Positions 1 to 34,362 of a stretch of 34,362 nucleotides of DNA are shown one piece after another. Under the pieces are notes generated by a model that saw only the letters and a list, made by a program, of their open reading frames with translations, made no database searches and was not told the origin of the DNA. The translations under genes were made by a program, and so were the position numbers. Location: contig PMIE01000082.1 in the NCBI GenBank assembly GCA_003156975.1, positions 88,978 through 123,339 of the forward strand, written 5' to 3'. Every line of letters begins with the position of its first letter. Within the stretch, counting starts at the first letter, position 1. This DNA comes from Chloroflexota bacterium. GTDB lineage: Bacteria; Chloroflexota; Limnocylindria; Limnocylindrales; CSP1-4.

Positions 1-288
1 GGCTGAGGCGATCGGGCTAGGTCCCATGACCGGGTGCCGCGCGTCAACGGTCGTTCTCCACGGTGACGAAGGGCACCGTCCGAAGGGACTCGGAGCGCTT
101 GGCCCCATCGGCGGGAGGCTCGGGCGCTGCGGTCGGAAAGGTGCGTTTGAGGGCGGTTAGGGTGCCTTGCGATGGGCCTTACAACGCCCGTCGAGCCTCC
201 CTCGATCCATTCAATCTGCGTAAGGGTCCTGGGTGGCAGGACCGCCGTACCATTGCTCCCTCCCCCCTGCCGTCCCATCCTCGCTCCT

Positions 289-2037
289 ATGACGGACGCT
301 ACTGTCCAGCGCCCCGGCCGACTCCACATCAGTTTGATCGTGGCGTTGCCGTTGACGCTGCTACTCCTGGCCCTTGCCGTAGGGACTGCAGCCGGCCACT
401 CGACGAAGAACCGGTTCTCCGCAGCGGCGATTTCACCGAACCCCGCGGTTGTCGGCGCGGCCGTTTCCTTCGGTGTGACGTACACCGGACGCAATGCGCC
501 CAAGTCCGTCTCGGTCGTGATCGATGGCGTTGCCACGGCGATGACGGGCAGCGGATCCGACTACTCCCACGGCGTCAGGTTCAGCGCCACGGCCAAACCG
601 GCAGTCGGCACGCATGAGATCTACTTCCGCGCCGTCGATGCCGATGGCGATGGCGATTCTCAAAAGTCCGAAGCCGTGAGCCTGGTCATCAAGCCGGCTG
701 CCGCGCCGACTCCGGCCCCAACCCGAAAGCCGACCCCCAAGCCAACGCCGAAGCCAACCGCACACCCCGCCATCACTCCGGCCCCGAGCCCGGCTCGTGG
801 CCCCGCCACATCTGAGCCTCGCACCGATGGCGGAGCCACAAATCCCGAACCAACCAGCACCGCGCCCGGTGGTGTCTTTACCAGCCCCGCACCGGGTTCC
901 GGCGGGCTTGCGGCCGGGCCCGGCGACCAGGGCACGCCTACCGCTCCTATGGCAAATGCCGTCGGCCCGGCCGGTGCGGTCGGCGACCTGACCGCGTATC
1001 AGCTAACCAAGGGTGCCTCCGGTCGTGAGTTGCCCGCGGCCGTGGTGGCCAACCTGTATCGCAGTCGAACGGCGTCGCTCGATCAGCTTGTGACCGAGCT
1101 CCTGCCCACCATCGCCACTGCCAGTGCGGGGGCGGCAGCCTGGGCGGCGTTCGCCTTCTTCGGCAAGCGGCGACGTGACGATGACGAGACGGACGACGGG
1201 CTCCTCGCCGCGGCGGCCGGAGTCGGGTACGAAGCCGACGCCGCTCCCGGCCTGGAGGCCGTCGATGAGTCGCTCTTGCCGCGCTGGCGAAGGCCCTCGC
1301 TGCAACAAGTTCGCCGCACGGACCCGCTCCGAGCCGCCGAGGCTGCGCCGAGCCTTTCCTTCGAGTCCGCCGGCGTCCGGCCGCTCGAGAACTTCGAACG
1401 CCGGAATATCGGTTACAGGCTGGTCCGCCTCCTCGACTCGCCGGACGAGTTCCGCTCCCGGGAGATTGGCATTCTCGACCAGGGTGACGAAGTCCAGCTG
1501 CTGCAGCGCCACGGCGTCTATTGGCTGATCCTGTGCCCGGATGGCCGGCAGGGCTGGATCCACCGGATGACGCTGGCCGATCCGGCCCGTGCTGCGATGC
1601 TGCAGGACGAGTTGGATCCAATGCCGCAATACATGGACGATGTCCCGGAGCCGGAGGTCGAGGCCTACCCTGAAGAACCGGGCAGCGATGGGCTGCTCGA
1701 GGCGTACATGATCGCCCGTCGGGACGTCCTACGGACCATGGCGGCCGACGAGTCGGACGCGCCCGAAGGGTCAAGCGACGCCTCAGCAACCTTCGCCGCG
1801 TTCCAGGGAGCTACCTTTGCGGCCCCAGTCGCCGACGTGCCGGCTCCTGTCGTCGAGGTCGCAGCCGATCCTGCGCCGGCTAGCCCCGTTCCGACCGTGG
1901 AGCCACCTTCCGCCGAGTCTCCCGCCGCAGAACCAGGACATGCTGGTGAGAAATATTCGGCACATAGGAATGCGGGTAGCCGTAAGGCCGCAACCGGGTC
2001 CCGGCCTGGTACCAGATCACGTCGCCCTTCACGGTGA
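289..2037 (+). CDS. Exported/membrane-anchored Pro-rich protein with a C-terminal SH3-like domain
   Basis: ORF track gives 172..2037; ATG 289 preferred because it is followed by a signal-peptide-like stretch (RLHISLIVALPLTLLLLALAVGTAAG). Then a beta-rich domain, a PTPK linker, a hydrophobic segment plus KRRR, and an SH3b-like pattern (IGILDQGDEVQLLQRHGVYWLILCPDGRQGWI). Confidence 0.7.
   Translation: MTDATVQRPGRLHISLIVALPLTLLLLALAVGTAAGHSTKNRFSAAAISPNPAVVGAAVSFGVTYTGRNAPKSVSVVIDGVATAMTGSGSDYSHGVRFSATAKPAVGTHEIYFRAVDADGDGDSQKSEAVSLVIKPAAAPTPAPTRKPTPKPTPKPTAHPAITPAPSPARGPATSEPRTDGGATNPEPTSTAPGGVFTSPAPGSGGLAAGPGDQGTPTAPMANAVGPAGAVGDLTAYQLTKGASGRELPAAVVANLYRSRTASLDQLVTELLPTIATASAGAAAWAAFAFFGKRRRDDDETDDGLLAAAAGVGYEADAAPGLEAVDESLLPRWRRPSLQQVRRTDPLRAAEAAPSLSFESAGVRPLENFERRNIGYRLVRLLDSPDEFRSREIGILDQGDEVQLLQRHGVYWLILCPDGRQGWIHRMTLADPARAAMLQDELDPMPQYMDDVPEPEVEAYPEEPGSDGLLEAYMIARRDVLRTMAADESDAPEGSSDASATFAAFQGATFAAPVADVPAPVVEVAADPAPASPVPTVEPPSAESPAAEPGHAGEKYSAHRNAGSRKAATGSRPGTRSRRPSR
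703..790 (+). repeat. Imperfect coding tandem repeat (PTPA/PTPK linker)
   Basis: Translates APTPAPTRKPTPKPTPKPTAHPAITPAPS with about 12-nt periodicity. Confidence 0.7.
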
Positions 2038-2812
2038 ACCCGGCCCGGGTCGCCCGGCCTGCCAGGTCCGATCCGGTGAAGATGTAGCGCCCCTCCTGGT
2101 AGGCATCGCGAACGATCACTGCCGCGTAGCGCTCCGGCCTCAGGACTCGCACGAGTTGCGCAAAGACCTCTTCCATGCGATCCAGGAAGGTGGCGTAGTC
2201 GGCGCTGTTGGCCAGATCGCCTGCGTGTTCGGTGATCATTGCGTAGTCGGTGCGGCGGTTCGCGTGCTCCTCCGCCAGCTTGCCGCCGGACATGGTGATC
2301 GGCAGCTGGATGTTGTACGGGGGATCCGTGGCGACGAAGTCGATGCTGTCGGACTCAAGCTCAGGCAGCAGCAGAAGCGAATCGCCCAATCGCATCTCCA
2401 AACCGGACGGGTCGAAGCCCCGTTCTCCGACCGGATCCGCCGAACCGATGTCCGCAAGCAGCGGTCCCAGGCCGCCCCGTTCGGCCTTGAGCTCCGCAAC
2501 GAGCGCCTCGAAGACCGCCACCCAACGTGGCTCGATCTCCAACCCGAGACCGCGCCGCGGGCCACGGGCGATCGCCGCTCCCAGGAGCGTCCCGCCGACG
2601 CCGGCGAACGGGTCCAGGACGAGTTCGCCCGTGGTGGTGAAGAACTCGATGAGGCGGGCCATGAGTCGGGGAGGCTTGTTTGCGCCGTGCTGCTTCCGCA
2701 CGGCGTGGCCGAGTTCGGACGGATAGGCCGTTCCCCAAACGGACTTGGTGAAGTAGAGCCACTCCTCGCCTGAAAGCTCGTTCAGGGTGTTGCCGGGGTG
2801 TCGTGGGCTCAT
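1880..2812 (-). CDS. Site-specific DNA methyltransferase (N6-adenine/N4-cytosine family), permuted motif order, orphan
   Basis: HGANKPPRLMARLI, SAM-binding VLDPFAGVGGT (motif I), catalytic ATDPPY (motif IV), RVLRPERY. TAAGCT -10-like box 6 nt upstream of the ATG. Confidence 0.85.
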   Translation of the reverse strand: MSPRHPGNTLNELSGEEWLYFTKSVWGTAYPSELGHAVRKQHGANKPPRLMARLIEFFTTTGELVLDPFAGVGGTLLGAAIARGPRRGLGLEIEPRWVAVFEALVAELKAERGGLGPLLADIGSADPVGERGFDPSGLEMRLGDSLLLLPELESDSIDFVATDPPYNIQLPITMSGGKLAEEHANRRTDYAMITEHAGDLANSADYATFLDRMEEVFAQLVRVLRPERYAAVIVRDAYQEGRYIFTGSDLAGRATRAGFTVKGDVIWYQAGTRLRPYGYPHSYVPNISHQHVLVLRRETRRKVAPRSERG

Positions 2813-2999
2813 CTGCCGAGCTTAGTGGGTATCCGCCGTCCACGTCTTGAATCCCGCCCGATCGGCCGGCCGGTCGGACGGCGGGTGCACCTGGTACGAA
2901 ATGGCTGCCCGCTCGGATGCTCTGGCCGGTTACCCTTGACAGCATCGAGGGGAAGATAAGGTGCCGCTCTGTGCGGCGCCGGCTCTGGGACCTCGACAT

Positions 3000-5900
3000 A
3001 TGGCTGCGACAATTCACGACCGAGGCGGCGCGGGCCGCACTTTTGACGGGCGCTCGCCGCATAAGCGGCTCTGGAGCGACCGCTTCGTCGGTCGTGAGCG
3101 GCAGCTGGAACGAATCGCCATCGGGCTGCAGAACGTCGCCGACGGCAAGCCGACCGCCCTGGTGCTGTCGGGTGCAGCGGGTACCGGCCTGACGCGCCTG
3201 CTCGGCGAAACGCGGCGGCGCGTCGAATCGCTGGCCGAGCCGTTCGCCACGGTCCACGGCGTGGCCATGCCGGCCACCTCCGGCGTCCCATATGCGCCGG
3301 TGTCGGCCGCGCTCGAACGTCTGCTTGCGCCGCTCTCCGATGAGACGCTCGCGGCACTCGTTGGACCCACCGGCGATGCCATTGCGCGGCTGGTGCCGGG
3401 ACTCTACCCCCGGCTCGAGCAGTTGGAACTGCTGCCCGATCGGCCGCGCATCGCCGCCACGGAATGGCGCGAAGCGCGCATGTTCGAAGCCGTCCTCGGT
3501 CTCCTGGAGCGGCTCGGGGAGCGCCAGCCGGTTGCCGTTCTGCTGGAGGACCTCCACTACGCCGATGCCGCCACTCGCGGACTGGCTACATTCCTCGCCC
3601 GCGTCACGCGGGGCCAGCGGGTCATGCTGATCGCTACCTACCAGCCCGATCGCCTGGGGCGGTCTCATCCGTTGCGGGCGACCCTGTCGACCCTGGCGGC
3701 CTCGCCCTCAGTCACCATCGCAGATGTGGAGCCGCTGGATCGGGCCGACCTCGGCCAGCTGATAGAGGCGATCGAGGGTGCGCGGCCATCGTCGACGACG
3801 CTTCTCCTGGTGGCCGAGCGTTCGCGCGGCAATCCGCTCGTCGCCGAAGAGTTGCTGGCCGCGCGTCGGGAGCTGCTCGGCGTGTCGCTGGCGGCAACAA
3901 TGGACCGGCTCGTCACGGCCCGGGCTTCGCTGCGCTCTCCGGAGTGTCGCCGTGTCCTCCGACTTCTATCGCTCACGGGCTCCATGGTCACCATACCGAC
4001 CCTCATGTCGATGGCGACGGAATTCGAGTCCAGGTCTACATCCCGGCCGCCCCGTTCCGCTTCGGCGGCGCGGCACGGCGACGCCATGGAATCGGATTTC
4101 GCGGATGGCGTGGCCGAGGCCCTGGAGCATGGCTTCCTGATCGAAACGTTCGACGGAGCCGGCGGTGCGGCCGGTGGCGGTTTGCGTGGGTGGGGCGGAG
4201 AGCAGGCCCGCGGAGACCCCCGGGGCGACCGGCAAACGAAGCCGAACTCGCCGAAAGAAGCCGCCCGCGGCGCGGCTGCGCGCCGGGCCGGCGGTGCAGC
4301 CGGGCGTCCCGAAGGTGGCCGTGCGCTCGGCCGCGCGGCCCGCCCAAGTTCCCGCTCGATCGCCCCGAGTGCCCCTGCGGAAACGACGGACGAGCGGCTC
4401 ATCGGCTTCCGGCACGAACTGATCGCCGAAGCTATCGCTGCGGACCTGTTGCCGGCAACTCGCCGTCGCTACCATTCCGCCCTCGCGGCGGCCCGTGGCA
4501 ACGCACCGAACCCGCAGCCGGCCGCTGCCCTGGATCACCACCTGGCTGCGTACGAACTGGTAGAGGCCGAGATCATGGCGCTCGACGCGGCGGCGGTCGC
4601 GGAAGGCCTGGATGCCGGGGCCGACGCTCTGGCCCACTACGAGACGGCTCTTAGTCTCCACGAGGTCGTTCGCCCTGGAGAGTCGGCGGCACGCCTCTCG
4701 GATCTGTATTTGCGATCCGCCGAGGCCGCCTTCGCGGCAGGGGATCCGGCTCGCGCTTCGGCATATGCCGAAGCCGCCGCCGCCACTCTCGACGATCCGC
4801 GCGAGAGGCCGGCTCTCGGCCTTGCGATGGAGCAACTCGGCGGGTACCGGCGAGCCTCCGGAGACCACGACGGAGCGCTCGTCGCCTACCGTCGCGCCGT
4901 GGAACTCGTGCCGCCGGAACCAAGCGCCGCCCGGGCTCGAGTTCTCGCGTCGCTCGCCCAGTTCCGCATGCTGGAGGGCGTCTTCTCCGAGGCGAAGCGC
5001 TACGCTCAGGAAGCGGTTGAGGTCGCCACGGCGGTCGGCGAAGAGGCGCGACAGGAGTTGCTCCACGCGACTTGTACTCTCGCCGTCGCCGATGCCTGGG
5101 GGGATGATCCCGAGCCGGCAGTCTGGAAGCTGCGGCAGACCCGCGATGAGGCGGCGGACCTCGGCCGCCTCGACGACCTCTTCCGGGTCTATGCGAACCT
5201 GACCACCGTCCTGGACCTTCTGGGTCGCCGCGAAGAGGCCATCGCGATCGCCTACGAAGGCATCGCCGAGGCGGAGCGGGCCGGTCAGGCCACGGTCTAC
5301 GGCAACTTCCTGCGCGCCAATGCAGCCGAGTCGCTCTTCTTCCTGGGCCGCTGGTCGGAGTGCCGCCGGCTCTGCATGGACGCCCTGAGCTGGAACCCGG
5401 TGGGCATCTGGTTCCTCTCGCCGCTCCACAACCTGGCCACTCTCGAGGTCGCGATGAGCGCCGGCGAGTCGGCCGGTCGGCTTCTCGGCCAGGAGTTGCT
5501 GGCCATCGAAACGGTCCAGGACCCGCAATTCTCCGTGCCTGCGCAGCAGACTGCGGCGGAGTACGCGCTCTGGCAGGAAGATCTCATCGACGCTCATAAG
5601 GCCGCGGATCGTGGTTGGCTTCGGGTCAGCGACACCGAAGACTGGCTGCTGATGGCCCGCATGGCCGCCACCTACCTCGAGGTGGACGCGACCGTCGCCC
5701 AGGATGCCCATCGGCGCCGCGACTTTGCCGCCCTGGCCGCTGCCCGTGAGCGGAGCCTGCCGGTCATGCTCCGTGCCGAGGCGGTGGTACGAGCATGCGG
5801 AGTCTCTCCGGCGACGGGGTCGAGGCGCCAGGCGGATCTGGCGATCAGGACCGCCCGAGCCTACCGATGCCGTGTCGAGAGTCGCGATGACGCCGCGACA

Positions 5901-6542
5901 TGGAGCCAGTTGGCGGTCGACTGGGCCGATCTGGGCGACCCGTACCAGGCTGCGCGAGCGCGGTGGCGGGAGGCTGAGGCGCTGCTCGATCAGGCCAAGG
6001 GGCGATCCACTCGGACCGTGGCCCGCGAGCCCCTCACCGCTGCCGCCGAGGCAGCCTTCAAGCTCGGGGCCTGGCCGCTCCTTCGAGCCGTTGCCGAACT
6101 ATCGCGGCGGGCAATGCTGCCACTCCCCAAGGAGATCGAGAAGGCGCTCGAGAGCCGTCTCGAACCGGTCACGCGGCCGACCAGAGCGGCCGGTCGTCCA
6201 GGGGCGCCGGCCCGATCGGGCCTCCAGACCGGTGTCGCTGTGAGCCAGGATCCAGGCGGCTCGGCAGGATCGGCGCCGCGGTCGGACCTCGGCGTAGTGG
6301 CCGACTTCGCCTCCTCGTCGAGTCAGCCGGCGCAGCACGACTTCGGTCTGAGCAAGAGGGAGTTGGAAGTCCTGGCTCTCATCGCGGAGGGTCGCAGCAA
6401 CCCGGAGATCGGCCGTCGGCTCTTCATTACCCGCAAGACCGTTGCCGTCCACGTCAGCAACATCCTGACCAAACTCGGCGTGTCCGGCCGTGTCGAGGCC
6501 GCGGCCGCTGCGATCCGCCTGAATATCGCCGATCAGGGGTAG
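3000..6542 (+). CDS. Large ATP-binding LuxR-family (LAL) transcriptional regulator: AAA-like ATPase + helical/TPR region + LuxR HTH
   Basis: FVGRERQLE, Walker A-like GAAGTGLT, Walker [14 protein letters not shown] motif, C-terminal [47 protein letters not shown] 3000 preferred over 2961. Confidence 0.9.
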
Positions 6543-6572
6543 GGCGTTCAGCCTGGAGGGCGCCCGAGCAGC

Positions 6573-6603
6573 AAGAAACCCGGACGGTGCGTCCGGGTCT
6601 CTT
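6573..6603. terminator. Probable bidirectional intrinsic terminator
   Basis: aagaa-acccggacg-gtg-cgtccgggt-ctctt: 9-bp stem with pyrimidine tails on both strands, between convergent ORFs. Confidence 0.75.
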
Positions 6604-6617
6604 AGAGTGGGTCCGGT

Positions 6618-6686
6618 CTACCAGCGCCTACCGAGGATGATCACGACGAGCGCCAGAGTGATCGGAGCCAGGTCACTTAGTTCCAC
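6618..6686 (-). CDS. Small hydrophobic peptide, 22 aa (MELSDLAPITLALVVIILGRRW)
   Basis: AAGGAG SD (6698-6693) 6 nt before the GTG; single TM-like stretch followed by RRW; promoter-like TTGCGG-N18-TAGGGT upstream; terminator just after the stop. Below the ORF-track size cut-off. Confidence 0.7.
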   Translation of the reverse strand: MELSDLAPITLALVVIILGRRW

Positions 6687-6743
6687 GGCCGACTCCTTGG
6701 TGATTGTTCCGAGTGCAGCGCGTGAGCCGCCTGCAGCATCTCA

Positions 6744-6773
6744 ACCCTAACTCTGCCGCCGCGCATTCCGCAA
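6744..6773 (-). promoter_or_regulatory. Putative sigma70-type promoter for the small peptide gene
   Basis: Minus strand TTGCGG (6773-6768), 18-nt spacer, TAGGGT (6749-6744). Confidence 0.45.
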
Positions 6774-6957
6774 TCGGCATTCTGTACGGTCGGGTCCCTG
6801 CCGAACTTACGGCTGGTACCGGGTGCCGCCTCCCGAACGAACTAGGTAAGTCGGCCAATGCCGGCCATCCAGATCGGCCGCGTTTCCGGCTATTACACTG
6901 CGACAATCCGGGCGACCGGTTGAGCCGGCTTCGTGCGATTGTTCGAGGTGAAGCGGC

Positions 6958-7644
6958 GTGTCGACTGATATCTCGTTCCAGTTCGACCTTCTATTGCGGC
7001 TGCTTGCCGCAGCTCTGCTCGGAGCCGGACTTGGGCTCGAGCGCGAGATCCACGGCCATCAGGCCGGCATGCGGACCCATATGCTCGTCGCACTTGGATC
7101 TGCGCTATTCACCGTCCTGTCGATCTACGGCTTTCCGCAGATGCCGGGTACGGCCGCAACAGACACGAGCCGCATCTCCGCCCAGGTCGTGACGGGCATC
7201 GGATTTCTCGGCGCCGGAGCGATCATCAAATACGGCACCAGCATTCGCGGCCTGACCACCGCGGCGAGCCTGTGGGTCGTGGCCTCGATCGGTCTTGCGG
7301 CGGGCGCCGGGGCGTACTTCCTTGCGATCGCCGGCACACTGATAGCGCTGGTGGCCCTGTGGCCGGCCAACGTGATAATCGACAAGCTGGCACTCAGGGG
7401 CGGTCGATTGCTTCGTCTTGAGCTCGACCTCAAGAGGCTCGCCGCCTTTGCCGGCGTGTCCCAGGTTCTGCTCGCTCATCACGTCGAGATCGTCAGGGTC
7501 GCCAGTGAGAGGTCGAAGGACGGCCACCTGATGATTCTCGAGGTGCGACTGCTCAACACGGGCCAGAGGCATTCGGTCCTGGCCGAGGTGGATGCCGTCC
7601 CAGGCGTCGAGGTCAGGACGGTCAATCAGGCCGAAGAGGCCTGA
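6958..7644 (+). CDS. mgtC: MgtC/SapB family membrane protein with C-terminal ACT-like domain
   Basis: GLERE..GHQAGMRTH, SRISAQVVTGIGFLGAGAI, IRGLTTAASLW motifs; GAGGTG SD before the GTG. Confidence 0.9.
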   Translation: MSTDISFQFDLLLRLLAAALLGAGLGLEREIHGHQAGMRTHMLVALGSALFTVLSIYGFPQMPGTAATDTSRISAQVVTGIGFLGAGAIIKYGTSIRGLTTAASLWVVASIGLAAGAGAYFLAIAGTLIALVALWPANVIIDKLALRGGRLLRLELDLKRLAAFAGVSQVLLAHHVEIVRVASERSKDGHLMILEVRLLNTGQRHSVLAEVDAVPGVEVRTVNQAEEA

Positions 7645-7670
7645 GCCTACCGCGAGCGTCGCGCCGGCCG

Positions 7671-10600
7671 TCAGTCGGCAGTGACCTCCGAGATGGCCTT
7701 ATCGACTGCGGCCAGGAGCGCTTCGGCCGTGAATGGCTTGGCCAGGAACTCGATGTCGGGCTCGAGAACTCCGTCGCGGACGATGCCCTTGTCGGTGTGG
7801 CCGGACATATACAGAACTCGGATACCGGGCTGGGCGGAGGACAGTTTCAGGGCCACATCGCGACCGCTCATGCCAGGCATTACGACATCGGTCAGCAGCA
7901 GCTGGACGGTACCGTGAGCCGATGCCTCGACGGCGGCGTTTCCGTCTGGTGCGACCAGGACGCGATACCCGGCGGCCTCGAGGACACGGCTCGCAAATCG
8001 TCTGACGCCGTTATCGTCCTCGACGACGAGGATGGTGCCCGTTCGGCTGCCTCGTGCCGCCGTCTCCTGCATCACCTCCGCAGCCACCTGGCGGGCGGCC
8101 TCGACGCGCGGCAAACTGACTGTGAAGGTGGATCCGCGGCCCAACTCGCTCCTGGCCGTAACGGTGCCGCCCGACTGCCGGACGATGCCGTAGACCGTGG
8201 CCAGGCCGAGGCCGGTCCCCTTGCCTGGACCCTTGGTCGTGAAGAACGGCTCGAAGAGGTGCCCCAGCGTCTCCGGGCTCATACCGACGCCCGTGTCGGT
8301 AACCGAGAGGGTGGTAATCGGCCCATGGAGGCCTGCCTCGGCATCGGCCTCGGCATCGGCACCAGCCTCTGCCGGCGCGACTTCGATGGTCACCTTGCCG
8401 CCGTCGGGCATTGCATCTCGGGCATTGACCGCGAGATTGACGATGATCTGCTCCAGCTGTCCGGGATCGGCCAGCACATGGCACGCGGTCTTCGGGACAA
8501 GGGTCGCCAGAGAGACGTCTTCGCCGATAATCCGGCGAAGCATTGGGCCCAGACGTCTGACGATCTCGCCCAGATCGACGACTTCCGGCTGCAGAACCGT
8601 CCGTCGAGCGAACGCCAGGAGCTGCCGGGTAAGGCCGGCGGCTCTGTCCGCCGCTTGCTCAATCTGCTCGAGGTCCTCGCGCGCACCTGCGCCGGGTGGC
8701 AGCTCGGCCAGAGCAAGGCTGGCGCTGCCTCGAATCGCGGTCAGGAGATTGTTGAAGTCGTGGGCGATTCCACCGGCAAGCTGGCCGATCCCCTCCATCT
8801 TCTGGGCCTGGCGAAGCTGGTCCTCCAATGCTTCTCGGACCTTTTCCGCCTTCTTCCGCTCGGATGCGTCGCGGGCGATGCCCAGGATTGCGGGCTGGCC
8901 TCCGAGATCCAGCATGGTCGCGATCATCTCGACCGGAAAGACCGTTCCGTCGCGCCCAACGTGTGAGGTCTCGAAGGCCAGGCTGCCCTTCTCCCGGGTT
9001 GCCGCGATTCTCTCTGCGATCGCCGCCGCTTCTCCCGGCAGACTGATGTCGGCCAGGGATAGTCCGAGAAGCTCTCCCTTCCCGTAGCCGAGCCGTTCGC
9101 AGGCGGTCTGGTTGGCCTCCATGATGCGGCCACTTGTCTCGCTGATGAAGATGGCATCGCCGGCACTCTCGAACAGGGCCCGGAACCTCTCCTCCGATTG
9201 CCGCAGGGCCTTCTCGGCTTCGTAGCGGTCCGAGATATTCAGACCGGCTGTGACGACGCCGACAACCTCGCCCTTCGTAGACCGAAGAGGGGCCTTGGTG
9301 AGGACATGGTGCTGAACCGTGCCGTCCGAGAAGCGCAGGTCCGCCTCGTATGTCTGGGTGGTCTCCCGCTCGAGGACCAGGCGGTCGTACTCCGCGCTCA
9401 GATCCGGCTCGGGTTGGCCCAGCTCGCGGTACGTCTTGCCCAGAATGCCCTCGGCTGGACCTCCCTGGGCGGTCACGAATGCGGCGTTGGCCAGCACGAT
9501 TCGCCCGTCCGTGTCCTTCGCCAGGATCGGAATCGGAACAGCGTCGAGGAGCTCTTGCATGAGCCGAGTCTGCTTCTGAAGGGCCTCCTCAGATTGGCGG
9601 CGCTCGGTGACGTCACGCTGCACCGTGAGGATCGCCGGACGGCCCCGGAATTCGATCCTCCGGGAAACGATCTCGGTCGGGATCAGCGTGCCGTCACGCC
9701 GGAGATGGTCGATTTCGAAGAGGGCGATGCCCGCCTCCATGATCGAGGCCACGCGCGCAGGCAGGAGCGTTGCGGATTCTGGACTGTCAATGTCCGATAT
9801 GGACATGGACAGCAATTCCTCGCGCGAGTAGCCGAGTCGCTCGCAAAGCATGCGGTTGACTTCGATGAATGCACCGCTCGGGTCGTAGATGGCCACGCCG
9901 TCGCCGACGCCGTCGAAGATCGTGCGGAACTGCTCTTCCGATCGACGCAGAGCCTCGTCCATCTCATGCCGGGCGGTGATGTCCTGCATGGACGAGACGA
10001 CGCCAATGATGTTGCCGACGGCGTCCCGGTGTGGACGGTTCGTCTGGACGACCCAGCCCCGCCGGCCGGTTTGAGGTACCACGTACTCGAATTCGCGGGA
10101 AGTTGGCGCTTCGCCCCTCAGGGCTCTCTCGAGGTCCTCGCCAACGCCAGCCGCCATGATTTCCGGGAATAGTTCCCATGCGTTCCGGCCGAGAACCTGG
10201 CCGGCAGACAACCCGGTCAGACCCTCCATCACAGGATTCCAGAGGACGTACCGAAGCTCGTTGTCGCAGACGATGATCCCGTCACCGGCGCTGGCGACGA
10301 TCGTCTCGATGAAGTCGTTGCGTTCGCGGATGGCGGCTTCGGAGCGCCTCGCTTCCGTGACGTCATCGATCATTGCCACCACGAGGGCCGGTCCGACGCG
10401 CGAGAGACGGATGAGGGCATAGCGGTCCGTGACGGCGCCGTGGGTCTCGAATTGCGCCGGCTTGCCGGTGGCGGCGACATGCCTCACCTTCTTGAAAATC
10501 GCCGGCCGGATATTGGGGCGTAACTCGAGAGCCAGCCGGCCCACAAGTCGATCAGCCTTGAGGCCGGTCAACGTCTCAAATGCCGGATTGACGTCGACAA

Positions 10601-11114
10601 CCCGATAGTCGGTTGGCTGTCCGGCCTCGTCGAACATCGCCTCGGCGATTGCGACGGCGCTCGACATCTGCTCGAAGAGGAGCCTGTGGACGCCGTAACT
10701 GGCAGCGCCCGTTTCGTCCAGAGCACTCTGCGGGTCCACTTCCCTGACCACCCCCACCAGGCTGAAGCCATCGCCGGACGGAACCGCTGAGAAGTCGTGC
10801 TCGATGGTTCGCACCTCGCCATCGGGTCGCTGAAAGTGGAACATGTGATGCGGCTGTCCTGTCGGAACGTGGCCGGAAGCGAGCACGTTCTCGACGATCG
10901 TTTTGACCGCACGCCTGACGGCGTTCGCATCGCGGCCGGGCGCCACCATCCGGCTGCAGACTTCCCAGGCCGGGAGCCCCATCATCGCGGCGGCCGAATG
11001 CCCGGTGAGCTCCTCCGCCTCGGGGCTCCACGCGGTGATGGCGCCGTGTTCGTCCGCAGCGACGGCCGCCGCCAGCTTCGTTCGCCTGGGTTTGGACTGG
11101 CCCGCGTTGGTCAC
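7671..11114 (-). CDS. Soluble hybrid sensor histidine kinase: about 6 PAS/PAC domains + HisKA + HATPase + receiver
   Basis: Repeated PAS/PAC units ending DIT/DVT/DAS, H-box [13 protein letters not shown]-box [28 protein letters not shown], receiver VVEDD...[13 protein letters not shown]...AKPF. Confidence 0.93.
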
Positions 11115-11346
11115 GCTAAGCCCTTTCGCTCCGGCCCGATGGACGTCGATAATCGCCTCCCGGGCCGGTTCAGGATCCTGGCCACTCGTAGCCAGGGAGA
11201 GTGGCCATCCTGAGTCATCCGGCAGCAGTCGACAGACCAGAGCATCTTCCCACCGCTACCTGATGGAGTCCATGCCTCACTGTGAGGGAACGGAGCGAGG
11301 AGGCAACGCCTCCGGAGTGGGCAGAGGCCCACGCTGCGCCGCGGGT

Positions 11347-12807
11347 CTAGAGGGCCTTGACCGCCGCCACGAGTTGCTGCAGGCCCTTCTTCGCGTCGGC
11401 AAAGTACATGCCAGTCTTGGGATTCAGATAGAGCGGATTGTCGATGCCCGCGTAGCCGCGTCCCATCGATCTCTTCATGACGATGATCGAGCGGGCCTTG
11501 TCCACGTCGAGGATCGGCATGCCGAAGATGGGGCTGGACCGATCCGCACGCGCCGCCGGGTTGGTGACGTCGTTGGCGCCGACCACGAGTGCAACGTCCG
11601 TCCGTTCGAACTCGGGGTTGATCTCTTCCATCTCGCGCAACTGCGGATAGGGCACGTTCGCCTCGGCCAGCAGCACGTTCATGTGGCCCGGCATCCGGCC
11701 GGCCACGGGATGGATCGCGTATGAGACTTCGATGCCGCGCGCCTCGAGCAGATCGGCCAGCTCGCGGACGCCGTGCTGTGCCTGAGCGACCGCAAGACCG
11801 TATCCGGGGACGATGATGACCTTGCTTGCATAGGCGAGCTGAATGGCCGCGTCGTCGACCGAAACCTCGCGGACCGAGCCGTCCTCACTTGTGAATGCGG
11901 CCTGCGTACCCTCTGCGGCGCCAAAACCGCCGACGAGAATGTTGCCGATCGACCGATTCATGGCCGTCGCCATCAGCCGGGTCAAGATCGCGCCCGAGGC
12001 GCCGACCAGGGCTCCGGCGACGATCAGCATCACGTTGCCGACGACGAAGCCTGCCATCGACACGGCCGTGCCGGTGAAGGCATTGAGCAGCGAGATCACA
12101 ACCGGCATGTCAGCTCCGCCGATCGGCAGAACCATCAGCATTCCGAAAACGAGAGCGCACGTGAGGGCCACGGCAAGGAGCAGATACAGGACGTTGACGT
12201 CGTAGGTGACGATGCCCATGCCCGCAAGAATGAGCACGATCGAGACGCTCAGACCGCAGACCACGACGAACCAGGAGACGATCCGGCCGAATGGGATCAG
12301 GATCGGACGGCCTCTGATGAGGCCCATCAATTTGGCCGATGCGATCAACGAGCCGGTGAAAGTCACCGAGCCGACGATGACGTCGGCCAGGATGAAGAGG
12401 CTGCGCCAGCCGTCAAGGCCGGGCGCGCCGCCGGCCAGCACACGCAGGCCGTCCAGGGCGATGAAGTCGCTGATGGCAAGGAGGGCCGCCGCGCCGCCGC
12501 CGACCGCGTTGAACAGCGAAACCAGCTGCGGCATCTGGGTCATGGCCACAGTTCGGGCCATTCGGAGGCCGAGGCCGCCGCCGACCAGCAGGCCGCCGGC
12601 GATGATCAGCCAGTTGCCGATGCCGACCTGGCCTTCGGCAACGAACGCGATCTCCGCCGCGACGGCGATGATCATGCCGGTCGCGGAGACGCGGTTGCCG
12701 GTTCTGGCGGTGGCGGGGGAGTTCATCAGGTGCAAGCCCACCACGAAGAGAGCCGCTCCCACGATGAAAGCGAGGTGGACCAGGTAGCCGACGTTGGTGG
12801 CGTTCAT
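11347..12807 (-). CDS. pntB: NAD(P) transhydrogenase subunit beta
   Basis: MTQMPQLVSLFNAVGG, PIGGADMPVVISLLN, VPGYGLAVAQAQ, IHPVAGRMPGHMNVLLAEA. Start ATG 12807 with GAAGGA SD. Confidence 0.96.
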   Translation of the reverse strand: MNATNVGYLVHLAFIVGAALFVVGLHLMNSPATARTGNRVSATGMIIAVAAEIAFVAEGQVGIGNWLIIAGGLLVGGGLGLRMARTVAMTQMPQLVSLFNAVGGGAAALLAISDFIALDGLRVLAGGAPGLDGWRSLFILADVIVGSVTFTGSLIASAKLMGLIRGRPILIPFGRIVSWFVVVCGLSVSIVLILAGMGIVTYDVNVLYLLLAVALTCALVFGMLMVLPIGGADMPVVISLLNAFTGTAVSMAGFVVGNVMLIVAGALVGASGAILTRLMATAMNRSIGNILVGGFGAAEGTQAAFTSEDGSVREVSVDDAAIQLAYASKVIIVPGYGLAVAQAQHGVRELADLLEARGIEVSYAIHPVAGRMPGHMNVLLAEANVPYPQLREMEEINPEFERTDVALVVGANDVTNPAARADRSSPIFGMPILDVDKARSIIVMKRSMGRGYAGIDNPLYLNPKTGMYFADAKKGLQQLVAAVKAL

Positions 12808-12820
12808 CGCGATTCCTTCG

Positions 12821-13135
12821 TCACTTCGCGACCTTGTCCGCAGTTGGAGTAGGGCGCCGTTTGAACATTTCCAACATGCGGTCCGTGACCCAGTAGCCAC
12901 CCACGACGTTCGCGCCGGCGAAGGCCATGGCCACGAACGCCAGGGCCGCGGTCAGCGGGCTGTCGGCCGTGGCGGCGAGCCCGATCGCGCCTACCAGCAC
13001 GATCCCGTGGATCGAGTTCGTGCCGGACATGAGGGGTGTGTGAAGCGTGGCCGGGACCTTGCTGATGACTTCGAAGCCAAGCAGGATCGCCAGGACGAAG
13101 ACCGTCAGAGAGTCGAGCAGAGTGCCGACGTTCAT
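12821..13135 (-). CDS. pntAb: NAD(P) transhydrogenase subunit alpha, part 2 (membrane)
   Basis: VISKVPATLHTPLMSGTNSIHG...NVVGGYWVTDRMLEMF; ATGA overlap with the upstream gene. Confidence 0.95.
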   Translation of the reverse strand: MNVGTLLDSLTVFVLAILLGFEVISKVPATLHTPLMSGTNSIHGIVLVGAIGLAATADSPLTAALAFVAMAFAGANVVGGYWVTDRMLEMFKRRPTPTADKVAK

Positions 13136-14292
13136 TCCTTGGCGCCTCCTCGTGTTTTCGGCTGCAGGAGCTTCCTGGTGGCCTCCTGGACCACCTTGCC
13201 TCCGTGGGTGATGACGGTAGCAGCCGTGACCTCGTCTTCGAAGTCCAGCCGAAGCTCACCGAGCTTGACGAAGTTGAGCAGCAGGTTGGATATGTTGCGG
13301 GAGTAGAACGCGCTTGCGCCGGTCGGCATCGAGGCCGGCAGGTTCAGCGGAGCATGGATCTCGACGCCGTTTGGCGTAATGGTCACCTTGCCCGGCTTGG
13401 ATAGTTCGCAATTGCCGCCTAGATCGCTTGCCGCCATATCGACGACGATGGAGCCCGCCTTCATGCATTCCACTGCGCCAGCCGTGACGAGCACGGGTGG
13501 GCGTCGACCTGGCACCTGAGCGGTCGTGATCACGATGTCATGTGAGGCGATGATGTCGTTCAGTTCGTCCTGCTGGGCGGCCTGTTCATTCGCCGTCAGG
13601 GCTCGAGCGTAGCCTCCCTGACCGGCGCCGTCGATCGCCGATCGCAGTGTCACAAACTGGGCACCCAGGGACTCGGCCTGTTCGCGGGTCTCAGACCGGA
13701 CGTCATAGGCCTTGACCTGGGCCCCGAGTCTGCGTGCCGTGGCGATCGCCTGGAGGCCGGCCACGCCGATGCCCAGGACGAGGACGTTTGCCGGCTTGGC
13801 CGTTCCGGCGGGGGTCGTCAGCAACGGAAAGTAGCGCCCGAAGGCCTCCGCGGCCACGATGACTGCCTTGTACCCGGCAACATTCGCCTGAGACGAAAGG
13901 GCGTCCATGCCCTGCGCCCGGGACAGTGTTCGCGGTATTGCATCAAGGCTTATGGCCGTCAGACCCAGGGCGGCGAGTTCCGCCATCGTCTCCGGATCGA
14001 GTAGCGGAGCGAGCATCCCAATGACGACCTGGCCCGGGTGAGTCAGCTTCATCTCCGCCGGCGTGGGACGGTGGATCCGCAAAACGACATCGGACTGCGA
14101 GTAGAGCGTGGCGGCGGTGACTATCTTGGCCCCTGCCTGGGCGTAGTCGACGTCCGGGAAATGCGCCTCAACGCCCGCGCCGCGCTCGACGAGCACGCTC
14201 AAATCGGCGGCTCGAAGCTTCTCGACCGCCTCGGGAACGAGCGCGACGCGGCGCTCCCCCGGCGTGGTCTCCCTGGCGACGCCAACTTTCAT
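13132..14292 (-). CDS. pntAa: NAD(P) transhydrogenase subunit alpha, part 1 (NAD-binding dI)
   Basis: GERRVALVPE, RAQGMDALSSQANVAGYKAV, GIGVAGLQAIATARRLGA, TTAQVPGRRPP, GGNCELS. Confidence 0.95.
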   Translation of the reverse strand: MKVGVARETTPGERRVALVPEAVEKLRAADLSVLVERGAGVEAHFPDVDYAQAGAKIVTAATLYSQSDVVLRIHRPTPAEMKLTHPGQVVIGMLAPLLDPETMAELAALGLTAISLDAIPRTLSRAQGMDALSSQANVAGYKAVIVAAEAFGRYFPLLTTPAGTAKPANVLVLGIGVAGLQAIATARRLGAQVKAYDVRSETREQAESLGAQFVTLRSAIDGAGQGGYARALTANEQAAQQDELNDIIASHDIVITTAQVPGRRPPVLVTAGAVECMKAGSIVVDMAASDLGGNCELSKPGKVTITPNGVEIHAPLNLPASMPTGASAFYSRNISNLLLNFVKLGELRLDFEDEVTAATVITHGGKVVQEATRKLLQPKTRGGAKE

Positions 14293-14717
14293 GGTGATAT
14301 CACCTGCTGTACGCGAATGGATCGACCCCGTTCAGGGCGAGAGCGTCCAGCATGAACGCCGAGCGCCCGCGGGGACGCAAGGCATCCGATCGTGGAGGAC
14401 GCTGCCAAAGTCTATCCGGGCGGGGCCGGACCTGTCGCGGCAGAAGGTCTCCAAAGGCGGGTAGAGCCCACCCGGACGGGTCGTGGCCCGCCCGACGCAA
14501 CCCGGCACCGCAAAGACCATGCCATGGACGGACCGATGCGCCGGTTGTCCTCGCCACGTCACTACGGGCACTCGTTCACACTTCCGACCCGCGGATCCGA
14601 ATCTGCCGAAACATATGTGTCGATATCTCGCGGCAAAGGCGTATAGTCGATTGGCCATCGTCCATATGTCGGGCGATGAATGGCGTTCCCGTCCTGGGAT
14701 CGGAGAAGAGGACAGAG

Positions 14718-15053
14718 ATGGTCACAGTTCGAAAAGCCGATCCGGCACTCATGGACAAAGGCAGCCAGCGTCCCCGGGAGTTGAGCCCTGCGGCACGCGA
14801 GCGAGAGCAGCAGCAGCGTCAGTTCAAGAAGCTGATAGGCCAACTCAAAGGGCCGGAACAGGTATTCGAGGTCAGACTGGATCCGACTGAGAAGCCGATC
14901 ACGATTCGGCAACGCCTCCTGCGCGTAGCGGCCGATGCCAATGTCGAGATCGCGGTGCGCAAACACGGAGATGGTTTCCTCGTCGGCCTGCTCACACCTG
15001 ACCGGCGAACGAATCGCGGGCGCCGCGCGGCTGCTGCGGGGCCAAAGGACTGA
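14718..15053 (+). CDS. Small basic hypothetical protein (111 aa), possible DNA-binding protein
   Basis: Purine-rich SD (GGAGAAGAGGA) before ATG 14718; TATAGT -10 at 14642-14647; MVTVRKADP...RRTNRGRR. The upstream extension to 14352 looks non-coding. Confidence 0.7.
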   Translation: MVTVRKADPALMDKGSQRPRELSPAAREREQQQRQFKKLIGQLKGPEQVFEVRLDPTEKPITIRQRLLRVAADANVEIAVRKHGDGFLVGLLTPDRRTNRGRRAAAAGPKD

Positions 15054-15150
15054 CATTCCCGGTCCTTGCTGCCTCGATGATCTGGGGCGAAGTCGACATG
15101 GAGATGACCGACCGAAGGCCCGTCCCGCGGTCCATTGGAAGGAACCTGAG

Positions 15151-16422
15151 TTGAGCGCCGTCACAGGCGACTCTGATCCTGTTGAGCAATCCTCCGCGCC
15201 TGCCGAAGGGCTGGACCTCGAACAAGCAGGTAGCCTCCAGCGACTGGTCGAGATCCGCTGTGGGTTCGCCGAGATGGCGCGCAAGGAGGCCCAGGCGGCA
15301 TCGGCCCGCGTCGCGGAAATGAAGGTGATGCTGGAAGCCACCGCGGCCATGGTCGCCAAACTTCAAGCCCAAGTCGATGCGGCCGCAACCCATGCAGCAA
15401 AGGACGACGCCCACCGTGCCTTCCGGGCCGCCGTTGCGGCAGCGCGGGGTCGGGGCCAGGTCGAGAGCGCAGCAAGCACCTGGCTGCTCGGGATCAACAC
15501 CATCAACGCGCAGAGCCGCGTCCTCCAGGCGCGACTCAAGCACGAGCGCGAGGTTGCCGACTCGCTGGGACCGCAGCTCTCGACGCTCTCCACAATGGCT
15601 GAGGCCAGCGCGACGGCGGCGGCGAAGGCCATTGAGGCTTGCCGCGAGGCCCAAGCTCAAGCCGAGGCTTCAGCCGCGGGCGGGACGAAGGCCTCCTCGT
15701 CCGACGAACCCCGCGTGCCGGAGACCGAGTCGGAACCTCAGACAGAGGCCGCGGCGGAAGGTGGCGGGACTCCACCGTCCGATAGGACATCAGGCGGGGA
15801 GTTGCCGGATCTTCTCGCCGACCAGGGCCTTCCGTCGACCGGCTGGCTGGTCATCGACATCAGGTCGCCGGAGCCCCAGGCGATCATCCGGCTGGTGCGC
15901 CGGGACGGCAAAACGCTGAACACGCTGGTGGATCGCCTGGCCGGCACCGACCCGACGGCCCGCAGCTGCTGGGGGCTGCTTCTGTCGAACTTCGTGGATT
16001 CAATTGCCGCAGCTGCAATCGAGGACGCGAGCCTGGTCTTCCCGGCCGCCGATCCGTTCTGGGGCCAATTCAACGAGGCGGAGGCCCGGGAGATTGCTCG
16101 TGGGCTCGCTGCGCTCGGTTTCCGATATGACGGTTTCGGTGAGTTTGCCGACGGCCGTGTTCCCGGGCAGCGGGACCTGGCGCTGGCCGTAGGCAGTGCC
16201 GGACTGTTGCCGGCGAGGGTTCGGCACTGGCCCAAGCCGGAGGATGCCGCGCAGCTCGTCCGAGGAGTCGGCATCGCAGTGGACACATTCATCGCGGCCG
16301 AGGCGCCGGCACTCACTCTGGGCGAGATGGTCAGGCTGCTGGGCCGCAGAGCGGACCTCCTGGCCGATCTGTGGAACGACTGGGACAGGGTTCGGCCGCT
16401 GCTGTTCGCGACGAACCTCTAG
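15151..16422 (+). CDS. Hypothetical protein: N-terminal coiled coil, acidic linker, globular C-terminal domain
   Basis: Long ORF; AAGGA SD before TTG 15151; Ala/Glu-rich heptad region then a Trp/Phe-containing domain; stop overlaps the stop of the convergent gene. Confidence 0.65.
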   Translation: MSAVTGDSDPVEQSSAPAEGLDLEQAGSLQRLVEIRCGFAEMARKEAQAASARVAEMKVMLEATAAMVAKLQAQVDAAATHAAKDDAHRAFRAAVAAARGRGQVESAASTWLLGINTINAQSRVLQARLKHEREVADSLGPQLSTLSTMAEASATAAAKAIEACREAQAQAEASAAGGTKASSSDEPRVPETESEPQTEAAAEGGGTPPSDRTSGGELPDLLADQGLPSTGWLVIDIRSPEPQAIIRLVRRDGKTLNTLVDRLAGTDPTARSCWGLLLSNFVDSIAAAAIEDASLVFPAADPFWGQFNEAEAREIARGLAALGFRYDGFGEFADGRVPGQRDLALAVGSAGLLPARVRHWPKPEDAAQLVRGVGIAVDTFIAAEAPALTLGEMVRLLGRRADLLADLWNDWDRVRPLLFATNL

Positions 16423-17174
16423 GACCCGGGCAGCCCAATCGGGTCCCGATCGATTACGACAAGCCGATAGGCTTCGGCCGCGTCGACGCCGATTTGCGCG
16501 CCTTGTTCGGCCAATCGGCCGCGGACCCGGTTGAAGACGGCCTCCGAGTCGTGGATCTGACTGGCATGGCAGCGCAGGGCCTCGATCTTGCGGTCGACGG
16601 CGGTGGCGACGTCGATCCAGACGTTTGGCTGATTGGACCACATCATGTATATGCGCCGGACTCTGTGGGCCGGCAAACCGCCCTTTGCCAGCCACGGAAA
16701 TGCCATCGGGTTGCGCGCGGCGGGGAAGACGGCATCTACGGCTGCCAGCGCGGCGGCGCGATGGTCGGTGTGGTTGATGCCTCCGCCGACGTGGACAACG
16801 ACTTCGGGATCGCCGCAGAAGACCGCGTCGGGTTTGAAGGTCCGAATCTCCTTGACGAGCATCTCGCGCAGCGGCAGGTCGTTCGCCAGGCTGCCGTCCG
16901 GCTGGTGGAGGAAGGTGACGCCGGCATAGCCGACGATCGCGGCCGCTCGACGCTGCTCCTCCTCGCGGGCCCGCGCCAGATCGATCGGATCCAGGTTGGG
17001 GTCCTCGCCGCCGGCATCCCCGGATGTGCAGCACACGAGCCATCCCTCAGCCCCGGCGTCGATCCAGACGGCCGCCGCGCCGGCCGGCCCAAAGTCGGCG
17101 TCGTCGGGGTGGCCGACGATGACCATGAATCGATCCGGCCGCCAGGTGTGGGCCGTTGGAGTCTCGTCTGTCAT
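16419..17174 (-). CDS. PIG-L/LmbE family deacetylase
   Basis: VIVGHPDDADF, CTSGDAG, REEEQRRAA, NHTDH, KIEALRCHASQ. Confidence 0.92.
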   Translation of the reverse strand: MTDETPTAHTWRPDRFMVIVGHPDDADFGPAGAAAVWIDAGAEGWLVCCTSGDAGGEDPNLDPIDLARAREEEQRRAAAIVGYAGVTFLHQPDGSLANDLPLREMLVKEIRTFKPDAVFCGDPEVVVHVGGGINHTDHRAAALAAVDAVFPAARNPMAFPWLAKGGLPAHRVRRIYMMWSNQPNVWIDVATAVDRKIEALRCHASQIHDSEAVFNRVRGRLAEQGAQIGVDAAEAYRLVVIDRDPIGLPGS

Positions 17175-17296
17175 CTGTCTGCGCTACCTGCCTCCCAAAA
17201 CGCCGTTGTCGAATGGCAACACCAGCGCGAGTTGTCCTCGTGCGCTGCCCCGAAATGGCCGAATCCAATTTTGCGCGGTCGGGTTATGATGCCGCC

Positions 17297-17340
17297 CGAG
17301 GCTTCGCTCGTCTCCCCCCACGGGCGAAGCCTCTCTGTCT
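17297..17340 (+). ncRNA. Candidate small RNA: hairpin with CUCCCCCC loop
   Basis: TATGAT at 17285-17290; 14-bp stem 17298-17311/17320-17333 with one G-U pair (favours plus strand); loop CTCCCCCC; weak pyrimidine tail. Confidence 0.4.
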
Positions 17341-17377
17341 GCCCGGGACTGTACACGGGCCGCGCCGGAGAGGATGT

Positions 17378-17416
17378 CGACCGCGGGGCGGCGGCGTCGC
17401 GCCCGCCCCGCGGTCG
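17378..17416. terminator. GC-rich hairpin downstream of bcp (possible terminator/stabiliser)
   Basis: Perfect 14-bp inverted repeat cgaccgcggggcgg / ccgccccgcggtcg about 20 nt after the bcp stop; no U-tract. Confidence 0.5.
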
Positions 17417-17437
17417 CCCCGCGCCCGCCAGATAGTG

Positions 17438-17923
17438 TCAGTCGAGCCGCGAGCGAGCTTCGCTCAGAGCGGCCAGAACCTCGGTGGCATGGCCCTCCGC
17501 CTTGACCTTCGGCCAGACGTGCGCAACCTTGCCGTCCGGCCCCACCAGAAAGCTGGATCGCAGGATGCCCCAGTAAGTCTTGCCGTAGTTGGTCTTCTCG
17601 CCCCAGGCGCCGAACAGGTCCGCGACGCCGTGGTCCTCATCGGCGAGGAGCGTGAACGGAAGTCCGTACTTGGCTCGGAACGCGGCCTTGCTCGCCGGCC
17701 CTTGCGGGCTCAACCCCCAGACCTCTGTATCGGCCGCCTTGAAGGCGGCATCGTTGTCCCGGAACGAGCATGCCTCCTTTGTGCATCCCGGCGTGTCGTC
17801 GGCCGGGTAGAAGTACACGACTGTGAAGTGGCCGCGGCGATCGGAAAGGCGGTGTGCCCTGCCCGAGTCGTCACGGAGCTCGAATTCGGGGGCGAGCTCG
17901 CCCACCTTCGGCATGTCGCTCAT
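17438..17923 (-). CDS. bcp: Thioredoxin-dependent peroxiredoxin BCP/PrxQ
   Basis: VVYFYPADDTPGCTKEACSFRD, FGAWGEKTNYGK, ILRSSFLVGPDG. Confidence 0.95.
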   Translation of the reverse strand: MSDMPKVGELAPEFELRDDSGRAHRLSDRRGHFTVVYFYPADDTPGCTKEACSFRDNDAAFKAADTEVWGLSPQGPASKAAFRAKYGLPFTLLADEDHGVADLFGAWGEKTNYGKTYWGILRSSFLVGPDGKVAHVWPKVKAEGHATEVLAALSEARSRLD

Positions 17924-18047
17924 GACGCCAGCCTAGCAGTGCCCGTTGCGAGCAGTCGGCGGGGCGAAGGATGGTCCACGAGGCGCGCCCAGCCGGTGGC
18001 CGGACGCCGCTCCGGGCCGGCCGCGGTATGATGCCGCCAACCGAATA

Positions 18048-18133
18048 GCCTCCGGGGAGCGCACGAGCGCTGAGAGTGCGGCACCAGCCGCAGACCCGCC
18101 GTACCTGATCTGGGTAATGCCAGCGAAGGAAGC
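18048..18133 (+). ncRNA. TPP riboswitch (THI element)
   Basis: GGGGAGC...GCTGAGAG...GACCCG..ACCTGATCTGGGTAATGCCAGCGAAGGAAGC matches the TPP aptamer core; lies directly upstream of thi genes; TATGAT -10 at 18027-18032. Confidence 0.96.
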
Positions 18134-18148
18134 AGGCACGCTAGTCCC

Positions 18149-18185
18149 TCGCCGCGACCCCGCCGGAACGCGGCGATATTTGTCT
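18149..18185 (+). terminator. Expression-platform terminator of the TPP riboswitch
   Basis: tcgccgcg (18149-18156) / cgcggcga (18169-18176) followed by tatttgtct. Confidence 0.6.
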
Positions 18186-18213
18186 CTATCGAAGCTTGGT
18201 GGACTGGCACACG

Positions 18214-19041
18214 GTGAACGAAATCGACAATGGAAGCGACGCACCGCGTCGTCCGCGAGCGTTGACAATCGCGGGCTCCGATTCCGGGGGCGGAGCGGGG
18301 ATACAGGCGGATCTCAAGACCTTCGCAGCTTTCGGTGTCTACGGCGCCTCGGCCATCACTGCGATTACCGCCCAGAACACGGTCGGGGTGCGGGCGATCC
18401 ACGAAGTTCCGGCGGATGTGGTGGCCGCCCAGATCGATGCCGTCCTCGAGGACATCGGCGCCGATGCGGCGAAGACGGGGATGCTGTTCAGCGTCGAAAT
18501 CGTCGAGGCGGTCGCCGATCGGCTGCGGGCCCACGCGTTCGCGCCGCTCGTCGTGGATCCGGTGATGGTCGCCAAGAGCGGCGACGCATTGCTGCTCCCC
18601 GAGGCGGTCCAGGCCATGCTCCGCCTCATCCTGCCTCTTGCGACCGTCGTGACGCCGAATGCGCCGGAGGCGGCCGTTCTGTCCGGCGTGGAGGTGCGGG
18701 ACACCGAATCGGCACGCGAGGCGGCGCGCCGGATCTTCGACCTCGGGCCGGCCCTGGTCATCGTCAAGGGCGGCCACCTCGACGGCGAGACCTCCGACGA
18801 CCTGATGTTCGACGGACGGTCTTTCGAGGTGCTGTCCGGCAAGCGTATCGACACGCCTCATACCCATGGGACCGGCTGCACTTTCTCGGCCGCAATCGCC
18901 GCGTGTCTTGCTCGCGGGCTCGAGCCGGCGGCATCTGCCCGGGAAGCTCGCGCCTTCTTGCAGGGCGCAATCGAACATGCGGAGCCGCTCGGCGCAGGCC
19001 ACGGGCCCGTGAACCACTTCTGGAGGTCTTCCCATGACTGA
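18214..19041 (+). CDS. thiD: Hydroxymethylpyrimidine/phosphomethylpyrimidine kinase
   Basis: [57 protein letters not shown]. Start GTG 18214 (alternative TTG 18196). Confidence 0.96.
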
Positions 19042-19858
19042 ACTCGATCTTGCCCAACGCACCGCCGAGTCGCTTGCCCGGATTCGCGAGCGCACGCCGC
19101 TGATTCACAACATCACCAACTTCGTGGTGATGAACGACACGGCGAACCTGCTCCTGGCCCTTGGGGCGTCGCCGGTCATGGCCCATGCCATCGAGGAAGT
19201 GCGCGAGATGGTGGGCTATGCCGGCGCCCTGGTTCTGAACATCGGGACGCTCGAGGAGAGCTGGATCAAGTCGATGCTCGCGGCGGGTGAGGAAGCGAAC
19301 CTGCGCGGCATTCCGGTGGTGCTGGATCCGGTGGGCGCGGGGGCCACGAGGCTTCGTACTACGACCACGGAGCGGATCCGCGCCGCCGTCCGGGTGGCCG
19401 TGGTTCGCGGCAATGCCGCCGAACTGGCCACCATCGCGGGCATGGAGGCGCAGATCCGGGGCGTTGATTCGGTTGCATCGGGCGAGCCCGCCGCCGCGGC
19501 GCGGCTGGCGGCCGCTCGCTTCGGGGGCGTCGCCGTCGTCAGCGGCCCGGTGGACTATGTGGCCGACTCTTCGCGCGCGGCCGAGGTAAGGAACGGCGAT
19601 CCTCTCCTGGGCCGGATCACCGGCTCGGGCTGCATGGCCACGGCGACCGTCGGGGCATTCCTTGCCGTGGAGCCCGACCCCTTCCTGGCCGCGACTGAGG
19701 CGATGATCGCGTTTGGGATCGCCGGAGAAGTGGCAGCGGAGCGCAGCGCGGGCCCCGGCACGTTCCGGGCAAATCTGCTGGATGCGGTGGCGGCGCTGGA
19801 CGGGGCCACGATCCTGGCTCGTACTCGGGCGGCGCTTCGCGAGGCTCAGCCGGCATGA
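19034..19858 (+). CDS. thiM: Hydroxyethylthiazole kinase
   Basis: PLIHNITNFVVMNDTANLLLALGASPVMA, LDPVGAGAT, RGNAAE, ITGSGCM. Confidence 0.96.
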   Translation: MTELDLAQRTAESLARIRERTPLIHNITNFVVMNDTANLLLALGASPVMAHAIEEVREMVGYAGALVLNIGTLEESWIKSMLAAGEEANLRGIPVVLDPVGAGATRLRTTTTERIRAAVRVAVVRGNAAELATIAGMEAQIRGVDSVASGEPAAAARLAAARFGGVAVVSGPVDYVADSSRAAEVRNGDPLLGRITGSGCMATATVGAFLAVEPDPFLAATEAMIAFGIAGEVAAERSAGPGTFRANLLDAVAALDGATILARTRAALREAQPA

Positions 19859-20589
19859 CGGCGATGCGAGGCGACGCCGCCACCGCCGAGCGCGCGCGAC
19901 GCCGGGACCTGCTCCGTGCGGCCGGCGTCTATCTCGTGACCGAGGAATCTCTGAGCGCCGGGCGGCGATCGGAGGAGATCGTCGAAGCCGCCCTGGCCGG
20001 CGGCGTCCGGGTCGTCCAGGTCCGCGAAAAGGACGGCTCCGCTCGCCGCGCACTCGAGATCGCCCGGGCAGTCCGCACCATGACCCGTAGATTCGGCGCT
20101 CTCCTGATCGTCAACGATCGGATCGACATCGCCCTCGCGTCCGACGCCGACGGCGTCCACCTGGGCCAGACCGACATGCCCCTCCTAGAAGCGCGGCGCC
20201 TCCTGGGCGACGCGGCCCTGATCGGGCTGTCGATCACCGACGCCGCCCAGCTCACTGCACCCGACGCAATCGCGGCCGACTGCCTGGGCGTCGGCGCGGT
20301 CTTCGCCACCGCTTCCAAGTTGGACGCGGCCCTGACCGGGCTGCAGCTTCTTGCCGGCGTGCGCGATTACCGGGCCTCGAGCGGCGCGCCAATAGTCGCC
20401 ATCGGCGGCATCAATGCCGGGAACGCCGGCGCGGCAATCGACGCCGGAGCAGACCTCGTGGCGGTGATAACGGCAATCTCCGCCGCCGCGGACCCCGGCC
20501 GCGCCGCCGCGGAACTGCTTGCGATAGTCCGAGCGGCGCAGGCCGCTCGCCCCGAGCCGGCCGCGCGCCCCTTGCAGGCCCGCCGATGA
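19855..20589 (+). CDS. thiE: Thiamine-phosphate synthase
   Basis: VQVREK, LIVNDRIDIALA, DGVHLGQTD, VAIGGI; ATGA coupling. Confidence 0.95.
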   Translation: MTAMRGDAATAERARRRDLLRAAGVYLVTEESLSAGRRSEEIVEAALAGGVRVVQVREKDGSARRALEIARAVRTMTRRFGALLIVNDRIDIALASDADGVHLGQTDMPLLEARRLLGDAALIGLSITDAAQLTAPDAIAADCLGVGAVFATASKLDAALTGLQLLAGVRDYRASSGAPIVAIGGINAGNAGAAIDAGADLVAVITAISAAADPGRAAAELLAIVRAAQAARPEPAARPLQARR

Positions 20590-21566
20590 GTGGCTCTGGG
20601 GAGTTCGAGCTGATCGCCTCGCTGGCCGGACGCCTCGATCCTGCCGACGGGCTCGGGATCGGCGACGACGCCGCAGCCTGGATGGTCGGCGCCGGAACGC
20701 TACTAGTGGCCACGACGGACATGCTCGTCGAAAGAGTCCATTTCCGCCTGGACTGGACCTCACCGCGCGACCTGGGCTGGAAGGCGCTGGCGGTCAACCT
20801 GTCCGATCTTGCGGCGATGGGAGCGATGCCGGGACGGGCCCTGGTCTCCGTCGCGCTGCTGCCGGGACAGACCGCGATCGTCGAGGAAATGTACGACGGA
20901 CTGAGCGAGCTGGGTCGGCTCACGGGCACGCGAGTCGTGGGCGGTGACACTGTTCGTACCTCCGGACCGCTCGTTGTGAATGTGGCGCTACTTGGAGAAG
21001 CAGAACCGGGCCGGCTGCTGCGGCGAGACGGCGCGGTGCCCGGCGATCTTCTCGCCGTCACGGGCGCGGTCGGGGCCTCCGCCGCCGGCCTTGCGCTCCT
21101 GCTGGAAGCGGATCCCGAGCGGCTCGCCCGACCGGAGGCTGCTCAACTTCTGGCTGCGCACCATCGCCCGAACCCGCGGCTGGCCGCGGGCCGCACCCTC
21201 GCCTCGATGGGTCTTCGCTGTGCGATCGACATCAGCGACGGAGTCGCCAGCGAGGCATGGCACGTGGCCCGGTCCAGCGGCGTGGAAATCGCTCTCGACG
21301 CGGATCGCCTTCCGCTCAACGCAGGAGCCGTGGAGCTGTTTGGCCGGGAGAAGGCATGCCAGTTCGCCGTCGCCGGCGGCGAAGACTATGAGCTGCTCTT
21401 CGCCGTCCCCGAGGCCCGTCTGGCTGAGGTCACGGCCGCTCTGGGCGAGCAAGGCGGGGCCACGGTGGTCGGCCGCGTGATTGGGCAGCGGGCCGGTGGG
21501 CGTGTCGACCTGCTCCACGCTGGTCGCGTGGTGGAACCGGGCCGACCGGGCTACGTGGCGTTCTGA
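20586..21566 (+). CDS. thiL: Thiamine-monophosphate kinase
   Basis: EFELI, GIGDDAA, TTDMLVERVHF, KALAVNLSDLAAMGA, GGDT, IDISDG, GGEDYELLF. Confidence 0.96.
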   Translation: MSGSGEFELIASLAGRLDPADGLGIGDDAAAWMVGAGTLLVATTDMLVERVHFRLDWTSPRDLGWKALAVNLSDLAAMGAMPGRALVSVALLPGQTAIVEEMYDGLSELGRLTGTRVVGGDTVRTSGPLVVNVALLGEAEPGRLLRRDGAVPGDLLAVTGAVGASAAGLALLLEADPERLARPEAAQLLAAHHRPNPRLAAGRTLASMGLRCAIDISDGVASEAWHVARSSGVEIALDADRLPLNAGAVELFGREKACQFAVAGGEDYELLFAVPEARLAEVTAALGEQGGATVVGRVIGQRAGGRVDLLHAGRVVEPGRPGYVAF

Positions 21567-22966
21567 TGAACATGACAACCGAAGTTCAGCCGTTGGGCGT
21601 GCCGCGCAGCGATCTGGCCGCGGCCACGATCGGCATCGAGCGCGTGCCGGATCGATTTCGTGTGCTCGGCTTCCTGGACTACTTCGTCCTGTGGGCGGAC
21701 CTGGGCGTCGGCCTTCTGGTCCTGCTTGCGGGAACCGCCCTGGTCCCGGGCCTGGGTTTTGTCGAGGCGATTCTGGCCATCCTGCTGGGAACGCTAATCG
21801 GCAACCTGATGCTGGGGCTGGCCGGAGTCATCGGCAGCGACCTCGCCGTCCCCTCGATGGTCAGCCTGCGTCCCAGCTTCGGGCAGCGCGGCAGCTATCT
21901 GCCCAGCCTGATCAACGTTGTCCAGCTCGTGGGCTGGGGAGCATTCGAGCTGATCATCATGGCCCAGGCTTCGGCCACGATCACCAAGTCGGTTCTCGGC
22001 GTTTCGAGCTACGCCGTTTGGGCGGTCGTCTGGGGCGTCGTGATCACGGTATTCGCCCTCGGTGGGCCGCTCGTCGTCGTCCGCCAGTGGCTCGAGAAGG
22101 CGGGCATATGGATCGTTCTTGCGACCGCGGCCTGGATGACGATCTACGTCGTGACCCATGCCAGCTTCGCGACGCTGGTGAACAGGCCCGGCAATGGCAC
22201 CCTCAACTTCGCCCAGGGGATCGACCTGGTGGTGGCAATGCCGATCAGCTGGCTGCCCCTTGTCGCCGACTTCAATCGCTTCGCGAAGAGCTCCCGCACC
22301 TCCTTCTGGGGGACTGTCTCCGGCTTCGCGGTGTCCAACGTTCTCTTCTTCAGCCTCGGTGTGCTCCTGATCCTGGTACTGCCGTCCGCGGACCTGATCG
22401 GCTCGATCATGACCGTGGCGTTTGGCGCGGCTGGCCTGGCGCTCCTGCTCGGTGACGAGACCGACAACGCGTTCGCCGACGTGTACTCGGGCGCAATCTC
22501 GATCAAGAACGTTGTGCCGGCACTCTCGACGCGAGCGCTCGTGACCACGATCGGCGGACTGTGCCTGGTCATCGCCCTAACCGCAAACCTCACCAGCTTC
22601 CAGGGCTTCCTGTACCTGGTGGGTTCGCTATTCACGCCGCTCTTCGGGGTCGTGTTCGCCGACTACTTTCTGCTCAGGAGGCGGCGCTACGAAACGGCCG
22701 ACCTGTATCCGTCCGATGGACGGGGCAGATTCCGAGGTGGGATCAACCCGGTGGCGCTGATCGCCTGGGGCTGCGGCATCGCTGCTTACCTCGCCGAGAC
22801 GACGTACGTAGGCTGGCTCGGCGGGACGCTTCCATCGCTGGCGGTGTCGCTCGTCGTGTACCTGGCTTTGAGCGCGACGATGGGCCGCCTGCGAGCGCGT
22901 CTAGGGGGCTGGTGGCCGGCGGTTCGCGGCGTGGGGGTCTCGGTGCTTCGGCGCATCGGCGTCTAG
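21566..22966 (+). CDS. cytX: NCS1-family (purine-cytosine permease) transporter, CytX-like hydroxymethylpyrimidine transporter
   Basis: About 12 TM segments; LRPSFGQRGSYLPSLINVVQLVGW, AMPISWLPLVADF; last gene of the TPP-regulated operon. Confidence 0.82.
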   Translation: MNMTTEVQPLGVPRSDLAAATIGIERVPDRFRVLGFLDYFVLWADLGVGLLVLLAGTALVPGLGFVEAILAILLGTLIGNLMLGLAGVIGSDLAVPSMVSLRPSFGQRGSYLPSLINVVQLVGWGAFELIIMAQASATITKSVLGVSSYAVWAVVWGVVITVFALGGPLVVVRQWLEKAGIWIVLATAAWMTIYVVTHASFATLVNRPGNGTLNFAQGIDLVVAMPISWLPLVADFNRFAKSSRTSFWGTVSGFAVSNVLFFSLGVLLILVLPSADLIGSIMTVAFGAAGLALLLGDETDNAFADVYSGAISIKNVVPALSTRALVTTIGGLCLVIALTANLTSFQGFLYLVGSLFTPLFGVVFADYFLLRRRRYETADLYPSDGRGRFRGGINPVALIAWGCGIAAYLAETTYVGWLGGTLPSLAVSLVVYLALSATMGRLRARLGGWWPAVRGVGVSVLRRIGV

Positions 22967-23596
22967 GTCGCCCAGGAACCTCTCCACCCATTCGACGACC
23001 GACGCGGCCGACTCGACCGCTCCTGCGGCGCCGAGCTCCTCAGCGTCCGCGAGCATGGACACGATTCCCACGCCTCGGACGCCGACAGCGGCTGCCATCC
23101 GCATGTCATCCAGTGCGTCGCCGACGTAGACGGCTTCATCCGGGCGCGTGGCGTTCGCCAACTCCAGGGCGAGTTCCAAGGGACGGGGATGGGGCTTCCC
23201 GGCATCCGTGTCCTCGTGGTAGACGCGGACCGTCAACAGGTCCCCCGCGCCGATCCGTTCCAGCTGGGGCTCGACCTCGCGGCGGCTCCCGCCGGTGACG
23301 ATCCCGAGCGTGTATCCGGCCGACACGAGCCGAATCAGAGCCTCGACGACGCCGGGGAATGGCTCAGTCCTGTCGCTCCGAAACGTGGCCGCCCAGACCT
23401 GGACGGCCTCCTCGGTTCGCTCCTCGGGTATTCCGAGCGAGCGATACATCAGGCGCCAATTGGGGGAGAAGAGGCGTCGGAAGATCGCTTCGTCGAACGG
23501 CACGCCAATCTTCCGGCAGATCGCGGCGTCCGTTTCGAAGAGCGCGGGAACCGAATCGACGATTGTTCCGTCCCAATCGAAGAGGATGGTGCGCAT
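22901..23596 (-). CDS. HAD-superfamily hydrolase (subfamily IA)
   Basis: ILFDWDGTIVDS, LGIVTGG, KPHP, YVGDALDDM. Start ATG 23596; 3' end overlaps cytX by 66 nt. Confidence 0.9.
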   Translation of the reverse strand: MRTILFDWDGTIVDSVPALFETDAAICRKIGVPFDEAIFRRLFSPNWRLMYRSLGIPEERTEEAVQVWAATFRSDRTEPFPGVVEALIRLVSAGYTLGIVTGGSRREVEPQLERIGAGDLLTVRVYHEDTDAGKPHPRPLELALELANATRPDEAVYVGDALDDMRMAAAVGVRGVGIVSMLADAEELGAAGAVESAASVVEWVERFLGDLDADAPKHRDPHAANRRPPAP

Positions 23597-23801
23597 GACG
23601 TCGAATCGTACGGGAAAGCGCCAAATCGCATCGCGGCGATGCATCCAAGACGACCGTCGGGCCGAATACACATTAGGGAAGGACGCCAGAGCCGAGTGGT
23701 GGTCATCAACTTGAGGGACCGCGACCTACCACTGTTGCGCAGGGCAGGAATACCGATATCTTCATTAAGAATCAACTAGCACAGGTGGTAGATTTCGCAA
23801 C

Positions 23802-24368
23802 GTGATGGATTTGGCGCAGCCGGGTATTCAGAGGGTCGTCGAGGCCGCCTCCCGCAAGGGAGTTGCGCTCGACATTCGGCTTCTGCCCGGCGGCCCGTGC
23901 ACTTCGGAGCAGGCCGCGGCGGCCCTCGATGCGGAACTCGGTCAGATGGTCGAGGCCATGGTCTTCGTGGCCCCGCGACCCGAGGGCAGGCTGATCCCGC
24001 TCGTTTGCCTCGTGTCGGGCGCCAACCAGGTCGATCTGTCATTGCTCGCGGCAGTCAGCGGCGAGTTCGCGATTCGGGCCGCCAGCGCGCGCGAAGTGCG
24101 CGAGCTCACCGGTTTCTCGCCCGATGCCATCCCGCCCATCGGCTACGGCCGAGAAGTGCGCATTCTGATGGATCAGGATCTGTGCCAGTACCAGTGGATC
24201 TGGGCTGCCGCAGGCTCGGGCACGGCCGTCTTCAAAGTTGCGCCTCGGACGCTGCGGATGCTCTCCAATGCAGTTGTGGCTCCCGTCGCCATCGCGACCT
24301 GGATGAGCTCTTCTGCTGCCACCGCCATGGAGCCGCGCCTCCAGTTCGAGACCGGCGCAGGGGCGTAG
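23802..24368 (+). CDS. YbaK/ProX/EbsC-like aminoacyl-tRNA editing domain protein (degenerate motifs)
   Basis: TSEQAAAAL, VSGANQVDL, VRELTGF..IPPIG, ILMDQDL, WAAAGS pattern. Confidence 0.82.
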   Translation: MMDLAQPGIQRVVEAASRKGVALDIRLLPGGPCTSEQAAAALDAELGQMVEAMVFVAPRPEGRLIPLVCLVSGANQVDLSLLAAVSGEFAIRAASAREVRELTGFSPDAIPPIGYGREVRILMDQDLCQYQWIWAAAGSGTAVFKVAPRTLRMLSNAVVAPVAIATWMSSSAATAMEPRLQFETGAGA

Positions 24369-24490
24369 CTCGGGGCAGCGAGCGGCGTCGTCACTCGCGA
24401 TCGTGGCTGAGGAGATACCGAGTTGTCCCCATTCGTGGACGGCCGGTGGACAAGTCTGGGGTCGACTTTCGAATTAGGTGGAAAACCCGA

Positions 24491-24519
24491 TTGAACGGAC
24501 GTGGCCGTTCCTATAGCTT
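24491..24519 (+). promoter_or_regulatory. Putative sigma70-type promoter
   Basis: TTGAAC-N17-TAGCTT, overlapped by the inverted repeat gaacgg...ccgttc. Confidence 0.5.
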
Positions 24520-24524
24520 ATATC

Positions 24525-24610
24525 GGACGTCCGAAGGGGCTGAGCGTCTGCTAGTGGCTGCGATGACATCAAGGCTCATGCAGCGAGTAGGTTCCTTCGG
24601 GCGTTTCTTT
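24525..24610 (+). ncRNA. Candidate ~85-nt rod-shaped small RNA
   Basis: 16-bp terminal stem 24525-24540/24591-24606 (five G-U pairs), inner stems ctgct/agtag, gctgc/gcagc, atga/tcat; U-rich 3' end; begins where the upstream promoter predicts. Confidence 0.5.
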
Positions 24611-24790
24611 GTGCCCGTCGCCGGTGAGGGTCCCGGCGCAAACGAGATGAAAGTCGCGAGCGGCCGGCCGGTCGCTCCGGGCCGACGCGTCGAGGCGGCG
24701 TCTTGGGAGGTCCAGACGCCGCCTCGGCATTTGTCGCGAGGCCCGGGGTGGAGGAGGAGTGCCCGGGGTCTCGCAGGTGTTCGAGTTGGT

Positions 24791-25144
24791 TCAGGCTGGC
24801 CGCCGCTCGGCTTCGCCCCATTTGCTGTCCGAATAGAGAGCCCGGAGAAAGAGCATCCGGTTGACCTGGGCGAGCGACCAGCGAGAGTCGCATCGCGGCA
24901 GGCCCACGACGTAGCTGATCAGAGCGGCGGCGTCCTGCCCGGTGAAGCCGCTGCTGACGAGCAATCTGTATGAAGCCTGGGTCTGGAGCAGGCGAGGCAG
25001 CACGTCCGGCGAAATGAGGGTCGGCGAGGCCGTCGTCTGGGGAACGAGTGGCTCCTGCACTGCCTCCGCTTCGATGGGTACGGAAACGCGTTCGGGCTGG
25101 CCGTTGGGCGGCTGCGGGCGTCCAGCGGCGGACCGCCGGGCCAT
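24791..25144 (-). CDS. Small hypothetical protein
   Basis: Protein-like C-terminal half (YRLLVSSGFTGQDAAALISYVVGL...WSLAQVNRMLFLRALY); start uncertain (25144, 25189 or 25192). Confidence 0.6.
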   Translation of the reverse strand: MARRSAAGRPQPPNGQPERVSVPIEAEAVQEPLVPQTTASPTLISPDVLPRLLQTQASYRLLVSSGFTGQDAAALISYVVGLPRCDSRWSLAQVNRMLFLRALYSDSKWGEAERRPA

Positions 25145-25415
25145 GGGCCCGGTCTGTCCTGTGCTGCTGTGATCCGCCTTGCCAGCCATCATTCGATCCC
25201 TATCTCCGTTCTGCCCCCGTACATGAACAGTCGGTTCCGGGGCCTTCTGGCACGAGGCCCACGGGGTCAGGAAATGGCCGGTACTTGCGGTCCAGTGCTC
25301 CTTCGTTCGTATTAGTGGACCCAACCGGGCCGGCATGCCAGGGCATGAGCGAGACCGAATCTCCGTCTCGGCGTCGTTCGCGCGCCCAACCGGTCGGTGC
25401 CGCTAGACTGCTGGC

Positions 25416-26624
25416 GTGCGTGTCCGCCAGTTCGAGTTGAGGCTTCTTGCCGCGGCCCTCACGGTTCTCTGGGCCGCGGGTGGAGGCGTGATCTTGCTCG
25501 CCTATCGGCCGGGCGGTCCCCTCGACCTGCTGGTCGGCATCGCTGCCTCGCTGCCACTATTGGTCAGCGTCGCCCCGATCATCTGGCCCCCTCTGGTGCG
25601 GAGCGAACGCGGATCGGCCGGTGTGTTCTGGCTGGGCCTTTTGGCGGGTCTTCTGCTCCTCCCGTCCATCGCTGCGGTGGCCGGTCAGGTCATACAGGGC
25701 GGCACGGAGCCGCTCATGCCTTCTCTCGAGGTGATCTACCCGTGGGCTGTTGCGCTGCTGGCTACGAGTCTCTTTGCCGGATTGGGCATCAGCCGCCAGA
25801 TCGTCACTGAGACCGGGATCGGCAAGAGGCGCCTCGCCGCTTCGATCGCGTTCGCGGTCGTGGCGACATCGGTGATCGGCGGCGTTTTCGCCGGCGTCAG
25901 CCTTGCCGACAACGCGGCCCTCGCCGACAAGCCGGTCGCTCACTCGAGGTTCGGACCCACCGTCATGTTGCCTGCCCCGGGGCCGTCGGGACCGATTGCC
26001 CCGCCCGATTGCCGGAGCGCACTTGTGACGCCCCGAACCGCCCACCTGGACGTCGATCTCTCGGCCGATGTCGATTTGCGCGCCGTCGGCACTGTCAGTC
26101 TGACGGGCAACCGGTCCGGCTCGAACATGTCGTGGTCGGCTCAGGTCGTCCGCAGCGATCTCTTCGGCCAGTACGCGGTGGTCAGGGTCGGCGCGTCGGC
26201 CTGGACTCTCTCGCCCGGGACCAGCTGGGCAGTCGTCACCCCGAGTTCGGTAGATGGCCAGGCACTCGACTTGGCGGTCATTGCCAGTGCGCTGTCGCCG
26301 GAGAACCGGACCACAACCGAGGATCGCGGGCTGGAGTATGTGGAAGGGGCCCGGTCGCGGCGGTGCCGAGTTGCCGTGGACGGGGACACGTTTGCAGCCG
26401 CATTCCCGCAGGTGGCGTGGCTGGTCGGCAAGGCTTCTCTGGCCACCTGGCGGGGACAACTCGACTTCTGGGTCTTCGATGACGGAGAGGTAGGGATGGT
26501 TTCCGGCACCGTCAATGGCGATGCCCACGAGATTCTGGCGCACGGCATCCAGGCCACGGTGAGGGTCAAGATGTCCGCCACCGACAGGGACACCGCGATC
26601 ACGATCTCGCCACCGCGAACCTGA
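25416..26624 (+). CDS. Membrane protein: about 5 N-terminal TM helices plus an extracytoplasmic beta-rich domain
   Basis: Hydrophobic segments in the first ~165 aa, Pro linker, then alternating beta-strand pattern with two Cys; TAGACT 6 nt before the GTG. Confidence 0.8.
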   Translation: MRVRQFELRLLAAALTVLWAAGGGVILLAYRPGGPLDLLVGIAASLPLLVSVAPIIWPPLVRSERGSAGVFWLGLLAGLLLLPSIAAVAGQVIQGGTEPLMPSLEVIYPWAVALLATSLFAGLGISRQIVTETGIGKRRLAASIAFAVVATSVIGGVFAGVSLADNAALADKPVAHSRFGPTVMLPAPGPSGPIAPPDCRSALVTPRTAHLDVDLSADVDLRAVGTVSLTGNRSGSNMSWSAQVVRSDLFGQYAVVRVGASAWTLSPGTSWAVVTPSSVDGQALDLAVIASALSPENRTTTEDRGLEYVEGARSRRCRVAVDGDTFAAAFPQVAWLVGKASLATWRGQLDFWVFDDGEVGMVSGTVNGDAHEILAHGIQATVRVKMSATDRDTAITISPPRT

Positions 26625-26632
26625 TCGGGTAC

Positions 26633-27628
26633 GTGATGACGCCTCCCGCCGACCAGCTCGACACAGCCAAGCGCGACCGGCTGGCGCGCTTCTACAGGGT
26701 GCTTCGATACCTTGGCGCTCACCCGGAGGGAGCGAGCGTGGACGCCGTCGCCGGCTTTGTCGCGATGTCGCGCCGGACGGTATATCGCGACTTGCAAGCC
26801 CTCGAGGGCGAGATCGGCATCCCGTTGTGGAGCGAAGGCGGCAAATGGGGGATCGTCGAGGGAGCCTTCCTTCCGCCACTGCGCCTCACACTGGACGAAG
26901 GCGTGGCCTTCTTCTTCGCCGCGCGCTTGATGGCGCACTTCGCCGATCGCTACGATCCGGACACAGGCGCAGCTTTCCAGAAGCTCGCCGAGATCCTGCC
27001 GCAGGTCGTGGCGCGGCACCTGGAGCGCACCATCGACGTGCTCGCCAGCCGTCCGCCGGACGAGAGGCTCACGCGCAATGTGCGGCTGCTTGCCCGAGCC
27101 TGGGCCGAGAATCGAGTCGTGGAGCTGACCTACGACGCTGCTACATACAGCCCCGGCCGGCCGCCGCGCAGGTCCCGAGTCCACCCGTATCTGCTGGAAG
27201 CCTCGGCCACGACGCGGGCGCTCTACTTGATCGGTTTCGACGAGTCGCGTGGTGCCGTTCGGACCTTCAAGCTGCAGCGCATTCTGGAGCTGTCGCTCGC
27301 CCCGGATGCTTTCGAGCCGCCCGATCCGGCGGTGGTCCAGGATGGACTCGGCCGAGCCTGGGGCGTCATCACAGACCAGGAAGAGGTTGAGGTGGCGCTG
27401 CGCTTCGACGCTGCCATCGCGCCGCTGGTGACCGAAACCACTTGGCACCCCACGGAGCAGGTAACCCACGAGGATGACGGCCGAGTTCTCTGGCGGGCGC
27501 GCGTTCCCGGTACGGTCGAGATCCGGCGCTGGATCCTGCAGTGGGGAGCTCAGGTGGAGGTCCTCGCCCCGCCTGAGTTGCGCGAAGAAGTGGCAGAGAC
27601 CTACCGAAAGGCCGCGGAGAGATACTGA
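26633..27628 (+). CDS. WYL-domain transcriptional regulator (HTH-WYL-WCX, PafBC/DriD-like architecture)
   Basis: MSRRTVYRDLQALE HTH, LPPLRLTLDE, RVHPYLL...LYLIGFD...VRTFKLQRI, WILQWGAQVEVLAPPELR. Confidence 0.93.
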   Translation: MMTPPADQLDTAKRDRLARFYRVLRYLGAHPEGASVDAVAGFVAMSRRTVYRDLQALEGEIGIPLWSEGGKWGIVEGAFLPPLRLTLDEGVAFFFAARLMAHFADRYDPDTGAAFQKLAEILPQVVARHLERTIDVLASRPPDERLTRNVRLLARAWAENRVVELTYDAATYSPGRPPRRSRVHPYLLEASATTRALYLIGFDESRGAVRTFKLQRILELSLAPDAFEPPDPAVVQDGLGRAWGVITDQEEVEVALRFDAAIAPLVTETTWHPTEQVTHEDDGRVLWRARVPGTVEIRRWILQWGAQVEVLAPPELREEVAETYRKAAERY

Positions 27629-27660
27629 CTCAAGCCGTCCGTCTCGGATAGGCTTGGGCC

Positions 27661-29148
27661 ATGCATGACGAGGCGCCGGAGCCGTTCGCGATCGAGGCCG
27701 ATGCCACGGCGGCCGGACCGAACGCCGGCGGCATGGTTCACCCTCAAATGTGGGCCGTGAACCTGATCAGCGACCCTATCCACGGCTACATCGAGTTGAC
27801 AAAGCGGCTTACGCCGGCGCATGCCCGAGCCCTTGGATTGGCGGACGAAGAAGCGGCAGAGGGCGATCTGCTCGACTCCGCCTGGGTGCAGCGCATGCGG
27901 CGCATCAGCCAGCTCCAAAGCGCACGCTGGGTATTCCCCACGGCCGAGCACAGCCGCTTCACTCACAGTCTTGGTGTGATGCACGAAGCCGGGCTGTGGG
28001 CTCGCCACCTCTATCCGAGTTTGCGGGTGGCTCTGGCGGGCGCCGAGCCGGACGCGCCCCTTCCCTCCGAAGGCCTGGTCGTCGAGACGATGCGGCTGGC
28101 CGGGCTGCTCCACGACGTCGGCCACGGGCCGTTCGCGCACTTCTTCGACGAGCACGTGCTGTGCCACTTCCCAGCGCCGGCGGACCCGCGGCGGCAGCGC
28201 AAGAGCCTCACTCACGAGGATCTCTCGCAGCTGATCATCGAGCGCGAGCTCGGCGACCTGATCCGCGCCGTCCGCCGCGCACCCGGCGTCGTCCCCGAGC
28301 GCGACGCCCTTCGCCCTGACGAATCGATCGACCCGCGCTGGCTCTCGTTCCTGATCTCGAAGCCGGCCCTGGCCGACGCGTCGATGCCCCGCTGGTTGCG
28401 CTGGCTTCAACCGCTGCTGTCGGGTGTCTTCACGGTCGACAACCTCGACTACGTGCGCCGCGATGCCTACTTGATCGGCGTCTCGACCGGGCCTGTGGAC
28501 GTGGAACGGCTGCGGCGCTACTCATTCATCGGGCCGAGCGGGCTGTCGCTCTACGAACCCGGCCTGGGCGCCCTCGAGATGTTCCTGACGGCGCGCCTAT
28601 TCATGTACCAGCAGATCTACTACCACCGCTCCGTCCGGGCCATCGACCTCGATCTGGCGGGGGTCTTCCGGCCGAGCATCCTGGCGATCTTCGGCGAGGG
28701 CTCGCCTGCGGACGACCTGGGCCATTACGCCGACCTGGACGAATACGCGCTACTGCACCAGGCCGCTCTCTGGGCGCGGGGCGAGGCTCTTTCCGATAAG
28801 CCTTCGCCCGGCGACGGGACGGTCACGCCCGAGGTTGGGCGGGCCTGGCTCGCAATCCTGCTGCGGCGGCCGCGGTGGCGGGCGGAGGCAGAGTTGCGCC
28901 TGAGCTACGAAGCTGGAGAGCGGGCATCGGCGCAGACGAAGGCGCGGGCGGAACTCGGTCCCGAGCAGCCCGGCGTGGTGACGGTCGATCTGGCCGAGGT
29001 TGACGCCCGGCCCGCAGAAGCCACGGCCACGGATTCGCTGCTCGCGGTTGTCGGGCGGGACGGCGAGCCGGCCGTGCCGGTGAGCGCGGCCCTCGCGCGA
29101 CTGCCCGCCTATTCGCTCGTGGCCCGCCGGTACGGGCGGCTGGAGTAG
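27661..29148 (+). CDS. HD-domain phosphohydrolase (SAMHD1-like dNTP triphosphohydrolase family)
   Basis: ISDPIHGYI, QRMRRISQL, FPTAEHSRFTHSLG, LLHDVGHGPFAH, VDNLDYVRRD, ARLFMYQQIYYH. Confidence 0.9.
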   Translation: MHDEAPEPFAIEADATAAGPNAGGMVHPQMWAVNLISDPIHGYIELTKRLTPAHARALGLADEEAAEGDLLDSAWVQRMRRISQLQSARWVFPTAEHSRFTHSLGVMHEAGLWARHLYPSLRVALAGAEPDAPLPSEGLVVETMRLAGLLHDVGHGPFAHFFDEHVLCHFPAPADPRRQRKSLTHEDLSQLIIERELGDLIRAVRRAPGVVPERDALRPDESIDPRWLSFLISKPALADASMPRWLRWLQPLLSGVFTVDNLDYVRRDAYLIGVSTGPVDVERLRRYSFIGPSGLSLYEPGLGALEMFLTARLFMYQQIYYHRSVRAIDLDLAGVFRPSILAIFGEGSPADDLGHYADLDEYALLHQAALWARGEALSDKPSPGDGTVTPEVGRAWLAILLRRPRWRAEAELRLSYEAGERASAQTKARAELGPEQPGVVTVDLAEVDARPAEATATDSLLAVVGRDGEPAVPVSAALARLPAYSLVARRYGRLE

Positions 29149-29151
29149 CCC

Positions 29152-30477
29152 CTACCAGTCCGGGTCTATCTGACGATCGAGCAGTTCCGTCGGCATGATG
29201 CGCGGCCGGATCAGCCTGGCCTTTCCGGCGCGGACGCCGACTTCGGCGGCGGTTGGGTGGGACAGGAAGAACGGCATCGATTCGGTGAAGCCGTAGGCTC
29301 CCGTGTCGAGTACGGCCATCAGATCGCCGGCTCGTGGCCGGGGCAGCATCGCATCGGTGGTGAATACATCGAGCCCGGTGCACAAGGGCCCGGCGACCGT
29401 GGCGTGGACCATCGCCCGGAGACCGTCCGTTGCCAGGACGGCCAGGCGATGCTCGCTCTGGATCAGGGCAGGCCGAAGGACGTGGTTGATGCCGCCGTCG
29501 AGGATCGCGACGGGCGCCGAGTCCGGCCCCTTCACGTCAACGACTCGGGCCACGTATGCGCCGGCCGGCCCGACCAGAAATCGGCCCGGCTCCAGGATGA
29601 CTTCCATCTGCCGGAGGTCCGCGTCCGAGTCCCAGCTCGCCCGGAGTTCGCCGAGGCGCCGGCCGAGCCGGGCCAGGTCGAGCGGCAGCTCGCCGTCGCA
29701 GTAGGGGATGCCGAGACCGCCGCCCGCGTCCACCAGACGCAGTTGCGTGCCCGTCTCGGCGGCCACCCGCCGGCCGATATCCACGAGATCCGCCACGTGG
29801 CCGACGAGCTGTTCCGCGTCCCGGAGGTTGGAGGCCCCAAAGGCGTGGATGCCGAGCAGTTCAACGTGCTCGGAAGCGGACGTGGCTCGGGCCGTCTCGA
29901 CGAGGGTCTGGAGAGGCATTCCAAACTTGCCCTCGACGCCGCCGATGATCCGGACCGTCTCCAGCCGGGCATCCTCGGCCACGGCCAGGCGGAGGAGGAT
30001 CTTCTGGCGCTTCCCAGCAGCCGCGGCAATCGCCTGGAGGCGGCCCAGCTCTCCCGGCGACTCGACGGTGATGAAGCCGATCCCGGCCTCAACCGCGGCA
30101 GCCAGTTCCGCGTCTCGCTTGCCGGGGCCGGTCATGGCGACCGCCGCCGGTTCGAAGCCGGCGCGCAACACCGTCTCGAGTTCGCCGCCCGAGGCCACGT
30201 CGGCACCCACGCCGCAGCGGCGCAGGTGGGCCACGACCGCAAGAGAGGGGTTGGCCTTGACGGCGAAGGCGATCCGGAACCCGTGCGGCAGAACCGATCG
30301 CAGCGCTTCTACGCGCCGGCCGATCAAGTCAAGGTCGTAGACGAAAAGCGGTGTCCCGAATTCCTCGGCCAGAGCCGCGGGCGAGAGGCCGGCCAGGCGG
30401 CCCTCGGCGAGGATGCCGTCGATGCCGGCAGTCGCGGCGCCGCCGGGCGCGGAGCCTGCGTCGGTATCGGCGGTCAC
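29152..30477 (-). CDS. lysA: Fold-type III PLP decarboxylase, probable diaminopimelate decarboxylase
   Basis: FGTPLFVYD, FAVKAN (PLP lysine), DVASGGE, DAGGGLG, EPGRFLVG, GPLC, GAYG; GTG start 30477 overlaps the dapD stop; dap operon context. Confidence 0.8.
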   Translation of the reverse strand: MTADTDAGSAPGGAATAGIDGILAEGRLAGLSPAALAEEFGTPLFVYDLDLIGRRVEALRSVLPHGFRIAFAVKANPSLAVVAHLRRCGVGADVASGGELETVLRAGFEPAAVAMTGPGKRDAELAAAVEAGIGFITVESPGELGRLQAIAAAAGKRQKILLRLAVAEDARLETVRIIGGVEGKFGMPLQTLVETARATSASEHVELLGIHAFGASNLRDAEQLVGHVADLVDIGRRVAAETGTQLRLVDAGGGLGIPYCDGELPLDLARLGRRLGELRASWDSDADLRQMEVILEPGRFLVGPAGAYVARVVDVKGPDSAPVAILDGGINHVLRPALIQSEHRLAVLATDGLRAMVHATVAGPLCTGLDVFTTDAMLPRPRAGDLMAVLDTGAYGFTESMPFFLSHPTAAEVGVRAGKARLIRPRIMPTELLDRQIDPDW

Positions 30478-31286
30478 CGAAGCGCTTCTTCCAGGGCGAC
30501 TCGGGCATCGGTCCGTTCGTCGCGGTACTTGACGATGACGGACGCGGAGAGAGCCAGTCCGTGAGCCGCGGCGAACTCGCCCGACACGCTGCGGACTCCG
30601 GGCACGACGACGGCGCCGGCCGGAACGACGAGCGGTTCCTCCAGTGTGCCGGCGACGACCCGCTCGCGGACCAGGTCGTAGAGGCGGCTCGTGCCGGTCA
30701 GGATGACGCCCGCGGCTATGACCGCGCCGCGCTGGACCAGGACGCCCTCGAGTAGCGCGGCCTGGGCGCCGACGAAGACCTCGTCTTCGACGATCACGGG
30801 GCGGCGGCCGGGCGGCTCGAGAACGCCACCGACCTGAACGCCGGCGGAGAGATGCACTCGGGCGCCGATCTGGGCGCACGATCCGACAAGTGCGTGAGAG
30901 TCGACCATCGTGCCCTCGCCGACCCAGGCGCCGACGTTGATGAATGAGGGCGGGATGATCGTCACGCCAGGGGCGAGATAGACGCCGGCCCGAACCGATG
31001 AGCCGCCCGGAACGATTCGCCACGGCTTGCCGGCGGCCAGCGCGGCCAGCGCCTCGGGCGATTCGATCAGGTCCTTGATGGGCAGCCCGACGCGATCTCG
31101 AAACTGCATCGCGCCGCCGAGATCCCACGTGCGGGTCTCGCGATTGGCGAAGAGCCCGAGGATGGCCTGCTGCACGCTCGCATCCACGCGCCAGCCGCCC
31201 GGGGCCTCCGGGTCCGGATGAGCCGCCCGGACTCGGCCCGCGTCGAGGTCGGCGAGTATCCCGGTCGCCGCGTCCGCCGCCGTCAT
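30474..31286 (-). CDS. dapD: Tetrahydrodipicolinate N-succinyltransferase
   Basis: RIVPGGSSVRAG, PSFINVGAWVGEGTMVDSHALVGSCAQIG, HLSAGVQVGGVLEP, KYRDERTD..LEEALR; ATGA overlap with dapA. Confidence 0.93.
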   Translation of the reverse strand: MTAADAATGILADLDAGRVRAAHPDPEAPGGWRVDASVQQAILGLFANRETRTWDLGGAMQFRDRVGLPIKDLIESPEALAALAAGKPWRIVPGGSSVRAGVYLAPGVTIIPPSFINVGAWVGEGTMVDSHALVGSCAQIGARVHLSAGVQVGGVLEPPGRRPVIVEDEVFVGAQAALLEGVLVQRGAVIAAGVILTGTSRLYDLVRERVVAGTLEEPLVVPAGAVVVPGVRSVSGEFAAAHGLALSASVIVKYRDERTDARVALEEALR

Positions 31287-32272
31287 GCGCGGGCCGCAGC
31301 TGCGGTTCGAGCGCCTGGGGTTCGGGTTGCCGTCGTCCGTGGGCTTGCGATCGCGTCGTCGGAGTCGATCAGGCCGGTCGATTCGAGGATGAGTCGCAGC
31401 CGGCTTCGGTAGGGCTCGTCGAGCGGGAGCAGCGGCATTCGCAACGTGTCCGAGCACAGCCCCATCATCGACATCGCCGCCTTGACCGGGACCGGATTCG
31501 GGCCGCCGGCGAAGTTGGCCTTCATCAGCGGCAGCCAGCGCTCGTGGATCATGAGAGCCTGCTCCCAATCGCAGGCGAACGCGGCGTCGCACATCGCGGC
31601 CATTTCGCCGGGGATCTCATTCGAGCAGGTGCAGATGACACCGTCACCGCCGAGCGCGAGCATCGGCATTGTCCACGTGTCGTCGCCCGCGAAGACGGAG
31701 AAGTCGGTGGGGCGATCGCACAGGATCGTCGCGATCTGGTCCATGTTCGCCGATGCTTCCTTGACCGCCACGATCCTTGGATGTTCGGCGAGACGGAGAA
31801 GTGTCGCAGCCTCGACGTTCACGCCGGTCCTGCCCGGGACGTTGTAGACGATTATCGGGAGTCCGCCCTCGTCCGCAACGGCGCGGAAGTGGGCCTCGAG
31901 CATTCGCTGGTCGGGCTTGTTGTAGTAGGGCGCCACCACCAGCGCGGCATCTGCGCCGAGGGCCGCGGCGCGCTGTGTCGACTTGATCGCGGTCCCGGTA
32001 CTGTTCGATCCGGTTCCGGCGATCACGCGTACGCGGGCCCGGCTGGGCCGCTCGGATGCGATTTCCAGGGTGGTCGCGATTACCCACTCGTCTTCAGGGT
32101 GCGTCAGGGTCGGCGTTTCGCCGGTGGTTCCGCAGGCGACCAGGCCGTGAATTCCGGAATCGATCTGACGCCGGACGAGACTGCGGAAGGCCTCCTCGTC
32201 GATTTCGCCGGCGGGGGTGAAGGGTGTGATCAGGGCCGTGAAGGCTCCCTGGAGTTGGCGGCTGGACGGCAT
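31283..32272 (-). CDS. dapA: 4-hydroxy-tetrahydrodipicolinate synthase
   Basis: TALITPF, CGTTGETPTL, AGTGSNST, PYYNKP, YNVPGRTG, VKEAS, NPVPVKAA; AAGGAG SD. Confidence 0.97.
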   Translation of the reverse strand: MPSSRQLQGAFTALITPFTPAGEIDEEAFRSLVRRQIDSGIHGLVACGTTGETPTLTHPEDEWVIATTLEIASERPSRARVRVIAGTGSNSTGTAIKSTQRAAALGADAALVVAPYYNKPDQRMLEAHFRAVADEGGLPIIVYNVPGRTGVNVEAATLLRLAEHPRIVAVKEASANMDQIATILCDRPTDFSVFAGDDTWTMPMLALGGDGVICTCSNEIPGEMAAMCDAAFACDWEQALMIHERWLPLMKANFAGGPNPVPVKAAMSMMGLCSDTLRMPLLPLDEPYRSRLRLILESTGLIDSDDAIASPRTTATRTPGARTAAAARA

Positions 32273-32374
32273 TTCGGTTGCTCCTTGGGCGTTTCGGGCG
32301 TCGGAGCCGGCCTGGGCGGCCGGCGGTGGTGTCTCTTTGGCGTTGGTTCGGTCGGATCCGTATTCGGGTCCGAC

Positions 32375-33130
32375 CTACTGCTTGGCGATGATCGAGTCGA
32401 CGACCTCGTCGAAACTGTGGAAGCCCGGAGCCCTGGGCTCGGCCAGTAGCCACTCGGCGGCGGTTATGGCGCCGGACGAGTACGCAGATCTATCGCGGGC
32501 GGTCAGTCGCATCTCGAGGCTCTCGCCGGGGGCGTCGAAGCCGACGAGGTGCATCCCCGGAGAGGCACCGGCCCGGATGACCGACACGTCCAACTCCTCG
32601 AGAGCGGGAGCGCCATGGACCATCGGCTGGGCCACGCGGGTCTTGCGCGGGTGGGCGGCGATGAGGCGCCGCGAAAGCTCCAGCGCGGTGCCGGAGGGCC
32701 GGTCCGCCTTGGAGCGGCGATGCCACTCGACCAGGTATGGGTCGTAATCCGCGAACGGGCCGAAGAGCCGCGCGGCATCTTCGACGAGACGGGCGAACAG
32801 CATCACGCCGAGGCTGAAGGAGGCCGAGGCCACGGCCGCGGCATCGTTCTGGATGAGCAGGGTCTCGACGGCGTCCCGGTCTGAGGCCCAGTTCGTCGTG
32901 CCGATGACGAAGCGGCGCACGCCGCCCTGCAGCGCGGCCCGGATGTTCTGCAGGACGGCTTCGCCGACCGCGAACTCGAACAGGACCTCCGCGTTCCGGA
33001 AGCTCTCCGGCGAGTGGCCCTCGGCGGAATCCGGCATCCCGAGAATCGCCATCGCGGGCATGCCGCGGCCGGCGAGCGCAGACGCGACCGCACGGCCCAT
33101 GCCTCCGTCTCCGGCGACGATGCTCAACAT
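32375..33130 (-). CDS. dapB: 4-hydroxy-tetrahydrodipicolinate reductase
   Basis: GGMGRAV, VIGTT, FSLGV, VEWHRRSKADRPSGTA, IRAGASPGMH; GGAGGAG SD. Confidence 0.9.
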   Translation of the reverse strand: MLSIVAGDGGMGRAVASALAGRGMPAMAILGMPDSAEGHSPESFRNAEVLFEFAVGEAVLQNIRAALQGGVRRFVIGTTNWASDRDAVETLLIQNDAAAVASASFSLGVMLFARLVEDAARLFGPFADYDPYLVEWHRRSKADRPSGTALELSRRLIAAHPRKTRVAQPMVHGAPALEELDVSVIRAGASPGMHLVGFDAPGESLEMRLTARDRSAYSSGAITAAEWLLAEPRAPGFHSFDEVVDSIIAKQ

Positions 33131-33154
33131 ACGATCTCCTCCGTTGTCTCGTGC

Positions 33155-33193
33155 AAACAGAAAGGCCGCGCCACCAGCATCGGTGTCGCGGCC
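33155..33193 (-). terminator. Attenuator terminator upstream of dapB
   Basis: Minus strand GGCCGCGACACC-gatgct-GGTGGCGCGGCC-TTTCTGTTT, ending 24 nt before the dapB ATG. Confidence 0.85.
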
Positions 33194-33247
33194 TGCGGGA
33201 GCCTCTTGCCCTTCAGCTCCGCGGTTCGTTCCGAACGCCGCCGAGCC

Positions 33248-33316
33248 CTAGGGCCGTGCCTCCCGGCAAGGCCGCCAGCGCTTCGACTTGGGCTTGGCGA
33301 GCAGTTGGACGAACAT
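33248..33316 (-). CDS. Lysine-rich leader peptide (MFVQLLAKPKSKRWRPCREARP)
   Basis: ATG 9 nt after the -10 box; three AAG codons within five codons; its 3' half is complementary to the 5' arm of the downstream terminator. Confidence 0.78.
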   Translation of the reverse strand: MFVQLLAKPKSKRWRPCREARP

Positions 33317-33325
33317 CAGGACTGA

Positions 33326-33354
33326 AGTATGCATGAGCTGGTGGATATGCGCAA
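33326..33354 (-). promoter_or_regulatory. Putative sigma70-type promoter of the dap/lys operon
   Basis: Minus strand TTGCGC (33354-33349)-N17-CATACT (33331-33326). Confidence 0.65.
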
Positions 33355-33524
33355 GAGGCGCGGTGATTATGCATAGTGCATAGGGCTGGAGTGCATATAT
33401 GGCATGCATTCCGGATGGGAAAGAGCGGCTCGAGGAGCGACAAGGGCGGGCACCGGCCCAGACGAGCTAGCCAGGGGGCCGTCGGTGGTCCTGACCCGGT
33501 CGCAACCGCCGAGTCAGGCCACGG

Positions 33525-34362
33525 TCACCGTTTGGTTCGCGGGCTCTGGACCGCATCGAGCGCGAGCTGGCGGACCGAACGATGGTGCGAGACGGTTTCC
33601 ATGTCGCGCCCTACCGCCTCCAGGATCGTGCCGGCGCTTGTGTGCCAGCGCGAAGAGACCTCCCGCGGAGCCTCGCCACCAGATGCGGCTGCGGCCTGGA
33701 CTGCGGCGCCGATGGCAACAAACTCAGTTGACTCCGGTATGGAGATCGCGCGTCCGGATAGACGCTGGACCACACGCCGCCAGACTTCGCCTCGGGCGCC
33801 GCCGCCGATGAGCACCAACGGCGCACCGGCATCGATGCCCGACGAGCACCGGTCGATCGTGTCGAGCGCGTCCAGGAGACTGATCACGGCTCCCTCATAC
33901 GTGGCCATGAGGATCGATCGCGGATCTGTGTCGTGGCGCAGGCCCAGCACCGCGGCGGATGCCGCGGGCAGGTTTGGAGTGCGCTCGCCGTCGAAATAGG
34001 GGAGCGAAACCACGCCCTGGCTGGGGAGGACGTCGTTTCTGTCGAGTTTGAGCCACTCAGCCATACGATCGACTGCAAGCGTGCAGTTGAGGGTGGCGGC
34101 AAGCGGCAGAAAGTGACCGGATGCGTCTGCGAATCCGGCAACCTGGCCGGACGGGTCGGCCGTCCGAGTGGTGGACACGAGATATGCGGTGCCGGATGTG
34201 CCGAGACTGATGACGGGCGTTCCGGGATCTAGCCCGAGGCCCAGTGCCGCGCCCATGTTGTCGCCCGTACCCGGGCCAACGATGGTGCCGGGCCGCAGTC
34301 CCGTGGACGCCGCAGCTTCTGCCGTAACGACGCCTGCAGCTTCGTTTGGTCGCAGAACCTTG
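33525..34362 (-). CDS. xylB: FGGY-family carbohydrate kinase, xylulokinase-like (5' end outside the window)
   Basis: Frame is open to the window edge; GPGTGDNMGAALG, ISLGTSG, VAGFADASG, LPYFDGERTPNLP, LIGGGARG, GAAVQAA. Confidence 0.82.
   Translation of the reverse strand, partial: KVLRPNEAAGVVTAEAAASTGLRPGTIVGPGTGDNMGAALGLGLDPGTPVISLGTSGTAYLVSTTRTADPSGQVAGFADASGHFLPLAATLNCTLAVDRMAEWLKLDRNDVLPSQGVVSLPYFDGERTPNLPAASAAVLGLRHDTDPRSILMATYEGAVISLLDALDTIDRCSSGIDAGAPLVLIGGGARGEVWRRVVQRLSGRAISIPESTEFVAIGAAVQAAAASGGEAPREVSSRWHTSAGTILEAVGRDMETVSHHRSVRQLALDAVQSPRTKR

What the first reader, a model, noticed from the sequence alone, without database searches (positions are those of the whole stretch)
33155..33354. 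Lysine-codon leader-peptide attenuator in front of a DAP-pathway operon (dapB-dapA-dapD-lysA)
Seen (minus strand): promoter TTGCGC-N17-CATACT, then 9 nt later a 22-codon ORF, MFVQLLAKPKSKRWRPCREARP, with AAG codons at 33295-33293, 33289-33287 and 33283-33281. An intrinsic terminator (stem 33193-33164, U-tract 33163-33155) sits just before the dapB SD. The leader segment right after the Lys codons (GCGGCCUUGCCGGGAG, 33275-33260) is complementary, with two single-nt bulges, to CUCCCGCAGGCCGC (33201-33188), which includes the first 6 nt of the terminator 5' arm. The two helices are therefore mutually exclusive. Established: this is the geometry of trp/his-type ribosome-mediated attenuation. DAP-pathway genes are usually associated with lysine riboswitches, and I recall Lys leader-peptide attenuation mainly from the Thermus aminoadipate-pathway cluster. 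Inference: stalling at KPKSK under low Lys-tRNA frees the antiterminator, while full translation masks it and allows termination. The leader appears to be translated almost leaderless.
Basis: partly seen in the sequence, partly recalled or inferred. Interest (0 to 1): 0.88.

Follow-up and report, generated by a model that had tools for sequence, protein, structure and literature searches.

The report
Lysine-codon leader attenuator of dapB operon
A tiny lysine-rich reading frame and a three-way RNA switch sit in front of the lysine-biosynthesis operon of an uncultured peat Chloroflexota bacterium, and sister copies of the same switch carry methionine or cysteine codons in front of methionine or cysteine genes, so it most likely senses lysine supply through ribosome stalling.

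Summary
The element is strongly conserved. All 75 distinct relatives aligned carry it, and 77 of 80 dapB loci from named Limnocylindria (Chloroflexota) MAGs do too. Each copy has a near-leaderless small ORF with 2-4 in-frame Lys codons, followed by a hairpin, an antiterminator and an intrinsic terminator, upstream of dapB-dapA-dapD-lysA.

No riboswitch or T-box model matches.

The strongest evidence is a set of paralogues of the same scaffold. They carry Met-Cys-Met upstream of metY (17 of 18 fetched have metY downstream; 16 of 18 read Met-Cys-Met) or Cys-x-Cys upstream of cysE (own genome and 22 of 22 parsed relatives). These codons sit at the same positions as the Lys codons.

I read it as a ribosome-mediated, lysine-sensing transcription attenuator (confidence about 0.8). 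Its topology is non-classical: 1:2, 1:3 and 3:4 pairings rather than 2:3.

Translation of the leader, the transcript ends and the lysine response remain untested. I rate it a new variant of a known kind.

The parts
33349..33354 (-). -35-like hexamer TTGCGC
   Evidence: TTGCnn/TTGACA stands 16-18 nt upstream of the -10-like hexamer in relatives.
33326..33331 (-). -10-like hexamer CATACT, 9 nt before the leader ATG. The transcript is predicted to start 0-3 nt before the ATG (near-leaderless).
   Evidence: A -10-like hexamer lies 6-10 nt before the start codon in 56 of 75 loci. The transcription start is inferred, not shown.
33248..33316 (-). Leader ORF, 22 codons plus TAG: MFVQLLAKPKSKRWRPCREARP
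   Evidence: The ORF is present in 75 of 75 aligned loci. There are 14 codons from start to the CGG codon in 40 of the 56 loci with a promoter call, 15 codons in 11, and 11, 21 or 27 codons in the other 5.
33281..33295 (-). Regulatory Lys codons K8, K10, K12 (AAG at 33295-33293, 33289-33287, 33283-33281)
   Evidence: K10 and K12 are present in 24 of 24 genus members and K8 in 19 of 24. Every one of 65 distinct leaders has 2-4 Lys codons. AAG>AAA synonymous changes are seen.
33244..33282 (-). Hairpin A (anti-antiterminator, pairing 1:2). It has a GNRA-type loop GGGA and contains the stop codon.
   Evidence: RNAalifold. 98.5% of 333 cells are paired, and 3 of 14 pairs change on both sides: CGC/UAG>CGU/UAA in 5 sequences, UGG/UAG>CGG/UGA in 1, GCC/GGC>GUC/GAC in 2. 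dG is -26.9 kcal/mol.
33260..33275 (-). Antiterminator 5' strand (segment 1), inside the ORF (codons W14-E19)
33224..33236 (-). Small spacer hairpin GUUCG-GAA-CGAAC with a variable loop
   Evidence: Read from the alignment. There are wobble changes and one double change (CUUU/GAAA in L008). It was not counted formally.
33198..33220 (-). Hairpin P3, GGAGCU...GGCUCC. Its 3' strand overlaps the antiterminator 3' strand.
   Evidence: It is present with sequence variation across genera. It was not counted formally.
33188..33201 (-). Antiterminator 3' strand (segment 3). Its last 6 nt are the first 6 nt of the terminator 5' arm.
33155..33193 (-). Intrinsic terminator: stem-loop 33193-33164 plus U-tract 33163-33155
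   Evidence: MFE fold. 98.2% of 673 cells are paired and 3 of 9 pairs change on both sides. dG is -23.8 kcal/mol.
32375..33142 (-). dapB with its SD GGAGGAG (33142-33136) and ATG 33130
   Evidence: Pfam DapB_C 3.1e-24. TIGR00036 scores 111.5 bits, below the cut-off of 122.
29152..32272 (-). dapA (32272-31283), dapD (31286-30474) and lysA (30477-29152). Their start and stop codons overlap by 4 nt.
   Evidence: NCBIfam dapA 305 bits, PRK11830 256 bits, lysA 309 bits, all above their cut-offs. Start codons.

Best explanation
This is a ribosome-mediated transcription attenuator that senses lysine supply through Lys-tRNA charging and controls dapB-dapA-dapD-lysA. The transcript starts at or within about 3 nt of the leader AUG.

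With ample lysine, the ribosome translates the 22 codons and leaves at the stop codon. Hairpin A (33282-33244) then closes over the antiterminator strand. Segment 3 pairs with segment 4, and RNA polymerase terminates at 33155-33163.

With scarce lysine, the ribosome stalls with K8 or K10 (less usefully K12) in its A site, just 5' of hairpin A. The stalled ribosome holds the lower stem of the hairpin open. The remaining upper stem (about -16 kcal/mol) loses to the antiterminator (about -25 kcal/mol). Segment 1 then pairs with segment 3, the terminator cannot form, and the operon is transcribed.

Shown: all sequence parts, their conservation, covariation in all three helices, and the match between leader codons and pathway in paralogues. 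Inferred: the transcription start, translation of the leader, stalling, the kinetics, and the direction of the response.
For: (1) Conservation. 24 of 24 genus members carry the ORF, 21 of them with 22 codons. 146 of 401 family genomes in 30 of 49 genera match by blastn. 77 of 80 dapB loci carry the core and the ORF.
(2) Codons. 177 of 520 codon slots in the 8 codons before the structured core are Lys in frame, against 1 and 4 in the other frames. Lys use is 23 of 2011 residues in five long ORFs of the window.
(3) A divergent homologue (L224, sister family) keeps E-A-K-S-K while the rest of the peptide differs.
(4) Helices. The antiterminator is 98.3% paired with 7 cells changed on both sides; 0 of 500 shuffles reach this. 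The terminator is 98.2% paired. Hairpin A is 98.5% paired. Region 1 U, region 3 A and region 4 U change together in L089 and L190.
(5) Balanced energies over n=75: hairpin A -26.5, its upper part -16.2, antiterminator -25.6, terminator -24.7 kcal/mol.
(6) In RNA cut before segment 4, the terminator 5' arm pairs with segment 1 at 0.80-0.83 when the A site is 5-7 codons before CGG, and at about 0.32 when the ribosome covers segment 1.
(7) Natural codon swap. Of 18 fetched secondary model hits, 16 read M-C-M at the same positions and 17 have metY downstream. The own genome has MHSRLHTCFCPRRPRRRR plus a terminator upstream of serine O-acetyltransferase. C-x-C is kept in 22 of 22 parsed relatives.
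(8) No Rfam family matches the leader, and no lysine riboswitch was found in the 85%-complete genome.
Against: There is no experimental datum. Only 2-3 Lys codons are present.

Equilibrium folding of the full leader keeps the terminator at every ribosome position (mean P 0.68-0.95), so the model rests on kinetics.

In the truncated RNA, the antiterminator is already favoured with no ribosome (0.64) and with a ribosome on the stop codon (0.81). Thermodynamics alone therefore do not give the lysine logic or its sign.

A stall at the last Lys codon covers part of the antiterminator strand (0.47-0.53).

The simple scanner called neither the promoter nor the terminator.

One RNA-library contig (X17, 33293-33432) runs more than 100 nt upstream of the predicted start. 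This may be DNA carry-over, read-through from the upstream gene, or evidence against a leaderless start.

Relatives are not independent, so the shuffle controls and the binomial figure overstate the support.
Confidence: 0.8

Rival explanations
1. The parts are the same but the logic differs: a translation-dependent antiterminator. A ribosome lingering at the stop codon covers segment 2 and frees segment 1. Read-through would then report general translation or coupling, not lysine specifically. Alternatively the sign of the lysine response is reversed.
For: With the stop codon in the A site, the terminator 5' arm pairs with segment 1 at 0.81 in the masked fold. The stop codon lies inside hairpin A in all sequences.
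Against: This does not explain why Lys codons are kept at fixed positions. It also does not explain why paralogues carry Met/Cys codons before metY and cysE. About 55-60 nt separate the stop codon from segment 3, which gives time for ribosome release.
Confidence: 0.08
2. An RNA-only switch, bound by a metabolite or a protein. The open frame would be incidental and the AAG triplets part of an RNA motif.
For: CGGCCCUGCCGGGAGGCACGG shows near-absolute nucleotide conservation with almost no synonymous change. The architecture of hairpin, antiterminator and terminator resembles a riboswitch expression platform.
Against: There is no Rfam match. The predicted transcript begins at the AUG, leaving about 21 nt before the Lys codons and no room for an aptamer or a T-box Stem I. 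Hairpin A is a plain GNRA-capped stem. AAG triplets are in frame 177 times, against 1 and 4 times out of frame. The start codon and frame are kept while the N-terminal codons vary freely. Paralogues share the core but differ in the codons that match their pathway.
Confidence: 0.07
3. A nascent-peptide arrest sensor of the TnaC or SpeFL type. The conserved K-R-W-R-P-C-R-E-A-R peptide would stall the ribosome, with or without a small ligand.
For: The peptide core is conserved across genera, and R-W-R-P / R-R-P-R-R recurs in the paralogues. It is rich in basic residues and carries K/R-x-K/R motifs.
Against: The C-terminus varies (RP*, RA*, RALGL*, longer tails). Residues change where the RNA pairs change: P16S, C17R/S, R18P/C/L, E19M/Q/K. 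Synonymous change appears only at the unpaired loop N of GNRA. The sister-family homologue L224 keeps the Lys codons and the antiterminator but not the peptide.
Confidence: 0.05

Closest known systems
Classical leader-peptide attenuators of amino-acid operons (trp, his, leu, thr, ilv, phe; Yanofsky model)
   Same: A short ORF enriched in the end-product's codons, an intrinsic terminator before the first gene, a mutually exclusive antiterminator, and termination as the default state.
   Different: The amino acid is lysine and the operon is the DAP pathway. The leader is near-leaderless with no SD. The antiterminator uses segment 1, inside the ORF just 3' of the sensor codons. That segment is hidden by a downstream segment 2 (pairings 1:2, 1:3, 3:4). 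Pairing 2:3 scored at most 0.13 in masked folds.
Lysine leader-peptide attenuation of the Thermus thermophilus aminoadipate-pathway lysine cluster. This is recalled from memory (a 2005 J Biol Chem paper). It is not in the searchable library and I saw nothing of it.
   Same: Lys codons in a leader peptide control lysine-biosynthesis genes by transcription attenuation.
   Different: The pathway differs (aminoadipate versus DAP) and so does the phylum. Homology could not be tested because no sequence was at hand.
Leaderless polycysteine short ORFs of mycobacteria (bioRxiv 10.1101/834739; abstract start and passages read)
   Same: A leaderless short ORF is the first cistron. Its codons for the pathway's amino acid act as the sensor.
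   Different: That system acts on translation by occluding the SD in a very stable duplex and, by the passages read, not through an intrinsic terminator. The element here has a conserved terminator with a U-tract.
Lysine riboswitch (L-box, RF00168)
   Same: Controls dap and lys genes through a terminator in other phyla.
   Different: There is no match in the leader or in the whole genome, while the control genomes do match. The sensing here is by codons, not by an aptamer.

Membership tests
Ribosome-mediated (leader-peptide) transcription attenuators | Short ORF in the 5' leader of a biosynthetic operon | tested here: met
   22-codon ORF at 33316-33248. It is present in 75 of 75 aligned loci and 77 of 80 dapB loci.
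Ribosome-mediated (leader-peptide) transcription attenuators | Enrichment of codons for the pathway's end product | tested here: met
   2-4 Lys codons in each of 65 distinct leaders. 177 of 520 slots are Lys, against a 1.1% background.
Ribosome-mediated (leader-peptide) transcription attenuators | Intrinsic terminator between the leader ORF and the first gene | tested here: met
   Stem 33193-33164 plus U-tract. 98.2% paired with covariation. It was not flagged by the simple scanner.
Ribosome-mediated (leader-peptide) transcription attenuators | Antiterminator mutually exclusive with the terminator | tested here: met
   33275-33260 pairs with 33201-33188. 98.3% paired, with 3 of 8 pairs changed on both sides.
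Ribosome-mediated (leader-peptide) transcription attenuators | Classical 1:2 / 2:3 / 3:4 topology | tested here: not met
   Segment 3 pairs with segment 1, not segment 2 (at most 0.13). It works like the family but with a variant topology.
Ribosome-mediated (leader-peptide) transcription attenuators | The position of a ribosome stalled at the sensor codons selects the antiterminator | tested here: inconclusive
   Masked folds favour the antiterminator at 0.80-0.83 for stalls 5-7 codons before CGG. They also favour it at 0.64 with no ribosome and 0.81 at the stop codon. Full-length equilibrium always gives the terminator.
Ribosome-mediated (leader-peptide) transcription attenuators | Read-through responds to the amino acid or to tRNA charging | not testable with these tools
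   The organism is uncultured. Only metatranscriptome contigs were available.
Lysine riboswitch RF00168 | Match to the covariance model | tested here: not met
T-box riboswitch | Stem I with specifier loop, and the T-box sequence in the antiterminator | tested here: not met
   No Rfam hit at E up to 10 in 32800-33700. Only about 21 nt lie between the predicted 5' end and the Lys codons.
Regulatory arrest peptides (TnaC, SecM, SpeFL type) | Conserved C-terminal arrest motif under amino-acid-level selection | tested here: not met
   The C-termini vary and residues follow the RNA covariation.
Mycobacterial leaderless polycysteine sORF attenuators | Translational control by occlusion of the downstream SD, without a terminator | tested here: not met
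   The own leader has a terminator and a free SD. Some other genera add an SD-pairing hairpin, which was not analysed.

The most novel reading that the evidence does not exclude
Limnocylindria carry a modular family of paralogous, near-leaderless attenuators. One RNA chassis (a GC-rich hairpin, an antiterminator core GCGGCCC(C/U) and a terminator) is retargeted to lysine, methionine/cysteine or cysteine simply by the identity of two or three codons at fixed positions (-5 and -3 relative to the CGG codon that opens the antiterminator). The M-C-M form would be a methionine-codon leader-peptide attenuator. I know of no precedent for that kind (from recall; my literature searches were aimed at lysine).
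Probability: 0.6. Interest if true: 0.78.

Novelty: new variant of a known kind. Interest (0 to 1): 0.62.

Why it matters
Lysine and DAP genes are textbook riboswitch or protein-regulated targets. Here a whole class of abundant, uncultured peat and soil Chloroflexota appears to use codon-based ribosome sensing instead. The leader is near-leaderless and the helix topology is variant.

The paralogue series (Lys, Met-Cys-Met, Cys-x-Cys on one scaffold) is a natural codon-swap experiment. It supports the mechanism without any culture. It also offers a compact, retargetable amino-acid sensor for synthetic biology and a marker for annotating regulons in these MAGs.

Tried and rejected
Classical 2:3 antiterminator (the 3' arm of hairpin A pairing with segment 3). 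I considered this because GGCC is self-complementary. I rejected it because the pairing scored at most 0.13 at every ribosome position.

Equilibrium folding as a test of the model. It was uninformative: the terminator wins everywhere.

T-box reading of UGGC in the leader. Rejected: there is no Rfam hit, no room for Stem I, and the Cys paralogue lacks UGG.

Macrolide-type K/R-x-K/R arrest. Noted only; the downstream genes are biosynthetic.

RNA evidence. Only Logan contigs of four metatranscriptome runs were available. One contig (X16, 33051-33228, no mismatches) spans the terminator into dapB. X17 has several contigs of relatives over 33239-33336, and one own-sequence contig at 33293-33432 that runs upstream of the predicted start. 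Contigs show neither ends, strand nor level, so I draw no conclusion about the start, the 3' end or expression.

The core-motif hits outside the class (G508, G768) are chance matches in unrelated contexts.

A Met-type leader was not found in the own genome at up to 3 mismatches (the genome is 85% complete).

A scan of the own genome for further copies of the core found only the Lys and Cys elements. The other hits, at 6 places, looked like chance.

My first regular expression for the core failed and was replaced. My first -10 rule (T at position 1) missed CATAAT/CATACT and was relaxed.

Literature. Searches found no description of a Lys-codon attenuator for DAP genes. PMC1262725 (Conclusion passage read) states that no conserved RNA element was seen upstream of lysine operons in Actinobacteria. 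PMC2965389 has no occurrence of lysine, dapB or dapA. PMC10117765 (passage read) proposes a Thr/Lys-codon sORF before aspartate dehydrogenase in Sinorhizobium. PMC3556520 was irrelevant. Supplements were not opened. The Thermus paper is recalled only.

Full report
OBSERVATION. On the minus strand the window reads as follows. TTGCGC is at 33354-33349, then 17 nt, then CATACT at 33331-33326, then 9 nt. ATG 33316 opens MFVQLLAKPKSKRWRPCREARP, which ends with TAG at 33250-33248. Downstream lie two small hairpins and then a GC-rich stem-loop (33193-33164) followed by TTTCTGTTT (33163-33155). GGAGGAG is at 33142-33136 and the dapB ATG at 33130. The duplex scores -28.2 kcal/mol. The MFE fold of the leader shows the terminator hairpin. 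The simple consensus scanner called neither a promoter nor a terminator in 32800-33700.

The genes downstream are dapB (Pfam DapB_C; below the TIGR00036 cut-off), dapA, dapD and lysA, the last three above NCBIfam cut-offs. dapA/dapD and dapD/lysA overlap by 4 nt. No Rfam family matches the leader even at E up to 10. The only gathering-score hit in the window is a TPP riboswitch at 18043-18149. The lysine riboswitch model finds nothing in the 85%-complete genome, while it does ring in the control genomes.

WHO CARRIES IT. Close DapB relatives come from MAGs titled Chloroflexota / Candidatus Limnocylindria / Limnocylindrales, from peat, fen, permafrost and soil.
- DapB orthologues were found in 23 of 24 other genomes of the genus and in 0 of 16 genomes of a small-genome sister family.
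- All 24 genus upstream regions carry the same ORF: 22 codons in 21, 24 codons in 2 and 29 codons in 1. K10 and K12 are present in 24 of 24 and K8 in 19 of 24.
- By blastn the leader matches 146 of 401 family genomes in 30 of 49 genera. This tally includes the unpublished G121.
- Of 91 fetched loci, 90 hold the core. 75 distinct ones were aligned (A2).
- Of 80 dapB loci from named records, 77 hold the ORF and the core. Two of the three misses have under 100 nt of upstream sequence.
- A covariance model built on 74 leaders finds the element in 32 of 44 family genomes and in 3 of 50 genomes of a sister family. It finds it in 0 of 6, 0 of 49 and 0 of 1 genomes of three other families of the class.
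- A motif scan of 401 phylum genomes finds it outside the class only as two chance hits.

Where a genome has two copies, both precede dapB-like genes.

IS THE ORF READ? The promoter abuts the ORF. A -10-like hexamer lies 6-10 nt before the start codon in 56 of 75 loci, with TTGnnn 16-18 nt further up, and there is no SD. The transcript is therefore predicted to be leaderless or nearly so.

The N-terminal codons vary freely, but the frame and the distance to the structured core are fixed: 14 codons in 40 of these 56 loci, 15 codons in 11, and 11, 21 or 27 codons in the other 5.

In the eight codons before the core, 177 of 520 slots are AAG or AAA in frame, against 1 and 4 in the other two frames. 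Each of 65 distinct leaders has 2-4 Lys codons. Lys makes up 1.1% of five long ORFs in the window. Patterns include K-P-K-S-K, K-K-K, K-K-S-K-K, K-Q-K and K-R-K. A divergent sister-family homologue keeps E-A-K-S-K and the RNA pairing but not the rest of the peptide (L224).

THE RNA SWITCH. Three mutually exclusive helices are conserved.
It is capped by GGGA, GUGA or GCGA (GNRA type). It is 98.5% paired. It shows double changes that are synonymous on both sides: Arg CGC>CGU together with stop UAG>UAA in 5 sequences.
These include U-A in the own sequence and A-U in its nearest relative at the same pair.
- The terminator is 98.2% paired.

In two lineages a C>U change in segment 1, a G>A change in segment 3 and a C>U change in segment 4 occur together.

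Amino-acid changes in the conserved peptide (P16S, C17R/S and others) follow these RNA changes. Synonymous variation appears only at the unpaired loop position. The C-terminus differs between genera (RP*, RA*, RALGL*). RNA constraints, not peptide function, therefore explain the conserved W-R-P-C-R-E-A-R.

Mean energies over n=75 are: hairpin A -26.5, its upper part -16.2, antiterminator -25.6 and terminator -24.7 kcal/mol.

HOW IT LIKELY WORKS. Hairpin A hides segment 1, so the default state is termination. A ribosome stalled with a Lys codon in the A site sits just 5' of hairpin A. It covers the lower 5' arm of the hairpin but leaves GCGGCC(C/U)U free. The weakened hairpin then loses to the antiterminator.

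In folds of the RNA cut before segment 4, the terminator 5' arm pairs with segment 1 as follows:
- 0.80-0.83 for A sites 5-7 codons before CGG (own K10 and K8);
- 0.47-0.53 for A sites 3-4 codons before CGG (own K12);
- about 0.32 while the ribosome covers segment 1;
- 0.64 with no ribosome;
- 0.81 with the stop codon in the A site.

It never pairs appreciably with segment 2 (at most 0.13).

Full-length equilibrium folds always give the terminator. The design therefore fits a kinetic switch. However, thermodynamics alone do not fix the sign of the response, and the stop-codon result keeps a translation-dependent rival alive.

THE DECISIVE COMPARISON. The covariance model also found weaker full-length hits at other loci (22 listed). 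I fetched 18. I left out two that overlap primary hits on the opposite strand, plus G162:C54 and G824:C127:10303.

These hits are paralogous leaders of the form M..TTVSWL-M-C-M-RWRPRR(A/V)EDGV*, each with a hairpin and a terminator. M-C-M is present in 16 of 18, M-Q-M in 1 and R-C-M in 1. A MetY (O-acetylhomoserine sulfhydrylase) homologue lies downstream in 17 of 18, in two cases behind a small OsmC-like gene.

In the own genome the best secondary hit (contig 3, 42104-42200, minus strand) is MHSRLHTCFCPRRPRRRR* plus a terminator, upstream of serine O-acetyltransferase (153 bits against a cut-off of 150). All 41 genus genomes searched, the own included, match it by blastn, and C-x-C is kept in 22 of 22 parsed loci. 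Three of the 25 fetched loci were not parsed by my script.

The sensor codons sit at positions -5 and -3 relative to the CGG codon that opens the antiterminator in all three families. One scaffold whose codons track the pathway is what ribosome-mediated sensing predicts. An aptamer or an arrest peptide would not predict this.

COMPARISON AND NOVELTY. The element works like the trp/his class but differs in four ways: the amino acid and pathway, the near-leaderless start, the 1:3 antiterminator with a downstream anti-antiterminator, and its existence as a retargeted paralogue family.

The only lysine leader-peptide precedent I know of is the Thermus aminoadipate cluster. This is recalled; it is not in the library. 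Leaderless polycysteine sORFs of mycobacteria are the nearest leaderless analogue, but they act on translation. Six searches found no description of this element.

Verdict: a real, conserved regulatory element. It is most likely a lysine-sensing, ribosome-mediated attenuator (confidence 0.8) and a new variant of a known kind. Interest is 0.62.

Noticed in passing
Own genome contig 3, 42043-42303 minus strand (L193/L226); outside the window: A paralogous near-leaderless leader MHSRLHTCFCPRRPRRRR* with a terminator, upstream of serine O-acetyltransferase (cysE/EpsC type). C-x-C is kept in 22 of 22 parsed genus relatives.
   Followed up: yes
L206-L222 (other genera of the family): Paralogous leaders with M-C-M just before RWRPRR, each with a terminator, upstream of metY (17 of 18 fetched loci). 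In two loci a small OsmC-like gene lies between the leader and metY.
   Followed up: yes
Own genome contig 25, about 300-170 nt upstream of position 11823 (plus strand): After a TACACT hexamer there is a small ORF MTRISYSSSLLLT* with three Leu codons at its end, then a hairpin with a U-tract, upstream of a leuA-like gene. It looks like a separate leucine leader-peptide attenuator on a different scaffold.
   Followed up: partly
Own genome contig 2, upstream of position 42901 (plus strand): The region before the trpE-like gene holds a T-box-like string (AATGTGGGTGGCACCGCGG) and two terminator-like hairpins in tandem. No Rfam scan was run there.
   Followed up: no
window 33328-33412: Repeated (T)ATGCAT / AGTGCATA motifs, partly palindromic and spaced 35-40 nt apart, overlap the -10 region and lie upstream of the promoter. 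Similar TGCATA words recur in relatives. They may be an operator or a second promoter.
   Followed up: partly
window 18043-18149 (+): TPP riboswitch, 65.8 bits against a gathering score of 54.3.
   Followed up: no
L003 (G012), between the terminator and dapB: A run of about 11-nt repeats (GGCCACTCGGC-like) roughly 170 nt long is inserted between the attenuator and the dapB SD.
   Followed up: no
L005 (G014), promoter region: A tandem duplication of the -10 region plus the first codons (TTGATGCATAATCCGCGGACCATGTT twice).
   Followed up: no
L057, L086, L092 and others, between the terminator and dapB: In other genera a CCUCC-containing stretch can pair with the dapB GGAGG. This hints at an additional SD-sequestering hairpin that is absent in the window.
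   Followed up: no
window 32375-33130 (-): The DapB is atypical. Its N-terminal domain scores only weakly (Pfam DapB_N 22.8 bits, below the 25.6 cut-off), and it is below the TIGR00036 cut-off. No match to it was found in 16 genomes of the small-genome sister family.
   Followed up: no
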